Shown: positions 1 through 64,000 of the stretch, piece by piece
How the letters are laid out: every line of letters starts with the position of its first letter
Numbering within the stretch: position 1 is the first letter of the stretch
NCBI GenBank assembly: GCA_038087875.1
Contig: CM075988.1
Location: forward strand, 21,392,001-21,456,000
DNA length: 64,000 nt
Reading direction: 5' to 3'
Source: Malacoraja senta
Lineage: Eukaryota
Program-made: the position numbers and the translations under genes
Notes under the pieces: model-generated
Seen by the model: the letters and a program-made list of their open reading frames with translations, nothing else
What the model was told of the DNA's origin: nothing
The model's database searches: none

Positions 1-602
1 CAAATGCGTGACAAAGAGAATGAATTTACAATGTTCTGAAGTCCTTTACCCCAGTGGTTAATAACTAATAAATGTCTTTTGAAAGTATCAATGGTGATCA
101 CCATGGTTCTGCAGCATAATATGTAATGGCTCAGTCTGTTTTTAAGGATAACTATTGCTTAGTTTGTCTCTATCTTTAAATAGGAATGTCTGATGATTTG
201 AGAGGAATAGATCGGGTAGACGCACAGAGTATCTTGCCCAGAGTAGGGGAATCGAGAACCAGAGGACATAGATTGAAGGGGGAAAGATTTAACAGGAATC
301 TGATGGGTAACTTTTTCACACAGAGATGGAATTTTTAATGGAACATTTAAAATGTATGGAACGTTTAATTTTGTTCAGTTTTGGTTTAGTTTATTGTCAC
401 GTGCACTGAGGTACAGTGAAAAGCTTTTATTGTTGCGAGCTATCCAGTCAGCAGCGAGACTATACATGATTGCAATCGAGCCGTCCACAGTGTACAGATA
501 CAGGATAAAGGGAATAACGTTTAGTGCAAGATATAGTCCAATAAAGTCTGATTAAAGATAGTCCGAGGATGAGCTGCCAGAGGAAGTAGTTGAGGCAGGT
601 TA

Positions 603-1231
603 CTCGCTATCAAAACATGGAGGGGACGGGGGACACTATTTTTTGGCGGCCACGCGTGCATGCGCACACTCACACACGCGCGCGAGGCTTCGGAGGCTCA
701 ATCCAGCGCAAGATGCAGCTCAACTGCCTGTCTTCACCGGGTTAACTACAGCCCTGCCTGGACTGACGGGATACGAGCGCTGCTTCTCCGCGCCGGCCAT
801 ATTTCCCGCAAGTCCAGGAAGGGTTGTAAGCTCACCTGGCGGGACAGGCAGAGTTAGCTGGGTTTAGTGCTGTTTCTCTGTGCTGGCCCGTCTGACTGCC
901 GACCAAAGATCCTATAGCGGAGGATGTTTGCTGCCGACCTCTCTCGGGTGGGGACGGGACAGCGCCGGAGACCCGGCCGGGATCGATCCTGCCTGCGGAT
1001 GAAACGCAGGTCTATGCCACGTCTTCCTCCTCCAATCATCGCGCTGAATCATGTCCCGCCCCCATTGCCTGCTGACCGACGTCTCTCTCCTCCAATCGCC
1101 GCCCTCGATCACCGGATTTTAAAATCCGGATTACAAAATCTTGGGGGGGGGGATGTCCCCCACCTCTCAAAACATGGAGGGTACGTGTTCCCTCTGCCCC
1201 CCCCCCCCCCCCCCCGGGTTTTCCGCCCCTG
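603..1231. mobile_element. hAT-like non-autonomous DNA transposon (left TIR mostly deleted) inserted in a CR1 3' fragment
   Basis: Right end TTTCCGCCCCTG is followed by GGCAGGTA, which recurs as GGCAGGT(T)A at 594-602 (about 8-bp TSD). Internal TCGCTATCAAAACATGG also follows the intact TIR CAGGGGCGGAAA at 16944. Confidence 0.55.
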
Positions 1232-1412
1232 GGCAGGTACAATAACAAGTTTAAAAGACATTTGGCCAGGTACATGGAAGGCAAGAGTTTAAAGGGATAT
1301 GGGCCAAATGATGGCAAATGGGACGAGCTTAGATGGGTTATCTTGGTCGGCATGGGCGAGTCGGGCCGAAGGGCCTGTTTCCCTGCTGTATCATTCCATG
1401 TCTCTATGACTC
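1232..1412 (+). mobile_element. CR1/HER1-like LINE 3' end fragment
   Basis: Translates as ..RYMEGKSLKGYGPNDGKWD; tail GGGCCGAAGGGCCTGTTTCC...CTATGACTCTA; continues the fragment at about 570-600. Confidence 0.75.
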
Positions 1413-1981
1413 TAATTGCATTACTGTTTCAGCTGAACTACAAATGACATTCGGGCCTGAGTTTGCGTACAAGACCTCTGTCCTCCCTGTAAACAGACAA
1501 TGCATCTCCCAGCCAAGGCAGCAGAAGGCTCTTGTTAAAGATGAATTTCCGAACAATAACAACGTTTGTGGTTTTCTGAGTATTGTACGAAAATAACAGA
1601 ACAAAACACTCTTTTGATGCAAACTCAGCACTGACGGAGACTATTTTGGGGAATGAGCAAACAATGTTTGCCTAGGGAAAACATTTACTGACAGGAAGTT
1701 GATGCACACATTTTGGCAATGTCTTCAAACGATGGTGTTTATCGCAGTGTTATAGGAGGTAGGATACTGACCTGCTGTATCAGCGATTGACACTGGGAAT
1801 TTCAGAACATGTATAGACATTTTAGTCATAGAGTCACACAGCGTAGAAAATGGCCCTTCGGCCCAACTTGTCCATGCCGACCACCACACCCCCATTTACA
1901 CTAGTCCAGCCTCCATGTATGTGGCCCATATCGTATCCCTCTAAATCTTTCCGATCCATGTACCTGTCCAAATGTTCCTTA

Positions 1982-2281
1982 AGGGGCTGTCCCACTGTAC
2001 GAGCTAATTCAAGAGTTCTCCCGTGTTTCCCTTGATTCGAACTCGGAGATTTACGGTAATAGCCGCTCGTAGGTACTCGGGGCTCTCGTGGACATTTTTC
2101 AACCTGTTGATAAAACTTCACGAGCTTTCCCGAGTACCTGCCGTTGACGTTACGAGCCGCTAAGGGACGTCCCCGAGCCCCGACGTACCCGCTACGTACA
2201 TTCTACGTGCTTACCACGAGTTTGATTTTTTTTTTTACTCGGGAGAGCTCTTGAATTAGCTCGTACAGTGGGACAGGCCCT
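1982..2281. mobile_element. PIF/Harbinger-like MITE, family 1
   Basis: TIRs AGGGGCTGTCCCACTGTACGAGCT / AGCTCGTACAGTGGGACAGGCCCT with TTA on both sides. It interrupts a minus-strand CR1 tail. Confidence 0.8.
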
Positions 2282-2641
2282 TTAAACATTGTGATAGTAA
2301 TTACGAAATGCCAGAAAGTTTCCCAACACTGATGGTATTTCAGAATTATCACAAGTTCCACTTGAATGATTGAAGCCAGTGACCTGTGGCTACCGTTAAC
2401 AAACTTGAGCAAACTGTTAGTTTTGGAGACGGTTTTTCCCAGAGATTCAGAGCGGAAACACCGAGTCCATGCTGACCAACGATCACCCTTCCACTAGTTC
2501 GATCCTACACACTGGGGACAATTTACAGAAGCCAACTAACCTGCAAACCTGCACGTCTTTTGGAGTGTGGGAGGAAAACCGGAGCAGCCGGGGAAAACCC
2601 AACCGGTCACAGGAAGAACGTTCAAACTCCGTACAGACAAC

Positions 2642-2953
2642 GAGTTTAGAAGGATGAGAGGATATCTTATTGAAACATATAATATTATTAAGGGTTTGGA
2701 CACGCTAGAGGCAGGAAACATGTTCCCGATGTTGGGGGAGTCCAGACCCTCAGTACCCTCTGCTTCAGAGGCCGGTTCTCTGGATGCTTTCAAGAGAGAG
2801 TTAGATAGAGCTCTTAAAGATAGCGGAGTCAGGGGATATGGGGAGAAGGCAGGAACGGGGTACTGATTGGGGATGATCAGCCATGATCACATTGAATGGC
2901 GGTGCTGGCTCGAAGGGCCAAATGGCCTACTCCTGCACCTATTGTCTATTGTC
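2642..2953 (+). mobile_element. CR1 LINE 3' fragment (subfamily B)
   Basis: EFRRMRGYLIETY..GLDTLEAGNMFPMLGESR..GYGEKAGTGY*, then 3'UTR and (CTATTGT)n tail. Confidence 0.85.
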
Positions 2954-3177
2954 TCTTGTCTCTTGTCATAACCGGGGCCACAGTTTAAGAATAAGGAGTA
3001 AGCCATTTAGAACGGAGACGAGGAAACACTTTTTCTCACAGAGAGTTGTGAGTCGGTGGAATTCTCTGCCTCAGAGGGCGGTGGAGGCCGGTTCTCTGGA
3101 TACTTTCAAGAGAGAGTTAGATAGAGCTCTTAAAGATAGCGGAGTCAGGGGATATGGGGAGAAGGCAGGAACGGGGA

Positions 3178-6100
3178 ACGGGAGATCTGCAAAGGCTACT
3201 GGGGAGACTTTAAACTAGAATGGTTGGGGGGAGGGACTCAAATAGAGAATGCTATTAGACAGTGTGTGAGGCAGGAGGCAGAGAAGGAAAGCACTCAGAC
3301 CCAACATGTAGGGGGGAAAGAAGAAAACAATAATAAACAGAGAATAAGAGGTGGTGGGGTTCTTAAATGGGTGAGCAGAGAAACAGAGGGGTGCAAAATG
3401 CGGGCGGAAGCAATAGGTAGCAAGGTGAAAAGTAAAAGTGGCAGGCAGACAAATCCAGGGCAAAAATCAAAAAGAGCCACGTTCCAACATAATTGTATAA
3501 GGGGTAAGAGCGTTGTAAAAACAAGCCTGAAGGCTTTGTGTATCAATGCAAGGAGCATTCGTAATAAGGTCGATGAGTTGAACGTGCAGATAGCAATTAA
3601 TGATTATGATATAGTTGGGATCACGGAGACATGGCTCCAGGGTGACCAAGGCTGGGAGCTGAACATCCAGGGATATTCAATATTCAGGAGGGATAGAGAG
3701 AAAGGAAAAGGAGGTGGGGTAGCGTTGCTGGTTAGAGAGGAGATTAACGCAGTGGAAAGGAAGGGCATTAGCTTGGAGGATGTGGAATCGGTATGGGTAG
3801 AGCTACGAAATACTAAGGGGTAGAAAACGCTGGTGGGTGTTGTGTACATGCCACCTAGCAGTAGTAGTGAAGTTGGGGATGGCATCAAACAGGAAATTAG
3901 AAATGCGTGCAACAAAGGCAAAACAGTTATAATGGGTGACTTCAATCTACATATAGATTGGGTGAATCAAATTGGCAGGGGTGCTGAGGAAGAGGATTTC
4001 TTGGAATGTATGAGGGATAGTTATCTAAACCAACATGTAGAGGAACCAACGAGAGAGCAGGCTATTCTAGACTGGGTATTGAGTAATGAGGAAGGGTTAG
4101 TTAGCAGACTTGTTGTGCGTGCCCCCTTGGGCAAGAGTGACCATAATATGGTTGAGTTCTTCATTAGGATGGAGAGTGACATTGTTAATTCAGAAACAAC
4201 GGTTCTGAACTTAAAGAAAGGTAACTTTGAGGATATGAGACGTGAATTGGCCAAGATTGACTGGCAATTAGTTCTAAAAGGGTTGACGGTGGATATGCAA
4301 TGGAAGGCATTTAAAGACTGCATGGATGAACTACAAAAAATGTTCATCCCAGTTTGGCAAAAGAATAAATCAGGGAAGGTAGTGCATCCGTGGATAACAA
4401 GGGAAATCAGGGATAGTATCAAAGCAAAAGATGTTGCGTACAAATTAGCCAGAAAAAGTAGCATACCAGAGGACTGGGAGAAATTCAGAGACAAGCAGAG
4501 GAGGACAAAGGGCTTAATTAGGAAAGGGAAAATAGATTATGAAAGGAAACTGGCAGGGAACATAAAAACTGACTGCAAAAGTTTTTATAGATATGTGAAG
4601 AGAAAGAGATTAGTTAAAACAAATGTAGGTCCCTTGCAGTCAGAAACAGGTGAATTGATCATGGGGAACAAGGATATGGCGGACCAATTGAATAACTACT
4701 TTGGTTCCGTCTTCACTAAGGAAGACATAAATAATCTGCCGGAAATAGCAGGGGGCCGCGGGTCAAAGGAGATGGAGGAACTGAGTGAAATCCAGGTTAG
4801 TCGGGAAGTGGTGTTGGGTAAATTGAATGGATTAAAGGCCGATAAATCACCAGGGCCAGATAGGCTGCATACCAGAGTACTTAAGGAAGTAGCTCCAGAA
4901 ATAGTGGATGCATTAGTGATAATTTTTCAAAATTCTTTAGATTCTGGAGTAGTTCCTGAGGATTGGAGGGTAGCAAACGTAACCCCACTTTTTAAGAAGG
5001 GAGGGAGAGAGAAAACGGGGAATTACAGACCAGTTAGTCTAACATCGGTAGTGGGGAAACTGCTAGAGTCAGTTATTAGAGATGGGATAGCAGCACATTT
5101 GGAAAGTGGTGAAATCATTGGACAAAGTCAGCATGGATTTACGAAAGGTAAATCGTGTCTGACGAATCTTATAGAATTTTTCGAGGATGTAACTAGTAGA
5201 GTGGATAGGGGAGAACCAGTGGATGTGTTGTATCTGGACTTTCAGAAGGCTTTCGACAAGGTACCACATAAGAGATTAGGATACAAGCTTAAATCACACG
5301 GTATTGGGGGTTCAGTATTGATGTGGATAGAGAACTGGCTGGCAAACAGGAAGCAAAGAGTAGGAGTAAACGGGTCCTTTTCACAATGGCAGGCAGTGAC
5401 TAGTGGGGTACCGCAAGGCTCAGTGCTGGGACCCCAGCTATTTACAATTTATATTAATGAACTGGACGAGGGAATTGAAAGCAACATCTCCAAGTTTGCG
5501 GATGACACTAAGCTGGGGGGCAGTGTTAGCTGTGAGGAGGATGCTAGGAGACTGCAAGGTGACTTGGATAGGCTGGGGGAGTGGGCAAATGTTTGGCAGA
5601 TGCAGTATAATGTGGATAAATGTGAGGTTATCCACTTTGGTGGCAAAAACGGGAAGGCAGACTATTATCTAAATGGTGGCCGATTAGGAAATGGGGAGGT
5701 GCAGCGAGACCTGGGTGTCATGGTACACCAGTCATTGAAAGTAGGCTTGCAGGTGCAGCAGGCAGTGAAGAAAGCGAATGGTATGTTGGCCTTCATAGCA
5801 AGAGGATTTGAGTATAGGAGCAGGGAGGTTCTACTGCAGTTGTACAGGGTCTTGGTGAGACCACACCTGGAGTATTGCGTACAGTTTTGGTCTCCAAATC
5901 TGAGGAAGGACATTATAGCCATAGAGGGAGTGCAGAGAAGGTTCACCAGACTGATTCCTGGGATGTCAGGACTTTCATATGAAGAAAGATTGGATAGACT
6001 TGGCTTATACTCGCTAGAATTTAGGAGATTGAGAGGGGATCTTATAGAAACGTACAAAATTCTTATGGGGTTGGACAGGCTAGATGCAGGAAGATTGTTC

Positions 6101-6433
6101 CCGATGTTGGGGAAGTCCAGGACAAGGGGTCACAGCTTAAGGATAAGGGGGAAATCCTTTAAGACCGAGATGAGGAAAAACTTTTTCACACAGAGAGTGG
6201 TGAATCTCTGGAACTCTCTGCCACAGAGGGTAGTTGACGCCAGTTCATTGGCTATATTTAAGAGGGAGTTTGATGTGGCCCTTGTGGCTAAAGGGATCAG
6301 GGGGTATGGAGAGAAGGCAGGTACGGGATACTGAGTTGGATGATCAGCCATGATCATATTGAATGGCGGTGCAGGCTCGAAGGGCCGAATGGCCTACTCC
6401 TGCACCTATTTTCTATGTATCTATGTATCTATG
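3178..6433 (+). mobile_element. 5'-truncated CR1 LINE (end of ORF1, full ORF2, 3'UTR), nested in another CR1 3' fragment
   Basis: ORF1-like end GRSAKATGETLN* at 3218, ORF2, then a (CTATGTAT)n tail. The host fragment is split as ...GGAACGGGG | TACTGATTGGGG (2971-3177 and 6434-6528). Confidence 0.92.
3224..6334 (+). pseudogene. CR1 ORF2: APE endonuclease + reverse transcriptase, one premature stop (TAG 3821-3823)
   Basis: ORFs 3224-3823 and 3833-6334 are in the same frame. APE motifs NARSI, GITETW, MGDFN, SDH; RT motifs NYRPVSLTS, LDFQKAFDKV, GVPQGSVLGP, FADD. Confidence 0.93.
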
Positions 6434-6950
6434 TACTGATTGGGGATGATCAGCCATGATCACATTGAATGGCGGTGCTGGCTCGAAGGGCCAAATGGCC
6501 TACTCCTGCACCTATTGTCTATTGTCTACTTGTAGTCAGGATTGAACCCGGGTCTCTGGCGCTGTGAGGCAGCAACTCTCCCGCTGTGTCACTGTGTTAG
6601 CAAAATGGTAGCAAACTTGAGTAAACCTATTAAACTTCAGCATATGTGGACGGGGAGTTTTCATCAGTCATTTATGCTGCAAAACTTAGATCTTCAGGGG
6701 AGCCCCAGTATATTCAGTTTCTAACAGAAATTAATTCACTCCAGAACCTCAGAACTGTGGAAATGATCTTCACATTCCAATCTTCCATTCCTTCTACAAA
6801 CAACAAGGCTTTGGCATTGATGCGTGGTATTATTTATAAGTTATTTTCTTATTTAGTTTGGCTAAGTTGCAGCCGCTGAATTTCTGGGTTGCTGTGATGT
6901 GGAATAACTGTGCTGTCAAGGTGGGATAAGCACAATCTGGTGCCGTCTCT

Positions 6951-7340
6951 CGGTGGCGCAGCGGGTGGTGCTGCTGCCTCAAAGCGTCAGAGGCCCAGGA
7001 TCGAGCCTGACCTCATGTGCTGTCTGTGCGGAGTTTGCATGTTTTCCCTGTGACCGCATGGGTGCTCCAGTTTCCTCCCACATCCCAAAGGCGTTCGAGT
7101 TTGTAGGTATATTGACCTCTGTAAATTGTCATAAGGTCATAAGGAGTAGGAGTAGGGAATTAGGCCATTTGGCCCATCAAGTCTACTCCGCCATTCAATC
7201 GGGGCTGATTTAAGTCCCTACGTGTAGGGAGCAGATGCGTATGTGGGATAACTGAGGACTCGAGTGCACAGGCGATCGATCGATGGTTCGCGTGGACTCG
7301 GTGGGCCGAAGGGCGTGCTTCCACACTGTGTCTCTCAATC
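6951..7340 (+). mobile_element. HE1-like V-SINE interrupted by a short CR1 tail
   Basis: tRNA-like head GGTGGCGCAGCGG..., V-domain TGTCTGTGCGGAGTTTGCATGTT, tail GGGCCGAAGGGC. Confidence 0.7.
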
Positions 7341-8028
7341 AAGCAAACGACTTAAGAGAAAAACTTTGTGAGAACAAGAAAAATTACTTTGAAATATGGG
7401 AGCTCTCCAGGACGAAGAAGAAGATCTGAGCTGCAAGGCAGTTTTTCAAAGAAGGTTTAGGCCTAGGTTTCTCATTGTTTTGTGGAGTGAAACGTTCCTC
7501 TACCGCCGGGCCACTGTGCAGCCCTTTAGTTGGTGTGTCTTTGTTGGGTGGTAAATGTGGCATTCAATTAGCAAGCGGCCAGTTCTCACAAGCAGCAGTA
7601 ACCTACAATGACTGGATCATCTGTTTTCCAGGGGATATTTTACCGACCAGGCAAATTGGAATTATGAGCGACCTTTTACAACCATTCATGACCACAGGCA
7701 GGGTCTATTTTTATTCCTGTCTGCACATCCCATGCAGAGATCAACCTTTTTTGTTAACTAATATTATCTACAAGCACTGTGTTTACAGACCTTTTATGCT
7801 GCTGCAAGTAAGAATTTTATTGTTTCGTTTAGGGACATATGACAATTACTTTTAACTCTTGACTCCAATGAGAAGTGAGAGTATTAGTCTGAGAGGCTCA
7901 GCTAAAATACAGTAACATATATAATCTTCTAGCGGTGGAGTTACTGCCTTACAGCGCCAGAGACCCGGGTTCCATTCTGACTGCGGGCACCGTCAGTACG
8001 GAGTTTGTACGTTCTCCCTGTGACCATT

Positions 8029-8602
8029 CTGTTCAGTTCTGGGCACCATGTTATAGGAAAAATATTGTCAAGCTTGAAAGGGTTCAGAAAAGATTTACGA
8101 GGATGTTGCCAGGGCTAGAGGGTGTGAGCTATAGGGAGAGGTTGAGTAGGCTGGGTCTCTATTCCATGGAGCGCAGGAGGATGAGGGGTGATCTTATCGA
8201 GGTGTACAAAATCATGAGAGGAATAGATCGGGTAGATGCACAGTCTTTTGCCCAGTGAAGGGGAATCGTGGACCAGAGGACTTAGGTTCAAGGTGAAGGG
8301 GAAAAGATTGGGAAAAAGATCAAGTGTGAATGGGAAAAAATGGGAAAAGATAGGAATCCGAGGGGTAACTTTTTCGCACAAAGGGTGGTGGGTGTATGGA
8401 ACAAGCTGCCAGAGGAGGTAGTTGGGGCTGGGACTATCCCATCGATTAAGAAACAGTTGGACAGGTACATGGGTAGGACGGGTTTGGAGGGATATGGACC
8501 AAGCGCAGGCAAGTGGGACTAGTGTAGCTGGGACATTGTTGGCCGGTGTGGGCGAGTTGGGCTGAAGGGCCTGTTTCCATACTGTATCACTCTATGACTC
8601 TA
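8029..8602 (+). mobile_element. CR1/HER1-like LINE 3' fragment inserted in an HE1-like SINE (7930-8760)
   Basis: VQFWAPCYRKNIVKLERVQKRFTRMLPG..RMRGDLIEVYKI; the SINE head lies before it and the V-domain resumes after it. Confidence 0.82.
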
Positions 8603-10064
8603 TCAATCTATGTGGGTTTTCTCCGGATGCTCCGGTTTCCTCTCACACTCCAGAAACATGCAGGTTTGTAGGTTAATTGGCTTCGGCAAAATTGTAAATT
8701 GTCCCCTAGTGTGTGGGATGGTGTTAGTGTGCGGGGGTGATCGCTGGTCGGCACGGCAGGCCTGGTTCACCACTGCGATAAGGACATAACTGTTCGATTA
8801 ACTGTTTGTAACTTTGTTGGCCCCGGAAACGTGGCGACTCTTTGTGTACTGCCTCGGTGAGGTCTGCTGTGGGATTTTATCCGGTTGTACGCAAAACAAA
8901 GCGATTCACTGCACCTAGGTACACGTGGCATTACAGTATCAATGAATCAGTGAAACATTGATTAGATGGGCCAAAGGGCCTGATTCCACGCTGTATCTCT
9001 AAAATCTAAAGTTAATACCAGTGCTTTTTTGATGAGAGCAACGCTGCATGACGGCACTTCTAAAAAGTCAAACCTCATTACTAATGACACGTGACACATA
9101 TGTTTATTAATCGCGTGCACTGGCACCTCTTTGTGTGTGAACCCCCCCCCCCCCCACCCCCCACCCCACCAGTTCATACCAACCAACGAGTTAAATATTT
9201 AGCCGCAGGAAGGGATCAGATCTAATCGACAGAGGATGCTGCATTGTCCGCGGATGTGAAGTGTTATTGATGCAAAACAGATTGCAAGTGAGACGGACTC
9301 ATCCGGGGATTCTTGCACGAAAGAAGATCTCCCGTCAGGAAAAAAAGGGATAATTTCCGTATCAAGGCATCTGGGAATGTTCAGGGCAGGCACCGGAGCC
9401 GGCAGTGCCATGAATCCCGTGGAAACGTCTGCTCTGCTTGAGCGCCTTCTTTGGAGAACATTTTAATTAATTGGTTGCACTTCATGCCACCCACTTCCCT
9501 CCATCACTTCGAAGGCACGACAGCTGCCTGGTCGTATTTCACTAAAGCAGGCAGCAACGCCTGATGCTGATATCTGCATGCAATGCATTTCACAATGGGG
9601 CGCAGACACAGCCTTCTCTTCAACTCGTTCCGTACAAAGTAATGGTGAAGTCAAGAGTACAAAGAACACGATAAGCAAATGTAATCCCGCAGCATTGTCC
9701 ATTGTCAAGCTGGAGAGAGTGCAGAGAAGATTTACGAGGATGTTGCCAAGACTCGAGGGCCTGAGCTCCAGGGAGAGGTGGGCAGGCTAGGACAGGCTAG
9801 AAACTAAACTAAACTAAGGAGAGTAACCATTACCCTTGCAACGAGATCTGCCATGAATCTCTGATTTGAGTCTAATGTTATACAGTTATGTTCTAGACCA
9901 GCGTGTCAGAGGAAAGAGAATCATTCTTGCTATCTTGCTAACACAGGGATGAGATTCCCCCATCTATACACAAGGGAGTATATAGTCAGTCAAAGAAGAG
10001 TTATACAGGAGCAGAGCTTCATAAATGTGTGTAACAAGTGGAATATTCCCATTTAGTGAGTTAC

Positions 10065-10410
10065 ACCCTGGCCATTCCCTCTTCTCCCCTCTCCCCTCCG
10101 GGCAAGAGGTACAGAAGTGTGAAAACGCACACCTCCAGATTCAAGGACAGTTTCTTCCCAGCTTTCAGGCAACTGAACCATCCTACCCCAACCAGAGAGC
10201 AGTGCTGAAATACTATCTACCTCATTGGTGACACTCGGACTATCTTTGATTGGACTTTACTGGCTTTACCTTGCACTAAATGTGATTCCGTTACATGTAT
10301 CTTACACTATAAATGACTCAATTGTAATCATGTATTGTCATTCCACTGCACGCAACAAAAGCTTTTCACTGTACCTCGGTACACGTGACAATAAACTCAA
10401 CTCAACTGAT
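10065..10410 (+). mobile_element. Rex/Babar-type LINE 3' end (similar copies about 20805-21033+23776-23940, 27915-28292, 44085-44690, 45113-45370 minus)
   Basis: HPGHSLFSPLPSG..RFKDSFFP C-terminal motif; tail CACTGTACCTCGGTACACGTGACAATAAA. Confidence 0.65.
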
Positions 10411-11175
10411 ATTAAAATGTGTCTGAGTGATGAAAACTAATCAAAACACCATCAGGGCTTTAATTAGTTGGGAGATCGGAGGTGATTGTTGGTGGGCACG
10501 GACCCGGTGGGCCAAAGGGCCTGTCTCCACGCTGTATCTCTAAAGTCTAATCCTAGTGAATACCTGATGAGTTCTTATCAAGTTACTTTGCTTTGCAAAG
10601 ACAAATTCTCCTCCTGAAACTTCTTGCAATGATTTGCGGGTTAAGTTTGTGTTCAGAACCTAGAGAGGGTGTCAGGGGTTGTGGGGAGAAGGCAGGAGAT
10701 TGGGGTTGAGAGGGAAAGATAGATCAGCCATGATTGAATGGCGGAGTAGACATGATGGGTCGAATGGCCTAACTCTGCTCCCGTCACTTTGTGGACTTAA
10801 GAACATGAAATACCAAACAGTTACATGGAATGCAGGGAAAGGCCACAGAATATCACTCTTATCTTGAATCCATGTCTTGTGTCAACGTGATCCATCCTTT
10901 GATTGGGAGAGGTTCTGTTTCCTGAGGCCCCTTTCCTGTCATACTCCACATCAACTTCTGTTGCGGCTATGGGGCTCTTCCATTCATAATTCAGCACCAA
11001 GTGTCTACTCCCTCTCCAGCACGACTCAGATCTCCATCTTTTCTCAAAGTGCAGTGTCAACAAACATTCAAACTTGTTAAAAAAAGAATAGTCTTTAGTT
11101 TAGTTTGTGGCACGCAACAAGCGCTTTCCACTGTATCTCGGTACACGTGACTACAAACTAAACTGGAGGAGGTCA

Positions 11176-11607
11176 GAGAGTCATAGAGATGACGAATGAT
11201 ACAGCATAGAAACAGGCCCTACGGCCCAACCTGCCCACACCGGCCAACATGTCCCAGCTAGACTAGTCCCACCTCCCCGTGATTGGTCCATATCCCTCCA
11301 AACCTGTCCTATCCATGTACCTGTCTAACTGTTTCTTAAATGTTGGAATAGTCCCAGCCCCAACTACCTCCTCTGGCAGCTTGGTCCATACACCCACCAC
11401 TCTTTGTGTGAAAAGGTTACTCCTCAGATACTTATTAAATCTTTTCTCCTTCACATTAAACCTATGTCCTCTGATCCTCGATTCACCTACTCTGGACTAG
11501 AGACTCTGTGCGTCTACCTGATCGATTCCTCTCATGATTTTATACACCTCGATAAGATCACCCGTCATCCTCCTGCGCTCCAAGGAATAGAGTCCTAGCC
11601 TACTCAA
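11176..11607 (-). mobile_element. CR1/HER1-like LINE 3' fragment
   Basis: Minus-strand RLGLYSLERRRMTGDLIEVYKI..QRVVGVWTKLPEEVV..GYGPITGRWD. Confidence 0.82.
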
Positions 11608-11820
11608 CGTCCCCCAATAGCACGGACCCTCCAGGCTACGTCCTTCTTCTCTGTACCCTTGCAAGTGAACCTTTGCCTCACCTGAAAGGGCTGATACAAT
11701 CGTCAATCAAACGTGCAATAGGTAGAGCAAAGGGGAAGATACAGAGCTCAGATAATAGTCATGGACAAAGCCCAATGTCCTCAAAGGTGAATCAGACATT
11801 ACCCTAGCTTATGGAAGGAC

Positions 11821-12196
11821 CTGTGGCCCCTGGTTCTGGACTCCCCCAACATCGGGAACATGTTTCCTGGACACGCTAGATGTTCCCGATGTTGGGGGAG
11901 TCCAGAACCAGGGGCCACAGTTTAAGAATAGGGAGTAAGCCATTTAGAACGGAGACGAGGAAACACTTTTTCTCACAGAGAGTGATGAGTCTGTGGAATT
12001 CTCTGCCTCAGAGGGCGGTGGAGGCCGGTTCTCTGGATGCTTTCAAGAGAGAGCTAGATAGGGCTCTTAAAAATAGCGGAGTCAGGGGATATGGGGAGAA
12101 GGCAGGAACGGGGTACTGATTGGGGATGATCAGCCATGATCACATTGAATGGCTCGAAGGGCTGAATGGCCTACTCCTGCTCCTATTGTCTATTGT
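11821..12196 (+). mobile_element. CR1 3' fragment with a 40-bp inverted duplication at its 5' junction
   Basis: MFPMLGESRTRGHSLRI..GYGEKAGTGY*; 11821-11860 is the reverse complement of 11881-11920. Confidence 0.85.
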
Positions 12197-12255
12197 TCAG
12201 ACCGTTCAGCAGCCTGAGAAGAGAGGGGAAGATAGACAAAAAAAAGCTGGAGTCA

Positions 12256-12488
12256 TGGGCCTGTCCCACTTAGGTGATTTGTTAGGTGACTGCTGAAAAA
12301 TTGTTAGGTGACATGTTGAAACATTTTCGGTGAAAGTGGTGACAATTTGGGCTGTCGTAGGTTGTCGCCAGGTCAACGTAGGTTGTCGCCAAGTGACGTA
12401 AGTTGTTGCCGGTGCTGACTTCGGTGAATTCCATTGTTCTAGTCGCTGGCAGTCGCCTAAAAAAAGTCGCCTAAGTGGGACAGGCCCA
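12256..12488. mobile_element. PIF/Harbinger-like MITE, family 2
   Basis: TIRs TGGGCCTGTCCCACTTAGG / CCTAAGTGGGACAGGCCCA; flanks TCA and TAA; it splits GCTGGAG|TAACTCAGCGGG of a Penelope-derived repeat. Confidence 0.8.
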
Positions 12489-13204
12489 TAACTCAGCGGG
12501 ACAGGCAGCATCTTTGGAGAGAAGGAATGGGTGATGTTTCGGGTCCAAGAAGCTGAAGCTGTTGCTGCTATCACTTGACCCTGACTAGAGCCATGCGGCG
12601 GTCTGTAATATATTCCCCAGATGATACTTTTGACATCCAATAACGAGGAATGTGAACTGCCTCAAGGAGAAGTGAAGCGGAGTAAAAACCTGCAACTTGC
12701 AATTATCGTCTGTTGGTGCATGAAGTGTGAATAAACATCAGCAGGACAGTGCGACTTTCACAGTTTGTCAGCTGGCTGTTAATTGTTCGTCACTTCTAGT
12801 GACAGTAAATATATTTATTACAAAGCTTTGGAAAACTCTTAACAGAAGTATTTTTAAAGTGTTGTTTACAAGCTTGCCTTTCAGTGCAGTGGGGTCAACT
12901 GCATGACTTGGTCTTTGGAGTCACGGTGGAGCAGCGGTAAAGTTTTGCTGTCTTACAGCGCTTGAGGCCCAGGTTCGATCCTGACCAAGGGGTGCTGTCC
13001 GTATGGAGTTTGTACGTTCTCACCATGACTGTGTGGGTTTTCTCCGGGTGCACCGGTTTCCTCCCACATTAGATACATACTGTAGATACATAGACAGTAG
13101 GTGCAGGAGTAGGCCATTTGGCCCTTGGAGCCAGCACCACCATTCAACGTGATCATGGCTGATCATCCACAATCAGTACCTCGTTCCTGCCTTCTCCCCA
13201 CATT

Positions 13205-13605
13205 GTACAGACGTTGTACACTGCAAGGGCCAGGAAGCGAGCGGGCAAGATCATCTATGACCCCTCTCACCCTGGCCACAAACTCTTTGAATCACTTCCC
13301 TCTGGAAGGCGACTCCGGACTGTCAAAGCTGCCACAGCCAGACATAAAAACAGTTTTTATCCACGAGTAGTTGCTCTACTCAACAGCCAAAAATCTGTAG
13401 CCTCCCTTTGATCTGGTATTTTGTTGGTTCACATGCTTGATCAATGGTGTTTTATCATTAATGTTTTATTATTATTATTAATGTTTAGTGTTTTCTGAGT
13501 CATTCGTAACTGTCACTGTATGTCATGTTGTTACTTGTGGGCGGAGCACCAAGGCAAATTCCTTGTATGTGAATACGTGGCCATAAACGTACTTACTTAC
13601 TTACA
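13205..13605 (+). mobile_element. Rex1/Babar-type LINE 3' end
   Basis: RARKRAGKIIYDPSHPGHKLFESLPSGRRLRTVKAATARHKNSFYPRVVALLN, with an (ACTT)n tail. Confidence 0.75.
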
Positions 13606-13764
13606 TACAGGCTTGTCGATTAATTGCTAGGGTAAAAATTGTAAAATTGTCTCTAGTGTGTAGGATAGTGTTGGTGTATGGGGACCAATGGTCGGTGTGG
13701 ACTCGGTGGGCTGAAGGGCCTGTTTCCGCGCTGTATCTTTAAACTTAACTAAAGTAGACATTGA

Positions 13765-14290
13765 TTTCATCAACTGCAGCCTTAGTTTCCTCCCTGCCCT
13801 CAAATTCACCATCTCTGACACCTCCCTCAACTTCCCGCATCTCTCTGTCTTCATCACAGGAGACAGACTTATATACTGATGCCAACAACAAACCCACTGA
13901 CTCCAACATCAACCTTGTCTGAAAAAAGACACAAAAAGCTGGAGTAACTCAGCGGGACAGATCCAGAAGGGTCTCGACCCGAATCGTCCTTCTCTGCAGA
14001 GATGCTGCCTGTCCCGCTGAGTTACTCCAGCTTTTTGTGTTTATCTTCAGTTTAAACCAGCATCTGCAGTTCCTTCATACACATTTTGTCCACCTTGACC
14101 GCACCTTCTCCGACCATGCCTCTTCCAACGATGTCATTCCTTGCTCTCAATGTCCCAGTTTCTGCCGCGTCTGCTCTCAAGATGATGCTCTCCACACAAG
14201 GGCCATCTCAAAATGTCCTCTTTCCTCAGTAAACGTAGTTTCCTGCCTGCTGTTGTGGATGGAGCCCTCACCCACGTCTCCCTGCAGTTC
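13765..14290 (+). mobile_element. Decayed Penelope-like RT C-terminal fragment containing a Penelope-end fold-back (13925-14083)
   Basis: Degenerate PALKFT..ISDTSL..KPTDS..IPCSQ..RVCSQDDALH, resembling the PLE RT thumb region; inverted GCTGGAGTAACTCAGCGGGACAG pair. Confidence 0.6.
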
Positions 14291-14378
14291 TGCAGAGTTG
14301 CTGCCAGAGACCCGTGTTCGATCCAGTCTACGGGTGCTGTCTCCATGCAGTTTGTACGTTCTCTCTGTACGTTAATTG

Positions 14379-14682
14379 TTTAGTTTAGTTTAGGAATACA
14401 GCGCGGAAACAGGACCTTCGGCCCACCGGGTCCGCACCGAACAGCGATCCCCATACATTAACGCTACCCAACACACACTAGGGACAATTTACCCATACAC
14501 CAAGCCAATCAACCTACAAACCTGTACCTTTTTGGAGTGTGGGGGGAAACGGAAGATCTCGGAGAAAACCCACGCGGTCACGGGGAGAACGTACAAACTC
14601 TGCCCGTAGTCAGGATCGAACTCGGGTCTCTGGCGCTGCAAGCGCTGTAAGGCAGCAACTCTACCGCTGCGCCACCATGCTG
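14379..14682 (-). mobile_element. HE1-like V-SINE
   Basis: Full reverse-complement head, V-domain and (TAAAC)n tail. Confidence 0.8.
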
Positions 14683-15087
14683 CCCTAATTGGCTTGGCAT
14701 AATTGTAAATTGTCCCTAGAGTGTGTCGGATAGTGTTAGTGTGCGGGGGATTGCAGGTCGGCATCGACTCGATGGGCCGAAGGACCCGTTTCTAGGCTGT
14801 ATTGCTAAAAACTGAGGCTGTTTGATTCACGGTCCCGCCATTAGCTACTGGAGTTGGGATAGTCCCCACTCTTCATCCCCTCCCCTCTTTCTCAAAGGAA
14901 ATTTTGTTTGCCTTTGCAACATTGAGAATTATTGGTATTCATTAACAGCAAAGATAAAGTCATAGTTCATTTATGAGTATTTCCTTATACATTAATAAAA
15001 AGTGCTAATTATTTAATGAATCCTGAAATAATGTTTCAGTACTCTCTGGAGCTCAGGCGACCATTATGCTGTTTGAAATATTCTATC

Positions 15088-15519
15088 TTCTTCTTAGGCC
15101 CCCTTCAGTCGTGGCTGACCATGTGTGTCTCCAGGGTGCTATTCCCTATATGGAGGACGCCTGTGCGTGACTTTGTTTAACGTGGGGAAACTGGTGCACA
15201 GACAGCCACCCCATGGTCCTTGACAGATCTGGGTCAGGATCCAGTGGCGTGGAGTCCAAACCGACCGGAGACCCTTTTCTGCTGCAGCCTTCATCCATCC
15301 GCCTTCCCAGCCGTTGTGACGCTCCACTAAGGTCAGCCATCGTCCTCCACCTGTTCCACCGTTGAGGTCTTGGTTGGATTGCTCTTTGTCAGAGACCTCC
15401 CCCTCGACCTTACCGCCATGGGTGGCCCTACCAGGAGCATCGCTCCAGACGGCATCGCTCTCAGGATCTCAGGACCACACAAGCTTCTCCACCACGACAA
15501 GGTGACAATCCACGGAGAC
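15088..15519 (-). mobile_element. Non-autonomous RTE-clade (Expander/BovB-like 5'UTR) retroposon, full length
   Basis: Perfect 9-bp TSD TATTCTATC (15079-15087, 15520-15528). Minus-strand 5' end GGATTGTCACCTTGTCGTGGTGGAG..TAGGGCCACCCATGG resembles RTE 5'UTRs; 3' tail CCTAAGAAGAA. Confidence 0.7.
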
Positions 15520-16269
15520 TATTCTATCACACTTATTCATCTACGCTTTCCCTCCCACACATTCTTTTCACTATTTTCTTTCAAAGTGGGTCATTGACGA
15601 AAACATTAATTGCATCATGAATTGATGAATCCATGTAAATTGTGAAGAGAAGTTCAGCTCCGAATGTATAACCTCACCGACATCATTTTTATGAATGCAT
15701 AGAGTCTTTCTCTCAGGGTAGAGGAACCATGAGGTAGAGGGCATTAGGTCGAAGGTCAGAGGGGAAAATACTGAATAGGAACCAAAGGGGCAATCTTTTC
15801 TCATGGAGGGTGTTGGAGATATGGAATGAGCCGCCAAAGGAAAGTACAATAACAGCATTTAAAAGACATTTGCGCAGGTACAGCGATGGGAAAGGATTGG
15901 CTTTGCTGGGGCGCCTTGGAAAGCATGGATGTGTTGGACCAAAGGGCCTGTTTTTGGTACTGTCTGATTCTATAATAGTTTGCAATTGAGATGACTAACT
16001 GAAAGCATTTTAAGCATTTTAATCAAACACTTCTAACCATATAACCATATAACAATTACAGCACGGAAACAGGCCATCTCGGCCCTTCTAGTCCATGCCG
16101 AACACTTACTCTCACCTAGTGAATTCTCTCAATTCCTTCAGCTCCAGTCGTACAATCATAGCATGAAAAGATCATCAAATTTCATGAAACGCCAAAGGTT
16201 ACGGCAAGAAGGCAGGAGAATGGGGTTGAGGGTAAAATAGATCAGCCATGGTGGAATGGCGGAGTAGAC

Positions 16270-16905
16270 TTTAGACTTTGGTCTTCGGAGACAGAGTGCA
16301 GGAACAGGCTCTTCTTTCCACCGAGTCCGAGACGACCAGTGATCATTCCGTATACTAGCACTGTCCTACACACACTCGGGACAACCTTACCAAAGCCAAT
16401 TAGCCTACAAACCTGTCCGTCTTTGGAGTGTGGGAGGAAATCGGAGCACCCGGAGCAAACCCACTCAGGTCACGAGGAGAACGTACAAACTCCACACAGA
16501 CAGCAACCATGGTCAGCGTCGAACCCGGGCCTCTGTCGCTGTAAGGCAGCAACTCTACCCCTGCGCCGCCGTGCATTTTTTGTTTAGGTTGGTTTGGATT
16601 AGAGATTAAACAAAGAAAAATGCCCTTCAGCCCAACAAGTCCATGCTGACCATCTGCCACCCGTTCACACCAGTTCTATGATATCCCACTTTCGTATGCG
16701 TTTTACAGAGACACTTTTTACAGAGGGCCAATTAACCTACAAACCCAGAGGTACTTGTGACGTGGGAGGAGACCGGAGCACATGGAGGAAACCCACGCGG
16801 TCATGGGGAGAACTTGCGAACACCACACAGACTGCACCCGTCGTCAGGATCGAACCTGGCTCTCTGGCATTGTGAGGCAGAAGCTCCACCAACCGCACCA
16901 TTGTG
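16270..16905 (-). mobile_element. Two tandem HE1-like V-SINEs
   Basis: Two reverse-complement copies, each with V-domain (..GGAGAAC..) and head (..GGCAG(C)AA..). Confidence 0.7.
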
Positions 16906-16943
16906 TTGTCCACTTATAGAAATTAATTGTCATAGAGTTGTAA

Positions 16944-17021
16944 CAGGGGCGGAAATCGCTATCAAAACATGGGGGGGGGGGGGACGTGGCTCACCCACCC
17001 CACCCGGGGTTTCCGCCCATG
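16944..17021. mobile_element. 78-bp hAT-like MITE (minimal relative of 603-1231)
   Basis: TIRs CAGGGGCGGAAA / TTTCCGCCCATG; the TSD is not clean. Confidence 0.55.
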
Positions 17022-17274
17022 CTGTACAGCAAGGAAATAGGCTATTGGGACCAACTTACCCATTCCAACCAAGATGCCCATTTAAACTGATCTCATTAGC
17101 CCATCTATCTCTACACAACTCCTCCCTTTTTTTCATCTCTTACCCCATCCATCTAGCAATCACCACCCCCTCACCTGTATCTACCCATTACCTGTCCGGC
17201 TTCGCGCCCCCCCCCCCCCCCCCCCCTCCTCCTCCATTTTCCAATTGTCTCTCCATCAGTCTCAAGACGTATTT

Positions 17275-17540
17275 GTTTAGTTTAGGGATACAGTGTGGTA
17301 ACAGGCCCTAACGCCTGGCGAGTCCATGCCGACCAGCGATCACTCCTACAATGCACCAATTAACCTACAAACCTGCGGGTCGATGGAGTGTGGGTGGAAA
17401 CCGGAGCAGCTGGAGAAAACCCATGCAGGTTCACGGGGAGAGCGTACAAACTCCGTACAGACAGCACCCGTAGTCAGGATCGAACCTGGATCTCTGGCAC
17501 TGTGAGGCGGCAACTCTCACCCTGCGCCACCGTGCCGCCT
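17275..17540 (-). mobile_element. HE1-like V-SINE
   Basis: Reverse-complement head, V-domain and tail. Confidence 0.75.
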
Positions 17541-18734
17541 AAAACATTGTCTGTCCATTGCCTGCCACAGATGCTGCCTGACCCATCGAGCTCCTCCAGC
17601 ACTTTGCTTTCTGTCTCTCTTACGTCCGGCCATCTTTTCCATCTTCATCATATTCTCTCTCTCCCCCTTTTGTCTCTCCCCCTCGTCCCTCACGTGAGAC
17701 GCTGGTCGTTTTGTTCTGGAAATGTTGCCGTGGTGTTTACCTCATGGGTGCTTGCAGTTGATGCAATATGAAAAATTACTCCAGTAGTGTGTATCTTGAA
17801 TTAATCATGCCGTCTAAGTAAGATTAATTGACAACACTCGTTGCGGTGTAGGTGCAGGAGATACAAAGCTACCCTCAGGGATTTGCAAAAATATAACAAA
17901 AATCTTCCATCCGCTAATGAGCAAAGCTATTTCAAAGTCCCTGACTGGACAAAGTGCAAACGGCTGGGAGATGGAATGGGCCATGAGTCTTGTGTTCTGG
18001 TGAAAGGTCAAGAACCTGATTAATAAGTGTCATGCAGCACGGAAAGAGGCCCTTCTGCCCAACTTGTCCATGCCAACCAACATGCCTACTGTGCTACCAC
18101 TAGTTCAGAGATACAGTGTGGAAGCAGGCCCTTCAGCCCACCGAGTCCATGCTGCCCAGGATGCCCCATCTAAGCTAGTCCCATTTGCCCACGTTTGGTC
18201 CATATCCTTCTAACCCTCTCCCATCTCTGTCTACATGGTTAAATGTTGTTATTGTACCCGCCTCAACTAGGTTTTTAGTTTACTTTGGAGACACAGCGCA
18301 GAAACAGACTCTTCGGAACACCGAGTCCGCACTGACCTGCGATCCCCGCACATTAATAGTACCCGACACACATTTTTTCCCGTTTTTTAATACCAAGCCA
18401 ATTAACCTACAAACCTGCACGTCTTTGGCTTGTGGGAAGAAACCGAGAATCTCGGAGGAAACCCACGCAGGTCACGGAGAGAACATACAAACTCCGTACG
18501 GACAGCACCTGTGGTCAGGATCGAACCTGGGCCCCTGCCACCCTTAGGTTTTAAGTTTATTATTGTCATGTGTGCTGAGGTGCGGTGAAGAGCTTTATTT
18601 TGCTATCCTATTAAATCAGACAATACTATACATAAATCTATCAAGTGCAGCAAAGGCAAAGAATATAGTCTTCGATGGGCCGAAGGGCATGTTTCCACTC
18701 TGTATCTCTAAACTTTAAACTAAACTAAACGGAA

Positions 18735-19137
18735 CTTCTACAAGGATGTTGCCAGGGCACGAGGTTCTGAGCTACAGGGAAAAGTTGAGTAGGCTGGGAT
18801 TCTATCTCTGGGGCACAGGAGGTGATCTTATAGAGGCGTATAAAATCATGAGAGGAATAGATCGGGTAGACGCACAGAGTCACGTCCCCAGAGTAGGGGA
18901 ATCGAGAACCAGAGGACATAGGTTTAAGCAGAAGGGGGAAAGATTTAACAGGAATCTGAGGGGTAACTTTTTCATACAAAGGGTGGTGGGTGTATGGAAC
19001 GAGCTGCCAGAGGAGGCAGTTGAGGCTGGGACTATTGCAACGTTTAAGAAACAATTGGACAGGTACGTGGATAGGACAGGTTTAGAGGGATATGGGCCAA
19101 TTGCAGGCAGGTGGGACTAGTGTATATGGGACATTTT
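18735..19137 (+). mobile_element. CR1/HER1-like LINE 3' fragment (tail resumes about 19451-19520)
   Basis: GDLIEAYKIMRGIDRVD..QRVVGVWNELPEEAV..GYGPIAGRWD*. Confidence 0.8.
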
Positions 19138-19281
19138 TACTTTAGTTTTGTTTAGACAGCACGGAAACAGGCCCGTCGGCCAACCACGTCCGCGCTGACC
19201 AGCGATCCCGCACACTAACACTATCCTACACACATTAGGGACATGTTGTAATTATACCAAGCCAATTAACCTACAAACCTG

Positions 19282-19425
19282 TTTAAGAAGGAACTGCAGA
19301 TGCTGGAAAATCGAAGGTAGACAAAAGTGCTGGAGAAACTCAGCGGGTGCAGCAGCATCTATGGAGCGAAGGAAATAGGCAACGTTTCGGGCCGAAACCC
19401 GCTGAGTTTCCCCAGCACTTTTGTC
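19282..19425. mobile_element. Penelope-end fold-back inserted in an HE1-like SINE
   Basis: Flanked by the duplicated AACCTACAAACCTG (19268-19281, 19426-19439); same sequence as the ends of the GIY-YIG fragments. Confidence 0.7.
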
Positions 19426-20149
19426 AACCTACAAACCTGCACATCTTTGGACATGTTGGCCGGTGTGGGCAAGTTGGGCCGAAGGGCCTGTTCATACGCT
19501 GCATGACTCTGTGACTCTAAGCGTGGTCGTAAATCTTCTCTGCACTCATTCCGGATGAAAGCCATTGTTTCTGTCTTCACATGTCTGACTAACGAGCTGT
19601 TTCGAACATTTCCTGATTTCCGATCTCTGGAGTGTTTCTGCTTCTGGACAAGCCTCTCGTGTGTTTTGCCGATTGCTAAGTGAATTGAGTTAGCAGAAAC
19701 TGGCAGGGAAGCACTATTCTGAACCGAAATACTGGGGAATATGGAAATTTATGTACAAGTGGAATGAGAGAAGTGATGAAATATTAAGGAGGAAGCGCGC
19801 GAGGGAGAAAGTAAACAGCTGATTAAACGTGGGAGCAGACTCAGAATGCTGCCGATTATCAGAGAGATGACTAATTTTCGTGAGGCATCAGTCAGATTGT
19901 TTTGCCTTGGAATGAGAAGCAGAAATGTGAAGTCGGCAGGGAGGATGCAGCATGAAAGATCTTGGAAAGCCTGCCGCCATCGACAGTGTGTTGGAGCAAC
20001 TCAGCGGGTCAGGCAGCATCTCCGGAGAAAAGGAACAGGTGACATTTCGGGATGACACCCGTCTTCAGACTGAGCAAAAGACCAGCGTAGTCTGAAGAAG
20101 GATCGCCACCCGAAACTTCATCTATTCCTTTTCTCCAGAGATGCTGCCT

Positions 20150-20563
20150 GAATTTAGAAGATTGAGGGGAGATCTTATAGAGACGTACAAAATTCTTAAG
20201 GGGTTGGACAGGCTAGATGCAGGAAGATTGTTCCCGATGTTGGGGAAGTCCAGAACAAGGGGTCACAGTTTAAGGATAAAGGGGAAATCCTTTGGGACCG
20301 AGATGAGAAAATCATTTTTCACAGAGAGTGGTGAATCTCTGGAACTCTCTGCCACAGAAGGTAGTTGAGGCCAGTTCATTGGCTATATTTAAGAGGGAGT
20401 TAGATGTGGCCCTTGTGGCTAAAGGGATCAGGGGGTATGGAGAGAAGGCAGATACAGGATACTGAGTTGGATGATCAGCCATGATCATATTGAATGGCGG
20501 TTCAGGCTCGAAGGGCCGAATGGCCTACTCCTGCACCTATTTTCTATATTTCTATGTTTCAAT
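20150..20563 (+). mobile_element. CR1 3' fragment (subfamily A) inside a Penelope-end fold-back
   Basis: EFRRLRGDLIETYKILKGLDRLDAGRLFPMLGKSRTRGHSL; close to 6016-6420. Confidence 0.85.
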
Positions 20564-21396
20564 GAACCGTTGAGTTACTCCAGATCTTTGTGTCTATCTT
20601 CAGTGTAAGCCAGCATGTCGACATTTCGTGGTACAGGACCACCACCGATTATCCGGCAACTGGTGGTTAGAGTCATACAGTGTAGAATCAGGCCCACCTT
20701 GCCCATGCTGAACAAGCTGGCATTCTGAGCAAGTCTCATTTGCCTGCATTTAGACCATCCAGGAACACAAGGAATTGTTCCCTTCCATTGACTGCATCTG
20801 CACTTCAAGGTCACCAGCATAATCAAAGACCAGTCTCACCCCCAGTGACTCCTTCTTCTCCCCTCTCGCATCTGAGGTACAGAAGTTTGAAAGCCTCCAG
20901 ATTCAGGGACAGCTTATTTCCAGCTGTTCTCAGGCATCTGAACCATCCTAGCTCCAACTAGAAAATAGTCCTGAGATCCCAGCTAACTCATTGGAGTCTT
21001 CCAGACTATCTGTAATCGGACTTTATTATATTATTTTATACACATAACTAAAACTCTGATCTTGTTATCTTCCGGTTTGGCCGACTTTCTATTTGCGCAA
21101 AAATGGTTCGCGATAGCGTGATGATTTGTCGCCAGTTCACTCACCGTTCTCCTGCGCTGCGATTGCACCAAGTTTCGTTCCGATCGGTTGAATGTCGAAA
21201 AAGTTAGCGAGGTTTAAAAATATTTAAAAACCGCACGTGCGCAGATCGATCTCTTCTCCTGCCAGTCGGCGCCGCGTGGATTACACTCTTCCCCTGTCAC
21301 TCCCCGGGATGGTCCGCCCCTTCCTGCGCCATCGCGTCTTTACTGGAGCTGAGGGTGGCCGGCGGAGGTTCCCAACCGGACTTTTGGAGGGAACTG

Positions 21397-21772
21397 AAGC
21401 AGCCCCGCCCCAAGCAGCAGCCCCGCCCCAAGCAGCAGCCCCGCCCCAAGCAGCAGCCCCGCCCCAAGCAGCAGCCCCGCCCCAAGCAGCAGCCCCGCCC
21501 CAAACAACAGCCCCGCCCCACGCAGCCCCACCCTGCCCCACCCCAAACTGCCCCAAGCCGCAGCCCCGCCCCAAACAGCCCCACCCTGCCCCACCCCAAA
21601 CTGCCCCACCCAGCCCCGACCCAAGCAGCAGCCCCGCCCCAAACAACAGCCCCGCCCCAAGCAGCCCCACCCTGCCCCACCCCAAATTGCCACACCGGCC
21701 CCGCCCAAACTGCCCCGCCCTTTCCCACCCTGCCCCGCCCCAAACAACAACCCCGCCCCAAGCAGCAGCCCC
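21397..21772 (+). repeat. 18-bp GC-rich minisatellite (AAGCAGCAGCCCCGCCCC)n, degenerating towards the 3' end
   Basis: About 5 perfect units, then variant units with a higher-order repeat. Confidence 0.9.
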
Positions 21773-21990
21773 GAGTCGGAGACCCAACCCAGCCCAGAGT
21801 CGGAGATGTTATCGATGTCGCCAAACGGAAAGCGGAGACTCTGATCCCGACGGAGGAGAACGACCAGCAACCAGCGCCCATGTGAGTCCCCATCGCACCA
21901 CCAATTCCAGCCACTACTACCCCTCTGGTCCCCCTTGCTGGCTGCTACCCCACTCCCTCGCGATGCCCCCCACTCCCCCATAGCTCTTCC

Positions 21991-23011
21991 TAGCAATGCT
22001 ACAACATTTTGAGATTTTAAAAATCAAGTCTTCAATTTATCCCATCAGATAAAGCATAAAAAGACGTTTAATTTGACACCTAATTCACTTTCATATCTTC
22101 AGTATTAAAAAAGTTATGGCCATTTTCATACTCTGAAATTAGCATCTTGTTCCCTATTGCTTTTCCATTGACTTAACTCAAAAGCTGTGATCGAGGACAG
22201 TCAAAAGCCCATAACTTTCTTAAAAATTAAGAGAACTGAATGAAATTTTCAGTTATTATAGAACAATCTTACTTGGATGACCTGAAATTAAAGCATATAA
22301 TTAATTAGTTACCTAAATGTAGCTAATTACAAAATTCAATTACTAGATCTAAACATCTAACCATTTCTTAAGAAAAGCTTAACATTTGTAAATAGCCTAA
22401 GTGTCCAAATAACATTCACACAAGAATTCACAATATAACATGATTTTTAAATCTCATTGTCATGAATTTATAGACCAAATGGAAGGAATTTAGTGTTTAA
22501 TTCCCATAAATTAATGGCCATTTTAATCATCTTGCGAGTGGGTTTTTGTGGAATGCGATCGATTGGAATGTTGCGGTTTGCGGTGAATTTAAACCCCATA
22601 TCGGCAGGAAAAACACTGCCGGTTCATATGGGGTCCAAATCACATTTGCGCAACGTGAAATTTTGATTAAAGTCATCCTAAGAAGCAAGTTTATATGTAA
22701 AATAAACGACTTACCTTATGTTTGTCCCGTACGTGAGATCCGTTCCGTTGCCTGCGTTGACGGCGTTAGAAGTCGCTTTTTATTTTACTTCAGTGTTGAA
22801 ATTGTCCCGCGGTTTAAAACAAAATTCAGAGAACGGCAGTCGGAACGAATTTTCAGCATCAGGTAGAAGCCCGAGAAAATATATCTCGGACAGGCAGGAG
22901 AAAACGGCATTGTAATCCCGCCCCCCCACCCCCCCCAAAGGCACCAAAGTCGCGCACACGGCCAGTGACAGAACTGCAACACCGCTGAAGGTAAGTTTTG
23001 TAACATACCTA
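21991..23011. mobile_element. About 1-kb non-coding TIR transposon (TAG...CTA ends) nested in the Helitron
   Basis: Imperfect TIRs TAGCAATGCTACAACA / TTTTGTAACATACCTA; flanks CTCTTCC and CTCTTACC; absent from Helitron copy 2. Confidence 0.55.
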
Positions 23012-23034
23012 CTCTTACCCCTTCTTTTCGCCGA

Positions 23035-23560
23035 GCTCACTCCCCTCCCCCACAACCCCCCCCCACAGCCCTCCCCTCCCCACACCCCCCCACAACCTCC
23101 CCGCAACACCCCCCCCCGCCCCTACAACCCCCCCACCAGCCCCCACAACCCCCCTGGCTCCCACAACCCCCCAACCCCCACAACCCCCCCCGCTGAACCC
23201 CCCACCCCTCCTCCACTCACACACCCCTCCCCTCCACAACCCCTTTGCCCGCACACCCCCCCACCCACACATACCCCCGCCTACACATACCCCCCTTCCA
23301 TCTACACACACCCTCACCCACACCCCCCACACGCCTCCTGCCCACATACACACCTCCCCCCACTCCGCACCCCCTGCCACACCCCCTTCCCCCACACCCC
23401 CTTCCCTATACCCCCTCCTCCCCCCCACACCACCCTCTTCCCCCCCTCCTACACCTCCCTGTCCGCACACACACCTCCTCCCCTCCCACCCCACACCCCC
23501 CCCCCCCGCCACCGTCACACACCCCACTTTCCTCCCCTCCGACCCTCCGACCCTCCCACA
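23035..23560. repeat. C/A-rich low-complexity tract (G-rich on the minus strand)
   Basis: Dense C4-C13 runs separated by A/T. Confidence 0.9.
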
Positions 23561-24055
23561 CATGAAGAGGCGGGAGAGGGTGTGCTCGAGGATGAGGGGA
23601 AATGAGCCGCGCCTGCGCAGTTAGTGGCTATGGGTGAGTGGTGGAATATTGCATTGATTGGACTGGTTGTGTTGGGTGAATGGGTGAGTGGTGGAATATT
23701 GCATTTTGGAATGGGTTGCGTCGGGGGACCAGGCCTCCCGTGAGACTGGGACCCAACGGGTCCCACTTAGTCTAGTCTTGCGCTAAATGTTATTCCCCTT
23801 ATCCTGTATCTATTCACTGTGAATGACTGTAATCATGTATTGTCTTTCCACTGTCTGGATAGCACACAACAACAAAGCATTTGACTGTACCTTGATACAC
23901 GTGACAATAATAAAGCAAACTAAACTGAACTAAAGTCAAATTGACTTAATGTAGAAATGTAGAACTGCAGATGTTGATTTGTCAGTCTGAAGAAGGGTCC
24001 TGACTCAAAACATCACCTACTCTTTTTCTCCAGAGATGCTGCCTGACCCAGTATT

Positions 24056-24364
24056 TTTCTTAGGCCCCCTTCGGTCATGGCTGACCAGGGGTGTCTCCAG
24101 GGTGCTATTCCCTATATGGAGGACGCCTGTGCATGACTTTGTTTAATGTGGGGAGACTGGTGCACAGACAGACACCCCACGGTCCTTGACAGATCCGGGT
24201 CAGAATCCAGTGGCGTGGAGTCCAAGACGACCGGAGACCCTCTTCTGCTGCAGCCTTCATCCGCCTTCCCAGCCGTTGTGACGCTCCACTAAGGTCAGCC
24301 ATCGTCCCCCGCCTGTTCCACGTTGAGGTCTTGGTTGGATTGCTCTTTGTCAGAGACCTCCCCC
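24056..24364 (-). mobile_element. 5'-truncated second copy of the RTE-derived element at 15088
   Basis: Aligns closely with 15090-15403. Confidence 0.8.
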
Positions 24365-25205
24365 TTCTCTGGATGCTTCCAAGAGAGAGCTAGATAGGGC
24401 TCTTAAAGATAGCGGAGTTAGGGGATATGGGTAGAAGGCAGGAACGGGGTACTGATTTGGGATGATCAGCCATGATCACACTGCATGACGGTGCTGGCTC
24501 GAAGGGCCGAATGTCCTACTCCTGCACCTATTGTCTATTGCCTAAACTGAAGAAAGACACAAAAAGCTGGAGTAACTCAGCGGGACAGGCAGTATCTCTC
24601 TCACCCCTCAGGCATCCCCTCATTAAACTCTCTGAAGCACTGGAAGGTATTAAAATACTTCCAAGCAGTAAGGAACACACCAAAAGCATCGACAAGAAGC
24701 CCAACAGTGAACGGTTAACAACTGTGGGTACTAGACAAAAATGCTGGAGAAACTCAGCGGGTGAGGCGGCATCTAGATGCTGCCTCACCCGCTGAGCTTC
24801 TCCAGCGTTTTTGTCTACCTTTGATTTTTCCAGCATCTGCAGTTCTTTCGTAAACATAACGGTTGACAACTGTGGGTGTTCCACCCTGAGGCACATTGCT
24901 TTCACAAGCATCGTCATTGGTATTTTACTCGTTTATATTTAGTCTGAGGCACAGATGACATTAATTTGTGTGGCTGCAAGAATGCGTATCATGCTCGTGT
25001 GCACCGAGTCACGGGGTTGTACAGCACGGGAACGTGGCCTCTTTTTGTTTTTTAATCAAAAAATAATGTATTTAATTACGACCACGATACATGAACAAAA
25101 CCGTGGTGACGCACCCGACACCATAGTACGAAATCACCAACTTATCCAGGCACTACATTTTCAGGCAACTGTGTTACAATCCTTACTAAGTCACTACTAT
25201 ACAAC

Positions 25206-25259
25206 GGGGTGGGAGATTGCAACCTTCACGTGGTCCGCCCTGCTTCGACAAATGCAATC
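25206..25259 (+). ncRNA. Minimal HDV/CPEB3-like self-cleaving ribozyme (predicted)
   Basis: P1 GGGGUGG/CCGCCCU (G1-U wobble), P2 GAUUGCA/UGCAAUC, P3 ACC/GGU, L3 UUCACGU, J1/4 G, P4 reduced to a UUCG loop, J4/2 CAAA with the catalytic-position C at 25249. Confidence 0.8.
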
Positions 25260-25319
25260 AAACTGGCGTGCACAATCAAATACGATCAAATAGAACAACT
25301 TTTCCTACGCAAGAAGAAT
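25206..25319 (+). mobile_element. Tiny ribozyme-headed retroposon, copy A
   Basis: TSD ACTACTATACAAC (25193-25205, 25320-25332); (AAG)n tail; homologous to 44962-45101. Confidence 0.85.
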
Positions 25320-26262
25320 ACTACTATACAACGGCGTTCCTCTCTAACACCACCCGGGCGCGGACGTCACCCCGGAAAAGGGGCAATCATCTGGCTCGGG
25401 CAAAGCCCTCTTCTGCCTGGCGCAGTGACTCGCGGATGGCCAGCTTGGCCAGGCCTTGGAGCAACCCAACCAGGCCATCTTCGGCCCTGCCCACTCCCTG
25501 GATCCCGTCACCAGTCCTCCGGTCGCTGACAGCAGAGCCGCTCCTCCCCCTACGGCCCCTAGGTGGAGTGGCGGTGCGCCCAGGCACGGGCCCTTTGTCC
25601 CCCCCGGCCCCCCCGTCCCCCCCGCCCCCCCCGGCCCTTTCTGCCCGTTAAACCGATCCCATTTCAACTTTAGAGATAGGATTGCGATACAGTTGCCTGG
25701 GATCGCTCCTGACTGCGGGAGCTGTCTGTACGGAGTTTGTACGTTCTCCCCGTAACCGCGTGTGTTTTCTCCGGTTTATACGGTTTCCGCACTCTAAAGA
25801 CGTGCGGGTTTGTAGTAAATTGTCCCTCGTGTGTGGGATAAAACCAGTGAACGGGTGATTTTTGTCAGCGTGGACTTGCTGGGCAGAAAGGCCTGTTTCC
25901 ACGCTGTATATCTAAATTTTTTTTTAAACAAATCTGCAATTTTCTGAAATGCTGGAGGTTGTGGGGAGACCTAACAGAAGTGTGTAAAGTTATGAGAGTC
26001 ACAGATAGGGTGTTCAGACAGATTATTTATCCCAGGATGGAAAAATCAAATACTAGATGGCATAGGTTTAAGGTGAGAGGGGCACAGTTTAAAAGGTATA
26101 TGCAGGGGCATCTTTATACAAAGGGTGGTGGGTGCCTGCAACATGCTCCCAGGGGTGGTGGGTGAGGCAGATATGATAGTGGTGTTTAAGGGTCTTTTGG
26201 ATAGGCACGTGGATATTCGGGGAATAGAGGAATTATTGATTTTGTGTAGGCAGATGAGTTGG

Positions 26263-26722
26263 ACAATAGACAATAGACAATAGGTGCAGGAGCAGGCCAT
26301 TTGGCCCTTCGAGCCAGCACTGCCATTCAATGTGATCATGGCTGATCATCCCCAATCAGTACCCCGCTCCTGCCTTCTCCCATATCCCCTGACTTCGCTA
26401 TTTTTAAGAGCCCTATCTAGCTCTCTCTTGAAAGCATCCAGAGAACCTGCCTCCACCACCCTCTGAGGCAGAGAATTCCACAGACTCACCACTCTCTGTG
26501 AGAAAAAGTGTTTCCTCATCTTCGTTCTAAATGGCCTACTCCTTATTCTTAAACTGTGGCCCCTGGTTCTGGACTCCCACAACATCGGGAACATGTTCCT
26601 GCCTCTAGTGTGTCCAAACAATCTTATATGTTTCAATGAGATGCCCTCTCATCCTTCTAAACTCCAGAGTGTACAAGCCCAGCTGCTCCATTCTCTCAGC
26701 ATATGACAGTCCCGCCATCCCG
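26263..26722 (-). mobile_element. CR1 3' fragment (subfamily B)
   Basis: RFTQLIPGMAGLSYAERMEQLGLYTLEFRRMRG..; (ACAATAG)n tail on the plus strand. Confidence 0.85.
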
Positions 26723-26999
26723 GGAATTAACTGTGTAAACCTAGGTCTTGGCATCATGCTCGGCACGGACATTGTGGGCCGAGTGGCCTGCTCCTGTGCT
26801 GTACTGTTCTTTGTTCTATGTTCTATTTCAAGATGTTTCAACTTGCTGGTCCAATGGAGAAAGAAGGTCGGAAAAGATTTGCCTTTGTTTGTGTTTCAAT
26901 ATAACTCTGCCCTGAGCGTGCACTATTGATAACATCCCGTTGGCTTCTTGTGAGCAAGGACTTAGAACTCTGGTGAAGGAACGTCAAGGTTCAGTTTTG

Positions 27000-27280
27000 C
27001 TCCGTTTAGAGATACGCCGCAGAAACAGGCCCTTAAGCCCACCGAGTCCACGCCGACCAGCGATCCCCGCACACTAGCAATATCCTACTCACACGGGGGA
27101 CAATTTACAATTTTACCAAAACCACTTAACCTACAAACCTGCACGTCTTTGGAGTGTGGGAGGAAAACCGGAGCACCCGGGGAAAACCCACGCAGGTCAC
27201 CGGAGAGCGTACAAACTCCATACAGACAGCTCCCGTAGTCAGGATCGAACCTGGGTCTATGGTGCCACCGTGCCGCCCAA
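27000..27280 (-). mobile_element. HE1-like V-SINE
   Basis: Reverse-complement V-domain and head. Confidence 0.75.
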
Positions 27281-28447
27281 TGTGACCCCGGCTGACACCA
27301 GATAATGAGGATGTGGTCTCGTGGGAAGTATGTGTTAGTCATAGAGTAATTCATAGTGTCTCCTCGGGTTAAGCAGAACCAGTGCAAAGCATTTGATAAT
27401 TGCTTTGAAGCAATTTTCACCAATGTTTCACAATTAACATGGTTCAAGCCTGGAAAAATATCCCTCTCACTTTGGATACTGCTAACGCGTTGTGATTTTT
27501 AAGTTGTGAAGTTGCTTTCATGCGAATGTGTGAAAACTGCTCCCTCACAATCATGAGATGGATCAGTTGAATCAAAGTGCAGAGTTTTTTAGTTGTTAAT
27601 ACTCTGTGGCGACAGGACAACTGATGTTCATATGTCAAGAGTCAAGAGTCTTTCATTGTCATTTGTCCCAAACTGAACAATGACACTCTTACTTGTAGAA
27701 ATACGTACATACACACAAGTAAAAACAAACAAACAATAATGGTGGGAAAAGACAAAAACAAATGGTCTCGACCCGAAACGTCACCCATTCCTTCTCTCCA
27801 GAGATGCTACCTGTCCCGCTGAGTTACTCCAGCATTTTGTGTCTATCCCCCAAGTCTATGTAGTTCAGAGCTTATTTGGAGGTTGTAGTGTTTTAATAGC
27901 CTGATGGCTGTACACCGGCATAACCAAGGCCGAGTCCCATCCCGATCACTCCCTCTTCTCCCTCTCCCATCGGGTTGAAGTGTGAACACGCACACCTCCA
28001 GATTCAAGGACAGTTTATTCCCAGCTGTTATCAGGCAACTGAGCCATCCTACTAACAACTAGAGAGTGGTCCTGAGCAACATTGGAGACCCTCAGACTTT
28101 CTTTGACCGGACTTTCCTGGACTTTATCTTGCACTAAAGTTTATTTCACGTTGTTCTCTTAATCATGTATCTGTACACTGTGGACGGCTCGATTGTAATC
28201 ATGCATTGTCCTTCCCCTGACTGGTTCGCACGCAACAAAACCTTTTCACTGGACCTCGGTACATGTGACAATAAACTAAACTCAACTCAACTCCAGTTTT
28301 CAGGCTCCTCTATCTCCTTCACTATGGCAGGAGTGAAAATGTACTGTCTGCGTGGCCATGGTGGTGTGGGTCTCTGACAATGCCGGCTGCATTTTTACAG
28401 AGATCTTGGAATATTGTGGTGATATATGGGGCGATGGAAGAACCGTA

Positions 28448-29687
28448 GTAACTAGTAGAGTGGATAGGGGAGAACCAGTGGATGTGTTGTATCTGGACTT
28501 TCAGAAGGCTTTCGACAAGGTACCACATAAGAGATTATAATACAACTTAAATCACACGGTATTGGGGGTTCAGTATTGATGTGGATAGAGAACTGGCTGG
28601 CAAACAGGAAGCAAAGAGTAGGAGTAAACGGTCCTTTTCACAATGGCAGGCAGTGACTAGTGGGTACCACACGGCTCAGTGCTGGGACCCCAGCTATTTA
28701 CAATTTATATTTAATGATCTGGACGAGGGAGTTGAAAGCAACATCTCCAAGTTTGCGGATGACACTAAGCTGGGGGGCAGTGTAGCTGTGAGGAGGATGC
28801 TAGGAGACTGCAAGGTGACTTGGATAGGCTGGGTGAGTGGGCAAATGTGTGTCAGATGCAGTATAATGTGGATAAATGTGAGGTTATCCACTTTGGTGGC
28901 AAGAACGGGAAGGCAGACTATTATCTAATGGTGGCCGATTAGGAAATGGGGAGATGCAGCGAGACCTGGGTGTCATGGTACACCAGTCATTGAAAGTAGG
29001 CAAGCAGGTGCAGCAGGCAGTGAAGAAAGCGAATGGTATGTTGGCCTTCATAGCAAGAGGATTTGAGTATAGGAGCAGGGAGGTTCTACTGCAGTTGTAC
29101 AGGGTCTTGGTGAGACCACACCTGGAGTATTGCGTACAGTTTTGGTCTCCAAATCTGAGGAAGGACATTATAGCCATAGAGGGAGTGCAGAGAAGGTTCA
29201 CCAGACTGATTCCTGGGATGTCAGGACTTTCATATGAAGAAAGACTGGATAGACTTGCTTATACTCGCTAGAATTTAGGAGATTGAGAGGGGATCTTATA
29301 GAAACATACAAAATTCTTATGGGGTTGGACAGGCTAGATGCAGGAAGATTGTTCCCGATGTTGGGGAAGTCCAGGACAAGGGGTCACAGCTTAAGGATAA
29401 GGAGGAAATCCTTTAAGACCGAGATGAGGAAAAACTTTTTCACACAGAGAGTGGTGAATCTCTGGAACTCTCTGCCACAGAGGGTAGTTGAGGCCAGTTC
29501 ACTGGCTATATTTAAGAGGGAGTTAGATGTGGCCCTTGTGGCTAAGGGGATCAGGGGGTATGGAGAGAAGGCCGGTACGGGATACTGAGTTGGATGATCA
29601 GCCATGATCATATTGAATGGCGGTGCAGGCTCGAAGGCCGAATGGCCTACTCCTGCACCTATTTTCTATGTATCTATGTATCTATGT
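28448..29687 (+). pseudogene. 5'-truncated CR1 (subfamily A) RT C-terminal half with frameshifts
   Basis: Near-identical to 5189-6433; LDFQKAFDKV and FADD are present; several 1-bp deletions. Confidence 0.9.
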
Positions 29688-30479
29688 GCCAATGAAGGAT
29701 AAGTTCTGGGAGCAGAGTTAGGCCATTCGGCCCATCAAATCCACTCTGCCATTCAATCATGGCTGTTCCGTGCTGTTGAGCCCGACGACTCATCAATGGA
29801 GCATTTTTCACAGTGCAGGAAGTAGGCATTGTATCTATGAGCGTAATAATATACAGAATAACGGAGTCCAAGTTGTTAGATCTTCCAACCTGGTACCTTG
29901 CACTCAAAGAATATTTAATAAATAATAATATTTTTGGTATTAACCAGCACCTGCAGATCTATTTCATGAAATAGACTTTTGTCTTCCCATGAGGCACCTT
30001 GGTGAGTGCAATGTTTTTGTCGTACGAATCATAGTCAGGTCTTGTTTGGGCTTTGAGGGATGAAATATGCTTTAGCCTTGGGGGGGGGGTGGGGGGGGGG
30101 GAGATGGGGATAAGTTACTATAATGCTAAGGTGTGAAATATGAGGACAGTCCGCATTGCTTGGAGAATAAGACGGAGCAGCTGTCCCAGAAAATCTCCTT
30201 TAAAATGATTTTACAGGATTGAAACCATTCCTGCAGATAAGGAACCCAGGAGAACCGAACATTAGGTTATAATTAGAGCCGGGTCGTTTATGACTGAAGA
30301 TAGGAAATGCATAATGACCAGGAGTAGGGGAGAATATATCATGATTATGAATGTGACAAATGTGACATTTATGATCAGAATGTTTTCCTACTGAAGACTG
30401 ATATCGCAAACTACCAAGGTGAACCGTGCAGTTTGATGCACGATTGTGCACATGTAAACTGAATTACCATCAGTGATAA

Positions 30480-31132
30480 AAGGGCCTGTCCCACTTAGGC
30501 AATTTTTTCAGCGACTGCAGGCGACTGTCACAGTCGTAGCAGGTCACCGAAAAAGCGACTACTGGACCCCCTCCCCCCCACGACAATGTCTATGAACCTA
30601 CCACCTAGTCGACGTCAAGCTACAGCAAGGTACCGACAACCGCCGACCCAATCGTCGCGACTTAGGATGTCCGCCTACGGCCACACCTACCACCACACAG
30701 GCGACAACCTACAACAACTGAAGTCAACCTACGTCCACCCGTGACAAGCTACGACAAGCAACCATCCTGTCGGCGACAACTGAAGACAATTCAGTCGCCG
30801 GTACCTGTCGCCGGTTGCCGTAGGTTGCCGTAGGTGGTCGCCAATGGAATTCACCGAAGTCGGCACCCGGCGACAACCAACGTCACCTGGCGTCGTCCTG
30901 GCGACAACCTACAACAGCATCCACGACAGGAGAGGACAGGCAACGTCAAGCCCACAGTCGCCGAGAGGTTTTGAACATTTCCAAATCCAGCGGCGACAAG
31001 AAAAAAGTTAAGACACTCGAGGAGACAACTCCCGACAATACAGGTGTCACCTGGCGTCACCCCGCGACCATGTGGAGCACAGCCTATTTTCCGGCAGTCG
31101 CCGAAAAAATCACCTAAGTGGGACAGGCCCTT
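30480..31132. mobile_element. PIF/Harbinger-like MITE, family 2 (long form)
   Basis: TIRs AAGGGCCTGTCCCACTTAGG / CCTAAGTGGGACAGGCCCTT; internal GACAACCTAC-like subrepeats; reverse homology to the 12256 element. Confidence 0.8.
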
Positions 31133-31364
31133 TAGGAAAGGAATAATATGGAGCTGGTGGGCACAAACAACGACTGAGCAAGAGGTGCAAGCAATTTGAT
31201 ATTAATCTCAATGCAAATGATGAGAGATACCGAAGGATAATTATCCAATTACAGACAACTAAAATCAATGCCTTTCTTCGATGAGTTCCACACCGTTTGC
31301 AATAAATCTGGAGGATCCATAGCAAGTCACTTACAATTCATAACACAATGTAGGTAACATGTTT

Positions 31365-31665
31365 TTAGTCTAGTTTAGGTTACTTTAGAGATACAGCGCC
31401 CACCGAGTCCGTGCCAACCAGCGATCCCCGCACACTAACACCATCCTACACACACCAGGGACAATTTACACTTATACCAAGCCAATGAAACTACAAATCT
31501 GCATGGCTTTTGGAGTGTGGGAGGAAACCGAAGATCTCGGAGAAACCCACACAGGTCGCGGGAGAAGTTACGAACTCCGTACAGACAGTACCCGTAGTCA
31601 GGATCGGACCCGGGTATCTGGCGCTGTGAGGCAGCAACTCTGCCGCTGCGCCACCGTGCTGCCCC
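31365..31665 (-). mobile_element. HE1-like V-SINE
   Basis: Reverse-complement head, V-domain and tail. Confidence 0.78.
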
Positions 31666-31959
31666 ATGCTGTTGGCATTCTGAGCTCGTCCCATTTGCCT
31701 GCCTGCAGCCCATATCCATCCAAACCTGTCCTATTCACACAGGTATGTGTTTGCTTCAGATAGAAGAGGTTTTAGAATGAAAAACATAGAACAGTTTCAA
31801 CACCATGAGATCAATTAGTTCATATTTTGAAATCCCTTGTTTCTTCATCCTTTCCATTGACATTAAGCTCATAATCTGCTCTGTAGATCAGATAGTTGGG
31901 AGAGCGAGGTTGTGTTTTGTTTATGCCAAGTCATCTTGGAAAACAGGTTTTGAATTATA

Positions 31960-32460
31960 CATTCACCTGCATCTCCTCCAACCTCATCTATTGCATCCGC
32001 TGCTCTAGATGTCAGCTGATCTACATCGGTGAGACCAAGCGTAGGCTTGGCGATCGTTTCGCCGAACACCTCCGCTCGGTCCGCATTAACCAACCTGATC
32101 TCCCTGTGGCTCAGCACTTCAACTCCACCTCCCATTCCGAATCCAACCTTTCTGTCCTGGGCCTCCTCCATGGCCAAAGTGAGCACCACCGGAAATTTGA
32201 AGAGCAGCACCTCATATTCCGCTTGGGCAGTCTGCACCCTAGCGGCATAAACATTGAATTCTCCAATTTCCGGTAGCCTTTGCTGTCTCCTCCCCTTCTC
32301 AGCTCTCCCTCAGCCCTTGGGCTCCTGCTCTTCCTTTTTCCTTTCTTCTCCCCACCCTACATCAGCCTGAAGAAGGGTTTCGGCCCGAAACTTTGCCTGT
32401 TTCCTTCGCTCCATAGATGCTGCTGCACCCGCTGAGTTTCTCCAGCACTTTTGTCTACCT
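31960..32460 (+). mobile_element. Penelope-like element 3' end (GIY-YIG endonuclease + terminal repeat)
   Basis: FTCISSNLIYCIRCSRCQLIYIGETKRRLGDRFAEHLRS..VAQHFN..LEEQHLI-like..PSGIN. Confidence 0.88.
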
Positions 32461-33129
32461 TTTGAATTAAATGCCAGGTTTTGCATTATATGTTTCAAGT
32501 GTCGTTCGAAAGATATTTTAGCGAGCTGAGTGGTGAAGATTCTGTGCAGCAGATCTTGAGAGAGCCAATGTTTTCGTGGTTTTACAGTTTATAAATTTAG
32601 AAAATTATCGCTGGGATTTCATCTGGAAATTGGTAATTTTGTGGGAAGAAGGGAAAGGAAGAATGCTTGTGGTATTTACTGGAGAAATGACACTGTACCA
32701 ACTCAGCAAGATTTAAATATAACAAGGAACGTTTCTCAAAGCAAGTCTTCTAAGAGTATGGAAATGCTGCCTATTTGTTTTTGTGCCTGGTTTTGCATAG
32801 AGCCAGTTTCGGAACAAATAAGAAAATAAAAATCCTATTTTTCAAAACACACGTAACAACTTTTTGAAGACATTTGGATAGATTTTATGGATGGGAGGGG
32901 TTTAGAGGGCTATGAGCTAAATGCAGGCAAATGGGACAAGCCTAGTAGTTCAACTTGGTCGGCATGGACGAGGTGGGCCGAAGGGCCTGTTTTTGCTCTG
33001 TATAGCTCCATGACTGGACGCCTGTGACTAGTGGTTTGCCTCAGGGATTGGTGCTGGGCCCATCGAGGTTTGTGGTTCATTCCAAATCAATGATTTAGAT
33101 GAGAATGTAGGGCAGGATTAGTAAATTTG

Positions 33130-33675
33130 TGTAAGAAGCAGATGCTGGTTTCAACCGAAGGTAGACACAAAAAGCTGGAGTAACTCAGCGGGACAGGCAG
33201 CATCTCCGGAGAGAAGGAATGGGCGACGTTTCGGGTCGAGACCCTTCTTCAGACTGGTTAGGGATAAGGGAAATGGGAGATATAGGCGGTGAAGTGGAGA
33301 GATAAAGAACAATGAATGAAAGATATGTAAAAAAGTAATGATAATAAAGGAAAGAGACCATTGTTAGCTGTTTGTTGGGTGAAAATGAGAAGCTAGTGCG
33401 ACTTGGGTGGGGGAGGGATAGAGAGAGAGGGAATGCTGGGGCTACCTGAAGTGAGAAAATTCACTATTCATACCACTGGCTGAAAGCTGCCCAAACTAAA
33501 TATGAGGTGCTGTTCCTCCAATTTGCGTTTAGCCTCATGCTGACAATGGAGGAGACCTAGGACAGAAAGATCTGTGTAGGAATTGGAAGGAGAATTAAAG
33601 TGTCCAGCAACCGGGAGATCAGGTAGGTTCGGGGTGAGCGAAGGTGTTCCGCGAAACGATCGCCCAGACTGCGTT
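33130..33675 (-). mobile_element. Penelope-like element 3' end
   Basis: Minus-strand PDLPVAGHFNSPS..LSVLGLLHCQHEAKRKLEEQHLIFSLG; terminal repeat with a hammerhead-like core. Confidence 0.82.
33223..33254 (-). ncRNA. Hammerhead-like minimal core in the Penelope terminal repeat (activity unproven)
   Basis: Minus strand GU-CUGAAGA-A-GGGUC-UC-GACCC-GAAAC-GUC-GC; palindromic ACGU stem III; stem I only about 2 bp. Confidence 0.5.
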
Positions 33676-34138
33676 TGGTGTTTCGCCGTAAATTTGCAGA
33701 TGGCACGAAAGTGGGTGGTATTGTCGATGGCAAAGATGGTTATCAAAGACTCCAGCAGCCTCTTGATCAGCCGGGCAAGTGGGCTGAGGAATGGTTAACA
33801 GAATTTAATGCCGATAAGGTGAGGTGTTGCATTTTCGGAAAGTCAAACCAGGGCAGGACCTTCACAGTGAACGGCAGGGCTCTGGGGGGGGGGGGGGGCT
33901 TTGCAGAGTTGACAGATGCAGGTGCATTGTTCCCAATGAATTTGCCTGTTTCAAAAGATTTCATTTAATCTTTATGCGATTAGTTTGTCCATCCTCTGTA
34001 AATGCCCATTGTTTTGCTTAATGTCAGCACTGGGAGAGTCTTCTTCCATAACCCAAGATACTTATAATGCATACAAGCTAGTAAGCATTATTCGATAATC
34101 ACCAATTTGCTGCTACTCTGGGTATATCCAGTGTATAA

Positions 34139-34463
34139 GGGGCCTGTCCGACTTACGCGTTTTTTTTCCGGCGACTGCCGGCACCCGTCATAGGTCGCCG
34201 AAAATTATCAACATGTTGAAAATTCAGCGGCGACCAGAAAGAGGCTACGACTCTTTGGGTGACTAGGAGACTACTCACGCCCATACAGGCGACACCCTGG
34301 CATCATGTGACGCCTGTATGGTCATGAGTAGTCGCCCAGAGAGTCGTACCTTGTTCTGGTCGACGCTGGATTTTCAACATGTTGAATATTTTTCGGCGAC
34401 CTGGAACGACCTATGACGGGTGCCGGCAGTCGCCAAAAGAGTCGCGTAAGTGGGACAGGCCCA
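34139..34463. mobile_element. PIF/Harbinger-like MITE, family 3
   Basis: TIRs GGGCCTGTCC(G)ACTTACGCG / CGCGTAAGTGGGACAGGCCC; long subterminal inverted repeats; flanks TAA and TCA. Confidence 0.8.
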
Positions 34464-34742
34464 TCACTGTAGAAAAATTACTTTTTTCAGTCAAAAGAAA
34501 AGACTCCACATGAATGCAATCCAGCCGTCCACAGCAAACAGATACAGAACAAAGGGTACGACATTTAATGTAATGCTGGTTCTGCTCACGTTTCCGTCTG
34601 AGGTAATCGGGTAATAAATACTGTGTCTGGATTCATGTTATTTGCCGCACTTCTGACATTCAGTAATATTAACTAATGTCTTCATGCTTAAACTTCAGGG
34701 AAATCACCTTCCGTCTATGGGCTCTCGTTATTGACCATTCAA

Positions 34743-35135
34743 AGGGCGGCACGGTGGCGCAGCGATAGAGTTGCTGCCTCGCAGCGCCAGGTTCGATCCT
34801 GACTACGGGCGCTGCCTGTGCGGAGTTTGTACGTTCTCCCCGTGACCTGCGCGGGCTTTCTCCGAGATCTTCGTTTTTTACTTCCACGCTCCAAAGGCGT
34901 ACAGGTTTGTAGGTTGAAGAAGGAACTGCAGATGCTGGAAAATCGAAGGTACACGAAAATGCTGGAGAAACTCAGCGGGTGCAGCAGCATCTATGGAGGT
35001 TGATTGGCTTGGCATCAATGTAAATTGTCCCTAGTGTGTGTCGGGTAGTGTTAATGTGCGGGGATCGCTGGTCGGTGCGGACTCGGTGGGCCGAAGGGCC
35101 TGTTTAAGCTCTGTATCTCTAAACTAAACTAAAAC
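34743..35135 (+). mobile_element. HE1-like V-SINE carrying a Penelope-end insertion (34918-34996)
   Basis: Head GGGCGGCACGGTGGCGCAGCG; insertion flanked by AGGTTGA duplications (34911-34917, 34997-35003). Confidence 0.8.
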
Positions 35136-35509
35136 AAAATAAAGAGCTGGAGACAGCGGCGTTGAGGGAAAGTTCCTGCTCATTTAATATTGGAAATTCT
35201 TAGCCTGAAATCAGAGACATTTGACCTTAAGTGTCAATGTTATAGCTCTGATTGTTGAAAATCATCTGCAGCTGTTTTGTGGAGAAATCAAGGCAGTGAT
35301 GTTTGTTATTTTTGCTTCCCACTATTGAGAGCATTGAAGCCTGTCTGCTGGTGCTGGAATTCACAATGGATAACAGTGCAAGAACAAGCTGCAAATGCAA
35401 TCACCAGCAATGAAACTCATTGCTATCAGCTGATCCTCAAGGGTCTATAATGAAGGAGTATCATCGGGAAGTGATTGGCAATGGAACCGATCGATAGAGA
35501 AGAAAAGTA

Positions 35510-35908
35510 AGATAGACGCAAAATGCTGGAGTAACTCAGCAGGACAGGCAGCATCTCTGGAGAGAAGGAATGGGTGACGTTTCGGGTCGAGACTCTTCAT
35601 CAGACTACACTCTACACCTCCATCCCCCACCAGGAACAACTTAAAACCCTCCGTTTCTTTCTCGACTGCAGGACCAGACAATTTTCCTCTACCAATTTCT
35701 CCTCCGCCTCGCAGAGCTGGTCCTTATTCTTAACAACTTCTCCTTCGACTCCTCCCACTTCCTCCAAATCTGAAGAAGTCTGAAGAAGTGTCTTGACCTG
35801 AAACGTCGCCCATTCCTTCTCTCCAGAGATGCTGCCTGTCCCGTTGAGTTACTCCAGCATTCTGTGTCTATCTTCGGTTAAACCAGCATCTGCAGTTCCT
35901 TCCCACAC
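35510..35908. mobile_element. Internally deleted Penelope-like element with inverted termini
   Basis: Inverted terminal repeats enclose an RT remnant LYTSIPHQE..LRFFLD..LRLAELVLILNNFSFDSSHFLQI. Confidence 0.75.
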
Positions 35909-36779
35909 ATGAAGAAAAGTGATTATATTTACTTGATTTTTTTTTTAGTCACAGCCTCCACAGATGCTGCCCGACGTATTGAGTTTAGTTTTGCTTGGTT
36001 GAGAGATACAGTGTGGAAACGGGCCCTTTGGCCCACCGAGTCTGCGCCGACCAGCGATCACCCCGTACACTAGCACTATCTTCCGCACTGGGGACAGTTT
36101 ACAATTTACAGAGGCCAATCAACCTACAAAGCAGGACGTCTTTGGGATGTGGGAGGAAACCGGAGCACCTGAAGAAAACCCACGCGGTCACAGGGAGAAT
36201 GTACATACTCCATACAGACAGCGCCCCTAGTCAGGATGGAACCCGGGCCTCTGGCGCTGTGAGGCAGCAGCTCTACCGCTGCACAACCGTCCCCTCCTGT
36301 GTGGATATTGGATAGAAATGGGGATATAACTGGTTTGCAAACTTTGAAAGACCTTCTGCAGATCTGATCACCCTAATCACCTCTTTTTTGCTGTATTCTT
36401 ATTTGTCGGCTGAAAGCTAAATGTAGTCACAAGGCGCGTAGATTTGTCAGCACTGAGCTGCTATGGACATTGTGTAAGTTCTGAAGACCCGAAACGTCAC
36501 CCATTACTTCTCCCCAGAGAAGCTGCCTGTCCCGCTGAGTTACTCCAGCATTTTGTGTCTGCCTTGTATAAGGTTGCACTATGTAGTTTGGCCTGCACTA
36601 TTATGGTCATGTCTACTGAGTATAGCTCTTAATTTACTGTATATTTATTTGTTGAGAGGTTGTGTTTAATGTGCCTTTAAATCTGTAGCAAGTAGGAATT
36701 TCATTGATCTGTTCCGTGCGTGTAATAGACTCTCTTGCCTCTTGTGACTCTTGTGTTTTCTTTTATTTAAGTAGCTCAG

Positions 36780-37703
36780 TTTAGTTTGGTTTAGAGATAC
36801 AGCGTGGAAACATGCCCTTCCACCCATCGAGTCCACGCCGAATAAAGATCACCCCGTACACTTGTTCTATCCTACACATTAGGGACAATTTACCAAGCCA
36901 ATTAACCTACATACTGGGCTTGGACACGCTAGAGGCAGGAAACATGTTCCCGATGTTGGGGGAGTCCAGAACCAGGGGCCACAGTTTAAGAATAAGGAGT
37001 AAGCCATTTAGAACAGAGACGAGGAAACACCTTTTCTCACAGTGAGTGGTGAGTCTGTGGAATTCTCTACCTCAGAGGCAGGTTCTCTGGCTGCTTTCAA
37101 GAGAGAGCTAGATAGGGCTCTTAAAAATAGCGGAGTCAGGGGATGTGGGGAGAAGGCAGGAATGGGGTACTGATTGGGGATGATCAGCCATGATCACATT
37201 GAATGGCTCGAAGGGCCGAATGGCCTACTCCTGCACCTATTGTCTATTGTCTACATACCTGTTTAAGAAAGAACTGCAGATGCTGGGAAATTCGAAGGTA
37301 GACAAAAATGCTGGAGAAACTCAGCGGGTGAGGCAGCATCTATGGAGGGGAGGAATAGGTGATGTTTCGGGTCGAGACCCTTCTTCAGACTGATGCCCAC
37401 CCCACACAACACCCACGCCCCCCCCCCTTCCCTCCGTCATCAGTCTGTAGAAGGGTCTCGACCCAAAACGTCACCTATTCCTTCTCTCCATAGATGCTGC
37501 CTCACCCGCTGAATTTCTCCAGCATTTTTGACAACCTACATACCAGCACGTCTTTGGAGTGCGGGAGGAAACCGCAGGACACGGAGAAAATCCATGCGGT
37601 CACAGGGAGAACGTACAAACTCCACACACACACATGGCACCCGTGGTCAGGATCGAACCCGGGTCTCTAGTGCTGTAAGGCAGCAACTCTACCGCTGCGC
37701 CAC
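36780..37703 (-). mobile_element. HE1-like V-SINE containing a CR1 fragment (36915-37250) and a Penelope fold-back (37261-37535)
   Basis: CTACATAC occurs three times (36907, 37251, 37536), bracketing the two insertions. Confidence 0.8.
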
Positions 37704-38025
37704 TTAGAATGAACTCAATTTCTCCGCAGCCCTCAGTGTCGGGTAATTGCATGGAGATATTGGTACTGCGGTATTGACTCTTGGTGTTTGGCAACTTGGA
37801 CGGCATCTATGCAATCAAAACTTGGTGGGGCCGATAAACATTTGTAATTATCAGATTTGGGAGAGCTAAATTGGGACTTTATATTCAACCATCAGCAAAT
37901 GACTGCTCTCTGGATGCATAATTCCATTTGTGGCTTCACATCCACTTGCATTTCCAACTCATAGAGTCATACAGCATGGAATCTGACCCTTCAACCAACG
38001 TGCCCACTCCGCCCAACATGTCCCA

Positions 38026-39123
38026 TCTATCTATCTATATGTAACTAAAACTCTAATCTTGTTACCTTCCGGGTTGGCGGTCATTCTATTTGCGCAAGAA
38101 CGATTCGCGATAGCGCTACGTTTTTCCGCCAGTTCACTCACCGTTCTCCTGCGCTGCGAGTGCGCCAGGTTTCGTTCCGATCGGTTGAATGTCATCAAAG
38201 TTAGCGAGGTTTGAAAAATCTTTTAAAAACCGCGCGTGCGCAGATCGATCTCTTCTCCTGCCTTCCAGCGCTGCGCGGATTAGACTCTTCCCCTGTCATT
38301 CCCCGGGACGGCCCGCCCCTTCCTGCGCCATCGCGTCTTTACTGGAAGCGGAGGGACCCGAAGCAGCCCCGCAATGTCGCCAAACGGAAAGCGGAGAGTC
38401 TGATGCCAGCGGAGGAGAGCATCCAGCGCCCGCTGTGGGTCCCAAACGCAACGCCATCGCAACGCCCCGCAGCTCCACCCCTTTCCCCTCTGCTCCCCCT
38501 CGCTGGCTCCTGTCGCCTCCCCAATGATATCCCCCTCTTCCCCCGAGGATAGAGGGAGAGGAGGGGAGTGGGGAGGGAGGGAGTGACTGAGGGGAGGGGA
38601 AAGGAGAGGGAGGGAGAGGTGAGGGAGGGATTTGGGGAGGGGAGGTGGAGAGGGAAAAGAAGAGGGCGGAGGTGAGGAGGGAGAATGGGGTAGGAGGGGG
38701 TATAGAGGGAGAGGAGGGGGGAGCAGAGGAGGGGGGAGTGGGGGAGGTAGGGAGTGGGGAATAGAGTGAGAGGAGGGCAGTGGGGGAGGTGAGGAGGGAT
38801 AGTGGGGGGTTAGGGGGTGAGGAGTGGGGAGATGGGGATAGAGGGATAGGAGAGGGTAGGGAGGGGAGAGGAGTTATGGAGGGAAGGAGGGAGCGACTGA
38901 GGGGAGGGGAAAGGAGAGGAAGAGAGAGGTGAGGGAGGGATTGGGGGAGGGGAGGAGGAGAGGGGAAAGAAGAGGGAGGGTGGAGGATGGGGAGAGAGTG
39001 CTCGGGATGAGGGGAAATGAGCCGCGCCTGTGCAGTTGGGGGCTATGGGTGAGCGGCGGAATATTGCGTTGGGGGACCAAGCCTCCTGTGTGACAGGGAC
39101 CCAAAGGGTCCCACTTAGTCTAG
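38026..39123 (+). mobile_element. Non-autonomous Helitron, copy 2
   Basis: 5' TC and 3' CTAG; inserted A|T in AACATGTCCCA|TCTACACTAG with no TSD; subterminal hairpin GGGACCC-AAA-GGGTCCC. Confidence 0.88.
38545..39000. repeat. Purine-rich G/A low-complexity tract inside Helitron copy 2
   Basis: Repeated GGGAG/GAGG runs. Confidence 0.9.
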
Positions 39124-39491
39124 TCTACACTAGTCCCACCTGTCCACGCTTGGCCCATATCCCTCCAAACCCGTCCTATCCATGTGCCTGTCTATTGCTT
39201 CTAAAAGCAACTGTCGACTAAATATGTAGGAAGGAACTGCAGATGCTGGTTTAAACCGAAGATTGACATGAAAAAGCTGGAGTAACTCAGCGGGACAGGC
39301 AGCATCTCTGGAGAGAAGGAATGGAAAATGTTTCGGGTTGAGACCCTTGTTGGACAATACCCACATTGCATGATGCTATGTCTCTGCAACCCAGCCTTTG
39401 AAACTCAGAGACTTCAGTCTAAAGAACCGAAATGTCACCTCTCCAGAGATGCTGCATGTCCCGCTGAGTTACGCCAGCTTTTCGTGTCTGT

Positions 39492-39519
39492 AAAAAGTCG
39501 CCTAAGTGGGACAGGCCGA
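39492..39519. mobile_element. Solo right end of a Harbinger-like MITE abutting an HE1 SINE head
   Basis: GTCGCCTAAGTGGGACAGGCCGA followed by TAAGGCAGCAACT (reverse complement of the SINE head). Confidence 0.6.
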
Positions 39520-40975
39520 TAAGGCAGCAACTTCACACCGTGCCCTCAATGTATCCAATGTATCTAAAATTGTATTTAAAAACTACATTTAATTTTGCAA
39601 TGAAATGAGAAGATCAAAGAGCTAACGGTTTTAATATATGCAAGTCATGTTGTTTTTTCATCACCAAGTAATCTAATAAAAATGCCTATCATTTCAGCTT
39701 GGGTTTTATGATAAAAGCCAGTGCATTTCAAATCATATAGGAACTGTGCAGATTTTCTTTCATCTGTGACAATCCAAAGCTTTGTCACCAATAGATTTCC
39801 TTGATGGATAAGTGTTTTGTGTTTTGCATGTGGCATGAAAAATAAATATGATATGGATTTGTGTGTTTCGAGACAACAGTGTGTTTTTGGGCTTCAGATG
39901 ATGAAACCAGCCACTTCTGGGCTTTAATGGGATTCTCATGAACTCCTTGAAGTATTTTCATTCCTCGGCTACGATAAAAATTGCAAATTGTCACGCATAT
40001 GTAGGATAGTGTTAATGTGTGGGGATCGCCGGTCGGAGCTGACTCGGTGGGCCGTTGGACCTGTTTCTGTATCTCTAAAACTAAATAAACCAAACATCAA
40101 ATAAATTCCAGCAGGGCCGTTGCATAAACTGGAGAATTCCTGCACAGTGACTCTGCGTCAGGAAGCTCATGTGGAGAGTAGTTTGTGTTTCTGTCGAGAG
40201 AAGGGACATGGGCATTTGGAAAATAGAAGCTTGATCAACCTGGACTTCAAAGAGTTAGGATTAGTGGACTTCAAGGACATTGCATTTCAAAACTAGCACA
40301 TTTGCTTTGTCTGAAATGCTGACATGCATTTGCTAAATGAATAAATATTACAAAATGACGTTTTGGCATATTGTTCTGAGTAGTTTCCAGTATCACCTCT
40401 AATGCCTGGCAGCAGACTTCTGGAAAGTACATTGCTATTAGACATAAAAATAAATCTAGTTGTCTATATTAGGAGGAAGAATTTTTCTTAAGATTTGGAC
40501 TGTGGACGAGATACAAGGTTTTCCTATTTCTGGATGTCGTTGATGCCAACGCCTTAAGATAATTTCAGGAGGAGGTGGATAGAGTGCCGCACTGTGGTGC
40601 AGCAGTAGAGCTGCTGCCTTACAGCGCTAGAGACCCGGGTTCGATCCTGACTACGGGTACTGCCTCTGACTAGCTTGGATCACGTGGGTTGAAGGGTGGC
40701 ACAGTGGTGCAGCAGTAGAGCTGCTGCCTTACAGTTCCAGAGACCCGGGTTCGATCCTGACGACGGGTGCTGTAGGGGTGGGTGATACTACTCCAGCACT
40801 TGGTGTCTATCTTTGGAATAAATAAACCAGCATCTGCAGTTCTTTGTTTCTATGGGTCTGGTAAGTCTCCTCTGCACCTCAAGTGTAATGAGAGGAGATT
40901 AATTTAGCCTGGCATCGTTTGGCATGGACATTGAGGGCTGAAGGGCCTGTTCCTGTGCTGTTCCGTGTTATAGAG

Positions 40976-41220
40976 TTTAAGAAGGAACTGCAGATGCTGG
41001 AAAATCGAAGGTAGACAAAAGTGCTGGAGAAACTCAGCGGGTGCAGCAGCATCTATGGAGCGAAGGAAATAGGCAACGTTTCGGGTCGAAACCCTCACAT
41101 CAGTCTGAAGAAACATCGTCCATTCCTTTTGTCCAGAGATGCTGCCTGTCCCGCTGAGTTTCTCCTTCATTTTGTGTCTATCTTCGTTGTAATCCAGCAT
41201 TTGCAGTTCCTTCCATCACA
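40976..41220. mobile_element. Penelope-end fold-back
   Basis: GTTTAAGAAGGAACTGCAGATGCTGG... paired with ...CCAGCATTTGCAGTTCCTT. Confidence 0.7.
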
Positions 41221-41225
41221 TTTTT

Positions 41226-41612
41226 ACAATAGACAATAGACAATAGACAATAGGTGCAGGAGTAGGCCATTTGGCCCTTCGAGCCAGCACCGCCATTCAA
41301 TGTGATCATGGCTGATCATCCCCAATCAGTACCCTGTTCCTGCCTTCTCCCCATATCCCCTGACTCCGCTATTTTTAAGAGCCCTATCTAGCTCTCTCTT
41401 GAAAGCATCCAGAGAACCGGCCTCCACCGCCCTCTGAGGCAGAGAATTCCACAGACTCACCACTCTCTATGAGAAAAAGTGTTTCCTCGTCTCCGTTCTA
41501 AATGGCTTACTCCTTATTCTTAAACTGTGGCCCCTGGTTCTGGACGCCCCCAACATCGGGAACATGTTTCCTGCCTCTAGCGTGTCCAAGCCCTTAACAA
41601 TCTTATATGTTT
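41226..41612 (-). mobile_element. CR1 3' fragment (subfamily B)
   Basis: Reverse complement of the subfamily B 3' end, with (ACAATAG)n. Confidence 0.85.
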
Positions 41613-42362
41613 ATCAATCTAATACATTTTCCTATTCTGATGAATGGCGTCAACCTGAAATGTTATCTCCGTTTCCCTCTCCGCACCGGCTGCCTGACCC
41701 GCTGCGCATTTCGAGCAGTTCTTGCGTTTTGTTTTGAATTCTTCTCTCTGGAGTAAAATTCACCAGGTTTTCAAAGGGCTTCGAGACACAGTGGCACCAA
41801 CTTGGACCAGGTTTTTGTTGTTAATTAAAGTTGTTTTTTCGATCGCAAAGCTGTGTTCAATGAGCTGATAAGGAAAACAACAATTGAAGAGGCCTCACTG
41901 TTATTTTTGGCGTAAGGCTGAGATATTGAGATTTATTGATATTGATTTCATTTTCTGGCAGAGACTAGTAATGTCAGATGTGCCAAACTATTCAGGTGTA
42001 CAGCAGGCAAGGCCGTTACTGCCTTGCTGTGAAAAATATCCCAATCTTCCATTGTCTTTGGCCTCCTTATCAAAGGTGCACAAATTGCAGCTCGATTCAC
42101 TTTTGGCTCCTTTATCCGGGGGTATATTGCACGAATTGCTCTTTGTTTTATCCATCAATCCACTGCTTTGTTGCTGTTAATCAATTTCAATTTGATTTGC
42201 TCTTATTGTCGGAATAGATGTTGTCATTGGCTGGCCAGTAACTGCTTCATTATTGCTTTTGGAAGGCAAACAAAGCTTCATTGTCAAGAAGCGCCCGTGG
42301 CAGGAATCTTGTCTCTGACACCCTCTTTCCCCAGCCGTGACCACACCTAAAGCGACAGCTAA

Positions 42363-42674
42363 AGGGCCTGTCCCACTGTACGAGCTCATTCAAGAGCTCT
42401 CCCGAGTTTAAAAAAAAAATCAAACTCGTGATAGAATGAACGTAGCGGGTACGTCGGAGCTCGGGGACGTCTCTTAGCGGCTCGTAACGCTAACGGCAGG
42501 TACTTGGGAAACGCGGTAAGCTCGTGAAGACTCGTGAAGATTTTTTCAACATGTTGAAAAATGTCCACGAGAACCCCGAGTACCGACGAGCGGCTATTAC
42601 CGTAATTCTCCGAGATCAAATCAGGGGAAACTCGGGAGAACTCTTGAATTAGCTCGTACAGTGGGACAGGCCCT
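42363..42674. mobile_element. PIF/Harbinger-like MITE, family 1
   Basis: TAA|AGGGCCTGTCCCACTGTACGAGCT...AGCTCGTACAGTGGGACAGGCCCT|TAA; reverse orientation of 1982-2281. Confidence 0.85.
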
Positions 42675-43594
42675 TAAGGAAGGCGCATGAATGCCTGAGA
42701 GACTCTTCCTCGGGAGATGGGCAGAAGATACGGAAGCTTGAAAGCGCGCACAGCCAGACTCAGGAACAGCTTCTTCCCCTCTGCGATCAGGTTTGTAAAT
42801 GGTCCATCCATGAGCGAGGGTACTGTCCAGTTGTCCCCTGCCCCATTGCGGACATTGTACTTGTCCATGGAACTGATGTGTTGAGAACTATGTTCAATTT
42901 CAACGGTTCAATGGTCCCTTATTGTCATGTATGCACTGCACAGGAGGCCGCGGAGAAGCCTGCCTGGGTCGATGGTGCCTGGCGTTGACCGAAGGAGCTT
43001 CGTGGCCTTTGACCCCGTGGCGGCGGTGGGAACTCACGACCGGTGGTGGCGTCTCGTGGGTCGGCGCGCGGATGGCGGTGCGGAGGTTGATGAGGGAGAG
43101 GGGAAAAACACCGTGGGGGGGGGGGGAAGAAGAATGGATGACCCGGCAAGGGGGGAGGGAGAGGGGGTGGGGGAGAACCTAGGAAGAGCAGGCGCGGGAT
43201 ACTCTCTAACTTTGTCAGCGCTGTTCATACGGTGCCTATTTACATACCTTGCGTATGCAAGCAAAGAATTTCACTGTGCCTTGTCACATATAACAATGAA
43301 GCATCATGTCCACTCCAGAGTGAAATTCTTTTTTGCCAAGCTCACACATTCCCCTTTGCTCTATCTATTGCACTTGAGTTTGATTTGATTGTGTTTATAT
43401 ATAGTATTACCAGATCTGTTTGGACAGCATGCAGAACAAAGCTTTCACTGGACCTTGGTACAAGTGACAATAATAAACCCAAACCTCTCTTTTCTGGCAA
43501 GATCTGATCACTTGCAGCATTGTTCTGAGCCATTTTAAATTAAAATGTTAAGAATTCTTTCGGATCCCACTAGATTTTACATTCCATATGTTTT

Positions 43595-43900
43595 TAGTTT
43601 TTTAGTTTAGGTTTTAGTTTTAGATTTAGAGATGCAGCGCGGAAACGGGCCCTTCGGCCCACCAGAGTCCGCACCGACCAGCGATCCCCGCACATTAACA
43701 CACACTGGGGACAATTTACACACACACCAAGCCAATTAACCTACATACCTACGTACGTCTTTGGAGTGTGGGAGGAAATCGAAGATCTCGGAGAAAACCC
43801 ACGCAGGTCACGGGGAGAAGGTACAAACTCCGTACAGACAAGCACCCGTTGTCGGGATCGAACCTGGGTCTCTGAAAGGCAGCAACTCTACCGCTACACC
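43595..43900 (-). mobile_element. HE1-like V-SINE
   Basis: Reverse-complement head, V-domain and tail. Confidence 0.78.
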
Positions 43901-44170
43901 ACTATCTCATGGAATAAGGGGAAAGGCATGAGGGACAGAACTGCCTGCTCCTGATTTTCTACTGACTGTATCTTCTTACAAAATGCTTCACAAACGCATA
44001 GACAACTTGGGCTGTTTGTCCTGCAGCCTCTTTTACCAACACTTGGTTTGTTGGCTTCTAGTGGTCGTCTCCATACTGCCGGCCTCACCCCGGTCACTGC
44101 CTCTTCTCCCCCCTCTCTCCCATCAGGCAAGAAGTATATAAGTGTGAAAACGCACACCTTCATATTCAGG

Positions 44171-44593
44171 TACACAAAAATGCTGGAGAAACTCAGCGGG
44201 TGCAGCAGCATCTATGGAGCGAAGGAAACAGGCAACGTTTCGGCCGAAACCCTTCTTCAGACTGATAGGGGGTGGGGAGAAGATAGGAAAAAAGGCGGAG
44301 AAGGAGCCCGAGGGCTGGGGGAGGGGAGGAGACAACCAGAGGGCTGATGAAGGGGAGCGGACAGCAAGGGCTAGCAGAATTGGGAGAATTCAATGTTCAA
44401 GCCCCCAGGATGTAGACTGCCCAAGCGGAATATGAGGTGCATTTCCTCCAATTTCCGGTGTTGCTCGCTGTGGCCATGGAGGAGACCCAGGACAGAGAGG
44501 TCAGATACAGAATGGGAGGGGGAGTTGAAGTGCTGAGCCACCGGGAGGTCAGGTTGGTTATTGCGGACCGACCGGAGGTGTTCGGCGAAACGA
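44171..44593 (-). mobile_element. Penelope-like 3' fragment with an 11-bp TSD
   Basis: DRFAEHLRSVRNNQPDLPVAQHFN..; TCATATTCAGG at 44160-44170 and 44594-44604, inside a Rex-type fragment. Confidence 0.85.
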
Positions 44594-44961
44594 TCATATT
44601 CAGGGACAGTTTCTTCCCGGCTGTTATCAGGCAACTGAACCATCCTCTCACCAGCTGGAGTGCGGTCCTGACCCTCCCATCTACCTCCAGCAGAGGTGAC
44701 AAAGCATGACTACAATCCAGCCATCCAAAGTGTACAGATACAAGATAGACACAAAAACGCTGGAATAATTCAGCAGGACAGGCAGCATCTCTGGGGAGAA
44801 GGGTCGACCCGAAACGTCACCCATTCCTTCTCCCCAGAGATGCTGCCTGTCTCACTGAGTTACTCCAGCGTTTTGTGTCTATCTTCAGTGTAAACCAGCA
44901 TCTGCAGTTCCTTCCTGCGGACACATGATAACGTGAATAATGTTTGGTGCAAGATAAAGTC

Positions 44962-45101
44962 TTCTTCTTCTTGCGTACGGCGTGCACAGCCTAAAGTTGT
45001 CGGGCAACTTGTTCTATTTGATCTTATTTGATTGTGCACGCCAGGTTGATTGCATTCGTCAAAACAGGGTGGACCACGTGAAGGTTGCGATCTCCCACCC
45101 C
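44962..45101 (-). mobile_element. Tiny ribozyme-headed retroposon, copy B
   Basis: TSD AAGATAAAGTC (44951-44961, 45102-45112); (AAG)n tail; 10-bp 3' stem GGCGTGCACA/TGTGCACGCC. Confidence 0.85.
45048..45101 (-). ncRNA. Minimal HDV/CPEB3-like ribozyme (predicted)
   Basis: Minus strand GGGGUGG-GA-GAUCGCA-ACC-UUCACGU-GGU-CCACCCU-GU-UUUGA-CGAA-UGCAAUC; one C.A mismatch in P2. Confidence 0.78.
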
Positions 45102-45589
45102 AAGATAAAGTCCAGTAAAGTCTGATTAAAGAATAGCTCAAAGGTTCCAATGAGGTAGATGGGAAGTCTGAACCGCACTCTAGCTGATGAGGGAGCCTTG
45201 CAGTTGCCTGATAACAGCTGGGAAGAAACTGTCCCTGAATCTGGAGATGTGCGTTTTCAAACTTCTGTACCTCTTGCCTGATGGGAGTGGGGAGAAGAGG
45301 AGTGAGCGGGGTGAGACTGGTCCGTGATTATGCTGGCAGCCTTGCCGAGGCAGCGTGAAGTGTAGATGGAATCTGAAATTGTTTGCTCCACTGACAAACA
45401 CAAGTGGAATGAAATATCATCTCTCGAATAAATCACGTGGGCAGTGGCCTATTCACAGACTACAACTAAAACATTTAACCGGCGTGTGCTATCATTGCTG
45501 CTTAATGAAAGAGGGTCAATGTTCTGATGCTTGTTGAGACAGTGGATGCCAATTGTATTATATCTTTTATTTTCTGATTGGCTTTAATG

Positions 45590-45860
45590 ACGGGCTGCAC
45601 GCTGGTGTAGCGGTAGAGTTGCTGCCTTACAGCGAATGCAGCGCCAGAGACCCAGGTTCGATCCCGATTACGGGTTCTGTCTGTATGGAGTTTGTACGTT
45701 CTCCCCGTGACCTACGTGGGTTTTCTCCAAGATCTTCGGTTTCCTCCCACACTCCAAAGACGTACAGGTTTGTAGGTTAATTGGCTTGGTGTAAATTGTG
45801 CGGGGATTGTTGGTCGGTGCGGACTCGGATGAAGGGCCTGTTTCCGCGCTGTATCTCGAA
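45590..45860 (+). mobile_element. HE1-like V-SINE
   Basis: Head with B box GGTTCGATCC, V-domain and tail. Confidence 0.8.
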
Positions 45861-46249
45861 ACGGAAAAAAAAAAAGCGAAATGTGGAATGAGTGGTGGAG
45901 CTTTACAGGGGTGGAGCTGACTAATTGACCTGCTTTTTGGGGATTACAATGGTCGGGAGGGTGAGGGTTGTGTCTGGGCTGAGACTGAGGCACTGTGTGA
46001 AGGAGGGGCCTTGGAAAGATGGATACCAATGTAGGGAGTTTGGGCTTTCAAGGGGAATGTAACGACTGCAAATTGCTCACAAGGAACGTAAGAAAGATTT
46101 TTGGCGCTGAATTCTCAAAAGAATGAAGGAGAAATTAATGCCATCTCCGGTTTCCCTGAGCATAGTTTCCTTCAGTTAATAGACAAAAGGGCACAAAGTG
46201 ACTCAGCAGGTCAGGCAGCATCACTGGAGAAAATGGCATGGTGACACGA

Positions 46250-46564
46250 TGGGCGGCACAGTGGTGCAGCTTTAGAGTTGCTGCCTCACAGCACTGGAGA
46301 CCCGGGTTCAATCCTGACTACGGGTGCTGTCTGTACAGAGTTTACACGTTCCTCCCGTGACCGCTTGGGTATCCTCCGAGTGTTCTGGTTTTTCTCTCAC
46401 ACTCCAAAGACATGCTGGTTTGTAGGTTCATTGGCTTCTGTGAATGTAAATTACCCCTAGTGTGTAGGATAGGTCTAATGCTCGGGGTGATCACTGGTCG
46501 GCACGGACTGGGTGGGCCAAAGGGCCTGCTTCCATACTTTATCTCCAAACCTAAAGTCTAAAGT
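46250..46564 (+). mobile_element. HE1-like V-SINE inside a Penelope fold-back (46180-47345)
   Basis: Head, V-domain and (TAAAGTC) tail. Confidence 0.78.
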
Positions 46565-46792
46565 GTTAAAGAAGGAACTGCAGATGCTGTAGGTACACAA
46601 AAATGCTGGAGAAACTCAGCGGGTGCAGCAGCATCTATGGAGCGAAGGAAATAGGCAACGTTTCGGGCCGAAACCCTTCTTCAGACGAAACCCTTCTTCT
46701 GAAGAAGGATTTCGGCCCGAAACGTTGCCTATTTCCTTCGCTCCACAGATGCTGCTGCACCCGCTGAGTTTCTCCAGGCACTTTTGTGTACC
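46565..46792. mobile_element. Near-perfect Penelope-end fold-back with two hammerhead-like cores
   Basis: About 95-bp arms: GGTACACAAAAATGCTGGAG..CTTCTTCAGA / TCTGAAGAAG..TTTTGTGTACC. Confidence 0.8.
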
Positions 46793-47147
46793 GACAGATG
46801 GCGCAATGGGCTAAGTGTTCGGCTGGCAACCGGAAGGTAGCCGGTTCGAATCCCGCTTGGAGTGCATACTGTCGTTGTGTCCTTGGGCAAGACACTTCAC
46901 CCACCTTTGCCTGCGTATGAATGTGTGTGAATGTGTGTGAATGTGTGTGAGTGATCGGTGGTGGTCGGAGGGGCCGTAGGCGCAAATTAGCAGCCACGCT
47001 TCCGTCAGTCTGCCCCAGGGCAGCTGTGGCTACAGAAGTAGCTCACCACCACCGAGTGTGACTGAGGAGTGAATGAATAATGCGATGTAAAGCGCCTTGA
47101 GTATTAGAAAGGCGCTATATAAATCCCATCCATTATTATTATTATTA
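46793..47147 (+). mobile_element. tRNA-derived CORE-SINE with an L2-type tail, copy 1
   Basis: A box TGGCGCAATGG, B box GGTTCGAATCC, CORE-like GTGTCCTTGGGCAAGACACTT, 3' stem AGCGCCTT/AAGGCGCT, (ATT)n tail. Confidence 0.82.
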
Positions 47148-47367
47148 AAGTCTAAAGTGATGTTTTGGGTTGAGATCCTTCTTCAGACTCTGAAGAAGAA
47201 TGAATCTGAAGAAGGGTCTCTCGTCCCCGAAACGTCACGTATCCATGTTCTCCAGAGATGCTGCCTGGCCTGCTGTTTTACTCCAGCACTCTGTGTCCTC
47301 TGTGTATTTAGTGTATTCACCAACATCTGCAGTTCTCTGTTTCTACGGCTTCTTTCAGTTATTGTTA

Positions 47368-47696
47368 TGGGCCTGTCCCACTTAAGCGATTTTTTAGGCA
47401 ACTACAGGCGACTAGTTTGTCGCCACAAGTTCGCTGTTGGTCGCCGGGAGTCGTCTCCTCAGTCGCGCAAAAAGTCGTAGCGTCTTTCTGGTCGCCGATA
47501 AATTTTCAACATGTTGAACATCTTTCGGCGACAGTGTGTTTGGTGCCAATGAGCGTAGCTTGACTTCTCCTGACGTAGGTGCTGGCGTAGGTTGTCGCTA
47601 GGATGACGTAGGTTGCCGCCGGTTTTTCAGCGACCTGCTACGACTATGACAGTCGCCGGCAGTTGCCTAACAAATCGCCTAAGTGAGACAGGCCCA
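47368..47696. mobile_element. PIF/Harbinger-like MITE, family 2 variant
   Basis: TTA|TGGGCCTGTCCCACTTA...TAAGTGAGACAGGCCCA|TTA. Confidence 0.82.
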
Positions 47697-48298
47697 TTAA
47701 ATAAAGTTTGCTAGGATGTGTAGAGGGGTGAGGAAGGTAGGTTGGCAGCACTGATCAAATTAAAAATGGTCCCATTTGATCCTAATTACATTTCTAATTC
47801 AGGGAATAAAGTTTATTCTAAAGCGAAAGAGAAAATGCTGGAAATGATCAGCAGGTCAGGCAACTTCTTGATTGGTACGGGTGTCAGAGGTTGTGGGGAG
47901 AAGGCAGGAGAATGGGGTTAGGAGGGACAGATAGATCAGCCATGATTGATTGGCGGAGTAGACTTGATGGGCCGAATGGCCTAATTCTACTCTTATTCAC
48001 GATGACCTTATATTTTTCTGGATTGTTGATGACCTGTCATTTGAACTGATCTGAAACATTTGCTTTGCTTCACTCTCTCAGGAGTCTGCCAGACCTTCTG
48101 ACTAACGGCTCCTGTGCCTCGTGGCAGTGATAGAGAACTTTCGGGCGAAACCTTCTCTTCGGAAATCCTAAGGGATAGAATTTATGTACATTGAGAAAAG
48201 CAGAGGTGTGATCAGAGATAGTCAGCATGGATCCTTGTGGGAGGAACCCCACCCCCCCCTTCCTGCTCTTTAAATCTGATTGAGTTTTTTGAGGAGGT

Positions 48299-48498
48299 NN
48301 NNNNNNNNNNNNNNNNNNNNNNNNNNNNNNNNNNNNNNNNNNNNNNNNNNNNNNNNNNNNNNNNNNNNNNNNNNNNNNNNNNNNNNNNNNNNNNNNNNNN
48401 NNNNNNNNNNNNNNNNNNNNNNNNNNNNNNNNNNNNNNNNNNNNNNNNNNNNNNNNNNNNNNNNNNNNNNNNNNNNNNNNNNNNNNNNNNNNNNNNNN
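48299..48498. other. Assembly gap (200 N)
   Basis: Run of N; preceded by a decayed CR1 RT fragment (..SC..NLIEFFEE). Confidence 0.99.
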
Positions 48499-50334
48499 CA
48501 CGGATTCTAATCTCTATAGCAACCCCAGCCACTATCTGGTACTGTGGCAGCAATTGAAATCGCACCAATTCAACGTTTACCTTTTTTCTTGAGCAGTGGC
48601 AATTATTGTGGTGTTTTGTTATTATAGCTAATCAGCTGGGTTCTATCCAGCGTCGATCTTCCTGTGATGCAAAGTGATAGATTCATTAGTGACCTGTGTA
48701 AATGTTGTAAAATTGAATCCCTGCTTAAGTAGTCATAGAATGAAGAAAAAATACCAAGTGGCAGCGAACATTAATGTATAGTTTATTCTGCAGGGACTGA
48801 CAGAGTTGACACAATCGAGCTATTGGCACCATTGTTAATGATGCTAAACATGGTGCTATTTTTAGTTCTCATTTGCATCCCACATTGCCAAGTCCCAATT
48901 AAATTCTCCGTCATCATAATTCTTGTAAGTGCAGAAGGAGCAGTCAAACTCCATGCCGTCTAAACCTAGAGCGTAAACATGTTTAACGGCAACAAAATAT
49001 CACTGGCCCAACTCTCATCAGCTTTTTCTACGCGTACGTTTGACTAACTTTTTCACACAAAGGGTGGTGGGTGTAAGGAACGAGCTGCCGGAGGAGGTAG
49101 TTGAGGCAGGTTTAAGGAATTACAACGTTTAAGGAACAATTGGACAGGCAGATGGATAGAACAGGCTTGGAGAGATACGGGCCAAATATAGGCAGGTGGG
49201 ACTAGTGCAGATGGGACATGTGGGCAAGATGGGCCGAAGGGCATGTTTCTACGGCGTTTGATTCTATGACGCTATCGGTCTATTACATGTGGAGCTAATT
49301 GGGAAGGTTTGGAAGGATCCGATGGTTCAATCAATATGAATGCACGGAAAGCAAAATTATCGTATGTCTGTTGAGAGGATGGTAGATGGTGCTGAATTTA
49401 CCTTTAGAGATACATCGTGGAAACAGGTACTTCGGCCCATCGAGTCTGAACTGACCAGCGATCACCCCGTACAATAGCACTATCCTACACACTAGGGACA
49501 ATTTACAATGTTTACCCAAGCCAATCGGCACGGCTTTGGAATGTGGGAGGAAACCGGAGTACCCGGAGAAAACCACGCGGTCACGTGGAGAACGTACTAA
49601 CTCGGTGTAGACAGCACCCGTAGTCAGAATTGAACCATTGCACTTCAAGGAATAGAATCCTAGCCTGCCTAACCTCTCCCCATAGCTCAGGCCCTTATCT
49701 TGCACTAAACATTCTCCATGTGATTCCATTTATCATGTTGACGGCTCGATTGTAATCATGCATTGTCTTTCCGCTGACTGGTGAGCAGGCAACAAAAGCT
49801 TTTCACTGTACCTCGGTACACGTGACAATAAACCAAACTCAATTCCTCTCACGGTTTTCTCTTGCAATTTTCTTTGCAACTTTTTTTCAGTAAAACCGTG
49901 GGGGGGGGGGGTTTTGCAGTTAAGACCTCATTGCAGAGGAGCAGCGATATCATGTTTTCATAACGTCAAGCTTATTCGAGAAATTTCAAGTTTAAGGACT
50001 TTGGAAGGTGGCAGTGGGGGGGGGGGGGGGGGGGGGAAACAGGGAAATGTTGAACCGCAGAGGAGCTTAAAACGAAAAATTCCGAAGGAGTAAAATCTCA
50101 CATTTCAAAAGTATTTGGAAAGAGACAGTTGGTGTAAAAATTGATAGCAAGGAGACTAAAGCTGAGGTCTCAGGAATGAGGTTTGTGGAACGTGCACAAG
50201 AGGTTGCTTGAATCCGAGTACCTTGCATAGTCTGATTGTTCTACATGCTCAGTTGGAAGGCGAAGCTGAATCAATTGGTTGCAGGCGTATGAAGGATAAT
50301 ATGGCGTGAATACAACGAGTCTTCTGATGCTTAA

Positions 50335-50730
50335 AGGGCCTGTCCCACTTACGCGACCTTTACAGGCGACTGCCGGCATTCGTCATAGGTCGCCGACATT
50401 TTCAACGTTGAAAATTCAGCGGCGACCAGAAAGACGCTACGACTCTTTGGAGACCTCTCACGACCATAGGAGACCTCTCACGACCATAGGAGACCTCTCA
50501 CGACCATAGGAGACCTCTCACGACCATAGGAGACCTCTCACGACCATAGGAGACCTCTCACGACCATAGGAGACCTCTCACGACCATAGGAGACCTCTCA
50601 CGGCCATAGGAGACCTCTCACAACCATAGGAGACCTCTCACGACCAAAGGAGACCTCTCATGACCATAGGAGACCTCCCACGACCATAGGAGACCTCTCA
50701 CGACGATAGGAGACCTCTCACGACCATACA
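50335..50730. mobile_element. Harbinger-like MITE family 3, left half only
   Basis: TAA|AGGGCCTGTCCCACTTACGCG; homologous to 34139-34290; no right TIR seen. Confidence 0.75.
50449..50728 (+). repeat. 20-bp minisatellite (GGAGACCTCTCACGACCATA) x about 14
   Basis: Head-to-tail units without spacers; few substitutions. Confidence 0.95.
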
Positions 50731-50825
50731 GCCTGTATCTCTACATCCCCCTCTCAACATGCCCGATCCATGTACATTTAGACTTCACACTGTCTGGAAA
50801 ACCAGACTAAACAAGTAACAACAGT

Positions 50826-51240
50826 GTATGAAGGAACTGCAGATGCTGGTTTACACCGAAGATAGACACCAAATGCTGGAGTGACTCAGCGGGACAGGCA
50901 TCATCTTTGGAGAGAAGGAATGAGTGATGTTTCGGGTCGAGACCCTTCTTCAGAATGCCTGAAGAACCAGTGTGAAGAAAGGTCTCGACCCGAGATATCA
51001 CTCATTCCTTCTCTCTAGAGGTAACTCAACAGGCCAGGCAGCATCTCTGGAGACCGTGGGCAGGTGACATTTCGGGTTGAGGCCCTTCTTCAGGCTGGTT
51101 CTTGAGTTAGTCCTAAGAAGGGTCTCGACCCGAAATGTCACCTATCCATGTTCTCCAGCGATGCTGCCTGACCTGCTGTGTTACTCCAGCGCTTTGTGTC
51201 TTTTTGTGCATCAACCAGCGGCTGCAGTTCTTTGTTTCCA
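50826..51240. mobile_element. Two adjacent Penelope-end fold-backs
   Basis: Two inverted pairs of GGGTCGAGACC-like / GGTCTCGACCC arms. Confidence 0.65.
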
Positions 51241-51882
51241 CAGATATAAACAGGTTAGCCACAAATGAGGGGAAAAAAAAGAGTTAAAGTGGTGCAGGAG
51301 AGAATAATTCCCCTGGAAGGGACCTAATAGAAATCTGTGACGGGAATACTGATTCAAACCAGGAAATCCATTGCAGAGGGACCCTTGTGGGCAAGAAAGG
51401 TGAATAATACAATCTGCAGGGCTGACAAGTTGTAAAACCACGAAATATTATTTTTCAGCATCAAATGCAAAGGATATCAAAACAATCTGAGCGTGCATCA
51501 TGAAGGACTGGTTAGTGTCAGTTGCTTGTGCAGCTGCTAAAATATTGCCCTGTCGGGAAGTCAGACACAAATAGGATGTGCGTGGACTGGTACAAGACCG
51601 GAATGGAATGTTTTACAGAGGGGGAGAGCAGGGCTTACCTTTCTGCAGTTAAATTTGCTGCATGGTGCATTCCTTATGTGGTTCTGTCCACTAAAATGCT
51701 GCTATCCCAATACATGCAATACAACTTTCAGGTCGGCAGGGTGGCGCGGCGGGATAGTTGCTGCCTTACAGCGCTTGACCCGGGTTTGATCCCGACTACG
51801 GGTGCTGTCTGTACAGAGTTTGTACGTTCTCCCCATGACCGTGTGGGTTTTCTCCAAGATCTTCGGTTTCCTCCCACACATA

Positions 51883-52370
51883 CAAGGTTAATTCCCGGGA
51901 TGGCGGGACTGTCACATGGTGAGAGAATGGAGCAGCTGGGCTTGTACACTCTGGAGTTCGGAAGGATGAGAGGGTATCTCATTGAAACATATAAGATTGT
52001 TAAGGGCTTGGACACGCTAGAGGCAGGAAACATGTTCCCGATGTTGGCGGCGTCCAGAACCAGGGGCCACAGTTTAAGAATAAGGAGTAAGCCATTTAGA
52101 ACGGAGACGAGGAAACACTTTTTCTCACAGAGAGTAGTGAGTCTGTGGCATTCTCTGCCTCAGAGGGCGGTGGAGGCGGGTTCTCTGGATGCTTTCAAGA
52201 GAGAGCTAGATAGGGCTGTTAAAAATAGCGGAGTCAGGGGATATGGGGAGAAGGCAGGAACGGGGTACTGATTGGGGATGATCAGCCGTGATCACATTAA
52301 ATGGCGGTGCTGGCTCAAAGGGCCGAATGGCCTACTCCTGCACCTATTGTCTATTGTCTGTTGTCTATTG
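51883..52370 (+). mobile_element. CR1 3' fragment (subfamily B) fused to an HE1 SINE 5' half (51735-51880)
   Basis: TRLIPGMAGLSHGERMEQLGLYTLEFGRMRG..GYGEKAGTGY*. Confidence 0.87.
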
Positions 52371-53094
52371 CCACCGTGCACCAATGTTCGATGCTCCACG
52401 GTCTACATTCTGTGTGTTCTATAATCTGATTTTACCTAGGCAGCAGTTTTCAATGTCCACAGTACATGTGGAATACAGCACTGTGTATCCAGACAGCATC
52501 ATTTATTTTCCACGCACATATACATTCGCCATTCTGTTCGCCAAATCTTATCATCCCGTTGCCCATTATCTCAGCGTCATCAACCCATGTGAATTCTTGA
52601 CTTACTTCATTGAAATTAATTAAAACTTAAAAGATGAGGATCGGATTTTGTTTTCAAGGTTTAGAAGTTAGAAATCAAAGGGTTCATCTTTCCATTAGCT
52701 TGCAGTGCGAAATCCATCAAGCATGCTGACAATTTTCATATCGTAGTATTAACTGCAAAACCAGGATAATTATAACAGATCAATAGAACGAAATTAAAAG
52801 TGAGAAGAAAGCATTTTTGTGATCAAAGCAGGTTATATTTACCGTAATAAATTACTCTTCTCTATGCAACACTAATCTCAAAATTACCTCAGCTTTAAAG
52901 GATGGATTAAAGTTGCGAAAACTGACAACAGAAGTTAAATGTGTGTTTTTGCTAGATTCCAACAGGCGGTATTTAGAAAACTGTAAAACTGCTTTTCACA
53001 TTAACTTGCGTCAAATTTGATGACAAAATTCGGGAAGGACATGTCCAACTGAGCTGTTTAAAATGGAGGTTTTAAGTTCAGCACGGAAGCAGGC

Positions 53095-53372
53095 CCTTTG
53101 GCCCACCGAGTGCACACTGACCAGCGATCCCCGCACACTAACACTAGCCCACACACACACACACACACACACACCCGGGACAATTTACATCTATACCAAG
53201 CCAATTAACCTACAAACCTGTACGTCTTTGAGTGCGGGAGGAAAGCGAAGATCTTGGAGCAGGTCACGGGGAGAAAGTACAAACTCCGTACAGACAAGCA
53301 CCCGTGGTCAGGATCAAACCCAGGTCTCTGGCGCTGTGAGGCAGCAACTCTACCGCTGCGCCACTGTGCCAT
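53095..53372 (-). mobile_element. HE1-like V-SINE with a (CA)n expansion
   Basis: Reverse-complement V-domain and head. Confidence 0.78.
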
Positions 53373-53562
53373 CTATGGTAAATGTCAGGGTATTCTGTGC
53401 AAATGTTTACATATCAGTCTTTCTCTTTCAAACTCGCGAGGCATCTGAGAGGTGCATTTGGGGCTGATGTGAAGCGGGTGACAGAATGCAGAGTGCATGG
53501 TTGGTAGCAAGAAATTTGGAAAAACTGCAGAACATTGGAATGTATGCCTACAGATCCGAGTG

Positions 53563-53867
53563 TGGCACGGTGGCACAGCGGTAGAGTTGCTGCCCCACAG
53601 CGCCAGAGAACCAGGTTCGATCCCGACTACGGGTGCTGTCTGTACGGAGTTTGTAAGTTCTCCCAGTGGCCGCGTGGGTTTTCTCTTGGTGCTCCGGTTT
53701 CCTCCCACATTCCAATGACGTACAGGTTTGTAGGTCAATTGGCTTCAGCAAAAAATGTAAAAATTGTCCCTCTTGTGTTGGACAGTATGGGGCGATCGAT
53801 GGTTGGCACGGACTCGGTGGGCCAAAAGGCCTGTTTTCATGCTTTACCTCTAAAATCTAAAGTCTAG
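53563..53867 (+). mobile_element. HE1-like V-SINE
   Basis: GGCACGGTGGCACAGCGGTAGAGTTGCTGCC head, V-domain and tail. Confidence 0.8.
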
Positions 53868-54251
53868 AGGTCCAGGTACGACCTCCTGGAGATCTTCAAG
53901 TACATGAAGGGGCACTTGCGTTCCAAACTGGAAGGTCAGATGAACTCTCAGCAACTGTGGAAGGTCATGTTTCACTTCCTACAGGGTGACACCAAGGTAG
54001 CCCAACTGACATCAATGCATCATTTTTGGACGAGCTTAATTTGGACAGGATCTTAGATAGGAAAAGAAGTGCTGCCTTCCAGCGCCAGAGTCCGAGGTTC
54101 GATCCCGACTACGGGTGCTGTCTGTACGGAGTCTGTACGTTCTCCCGTGACTCGCGTGGGTTTCCTCCCACACTCCAAAGACGTGCAGGTTTGCAGGTTA
54201 ATTGGCTTGGTATAAATGTTACTTGTCCCTAGTGGGTGTAGGGTAGTGTAA

Positions 54252-54755
54252 TGCCCCTGTCCCACTTAGGAATGCTGAACGGAAACCTCTGGAGACTTTG
54301 CGCCCCACCCAAGGTTTCCGTGTGGTTCCCGGAGGTTTTTGTCAGTCTCCCTAATGGTCGAAAGTGGTTTCCACTTCTTCTATGTTCCGGCAATTATTTC
54401 AAAAAATTCAAAACCGTCCGTGACTAAAAATAGGTTGCCGTTTTAAAAATCGGTAATTTTTCAATGGTTGCCGGAGGTTGCAGGTAGTGGAAGGTACCTG
54501 CAACCTCCGGCAACCACCTTCAACTAGCATCGCAACCGGCTTTGACTAAAAAATTACAGATTTAAACGGCGACCTATTTTTAGTCGCGGCCGGTTTTGAA
54601 TTTTTTGAAATAATCGCCGGAACATAGAAGAAGCAGAAACCACTTTCGACCATTAGGGAGACTCACAAAAACCTCCGGGAACCGCACGGAAACCTTGGGT
54701 GGGGCGCAAAGTCTCCAGAGGTTTCCGTTCAGGTTTCCTAAGTGGGACAGGGGCA
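54252..54755. mobile_element. Harbinger-like fold-back MITE, family 4, inside an HE1 SINE (54065-54845)
   Basis: TIR TGCCCCTGTCCCACTTAGG extends into about 210-bp inverted arms; internal 22-bp hairpin; flanks TAA and TTA. Confidence 0.85.
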
Positions 54756-56460
54756 TTAGTGTGCGGGGATCGCTGGTCGGCGCGGACTTGATGGGCGGTA
54801 GGGCCTGCTTCCGCTCTGTATCTCCAAACGAAAACTAAACTAAAATAGAGGCTTAACGTGGGCAAATGGGATTAGTGTAAATCGGCAGCATGGCCATCAA
54901 ATGGCAAGGTGGGCTGAAGAGCCTGTTTCATAAGTTCATGTTCAGAAGTCATAGGGGCAGAATTAGGCCATTTGGCCCATCAAGTCTACTCCGCCATGGC
55001 TGGTCTATCTTTCCTGCTCTCCTTTCTGTGTTGCCCAGGTCTATGACTCGGTGAACAAGGGAAAAGCGGGGTGACTTTTAGAATGGAAAGTGTGCATGGC
55101 GATTACTTTGGCAATGGAAATGTTCGTTCATGTTTTTGAGTGGAGCGTGTGCATGGTAGATGTACATAAAATTGCAGCATTGACTGACCAGAGTAAATAA
55201 TGAATTGGGAAGGAGTTGGAGGTGGAAGTGTAATTAATGTCCAATCATAAGTAGTAGCATGATTCCATGGCTGGAAGGATTCCATCCACCACATTACTCT
55301 GTCTGATATCTTACCATCCTATTGTTTAAAGCCAGAATAAGGCAGCACGGGATGAAACAGGTCCAAGCAGCTCCAAGTTGTGCGGAGAAAGAAATATTGA
55401 TTTATTGGGAGGGAAGTTGGCAACCACTTGTACTCCGACATGCTATTATTGAGCAAGTGCGGCATTAAGCTGTAGCTTAGAATAGATTTCTTATTTCATA
55501 AAAGACAAAGTGCTGAAGTAACTCAGCGGGTCAGGCAGCATCTCAGGAGAACATGGATAAGGTGGTGTTTCAGGTCGGGACCTTTCTTCATTCTGACCGA
55601 AAGCGTCACCTATCCATGTTCTCCAGAGACGCCGCCTGTCCTGCTGAGGTACTCCAGCACTTTGGGTCTTTTTCTAGAAAACGGCATCTACAGTTCCTTG
55701 CATTAGATTTCTTATGTTGAATATAAATAAGGTGTAATGTGCAACATTCTTGGTTGAATGGGATATCCTTGAAGTATATGTCATTGTGAAGAGGAACCTG
55801 TGATCATGCTGTGCTTTGATGAGGAGTGGGGGTGAGGACGGTCATGGTGAGGTCGTGGTGGGGGTAGATTGGGCCATTCGGCCCATCAAGTCTACTCTGA
55901 CATTAAATCAAGGCTGATCTATCTTTCCCTCTCAAACCCATTCTCCTGCCTTCTCCCCATAACCCCTGGCACCCGTACTGATCAAGAACCTGTCTATCTC
56001 CGCCTAAAAAATACCCAGGCGACCCTTATTCAGACGTTGCTGTCTTTACCTTGCACTAAACATTATTCCCTTATCATGTATCTGTACACTGTAAATGGCT
56101 CGATTGTAATCATGTATTGTCTTTCCACTGACTGGTTAGCACGCAACAAAAGCTTTTCACTGTACCTCGTTACACGTGACAATAAACTCAACTGATATAT
56201 TGAACTGTTTAAGAAAGCCGATGCTGGTTTAAATCGATGTTAGACACAAAATGCTGGAGTAACTCAGCGGGACAGGCAGCATCTCTGGAGAGAAGGAATG
56301 GGTGATGTTTCGGGTCGAGACCCTTTCTCAGGCCATAAATTGAACCATTGAACTAGTGAGAGGTAAGAATCTTCTGCAAAGCAATTTTACTCACCACCTC
56401 TCAGTCCATGCCTGAATGTTGTCTAGGTCTTGCTGCATGCAGGTTTGGACCAGTTTATTT

Positions 56461-56776
56461 TTCTTGGTTCTTGGTTTCTTGGACCTCCAAAATATTCCAA
56501 ATGGAATTTAAACTGGAGGTGGTGGAGGGAGGACTTAAGCCAGAAGGTTTTTTTGGGAAGAAAGAGCTACCTTCAATTTAGTTGCATCTGGTTGGGTAAC
56601 TATGGTAGGGTGAAGATTATTCCATGCTTTAATTGTGCGGGGGAAGAATGAATTGCTGTACACATCTGTCTTGGTAGCTGGAATCACAAATTGGATCGAA
56701 TGCCCTCGTCTGCTCCTAATTGGTTTGGGTTTGGTGTAGGTCTTGTAATCTATGTCGAGCTGACCATTTAACATTT
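56461..56776 (-). mobile_element. RTE-X/CR1-like LINE 3' end
   Basis: RSRRGHSIQF..TDVYSNSFFPRTIKAWNNLHP; (CCAAGAA)n tail; clade uncertain. Confidence 0.6.
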
Positions 56777-56835
56777 ATTAAGACGTTGCCAATGGATTAA
56801 TTTGTTGTACAACCCGTCTGAATTTTTGCAGCTGC

Positions 56836-57693
56836 TCTCTCTCCCCATCCCCCCACTCACAACAAAGGCAGAGTCCCCCTAGTCCTCACCTTTCACCCCA
56901 CCAGCCGTCACATACAACAAGTGATCCTCCGTCAGTTTCGCCACCTCCAACGTGACCCCACCACTCGCCACATCTTCCCATCTCCCCCTATGTCTGCCTT
57001 CCGCAAAGACCGCTCCCTCCGTAACTCCCTTGTCAATTCTTCCCTTCCCTCCCATACCACCCCTCCCCTGGTACTTTCCCTTGCAACCGCAAGAGATGCA
57101 ACACTTGTCCCTTCACTTCCCCCTTCCACTCCATTCAAGGACCCAAGCAGTCGTTCCAGGTGCGACAGAGGTTCACCTGCATCTCCTCCAACCTCATCTA
57201 TTGCATTCGCTGCTCTAGATGCCAGCTGATCTACATCGGTGAGACCAAGCGGAGGCTTGGCGATCGTTTCGCCGAACACCTCCGGTCGGTCCGCAATAAC
57301 CAACCTGAACTCCCGGTGGCTCAGCACTTCAACTCCCCCTCCCATTCCGTATCTGACCTCTCTGTCCTGGGTCTCCTCCATGGCCACAGCGAGCAACACC
57401 GTAAATTGGAGGAAATGCACCTCATATTCCGCTTGGGCAGTCTACATCCTGGTGGCCTGAACGTTGAATTCTCCAATTCTGCTAGCCCTGGCTGTCCCCT
57501 CCCCTTCATCAGCCCTCTGGTTGTCTCCTCCCCTCCCCAGCCCTCGGGCTCCTCCTCCGCCTTTTCCTTTTTTCCTCTCTTCTCCCCACCCCCTATCAGT
57601 CTGAAGAAGGGTTTCGGCCCGAAACGTTACCTATTTCCTTCGCTCCATAGATGCTGCTGCACCCGCTGAGTTTCTCCAGCATTTTTGTGTACC
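56836..57693 (+). mobile_element. Penelope-like element 3' portion (linker + GIY-YIG + terminal repeat)
   Basis: RVPLVLTFHP..ILRQFRHLQRDPTTRHIF..RSLRNSLV..CNTCP..RQRFTCISSNLIYCIRC..YIGETKRRLGDRFAEH; hammerhead-like core at 57601-57630. Confidence 0.9.
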
Positions 57694-57852
57694 TTGAATT
57701 TTTGCAGCAACTGTTTGGGTTTCACGTGAGAATTCTTCAGCGTAATTATCTCGCCCGGGTGCCTGACAAAGCACTCTTTCCGTCACCAAATATCCCTCAG
57801 CTTCATAAGGTCATAAGCGATAGGAGCAGAATTAGGCCATTCGGCCCATCAT

Positions 57853-58138
57853 AGGGCGGCAGGATGGTGCAGCGGTAGAGCTGCTGCCTTACGGCACTTA
57901 CAACACCGGAGACCCGGGTTCGATCCCGACTGTGGGTGCTGTCTGTATGGAGTTTGTACTTCCCCCCCCCCCGCCAGATCTTCGGTTTCCTCCCACACTC
58001 CAAAGACCTGCAAGTTTGTAGGTTAATTGGATTGGTATAAATGTACAATTGTCCCTAGTGTGTGTAGGATCGTGTTAATGTGTGGGGACTCGGTGGGCCG
58101 AAGGACCTATTTCCACGCTGTATCTCCAAATCTAAAAC
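57853..58138 (+). mobile_element. HE1-like V-SINE inserted in a CR1 tail
   Basis: Head, V-domain and tail; host GGCCCATCA..|CTCCGCCATTCAATC. Confidence 0.75.
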
Positions 58139-58803
58139 TCCGCCATTCAATCAAGGCCGATCTATCTCTCCCTCCTCACCCCATTTCTCCTGCCTTCTCC
58201 CCGTAACCCCTGACACCCGTACTGATCATCTAGGTTAACGCAAGGAAGTGCGAAAATCTTCTCTGGGGATTGCTGTATCATTTGGCTGCTGTCCTCTGGA
58301 TCAGCTTCGAGCACTGCAAAAATCATACTCTTGGGGTAATGAGGCGTTCAAGCCAATAGAGTCACAAATACACTGTAGTAGGTGGCTGTCACCCCAGAAC
58401 AGGCAGCAGTTGTGGAATGGTAATAATGTTAATCTTCAAGAATCTATGGTCAATGTGATGAACTTGTACTCCAAGCAGAGTTCTCTCTGATAAAAGCCCC
58501 ACATAACATTGTTCTCAGTGGTAAAGTGGAACTTCAAAATAAAGAAGAGAGACTAAACTAAGAGTCTATTTGTCTTAGTGTGACACTAGTGAAACTATTT
58601 TGCTTGTGATAGATGACTTACTGGGTTCTCTCTCGCTGGTGATGATGTGCACATAGTTCAAATTAAGTACCGTTAGCTAATTCATCATTCTTTGCAACAT
58701 ACACATCACGGCACCCTGAAGGCACTTGTATGCATCAGTAGGTTTGTAGCATGGAGCTGATGCTGGCCTTCATTGGATGAGTCATTGAGTGGAAGAGTCA
58801 GGA

Positions 58804-59185
58804 AGGGCGGCACGGTGGCGCAGCGGTAGAGTTGCTGCCTTACAGCTCCAGGGACCCCGGTTCCATCCTCACCTCGGGGGCTGTCTGTACGGAGTTTGTA
58901 CATGGGATATGGGGAGAAGGCAGGAACGGGGTACTGATTGTGGATGATCAGCCATGATCACAGTGAATGGCGGTGCTGGCTCGAAGGGCCGAATGGCCTA
59001 CTCCTGCACCTATTGTCTATTGTTCTCCCCGTGACCCGCGTGGGTTTTCTCCGGCTGCTCCGGTTTCCTCCCACACTCCAAAGACGTACAGATTTGTAGG
59101 TTAATTTGGCTTTGGTAAAAGTTGTAAATTGTCCCTAGCGTGTAGGATAGTGCGAGCGGACAGGGTGATCACTGGTCGGCAAGAA
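58804..59185 (+). mobile_element. HE1-like V-SINE with a CR1 tail insertion (58904-59021)
   Basis: V-domain split GGAGTTTGTACA | TGTTCTCCCCGTG. Confidence 0.8.
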
Positions 59186-60213
59186 CTTAGGAAGGGCTCA
59201 GAGGGCTATGGACCAAATGCAAACAAATTAGACTATCCCAGTAGTTACTCCAGCACTTTGTGTCTATTTTTGTAACCAGCATCTGAAGTTCCTTGTGTCT
59301 AGATCAGTTTGCTAACTTGATTAGTATTGACAAAGGGTCTGTTTTCATGCTGTACAGCTCTATGTTTCTATGACTCTATGAAGGGTTTGTTTCCCTGTTG
59401 TCTAGCTCTATGACTATGACACGAACTCTGGAACTCAACAACTTTCGTCCCACTTTGAACCAAGGACGTGATGGGATTTAGACTTGAGATGTCCCAGAAA
59501 ACCCCGATCTGGAACTGGATGAGCAAGTTATTGGTGAGTTCATGTTCATTAGTCATAGGAGCAGAATTAGGCCATTCAGCCCATCAAGTCTACCCTGCCA
59601 TTCAACCGTGGCTGATCTATCTTTCCCTCTCAACCCCATTCTCCTGCTTCTCCCCGTAACCCCAGACACCCGCACTAATCAAAAGGGCTATGGACCAAAT
59701 GCAGACAAATTGGACTATCCCAGTAGTTACTCCAGCACCTCGTCTTTTTTTTTGTAACCAGCATCTGAAGTTCCTTGTGTCTAGTTCAGTGTGCTAACTG
59801 GATCAGCTGCTATCAATCTCCGCATGAAAATATCAATTGTCATGGCCTCCACAGCGGTCTTTGGCAATGAATTCCACAGATTTACCGCCCTTGACTAAAG
59901 AAATTAGTCCTCATCTCCTTTTTAGAGGTACGTCCTTTTATTCTGAGGCTGTGCCCTCTGGTCCTAGACTCTTCCACTGGTGGGAACATCCTCTCCACAT
60001 CCACTCTATCCAGGCCTTTCACTACTCGGTAAATTTCAATCACACCAAACATTACTTTTCCTGTCCAATCTTCCAAATAGATCATGCTTCCAAAGTTCAC
60101 TTGTACTGTATCTGAGATGCTCATCTAATATGTGTCAAAGTGCTATTGTACAGTGATACGTGTCCTGAACCTTATAGAAAAATGACTTCCACTGTACCTC
60201 AGTACCTTGTGGA

Positions 60214-60572
60214 TGACAGATGGCGCAATGGGCTAAGTGTTCGGCTGGCAACCGGAAGGTAGCCGGTTCGAATCCCGCTTGGAGTGCATACTGTCGTTGT
60301 GTCCTTGGGCAAGACACTTCACCCACCTTTGCCTGCGTGTGAATGTGTGTGAATGTGTGTGAATGTGTGTGAGTGACTGGTGGTGGTCGGAGGGGCCGTA
60401 GGCGCAGATTAGCAGCCACGCTTCCGTCAGTCTGCCCCAGGGCAGCTGTGGCTACAGAAGTAGCTCACCACCACCGAGTGTGACTGAGGAGTGAATGAAT
60501 AATGCGATGTAAAGCGCCTTGAGTATTAGAAAGGCGCTATATAAATCCCATCCATTATTATTATTATTATTA
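60214..60572 (+). mobile_element. tRNA-derived CORE-SINE, copy 2
   Basis: 4 substitutions counted by eye versus 46793-47147; TSD TGTGGA (60208-60213, 60573-60578). Confidence 0.85.
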
Positions 60573-61525
60573 TGTGGAAAATAAAGTTCCATAAAGTACC
60601 ACACCATACCTTGGTGACCCTCAGACTATCCCTGATCGGACTTTGCTGACTTTACCTTGCACTAAACGTTATTCCCCTATCATGTATCTACTGCATAAAC
60701 TGTAAATGGCTCGATCACGTGATGTCTTTCTGCACACAACAAAAACTTGACACTGTGCCTAACCCCATTTCTCCTGCCTTCTCCCCATAACCCCTGACAC
60801 CACGTGACAATAAGCTAAACTGAACTGAACGAAACATCCCTGTTCCAAAAATATTGTTTTAATGTTCGATGTTCGAGGAGTGGAAGTTTGTGGACTTGAT
60901 TTGGAGATACAGAAGATGCATGGAGGGTTGTAAAATAACACTAAATGTCCGCTTGAAATCATCTACCCTGTTTTTCTGCCACTTTACAAAGTGCCGTTGT
61001 GTTTGATCTGCTCAGAATAGTGCAACTGTTTCCTCCTGATGTTTGCATTGCATTTGCATTTTGATGAGCTGCAGCCATTCATTTCCAGTGTGGTTGCTGT
61101 TGCGTGTGCAGAGTGATCGGCAGATGCGTGAAGCCCTCTCTGTACAGCCCGTGCATTTTGCACCTTGGGCAGGGCAGACAATTGGACAAACAGTTGAAGA
61201 AAGCCCTAAATCTGTTGCTGTCAGCTCCTGTTTGGCTCATGTACCAGGGCTGATTGTGAATCATTCTCTGCCCATTCATGAGATGTAGCTGTTGCGGGCA
61301 AAGCCAGTATTTATTATCCATCGCTAATTGCCTCTGAACTTAGACGGTAGTCAGGAAACAAGGACAGCAGTGAGTCTGGGCCTGTGAGCTTCCCCTTGCC
61401 TGATCACCGACCCACGCAAACTCTCATCTGCTGAGCTGTCTCCACCGCACCATATTTGGCTTGTTTTACATTCCTTTGTCCAGCTTTGGGTGGCACGGTG
61501 GCGCAGCGGTAGAGTTGCTGCCTTA

Positions 61526-62001
61526 AAGCCCTGTCCCACGGTACGAGTTCATTCCAAGAGCTCTCCCGAGTTAAATAAAAAATCAAACTCATGGTAAGCA
61601 CGGAGAATGAACGTAGCGGGTACGTCGGAGCTCGGGGACGTCTCTTAGCGCTAACGGCAGGTACTCGGGAAGACTCGCTAATGGCAGGTAAGCACGGGAA
61701 GACTCGTGAAGATTTTTCAACATGATGAAAAATGTCCACGAGAGCCCCGAGTACCGACGAGTGGCCATTACCGTAAATCTCCGAGTTTGAATCAGGGCAA
61801 ACTCGGGAGAACTCTTGGAATTTGTGGCTAAAGGGATCAGGGGGTATGGAGAGAAGGCAGGGATGGGATACTGAGTTGGATGATCAGCCATGATCATATC
61901 AAATGGCGGTGCAGGCTCGAAGGGCCGAATGGCCTACTCCTACACCTATTTTCTATGTTTCTATGTTTCTATGAATGAACTCGTACCGTGAGACAGGGCT
62001 T
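61526..62001. mobile_element. Harbinger-like MITE family 1 in an HE1 SINE head (SINE 61488-62279), containing a CR1 tail (61822-61972)
   Basis: GCTGCC-TTA|AAGCCCTGTCCCACGGTACGAG...CTCGTACCGTGAGACAGGGCTT|TTA-CAGCGCC. Confidence 0.85.
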
Positions 62002-63032
62002 TTACAGCGCCAGAGACCCGCGTTTGATCCTGACCCTGGGTGCTGTCTGTACAAAGTTTGTACGTTCCCCCCGTGACCTGCGTGGGTTTTTCCCAGGAGC
62101 TCTGGTTTCCGTCCACGCTCCAAAGACGTGCAGGTCTGTAGATGAATTGGTTTTGGTAAAAATTGTAAAAATTGACCTGAGAGTGTACGTTAATGATAGG
62201 GGTGATCGCTGGTCGGCACAGACTCGGTGGGCCCATGGGCCTGTTTCCACATTGTATCTCTAAAGACTAAAGTCTAAAGCTCATTAGATATATTTAAGGT
62301 GGAAATGCATGAATATTTGAAATTCAAGCTTAAGAGAAATTGACACAGAAGAGTCGAGGACAGCAGAGAACAGCTATGATAGTGAGTCATAGAGTCATAC
62401 AGTGTGGAAACAGGCCCTTCGACCCAACTTGCCCATGCCGACCAACATGCCCCATCTACACTAGTCCCACGTGCCTGCATTTGGCCCCTATCCCTCTAAA
62501 CCTATCCCATCCACATCTGTCCAAATGCTTCTTAAACGCCACGATAGTACAAGAATTTCATTGTCTTATCTGGGACACATGACAATAAACTCTCTTGACT
62601 TGACTTGACTTGTCACGACTAAAAAAAGCTTTCTTCTCCCCTCCTACAATCAGTCCAAAGAATGGTCTCGACCCTAAAAGGTCACCTATCCATGTTCTCC
62701 AGAGATGCTGCCTGACCCACTGGATTACTCCAGCACGTTGTGTCCTTCTGAGCAGAGTTCTGCTCTTGCATTCTTCCTGTTGTAGTAAAATCATCACTCC
62801 TTAGAAAAAGCATTTTGTTTGTTTCCAAGTTGCATTTTTAGATAGACACCCTCATGAGCTCTGTTGGAAGTAACAATGGCCTTGGTTTTGGACCTAATGG
62901 AGACATATTCCCTAATCACCATCCCACGCCAACTCTCAACTGCTTGGCGGGGGCAACGCACCAAATTTGGCATGTTGTACATTCCTATATTGGTGGGCGG
63001 CACGGTGGCACAGCGGTAGAGTTGCTGCCTTA

Positions 63033-63613
63033 AAGGCCTGTCTCACGAGTCTGCGGTCATTGGCGGCGAAACGGGAAGAATCTGCCGCCATAGACCGCGC
63101 ACTCGTGAGAACGCACAATTCCGGGGCCGTGTGGCGGTGTTCCCAACACCGCACGGTGCTAAAATAAAACCTACACTGTTGAAAAATATTTTCCTACCGC
63201 ACAACCTCCACCAGTGATGCACGAGTGCCGCACGGCCGCCCGCACGGCCGCCGCCAGTGTGGCTCGAGCGCCGTGCGTCAAACCTCCACTGCCACAGCCT
63301 CCGCCAGTGAGGCACGTGTGCGGCACGGCTGCAGGCACAGCCACCGCTACAGCGCCGCGATCAGGACGGCCGCCGCCACAGCCGCCGCTAGTGAGTCACG
63401 TGCGGCGGGCCGACGTCATCGCAGTCGGCCCGCCCTTTTTTTACTTACCGCAAGCACGTGGGACCAGCCGTATTTGAATCACTCGGACCCCGCGCAGCAT
63501 CCGTGCGGCGCTTCCGTGGATAGGCTCGGCGCTCTCGCCATTGCCGTGCGGTCCACTCTACAGGCGAAGCCGCGCTTCACCGCCGATGACCGCAAACACG
63601 TAAGACAGAGCCT
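63033..63613. mobile_element. GC-rich Harbinger-like MITE, family 5, in an HE1 SINE head
   Basis: GCTGCC-TTA|AAGGCCTGTCTCACGAGTCTGCGGTCATTGGCGG...CCGCCGATGACCGCAAACACGTAAGACAGAGCCT|TTA-CAGAGCC. Confidence 0.75.
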
Positions 63614-64000
63614 TTACAGAGCCAGGGATTCGATCTACTATCTTCCCCAGTGTAATTCAGAAGAATTTTACAATGCCCATATCCAGGTATAAATCACTTG
63701 CTTCATGTATGAGGATGTTAGACACAGACCGTAGCACATTCATGGCCCATCCATATACCCACGGCGTCAAGAGAATTTTGCTCCACATTGAAAGAAAAAT
63801 ATCTTTTGGATTAATTCCTTGGATCAGCTAAAGCCTGCTACACACGTGAATTATAGAACAAGCGAGGAACTCACAGTCATGGGCAATTAAGGGTTACGTG
63901 TTTAACGTTTAATGCTGTTCATATCCTAAACAGAAAATAAATCTTGTGTAGCAAGGAACTGCAGATGCTTGTTTACACTGAAGTTAGATGCAAAATGCTG

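What the first reader, a model, noticed from the sequence alone, without database searches (positions are those of the whole stretch)
25206..25319. Tiny SINE-like retroposon whose head is a minimal HDV/CPEB3-like ribozyme
Seen: a 114-bp element with a 13-bp TSD and (AAG)n tail but no tRNA/5S/7SL head. Its first 54 nt form the nested double pseudoknot: P1 25206-12/25235-41 with a G1-U wobble, P2 25215-21/25253-59 (7 perfect pairs), P3 ACC/GGU, L3 UUCACGU, single C-G P1.1, P4 shrunk to a UUCG loop, and J4/2 CAAA. The element starts at G1, the HDV cleavage position, in both copies. Established: L3 UUCACGU, P1 ending CCCU-GU and J4/2 CGAA match the mammalian CPEB3 ribozyme as I recall it, and HDV-like ribozymes head R2, RTE and Ingi/L1Tc elements. 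Inference: a promoterless element that cuts itself out of host transcripts and borrows a LINE (possibly Ingi/Vingi-type) RT; it could be a mobile relative of CPEB3-type ribozymes. I cannot confirm novelty without a database.
Basis: partly seen in the sequence, partly recalled or inferred. Interest (0 to 1): 0.88.

Follow-up and report, generated by a model that had tools for sequence, protein, structure and literature searches.

The report
Ribozyme-headed mini retroposon, CPEB3-like
A roughly 140-letter piece of jumping DNA, present in thousands of copies, begins with a 54-letter fold built like the self-cutting CPEB3/hepatitis-delta ribozyme; the fold most likely trims the element out of host transcripts, and it gives the mammalian CPEB3 ribozyme clear relatives in mobile DNA.

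Summary
Window 25206-25319 is one internally deleted copy of a ~140-bp non-autonomous retroposon with an (AAG)n tail and 8-15-bp target duplications. Its 21-nt core occurs exactly 2,739 times in this 1.94-Gb genome. Copies begin at G1 of a 54-nt fold with the HDV-like nested double pseudoknot. The fold matches published CPEB3 hallmarks: G1.U36 wobble, L3 UUCACGU at 20-26, a one-G-C P1.1, and a 4-nt J4/2 that reads CGAA in most copies. P4 is replaced by a 5-nt linker.

Rfam's models do not detect this head. Rfam's CPEB3 model does hit other repeat families in the same genome, up to 64 bits against a 35-bit cut-off. These include two 3.1-kb APE+RT LINE families with (AAG)n-type tails and a second P4-less SINE-like family. 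Across these families P1, P2 and P3 change by compensating substitutions while L3, J1/4 and J4/2 stay fixed.

Best reading (0.8): a promoterless element freed from read-through transcripts by self-cleavage and copied by an RTE-like LINE, not an Ingi/Vingi one. Cleavage is not shown, and poly(A) RNA reads show no pile-up of starts at G1. It is a new variant of a known kind, notable as a CPEB3-type ribozyme on mobile elements.

The parts
25193..25205 (+). Left target-site duplication, ACTACTATACAAC
   Evidence: Repeated at 25320-25332. The TSD script found a 13/14 match abutting G1.
25206..25259 (+). 54-nt CPEB3-type HDV-like ribozyme head. P1 25206-12/25235-41; J1/2 25213-14; P2 25215-21/25253-59; P3 25222-24/25232-34; L3 25225-31; P1.1 C25227-G25242; linker 25244-48; J4/2 25249-52, with the presumed catalytic C at 25249.
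   Evidence: fold; covariation; CPEB3 hallmarks in print.
25260..25309 (+). Body: remnant of the 3' hairpin module. It lacks 24 bp of the canonical sequence.
   Evidence: Comparison with 32 other copies. The canonical 85-nt body folds at -23.9 kcal/mol, z -3.86.
25310..25319 (+). 3' terminus CAAGAAGAAT: a short (AAG)n tail preceded by the ACG motif at 25307-25309.
   Evidence: LINE A and LINE B end in ACGAAAAGAAGAAG and ACGAAAGAAAAAG.
25320..25332 (+). Right target-site duplication
44961..45101 (-). Second, full-length copy of the same family. G1 = 45101, head 45048-45101, tail ends at 44961. It carries one P2 mismatch (U13>C) and a G32>A change that turns the U5.G32 wobble into U-A.
45102..45111 (-). 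TSD of the second copy (ACTTTATCTT), upstream side
44951..44960 (-). TSD of the second copy (ACTTTATCTT), downstream side

Best explanation
The element is a promoterless, non-autonomous non-LTR retroposon. Its first 54 nt are a minimal, P4-less self-cleaving ribozyme of the HDV-like class and CPEB3 type.

Proposed cycle:
1. Copies lying in the sense orientation inside longer host transcripts are co-transcribed. Transcription across copies is shown; its sense is inferred.
2. The head folds into the nested double pseudoknot and cuts the RNA just 5' of G1, with C44 (window 25249) as the general acid. This is inferred from the fold and from homology.
3. The freed RNA carries a 3' hairpin and an ACG-(AAG)n end. 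The reverse transcriptase of an RTE-like APE+RT LINE uses this end in trans. That LINE itself starts with a CPEB3-type ribozyme and ends in (AAG)n. LINEs of this build are shown; the trans-use is inferred.
4. Target-primed reverse transcription copies the RNA to its very end. This gives full-length inserts that begin at G1 and are flanked by 8-15-bp duplications (shown).

The window copy is a dead one, because its 3' hairpin is deleted.
For: 1. Family and ends.
- 1018 first-look candidates; the 40 scored were 94-100% identical.
- The 21-nt core occurs exactly 1401+1338 = 2739 times; the reversed control gives 0.
- All 33 copies start at the G-run, with unrelated upstream DNA. They represent 32 insertions, since L019 and L022 are the same locus.
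- Of 20 further copies taken in order along contig 1, 17 start with G1, 2 have another base at position 1, and 1 lacks 5 nt (read by eye).
- 41 of 51 copies have a TSD of at least 8 nt next to G1 and after the tail. Mismatched control pairs gave 0 of 246.

2. Fold.
- The single-sequence MFE is exactly P1+P3.
- RNAalifold on 21 heads picks P2 on its own, with 6 of 7 pairs compensated.
- The topology descriptor hits only the two copies in the window. It hits 36 times in 288 Mb of shuffles. In 577 kb of fetched loci, all 42 hits are members of these ribozyme families.

3. Covariation on the unedited MAFFT alignment A1 (7 SINE heads plus 14 heads of five sister families).
- 93.5% of cells are paired, against 71.0% in shuffles (0 of 500 reach it) and 35-50% when the partners are slid.
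- 11 of 18 pairs change on both sides.
- The covariation score is 0.631 against 0.210 (0 of 500).
- The P1.1 C-G pair is invariant, 21 of 21.
- Between the SINE and the others all of P3 changes (ACC/GGU vs GCG/CGC), as do 5 of 7 P2 pairs and 3 P1 pairs. L3, J1/4 GU and J4/2 C-N-A-A stay fixed.

4. CPEB3 hallmarks in print.
- G1.U36, U20.G25, C22 in a P1.1 of one G-C plus one U-U, a 4-nt J4/2 and a catalytic C (PMC4836649, passages).
- L3 TTCACGT starting 19 nt from the cut (PMC10919898, primer table).
- All of these are matched position for position.

5. Sister elements.
- RF00622 gave 60 matches, 39 over the 35-bit cut-off, best 64.2 bits. I looked at 59 of the 60.
- LINE A (L069+L070) runs from G1 of the ribozyme through APE and RT (Pfam) to ...ACGAAAAGAAGAAG. 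It is 3108 bp long and flanked by the TSD AATCACAACCT.
- LINE B is 66-72% identical to LINE A and ends in ...ACGAAAGAAAAAG.
- Family D is a second SINE-like family, about 175 bp, with TSDs, an (AAG)n tail and a P4-less head. Its linker GUUUCCACCAA resembles the SINE's GUUUCGAC(G/A)AA.

6. Constraint.
- In the 20 position-ordered copies, P2 (both strands) differs from the consensus at 1 of 280 sites. Non-CpG body sites differ at 81 of 1360 (Fisher p = 5.9e-6).
- Frequent variants in the head fall at position 8 (J1/2), position 45 (the N of J4/2), the linker, and G32>A, which keeps the pair with U5.

7. No Pol III head.
- Rfam gives nothing and ARAGORN gives nothing.
- The best A and B boxes match 6 of 9 positions each, which 86% and 66% of shuffles also reach.

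8. P4-less HDV-like ribozymes are an accepted class (PMC10879173, introduction passage).
Against: - No cleavage assay exists.
- In poly(A) RNA raw reads (run X24) no position qualified as a place where many molecules begin or end. At least 104+99 reads run across the G1 boundary into unrelated flanks. So many transcribed copies are uncut in steady-state poly(A) RNA. Strand and copy of origin could not be separated, and cleaved RNAs may be lost from such libraries.
- Rfam's HDV and CPEB3 models do not detect the SINE head, even at E<=10 on 321 nt or E<=1.
- The nested fold of the head is no more stable than shuffles: z +0.44 and +0.53, with 130 and 139 of 200 shuffles folding at least as well.
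- P4 is missing and P1.1 has a single G-C pair, so activity could be low.
- The covariation comes from about six families, so the number of independent events is small. The family heads were found with a CPEB3 model, which favours CPEB3-like sequences.
- No LINE was found that shares the SINE's 3' hairpin. Only about 10 terminal nt plus the repeat are shared, so the partner is not pinned down.
- A uniform 5' end alone would also fit a transcription start.
Confidence: 0.8

Rival explanations
1. The head keeps the double-pseudoknot fold for a non-catalytic job. Examples would be a binding or positioning site for the LINE protein at the RNA 5' end, or protection of the RNA end. On this reading the P4-less version no longer cleaves efficiently, and the 5' end is set in some other way.
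For: There is no pile-up of starts at G1, and many reads cross the site, in poly(A) RNA. P4 is absent and P1.1 is minimal. A review passage says the R2 protein binds a pseudoknot within its HDV-like ribozyme (PMC6765202). Conservation of P2 shows constraint, not catalysis.
Against: Every residue tied to catalysis in CPEB3 is kept: the G1.U wobble, U20, G25, C22-G37 and C44 followed by N-A-A. A mere binding fold would not need these. Copies start exactly at the nucleotide 3' of the predicted scissile bond in the SINE, in family D and in LINE A. P4-less HDV-like ribozymes are a recognised class.
Confidence: 0.12
2. It is an ordinary Pol III-transcribed SINE whose head derives from an unrecognised small RNA. 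The uniform 5' end is then a transcription start, and the ribozyme-like fold is incidental.
For: Uniform 5' ends and short length are typical of Pol III SINEs. The canonical sequence has no run of four T.
Against: There is no match to any Rfam family and no tRNA. The A/B-box likeness is at chance level. The same head type, with the same G1 start, leads 3.1-kb protein-coding LINEs, which do not fit Pol III units. The fold is supported by covariation and has a chance rate of about 1e-7 per base.
Confidence: 0.05
3. It is a chance resemblance: a retroposon 5' end that happens to be drawable as a double pseudoknot.
For: The nested-fold energy is not exceptional, and Rfam gives no hit for this head.
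Against: The descriptor's chance rate is 36 hits in 288 Mb. L3, J1/4 and J4/2 are identical to CPEB3 at the same positions. There are compensatory changes across six families.
Confidence: 0.01

Closest known systems
Mammalian CPEB3 ribozyme (Rfam RF00622)
   Same: It has the same architecture and numbering through position 38: P1 1-7/30-36 with G1.U36, 2-nt J1/2, 7-bp P2, 3-bp P3, L3 UUCACGU at 20-26, and P1.1 formed by C22-G37 plus U21.U38. J4/2 is CGAA in most copies. Heads of sister LINEs in this genome pass Rfam's cut-off (36-64 bits). They share long identical runs with the consensus printed, for example AGAAGCGUUCACGUCGCG and UGCGAAUUCU.
   Different: The SINE head has no P4, and its P1 (3 of 7 pairs), P2 and P3 sequences differ. 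It does not reach any Rfam threshold. It is a dispersed repeat at the 5' end of a mobile element, not a single intronic locus. [quoted passage not shown] I did not determine the host taxon of this genome.
HDV-like ribozymes at the 5' ends of non-LTR retrotransposons (R2, R4, RTE, LOA/Baggins, L1Tc/Ingi)
   Same: The ribozyme forms the first nucleotides of the element, which fits release from a co-transcript. RTE is one of six LINE clades reported to carry one (PMC5786205 passage; PMC6765202 passage). LINE A and LINE B here have the RTE-like build: about 3.1 kb, one APE+RT ORF, a short 3' UTR and a trimer-repeat tail. The match to RTE is my recall of that clade's description; no phylogeny was done.
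   Different: The core here is of the CPEB3 sequence type. The original papers (Webb 2009, Ruminski 2011, Webb and Luptak 2011) are not held in the library. I therefore could not check whether any of their RTE ribozymes resemble CPEB3 this closely.
Non-autonomous elements that keep the parent LINE's ribozyme: R2 SIDEs, NARTc/SIDER with the Pr77-L1TcRz head, 'bipartite non-autonomous LINEs' of RTE
   Same: They are short, ORF-less, carry a ribozyme head and a LINE-type 3' end, and are mobilised in trans (abstracts of PMC3414825 and PMC3383444; PMC5786205 passage).
   Different: This head is not a copy of a found LINE head. All three helices differ from LINE A and LINE B, and P4 is gone. Only about 10 terminal nt plus (AAG)n are shared with the LINE 3' ends. 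Insertion is not site-specific, unlike R2. No promoter function is known, unlike Pr77.
Minimal P4-less HDV-like ribozymes (drz-Mtgn, theta ribozymes of gut phages)
   Same: They lack P4 and are of similar size (PMC10879173, introduction passage).
   Different: Those come from metagenomes and phages and sit next to tRNAs. This one is in a eukaryotic genome and heads a retroposon, and its core sequence is of CPEB3 type.

Membership tests
HDV-like self-cleaving ribozymes (structural class) | Nested double pseudoknot in the order P1, P2, P3-L3-P3', P1', P1.1, (P4), J4/2, P2' | tested here: met
   Descriptor hit. The MFE gives P1+P3. RNAalifold gives P2. 93.5% of cells are paired on A1 with 0/500 shuffles reaching that value.
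HDV-like self-cleaving ribozymes (structural class) | Cleavage-site G1 in a G.U wobble closing P1; a C in L3 paired to a G after P1 (P1.1); a catalytic C opening J4/2 | tested here: met
   G1.U36 is present in the 12 of 16 gap-free rows that keep an intact 5' end. C22-G37 is present in 21/21 rows. C44 is nearly invariant.
HDV-like self-cleaving ribozymes (structural class) | Mg2+-dependent self-cleavage 5' of G1, giving a 5'-OH and a 2',3'-cyclic phosphate | not testable with these tools
   The only proxy is poly(A) RNA reads, which show no pile-up of starts at G1. This is inconclusive.
HDV-like self-cleaving ribozymes (structural class) | P4 helix | tested here: not met
   A 5-nt linker UUCGA stands in place of P4. 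P4 is not required for the class, since minimal drz lack it (PMC10879173 passage).
Rfam RF00622 CPEB3_ribozyme | Covariance-model score at or above the gathering score of 35 bits | tested here: not met
   The SINE head gives no match at E<=10 or E<=1 (L010). Sister heads do pass: A 61-64, B 60, C 43-51, E 46-48 and D 36-37 bits.
Rfam RF00622 CPEB3_ribozyme | Single conserved locus in an intron of the mammalian CPEB3 gene | tested here: not met
   Thousands of dispersed copies with TSDs. The host taxon and the CPEB3 locus were not examined.
Classical SINE (Pol III head from tRNA, 5S, 7SL or snRNA) | Head homologous to a small RNA, with an internal A/B-box promoter | tested here: not met
   No Rfam match. 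ARAGORN finds no tRNA. The best boxes match 6/9 each, at chance level.
Bipartite non-autonomous LINE / SIDE | The 5' end and 3' end are both copies of the parent LINE's ends | tested here: inconclusive
   The head is of the same class and the terminal ACG-(AAG)n motif matches LINE A and LINE B. No LINE with the same helices or the same 3' hairpin was found. The genome could be sampled only in small part.
RTE clade (for the partner LINEs) | RT phylogeny within RTE; about 3.2 kb, a single APE+RT ORF, a very short 3' UTR ending in short repeats | tested here: inconclusive
   The architecture is met. No phylogeny was done. The protein-atlas search was uninformative.

The most novel reading that the evidence does not exclude
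These LINE and SINE heads are the missing relatives of the mammalian CPEB3 ribozyme. On this reading CPEB3-type ribozymes are primarily the 5' processing device of an RTE-like retroposon lineage. The conserved ribozyme in the mammalian CPEB3 intron would then be an exapted head of one such insertion. The 54-nt SINE head would also be the smallest natural eukaryotic HDV-like ribozyme, and a natural experiment showing that the CPEB3 core works without P4.
Probability: 0.4. Interest if true: 0.85.

Novelty: new variant of a known kind. Interest (0 to 1): 0.72.

Why it matters
HDV-like ribozymes at LINE 5' ends, and non-autonomous elements that keep them, are known. What stands out here is the type of ribozyme.

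- **Sequence-level likeness to CPEB3.** The core matches the mammalian CPEB3 ribozyme at the sequence level, not only in fold. It heads several LINE and SINE-like families with thousands of copies.
[quoted passage not shown] If this host is not a mammal, these elements supply outgroups and a concrete, testable origin: exaptation of a retroposon head. I did not determine the host taxon. If the host is a mammal, they would be HDV-like ribozymes outside the CPEB3 gene, which the same paper says were not found.
- **Natural mutagenesis.** The families form a natural mutagenesis series: P4 is present, short or absent; J4/2 is C-G/A/U/C-A-A; and P1-P3 are swapped by compensation. This is useful for ribozyme engineering.
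- **Genome annotation.** It marks a class of 'headless SINEs' whose 5' ends are made by RNA catalysis rather than by a promoter.

Tried and rejected
I dropped that step.

2. Looking for the partner LINE by other routes:
- blastn of the SINE against all DNA held (window plus 30 loci), against 30 RT loci, and against 50 kb next to the window found only SINE copies.
- The Pfam RVT_1 search of the genome (159,856 candidates, 150 scored) returned a single unrelated LINE family.
- As a result, no LINE sharing the SINE's 3' hairpin was found.

3. A lead not followed: in two contig runs, something else shares only the last 45-50 nt of the SINE (loose ends at 1504 and 1509).

4. No RNA holder was listed for the stretch by the look-up of sequencing runs.

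5. The window's own CR1-like LINE (3140-6440) ends in (TCTATGTA)n and is not the partner. The 3-mismatch hit at 4676 lies inside that LINE's ORF and is not a copy.

6. The protein atlas gave only 'reverse transcriptase' for LINE A's RT, with no clade.

7. Earlier findings of this scan hold nothing on this genome or sequence. The 8 'HDV ribozyme' notes shown concern phages, an archaeal virus and a DNA transposon, and were not used.

8. Literature:
- Searches found no paper describing CPEB3-type ribozymes on LINE or SINE heads.
- Webb 2009, Ruminski 2011 and Webb and Luptak 2011 are not held.
- Repbase and Dfam could not be consulted, so prior description cannot be excluded.

9. Host taxon: not determined.
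Full report
**What is at the coordinates.**
- A 13-bp direct repeat, ACTACTATACAAC, brackets a 114-bp insert. The insert starts GGGGTGGGAG and ends CAAGAAGAAT. Because GG follows both repeat copies, the start of this one copy is ambiguous by up to 2 nt.
- Every stated pairing is present: P1 1-7/30-36 (G1.U36 plus one U.G), P2 10-16/48-54 (7 Watson-Crick pairs), P3 17-19/27-29, L3 UUCACGU at 20-26, C22-G37, and C44 followed by AAA. Window position = 25205 + element position.
- Rfam finds nothing in the whole window at gathering level. Around the element at E<=10 it finds nothing except a chance CRISPR-repeat match. ARAGORN finds no tRNA.

**It is a real, abundant, young retroposon family.**
- The window lies in a 1.94-Gb, 6182-contig eukaryotic assembly. 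The 114-bp query drew 1018 first-look candidates, and the 40 scored were 94-100% identical.
- The 21-nt core (positions 17-37) occurs exactly 1401+1338 = 2739 times. The reversed control occurs 0 times.
- The canonical copy is 139-146 bp: the 54-nt head, an 85-nt body and an (AAG)n tail. The body folds into a long hairpin of -23.9 kcal/mol, z -3.86, matched by 0 of 200 shuffles.
- The window copy lacks 24 bp of that hairpin. A second, full-length copy lies at 45101-44961 on the minus strand.
- All 33 copies begin at the same G-run with unrelated upstream DNA. These are the 29 best loci other than the window's own, a second copy in L021, the two window copies, and one older copy found in 50 kb next to the window. 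L019 and L022 are one locus seen twice.
- Twenty more copies were taken simply in order along contig 1. They are unbiased except that their core is intact. Of these, 17 begin with G1, 2 have another base at position 1, and 1 is truncated by 5 nt (read by eye).
- A script found a duplication of at least 8 nt abutting G1 and following the tail in 41 of 51 copies. Mismatched control pairs gave 0 of 246. Two rows were dropped: the duplicate locus and a copy cut off by its locus end.

**Is the fold more than chance?**
- Energy gives no support. The pseudoknot-free MFE of the head is exactly P1+P3 (-12.4 kcal/mol), but shuffles fold as well (z +0.44 and +0.53).
- Topology does give support. I wrote a descriptor asking for: a G1.U-closed 7-bp P1 and a 7-bp P2 (one mismatch allowed in each), a 3-bp P3, a 7-nt L3 whose third base is C paired to the G after P1, and C-N-A-A before P2'. 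No other L3 sequence was required.
- The descriptor hits only the two SINE copies in the window. It hits 36 times in 288 Mb of block-shuffled window, about 1.2e-7 per base. In 577 kb of fetched loci it hits 42 sites, all of them members of the ribozyme families below.

**The decisive find: sister families.** I searched the whole genome with Rfam's CPEB3_ribozyme model (RF00622). It gave 60 matches, 39 above the 35-bit gathering score, with a best score of 64.2 bits. Only 59 of roughly 100,000 loose candidates were scored. I read 59 of the 60 matches; the one omitted is a 30-nt partial hit beside another match. They fall into several repeat families, each starting at G1 with unrelated upstream DNA.
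- **Family A** is the 5' end of a LINE. In L069+L070 the element runs 3108 bp from G1. It passes through an APE domain (PF03372, PF14529) and an RT domain (PF00078, E 5e-32) in one frame broken by two frameshifts. It ends ...ACGAAAAGAAGAAG and is flanked by the 11-bp duplication AATCACAACCT.
- **Family B** is a related LINE, 66-72% identical in DNA. The copy read is 5'-truncated, has the TSD CATCTGTAA, and ends ...ACGAAAGAAAAAG.
- **Families C and E** have shorter P4 hairpins.
- **Family D** is a second SINE-like family of about 175 bp, with TSDs and an (AAG)n tail. Its 52-53-nt head lacks P4. Its P1'-to-P2' linker is GUUUCCACCAA, beside the SINE's GUUUCGAC(G/A)AA. Family D just passes Rfam's threshold (36.3-36.5 bits).
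- The 15-mer spanning P3-L3-P3', identical to the Rfam consensus printed, occurs 479+525 = 1004 times in the genome, against 0 for the control.

**Covariation.** I aligned 21 heads with MAFFT and did not edit the alignment (A1). The rows are 7 SINE, 3 D, 2 A, 3 B, 3 C and 3 E. They include 5'-damaged rows and two rows that MAFFT put one column out of register.
- On the double-pseudoknot structure, 93.5% of 371 cells are standard pairs. Shuffles give 71.0% (0 of 500 reach the observed value), and sliding the partners gives 35-50%.
- 11 of 18 pairs change on both sides. The covariation score is 0.631 against 0.210 (0 of 500). The P1.1 pair is C-G in 21 of 21 rows.
- RNAalifold, which cannot draw pseudoknots, picks P2 by itself, with 6 of 7 pairs compensated.
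- Between the SINE and the rest, P3 is wholly exchanged (ACC/GGU for GCG/CGC), as are five P2 pairs and three P1 pairs. L3, the GU after P1 and C-N-A-A are kept.
- Caveats: the rows form about six related groups, so independent events are few. The sister heads were also found with a CPEB3 model.

**Constraint within the SINE family.** In the 20 position-ordered copies, the two P2 strands differ from the consensus at 1 of 280 sites. Non-CpG body sites differ at 81 of 1360 (Fisher p = 5.9e-6).
- Much of the variation therefore lies between source lineages, and the head helices were held fixed in them.
- J4/2 reads CGAA in 11 copies (plus one CGGA), CAAA in 4, CUAA in 3 and CCAA in 1.
- Other frequent head variants lie in J1/2, in the linker, and at G32>A, which turns the U5.G32 wobble into U-A.

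**Comparison with CPEB3 as printed.**
- PMC4836649 (passages read) describes for the CPEB3 ribozyme: a G1.U36 wobble; a U20.G25 wobble that holds the catalytic Mg2+; C22 in a P1.1 of one G-C and one U-U pair; and a 4-nt J4/2 with the catalytic C57 followed by G58, A59, A60.
[quoted passage not shown] That puts L3 TTCACGT at 20-26.
- The SINE head matches all of these at the same positions, and U21.U38 is also present in most copies. The window copy has C38.
- Against the Rfam consensus shown, LINE A is identical at 34 of the first 41 positions and 11 of the last 13 (my count by eye).
- P4-less HDV-like ribozymes are an accepted class (PMC10879173, introduction). About 50 nt is quoted as enough for the minimal double pseudoknot (PMC4870747).

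**Expression.** The element's words occur in runs carrying seven coded organism labels. I laid four runs.
- In poly(A) RNA raw reads (X24), depth rises from tens in the flanks to 90-270 per strand class inside the element. So copies are transcribed, in both read orientations.
- No position met the tool's criterion for a place where many molecules begin or end. 104+99 reads run on across the G1 boundary into unrelated sequence.
- This speaks against efficient cleavage of most transcribed copies in steady-state poly(A) RNA. It cannot exclude cleavage of intact sense copies, because strand and copy of origin are not resolved at the boundary, and cut RNAs lose either the cap or the tail.
- In the three contig runs, the loose ends at the 5' boundary have low agreement (0.36-0.58). 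The same uniform 5' end with unrelated flanks is therefore seen under other organism labels.

**Mechanism and rivals.** The best reading (0.8) has four steps.
1. Read-through transcription of sense copies.
2. Self-cleavage 5' of G1 by a P4-less CPEB3-type ribozyme.
3. Use of the 3' hairpin and ACG-(AAG)n end by the RT of an RTE-like LINE.
4. Full-length target-primed reverse transcription.

What is shown:
- the family and its 5' ends
- the TSDs and the (AAG)n tail
- the fold and its covariation
- LINEs with the same head type and tail
- transcription of copies

What is inferred:
- catalysis
- which LINE acts as partner
- how the RNA 3' end is made

The rivals:
- A structural but non-catalytic 5' module (0.12) would not explain why every catalytic residue is kept.
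- A Pol III SINE (0.05) is contradicted by the lack of any small-RNA likeness or promoter boxes, and by 3.1-kb coding LINEs that share the head.
- Chance (0.01) is excluded.

The LINEs have the RTE build, which is my recall of that clade's description; no phylogeny was done.

**Novelty.**
- The kind is known. [quoted passage not shown] RTE, Ingi and R2 spawn bipartite non-autonomous derivatives (PMC5786205). Reviews note that some SINEs use HDV-like or hammerhead ribozymes (PMC6765202).
- The variant looks new. It is a CPEB3-type core, P4-less, heading a 140-bp element. CPEB3-model-positive heads also sit on several LINE and SINE-like families.
- My library searches found no description of such elements. 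The three founding papers on HDV-like ribozymes in retrotransposons are not held, and repeat databases could not be checked. I did not determine the host taxon.

Noticed in passing
G000 loci L087-L122 (e.g. L098:63-240, L111, L110, L100): A second ribozyme-headed SINE-like family ('D', about 175 bp). It has a 52-53-nt P4-less CPEB3-type head, a body with a GTTCAGC...GCTGAAC hairpin, a CGATAAGAAGAAG end and TSDs. The base just before G1 is T in most copies and belongs to the target duplication. This may reflect a target preference or a -1 U preference; it is unexplained.
   Followed up: partly
L069:1512 to L070:~1535 (G000:C1:86602702-86605809) and L108+L126: Two related 3.1-kb APE+RT LINE families (A, B). 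Their first nucleotides form a CPEB3-model-positive ribozyme (60-64 bits) and they end in (AAG)n-type repeats. The copies read carry frameshifts (A) or a 5' truncation (B).
   Followed up: partly
window 3140-6440 (+): A CR1-like LINE with APE and RT domains and an 836-aa open frame (3824-6334). It ends in (TCTATGTA)3 at 6412-6435, followed by a partial second 3' end and a (CTATTGT)3 repeat.
   Followed up: partly
window 57025-57669 (+): An open frame with a weak GIY-YIG match (E 2e-4, just under Pfam's cut-off). It may be a Penelope-like element fragment.
   Followed up: no
window 21398-21773, 23043-23525, 38554-38980: Long C-rich or G-rich low-complexity tandem arrays with periods of 10-139.
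   Followed up: no
window 50449-50728: A tandem array of a 20-mer (GGAGACCTCTCACGACCATA), 14 copies, 95% matches.
   Followed up: no
L068:1670-1796: A ~127-nt near-perfect palindrome beside a LINE-A head. It matches several miRNA-precursor models on both strands, all below their gathering scores. It is probably a MITE-like hairpin.
   Followed up: no
L010:1504-1509 (runs X1 and X2): In two contig runs, a few contigs share only the last 45-50 nt of the SINE and then continue into a different, mutually consistent sequence (agreement 0.82-0.94). This could be the true LINE partner or another SINE family with the same 3' module.
   Followed up: no

What the first reader, a model, noticed from the sequence alone, without database searches (positions are those of the whole stretch)
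44962..45101. Second, longer copy of the ribozyme-headed retroposon supports the fold and adds a 3' stem
Seen: an independent insertion (different TSD, opposite strand) again starting at GGGGUGG. P1 has U-A where copy A has U-G, J1/4 is GU, J4/2 is CGAA, and L3 and P3 are identical. The 3' half has a 10-bp stem GGCGUGCACA/UGUGCACGCC just before UACGC(AAG)n; copy A lacks its 3' arm. Inference: a two-module RNA of 5' ribozyme plus 3' RT-recognition structure in only 140 nt.
Basis: partly seen in the sequence, partly recalled or inferred. Interest (0 to 1): 0.8.

Follow-up and report, generated by a model that had tools for sequence, protein, structure and literature searches.

The report
Ribozyme-headed 140-base RTE-dependent retroposon
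A 140-base parasitic jumping element, present in thousands of copies, begins with a stripped-down hepatitis-delta/CPEB3-type self-cutting RNA fold and ends with the last 30 bases of an RTE-type LINE, so it most likely cuts itself out of host transcripts and borrows that LINE's copying enzyme.

Summary
Window 44961-45101 (minus strand) is a 141-nt insertion flanked by a perfect 10-bp target-site duplication. It starts at GGGGTGG and ends in (AAG)4.

It belongs to a family with about 5,000 exact-18-mer hits in the 1.94-Gb genome. In an unbiased sample of 40 places, 32 begin at consensus position 1-3.

The first 54 nt have the HDV/CPEB3 double-pseudoknot layout but no P4. The same genome holds full-size CPEB3-type ribozymes, up to 64 bits on Rfam RF00622, exactly at the 5' ends of a young 3.1-kb RTE-like LINE. 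It also holds a second P4-less short family. Across these families P1, P2 and P3 co-vary, while L3, J1/4 and the catalytic C stay fixed.

The partner LINE was found by its 3' end. This RTE-like "LINE-P" shares the last 30 nt, including its stop codon, plus (AAG)n.

The 10-bp stem is real (z = -4). However, its 5' arm is specific to the short element and the LINE's 3' end shows no such fold, so a role in RT recognition is unsupported.

Self-cleavage is untested, and RNA reads showed no pile-up of starts at G1. Verdict: a new variant of a known kind.

The parts
45102..45111 (.). Target-site duplication, the copy next to the element's 5' end (AAGATAAAGT on the + strand)
   Evidence: identical to 44951-44960
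45048..45101 (-). P4-less HDV/CPEB3-type ribozyme fold, element positions 1-54. P1 is 1-7/30-36, P2 is 10-16/48-54, P3 is 17-19/27-29, L3 is 20-26 (UUCACGU), J1/4 is 37-38 (GU), the linker is 39-43, and J4/2 is 44-47 (CGAA, putative catalytic C44). The predicted cleavage site lies 5' of G1, between 45102 and 45101.
45086..45092 (-). P2 5' strand. In copy B position 13 is C, giving a C.A mismatch; the family consensus has T and a perfect 7-bp P2.
44979..45042 (-). 3' domain, element positions 60-123: an outer 10-11-bp stem (60-69 with 114-123) enclosing a 7-bp hairpin (92-98 with 102-108)
   Evidence: MFE -22.3 kcal/mol (z -2.96) for copy B and -23.9 kcal/mol (z -3.99) for a consensus-like copy
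44973..45002 (-). 30 nt (element positions 100-129) shared with the 3' end of the RTE-like LINE-P. They comprise the last codons, the TAG stop and the 18-nt 3' UTR of the LINE.
44961..44972 (-). (AAG)4 microsatellite tail
   Evidence: The same tail repeat occurs on LINE-P, LINE i and family V.
44951..44960 (.). Target-site duplication, the copy next to the tail
25206..25319 (+). Copy A of the same family. Its head is intact (perfect P2, U.G in P1, J4/2 CAAA). Consensus positions 102-125 are deleted. A 13-nt duplication lies at 25193-25205 and 25320-25332.

Best explanation
The element, here called SINE-A, is a non-autonomous retroposon that depends on an RTE-type LINE. It has no tRNA-like or other recognisable Pol III head. 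Copies lying inside transcribed DNA are co-transcribed with their surroundings. The first 54 nt then fold into a minimal (P4-less) CPEB3-type HDV-like ribozyme that cleaves just 5' of G1, which gives the RNA its exact 5' end. The 3'-terminal 30 nt plus (AAG)n are copied from the end of the RTE-like LINE-P and are the likely handle by which that LINE's endonuclease-RT primes reverse transcription at a nicked target, producing 8-15-bp duplications. Shown here: the family, its duplications, its uniform 5' end, the fold with covariation, and the shared LINE 3' end. Inferred: self-cleavage, co-transcription, and which LINE protein does the copying. The long 3' stem pairs element-specific sequence with the LINE-derived tail. 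Its role is open; it may stabilise the RNA or present or mask the tail.
For: Family and ends. One search scored 40 of 1,321 first-look candidates, and all 40 cover query positions 1-138 or more at 95-100% identity; 31 of 31 copies start at GGGGTGG; 5,025 exact hits for a ribozyme 18-mer and 5,801 for a 3' 18-mer, with 0 for the reversed controls. Searches took the first 40 places of the 3' 18-mer as an unbiased sample. Of these, 32 start at consensus position 1-3, 4 are truncated or interrupted copies and 4 are LINE-P ends. A script found an exact duplication of 7 nt or more in 21 of the 32.

Fold; the family consensus has P1 7/7, P2 7/7 and P3 3/3 paired. L3, J1/4 and J4/2 equal those of the Rfam CPEB3 consensus printed. 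RF00622 gave 39 of 60 rows over its cut-off, with a best score of 64.2 bits; these hits sit exactly at the 5' ends of a 3.14-kb LINE. One search, on 23 sequences from 6 families, for P1+P3+P1.1: 88.9% of cells are paired against 76.4 +/- 1.4 in shuffles (0 of 500 reach it) and 38-52% when partners are slid. P2 is 7/7 in all six family consensi, with six different sequences., comparing the two P4-less families: 95.5% paired against 73.5 +/- 1.9, and 10 of 18 pairs change on both sides. One search, on 32 unbiased copies: variants shared by 3 or more copies number 0 of 384 cells in L3, J1/4, C44, A46 and A47, and 16 of 1,088 in helices. By position, (all 63 copies) lists only G32A, which preserves the pair, and T5G, probably an alignment effect, as shared variants in helices. 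By contrast, shared variants are 31 of 256 in J1/2, the linker and G45, and 71 of 960 in the spacer and loops. Private variants run at 2.3-2.7% in all ribozyme classes.

Precedent. Passages of 10.1101/2023.06.13.544163 say minimal HDV-like ribozymes lack P4 and cleave in vitro.

Partner. Searches show 30 shared nt plus (AAG)n. Searches show the upstream sequence is an RT ORF.
Against: No cleavage assay exists. No Rfam family matches the element itself. P4 is absent. In poly(A) RNA reads of a related organism (run X24), 210 reads cross the element's 5' boundary into varied flanks, and no pile-up of molecule starts at G1 was reported. The library would not capture a short non-adenylated RNA and was read without regard to strand, so this is weak evidence. 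Copy B itself has a P2 mismatch and is probably a dead copy. The LINE-P 5' end was not recovered. No intact LINE-P ORF appeared among the 150 matches scored or the 150; the longest open frames were 406 and 681 aa. Copy A and a few other copies lack much of the LINE-derived tail yet have duplications.
Confidence: 0.6

Rival explanations
1. The head is only a relic of a LINE 5' end, and losing P4 killed the ribozyme. The uniform 5' end then comes from transcription starting at G1 from an internal promoter. The 77-nt head of L1Tc/NARTc, which is both promoter and ribozyme, is a precedent.
For: No Rfam hit for the element. No excess of RNA starts at G1. The abstract of PMC3383444 describes a dual promoter/ribozyme head.
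Against: Two P4-less families keep all helices through 10 double changes. Subfamily-level changes avoid the core. P4-less HDV-like ribozymes are active in vitro (passages of 10.1101/2023.06.13.544163). No tRNA-like head was found, and no promoter was tested.
Confidence: 0.2
2. One reading: the 10-bp stem is the structure that the LINE reverse transcriptase recognises.
For: The stem is significantly stable (z -3.99, 0 of 200 shuffles fold as well) and sits next to the tail.
Against: Only the 3' arm is shared with LINE-P. The last 102 nt of LINE-P fold no better than shuffles (z +0.65). Shared subfamily variants in the 5' arm include the uncompensated G61A in 8 of 63 copies. The 5' arm also has the highest private-variant rate, 7.8%.
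Confidence: 0.15
3. The element is, or also is, mobilised by the younger RTE-like LINE i rather than LINE-P, through the common (AAG)n tail and a short terminal motif.
For: LINE i copies are 97-98% identical, and one has an open 940-aa ORF with APE and RT domains. It has the same tail repeat and the same duplication length, with duplications seen in 5 of 6 copies. It carries the same class of ribozyme head.
Against: Beyond about 12 terminal nt there is no 3' similarity to the element, whereas LINE-P shares 30 nt. LINE-P 3' ends are 93-95% identical to one another and SINE-A copies 95-96%, which suggests a similar age.
Confidence: 0.2
4. The HDV-like fold is a chance resemblance in an ordinary repeat.
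For: Short helices are easy to find, and Rfam finds nothing in the element.
Against: All 13 unpaired core letters are identical to the CPEB3 consensus in the same register. Homologous full-size ribozymes score up to 64 bits in the same genome. Covariation is seen, and the slid controls pair only 34-52% of cells.
Confidence: 0.02

Closest known systems
HDV-like ribozymes at the 5' ends of non-LTR retrotransposons (RTE, R2, R4, Baggins, L1Tc). I saw passages of PMC3774820 and PMC6765202; the primary paper (Ruminski et al. 2011) is not held and is recalled.
   Same: The ribozyme sits at the exact 5' junction, so cleavage releases the element from a co-transcript. The elements are RTE-type LINEs with microsatellite tails. 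LINE i here is a plain example.
   Different: Here the core is of the CPEB3 sequence type. In the 140-nt element the ribozyme has no P4, and the carrier is a non-coding short element.
Non-autonomous elements that keep a LINE's ribozyme head: NARTc and SIDER of trypanosomatids (abstracts of PMC3383444 and PMC4035085) and R2 SIDEs (abstract of PMC3414825)
   Same: A short element with a 5' HDV-like ribozyme plus the LINE's 3' recognition end.
   Different: Those elements are internal-deletion copies of a known LINE with the same head. Here the helices of the head differ from every LINE head I recovered, and the partner's 5' end is unknown, so an internal-deletion origin is unproven. Insertions here are dispersed and not site-specific.
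Mammalian CPEB3 ribozyme (Rfam RF00622)
   Same: L3 UUCACGU, J1/4 GU, J4/2 CGAA, the G1.U36 wobble and the same numbering up to position 38. The LINE heads score 59.7 bits and up to 64.2.
   Different: The CPEB3 ribozyme is a single-copy intronic ribozyme, and passages of PMC8233481 say it has not been found outside mammals. Here it is a multi-copy retrotransposon head. The 140-nt element lacks P4 and does not reach the model's threshold.
Minimal HDV-like (drz-Mtgn) and theta ribozymes of gut phages (passages of 10.1101/2023.06.13.544163)
   Same: An HDV-like double pseudoknot without P4. These ribozymes are shown to cleave in vitro.
   Different: Those were reported from phage genomes next to tRNAs. 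This one is a eukaryotic retroposon head derived from a full-size CPEB3-type ribozyme lineage.
Ribozyme-bearing SINE-like elements of schistosomes: the hammerhead of Sm-alpha (passages of PMC6765202) and twister variants (abstract of PMC8501958)
   Same: A short non-autonomous retroposon that uses a self-cleaving ribozyme to process its RNA.
   Different: A different ribozyme class. Sm-alpha is Pol III-transcribed and tandem.

Membership tests
HDV-like self-cleaving ribozymes (nested double pseudoknot) | A 6-7-bp P1 that starts at the cleavage-site G, with a G.U wobble at its base | tested here: met
   7 of 7 paired in the consensus, including G1.U36; positions 5, 6 and 7 change on both sides between families.
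HDV-like self-cleaving ribozymes (nested double pseudoknot) | P2 pseudoknot between the segment after P1 and the 3' end | tested here: met
   7 of 7 in all six family consensi; 5 of 7 pairs change on both sides between the two P4-less families. Copy B has one mismatch.
HDV-like self-cleaving ribozymes (nested double pseudoknot) | A 3-bp P3 closing L3, and P1.1 between L3 and J1/4 | tested here: met
   P3 is 3 of 3 paired (ACC/GGU, against GCG/CGC in the other families). C22-G37 is invariant in 23 of 23 and 16 of 16 sequences, so it is uninformative for covariation.
HDV-like self-cleaving ribozymes (nested double pseudoknot) | Catalytic cytosine at the start of J4/2 | tested here: met
   C44 is present; no shared variant at C44, A46 or A47 in 32 unbiased copies, while the neighbouring G45 varies freely.
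HDV-like self-cleaving ribozymes (nested double pseudoknot) | P4 helix | tested here: not met
   only 5 nt lie between J1/4 and J4/2. P4 is dispensable in the described minimal variants (passages of 10.1101/2023.06.13.544163), so this places the element among the minimal forms rather than outside the class.
HDV-like self-cleaving ribozymes (nested double pseudoknot) | Site-specific self-cleavage | not testable with these tools
The RNA reads gave no start pile-up and are not decisive.
Rfam RF00622 CPEB3_ribozyme | Score at or above the 35-bit gathering threshold | tested here: not met
   The element itself gave no hit (tested on L003). LINE i scored 59.7 bits, family II 59.7 and the P4-less family V 36.3.
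LINE-dependent non-autonomous retroposon (SINE-LINE pair, RTE type) | 3' end shared with an autonomous LINE | tested here: met
   consensus positions 100-129 plus (AAG)n are shared with LINE-P; the sequence upstream in the LINE is an RT ORF.
LINE-dependent non-autonomous retroposon (SINE-LINE pair, RTE type) | Target-site duplications, dispersed copies and some 5'-truncated copies | tested here: met
Classical SINE | A Pol III head derived from tRNA, 7SL or 5S | tested here: not met
   One search found no tRNA. Searches found no Rfam family. It is therefore not a classical SINE.
Internally deleted LINE derivative (SIDE/NARTc type) | The 5' end is identical to the partner LINE's 5' end | tested here: inconclusive
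   All five LINE-P copies fetched over any length are 5'-truncated (L134, L135, L137, L138, L139). One locus (L139) has an inverted element head abutting a truncated LINE-P.

The most novel reading that the evidence does not exclude
CPEB3-type ribozymes are ancestrally the 5' processing module of RTE-family retrotransposons and their short parasites. The single-copy ribozyme in the mammalian CPEB3 intron would then be an exapted head of such an element. This genome would supply the outgroups that the literature says are missing. The two P4-less heads would be the first natural minimal HDV-like ribozymes working in a eukaryotic mobile element.
Probability: 0.35. Interest if true: 0.8.

Novelty: new variant of a known kind. 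Interest (0 to 1): 0.62.

Why it matters
HDV-like ribozymes at LINE 5' ends, and short elements that reuse them, are known, so the principle is not new. Three points go further.

1. The ribozymes here are close sequence relatives of the mammalian CPEB3 ribozyme. [quoted passage not shown] This genome has at least 39 hits above the Rfam threshold, at retrotransposon starts. That offers outgroups and a concrete hypothesis for the origin of the CPEB3 ribozyme.

2. Two abundant short families carry a 54-nt P4-less version whose helices have co-varied. This suggests a working natural minimal ribozyme in a eukaryote and a compact module for RNA 5'-end definition.

3. At 140 nt, this is one of the smallest two-module retroposons (ribozyme plus LINE tail). 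That makes it a convenient system for asking what an RTE-type RT needs in a template.

The taxon of the genome is not disclosed to me, so I did not establish that it lies outside mammals.

Tried and rejected
Rfam. The window at gathering thresholds, the element at E up to 10 and a consensus-like copy gave nothing for the element. ARAGORN found no tRNA.

Boundary patterns. I searched for a LINE that shares the element's 3' part or its head using patterns with "not this base" letters at assumed boundaries. They returned 1, 2, 14 and 5 hits. All but one (L046) of the 17 hits I could look at were deletion, insertion or truncation variants of the element itself; the five hits were judged from their matched letters only. 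Each pattern had only about 24-42% power, and one failed because the LINE shares more than I had assumed. The partner was found instead by sampling the first 40 places of a 3' 18-mer.

LINE-P 5' end. Five copies fetched were all truncated. A candidate picked by spacing of the two 18-mers (C1:20849544) proved to be an element head followed by unrelated sequence. The flank of the inverted head in L139 is unique in the genome, so it does not reveal a LINE-P leader.

RNA evidence. Element-containing reads are plentiful in poly(A) RNA of a related organism, but they cross the 5' boundary into varied flanks and no start pile-up at G1 was reported. This is no verdict on cleavage. LINE i was not covered in that run. 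Two DNA runs of further organisms held no element reads.

Earlier findings of this scan: nothing on this genome or element.

Pfam on 43 other open frames of the window: no host gene, so no clue to the taxon.

MAFFT could not gap the P4-less heads against the full-size ones (A1). P2 was therefore counted by script and on the gap-free alignment A2.

Full report
1. THE OBSERVATION

On the minus strand, window 45101 to 44961 is a 141-nt insertion. It starts with GGGGTGG, ends with UACGC followed by (AAG)4, and lies between two identical 10-nt repeats (45102-45111 and 44951-44960).

A second copy sits on the plus strand at 25206-25319, with a different 13-nt duplication. The 28-mer that finds both copies has 0.00 expected chance matches.

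- U-A against U.G in P1.
- GU in J1/4 and CGAA in J4/2 of copy B.
- Identical L3 and P3.
- A C.A mismatch in P2 of copy B.
- A 10-bp stem at element positions 60-69 and 114-123.
- A deletion of about 24 nt in copy A that removes the 3' arm.

The 3' half of a consensus-like copy folds into this stem with an inner 7-bp hairpin at -23.9 kcal/mol, against -12.9 +/- 2.75 for 200 shuffles, none of which folds as well.

2. THE FAMILY

The window lies in a 1.94-Gb assembly. A search with the element scored 40 of 1,321 first-look candidates. All 40 are essentially full length at 95-100% identity. In the 30 loci returned, 31 of 31 copies start at the same G, and most show target-site duplications.

Exact-match counts over the whole genome are 5,025 for an 18-mer in the head and 5,801 for an 18-mer in the 3' part, against 0 for the reversed controls.

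To avoid selecting for full length, I fetched the first 40 places of the 3' 18-mer:
- 32 begin at consensus position 1-3.
- 4 are truncated or interrupted copies, starting at positions 6, 20, 89 and 98.
- 4 are not the element at all (see section 4).

A simple script found an exact duplication of at least 7 nt in 21 of the 32; the rest may have imperfect ones.

3. THE HEAD IS A P4-LESS CPEB3-TYPE HDV-LIKE FOLD

Rfam finds nothing in the element, and ARAGORN finds no tRNA.

Searching the genome with Rfam RF00622 (CPEB3 ribozyme, cut-off 35 bits) gave 39 of 60 rows over the cut-off, with a best score of 64.2 bits. These hits fall into several families.

- Family "LINE i" heads a 3.14-kb element. 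Its copies are 97-98% identical (6 fetched). One has an open 940-aa frame with APE-endonuclease and RT domains. All 6 copies have an (AAG)n tail, and 5 of 6 show 10-12-bp duplications. The architecture is RTE-like; that label rests on my recollection of RTE features. The ribozyme's G1 is the first base of the element.
- "Family V" is a second short element of about 205 nt, also with an (AAG)n tail and duplications. Its head, like that of our element, has only 5 nt where P4 should be. It still scores 35-44 bits.

The Rfam consensus printed shows L3 UUCACGU, J1/4 GU and J4/2 CGAA. The element has the same letters at the same positions.

Covariation:
- The consensus of each of six families has a perfect 7-bp P2, with six different sequences.
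- On 23 sequences, P1+P3+P1.1 pair in 88.9% of cells. Shuffles give 76.4 +/- 1.4 (0 of 500 reach the observed value), and slid partners give 38-52%.
- Between the two P4-less families, 95.5% of cells pair (shuffles 73.5 +/- 1.9), and 10 of 18 pairs differ on both sides. These are effectively two lineages, so this counts as ten compensated differences, not many independent events.

Variation within the element family, on 32 unbiased copies:
- Private variants are even across the ribozyme classes (2.3-2.7%), as expected for dead copies.
- Variants shared by three or more copies, which reflect changes in source copies, are absent from L3, J1/4, C44, A46 and A47 (0 of 384 cells).
- They are rare in helices (16 of 1,088). 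The per-position list for all 63 copies shows only the pair-preserving G32A and T5G, probably an alignment effect, in helices.
- They are common in J1/2, the linker and G45 (31 of 256) and in the spacer and loops (71 of 960).

This is the pattern expected if source copies needed the fold. P4-less HDV-like ribozymes are known to cleave in vitro (passages of 10.1101/2023.06.13.544163).

4. THE PARTNER LINE

Four of the 40 sampled places (L094, L100, L110, L133) carry the last roughly 30 nt of the element and (AAG)n, but are preceded by coding-like sequence. This is the 3' end of another RTE-like LINE, "LINE-P".

- Its ORF ends with a TAG that lies inside the shared segment, leaving an 18-nt 3' UTR.
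- Its RT is 34-42% identical to that of LINE i.
- A 196-nt piece of its 3' end had 482 first-look candidates. The 40 scored were 93-100% identical.

The element therefore shares consensus positions 100-129 plus the tail repeat with LINE-P. With LINE i it shares only about 12 terminal nt.

All five LINE-P copies fetched over any length were 5'-truncated. No intact ORF appeared among the 150 matches scored in each of two protein searches; the longest open frames were 406 and 681 aa.

5. THE 3' STEM

Only the 3' arm of the 10-bp stem and the 3' arm of the inner hairpin lie in the LINE-derived 30 nt. Both 5' arms are specific to the element.

The last 102 nt of LINE-P and the last 100 nt of LINE i fold no better than shuffles (z +0.65 and +0.38). 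Among subfamily variants in the 5' arm, G61A is uncompensated (8 of 63 copies) and C62T keeps a wobble.

The stem is therefore real, but nothing shows that the RT reads it. What is shared with the LINE is sequence, not structure.

6. RNA

A 6-kb locus holding a LINE i copy and an element copy (L073) was laid with reads.

- Poly(A) RNA reads of a related, coded organism cover the element at depth about 156/90.
- 210 reads run from the element's first base into varied flanks, and no excess of molecule starts at G1 was reported.
- This does not show cleavage. It does not exclude it either, because short non-adenylated RNA is not captured and antisense and decayed copies cannot cleave.
- Two DNA runs of other organisms held no element reads.

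7. COMPARISON WITH WHAT IS KNOWN, AND VERDICT

HDV-like ribozymes at the 5' junction of RTE, R2, R4 and L1Tc elements are established, as is the use of HDV-like or hammerhead ribozymes by non-autonomous elements (passages of PMC3774820 and PMC6765202; abstracts of PMC3383444, PMC4035085 and PMC3414825).

The new aspects are the CPEB3-type core in retrotransposons, the natural P4-less form in a eukaryotic element, and the very small two-module design. [quoted passage not shown] My literature searches for such a report found none. They cover only the held library, and one search was poorly framed.

I rate the finding a new variant of a known kind. The mechanism is well supported by comparison but unproven by experiment.

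Noticed in passing
L048-L073 (e.g. L071:12-3120): A young RTE-like LINE ("LINE i"), about 3.14 kb, with copies 97-98% identical and one open 940-aa APE+RT frame. Its first base is G1 of a full-size ribozyme that scores 52-64 bits on the Rfam model of the mammalian CPEB3 ribozyme.
   Followed up: partly
L074-L088, L093: A second short element ("family V", about 205 nt, (AAG)n tail, duplications) with its own P4-less head. The linker and J4/2 read UUCCA-CCAA where our element has UUCGA-CGAA, which looks like a tandem triplet. The element starts one base inside the canonical P1 register, and the base before it, within the duplication, is T in most copies.
   Followed up: partly
L139:1255-1480; also L059, L063, L065, L089, L090, L092: Head-to-head junctions: an inverted ribozyme head abuts a 5'-truncated RTE-like RT body on the other strand. 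L139 also has an 18-nt direct copy that forms a palindrome. This resembles twin-priming inversions, but I did not work it out.
   Followed up: partly
L052, L056, L060; L059, L061, L063, L089; L062, L065, L090, L092: Three further, older families of full-size CPEB3-type ribozymes (families II-IV) with different P4 lengths (29, 19 and 15 nt). Each is followed by a shared ACCAC motif and by no obvious ORF in the 1.5 kb seen.
   Followed up: no
window 44760-44890: Just beside the element lies a roughly 27-nt perfect inverted repeat within a larger repeat unit. Similar sequence recurs in the flanks of many fetched loci.
   Followed up: no
window 3140-6440: A CR1-like LINE (APE and RT domains) ending in an 8-nt tandem repeat tail. 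It is unrelated to the element's partner.
   Followed up: partly
window 57025-57669: An open frame with a weak GIY-YIG match (E = 2e-4, below Pfam's cut-off), possibly a Penelope-like element.
   Followed up: no
L140 (G000:C1:20849535-20849714): An element head (positions 1-55) continues into unrelated, coding-like sequence, and the element's 3' 18-mer lies 3.3 kb downstream. Most likely this copy is split by a nested insertion.
   Followed up: partly
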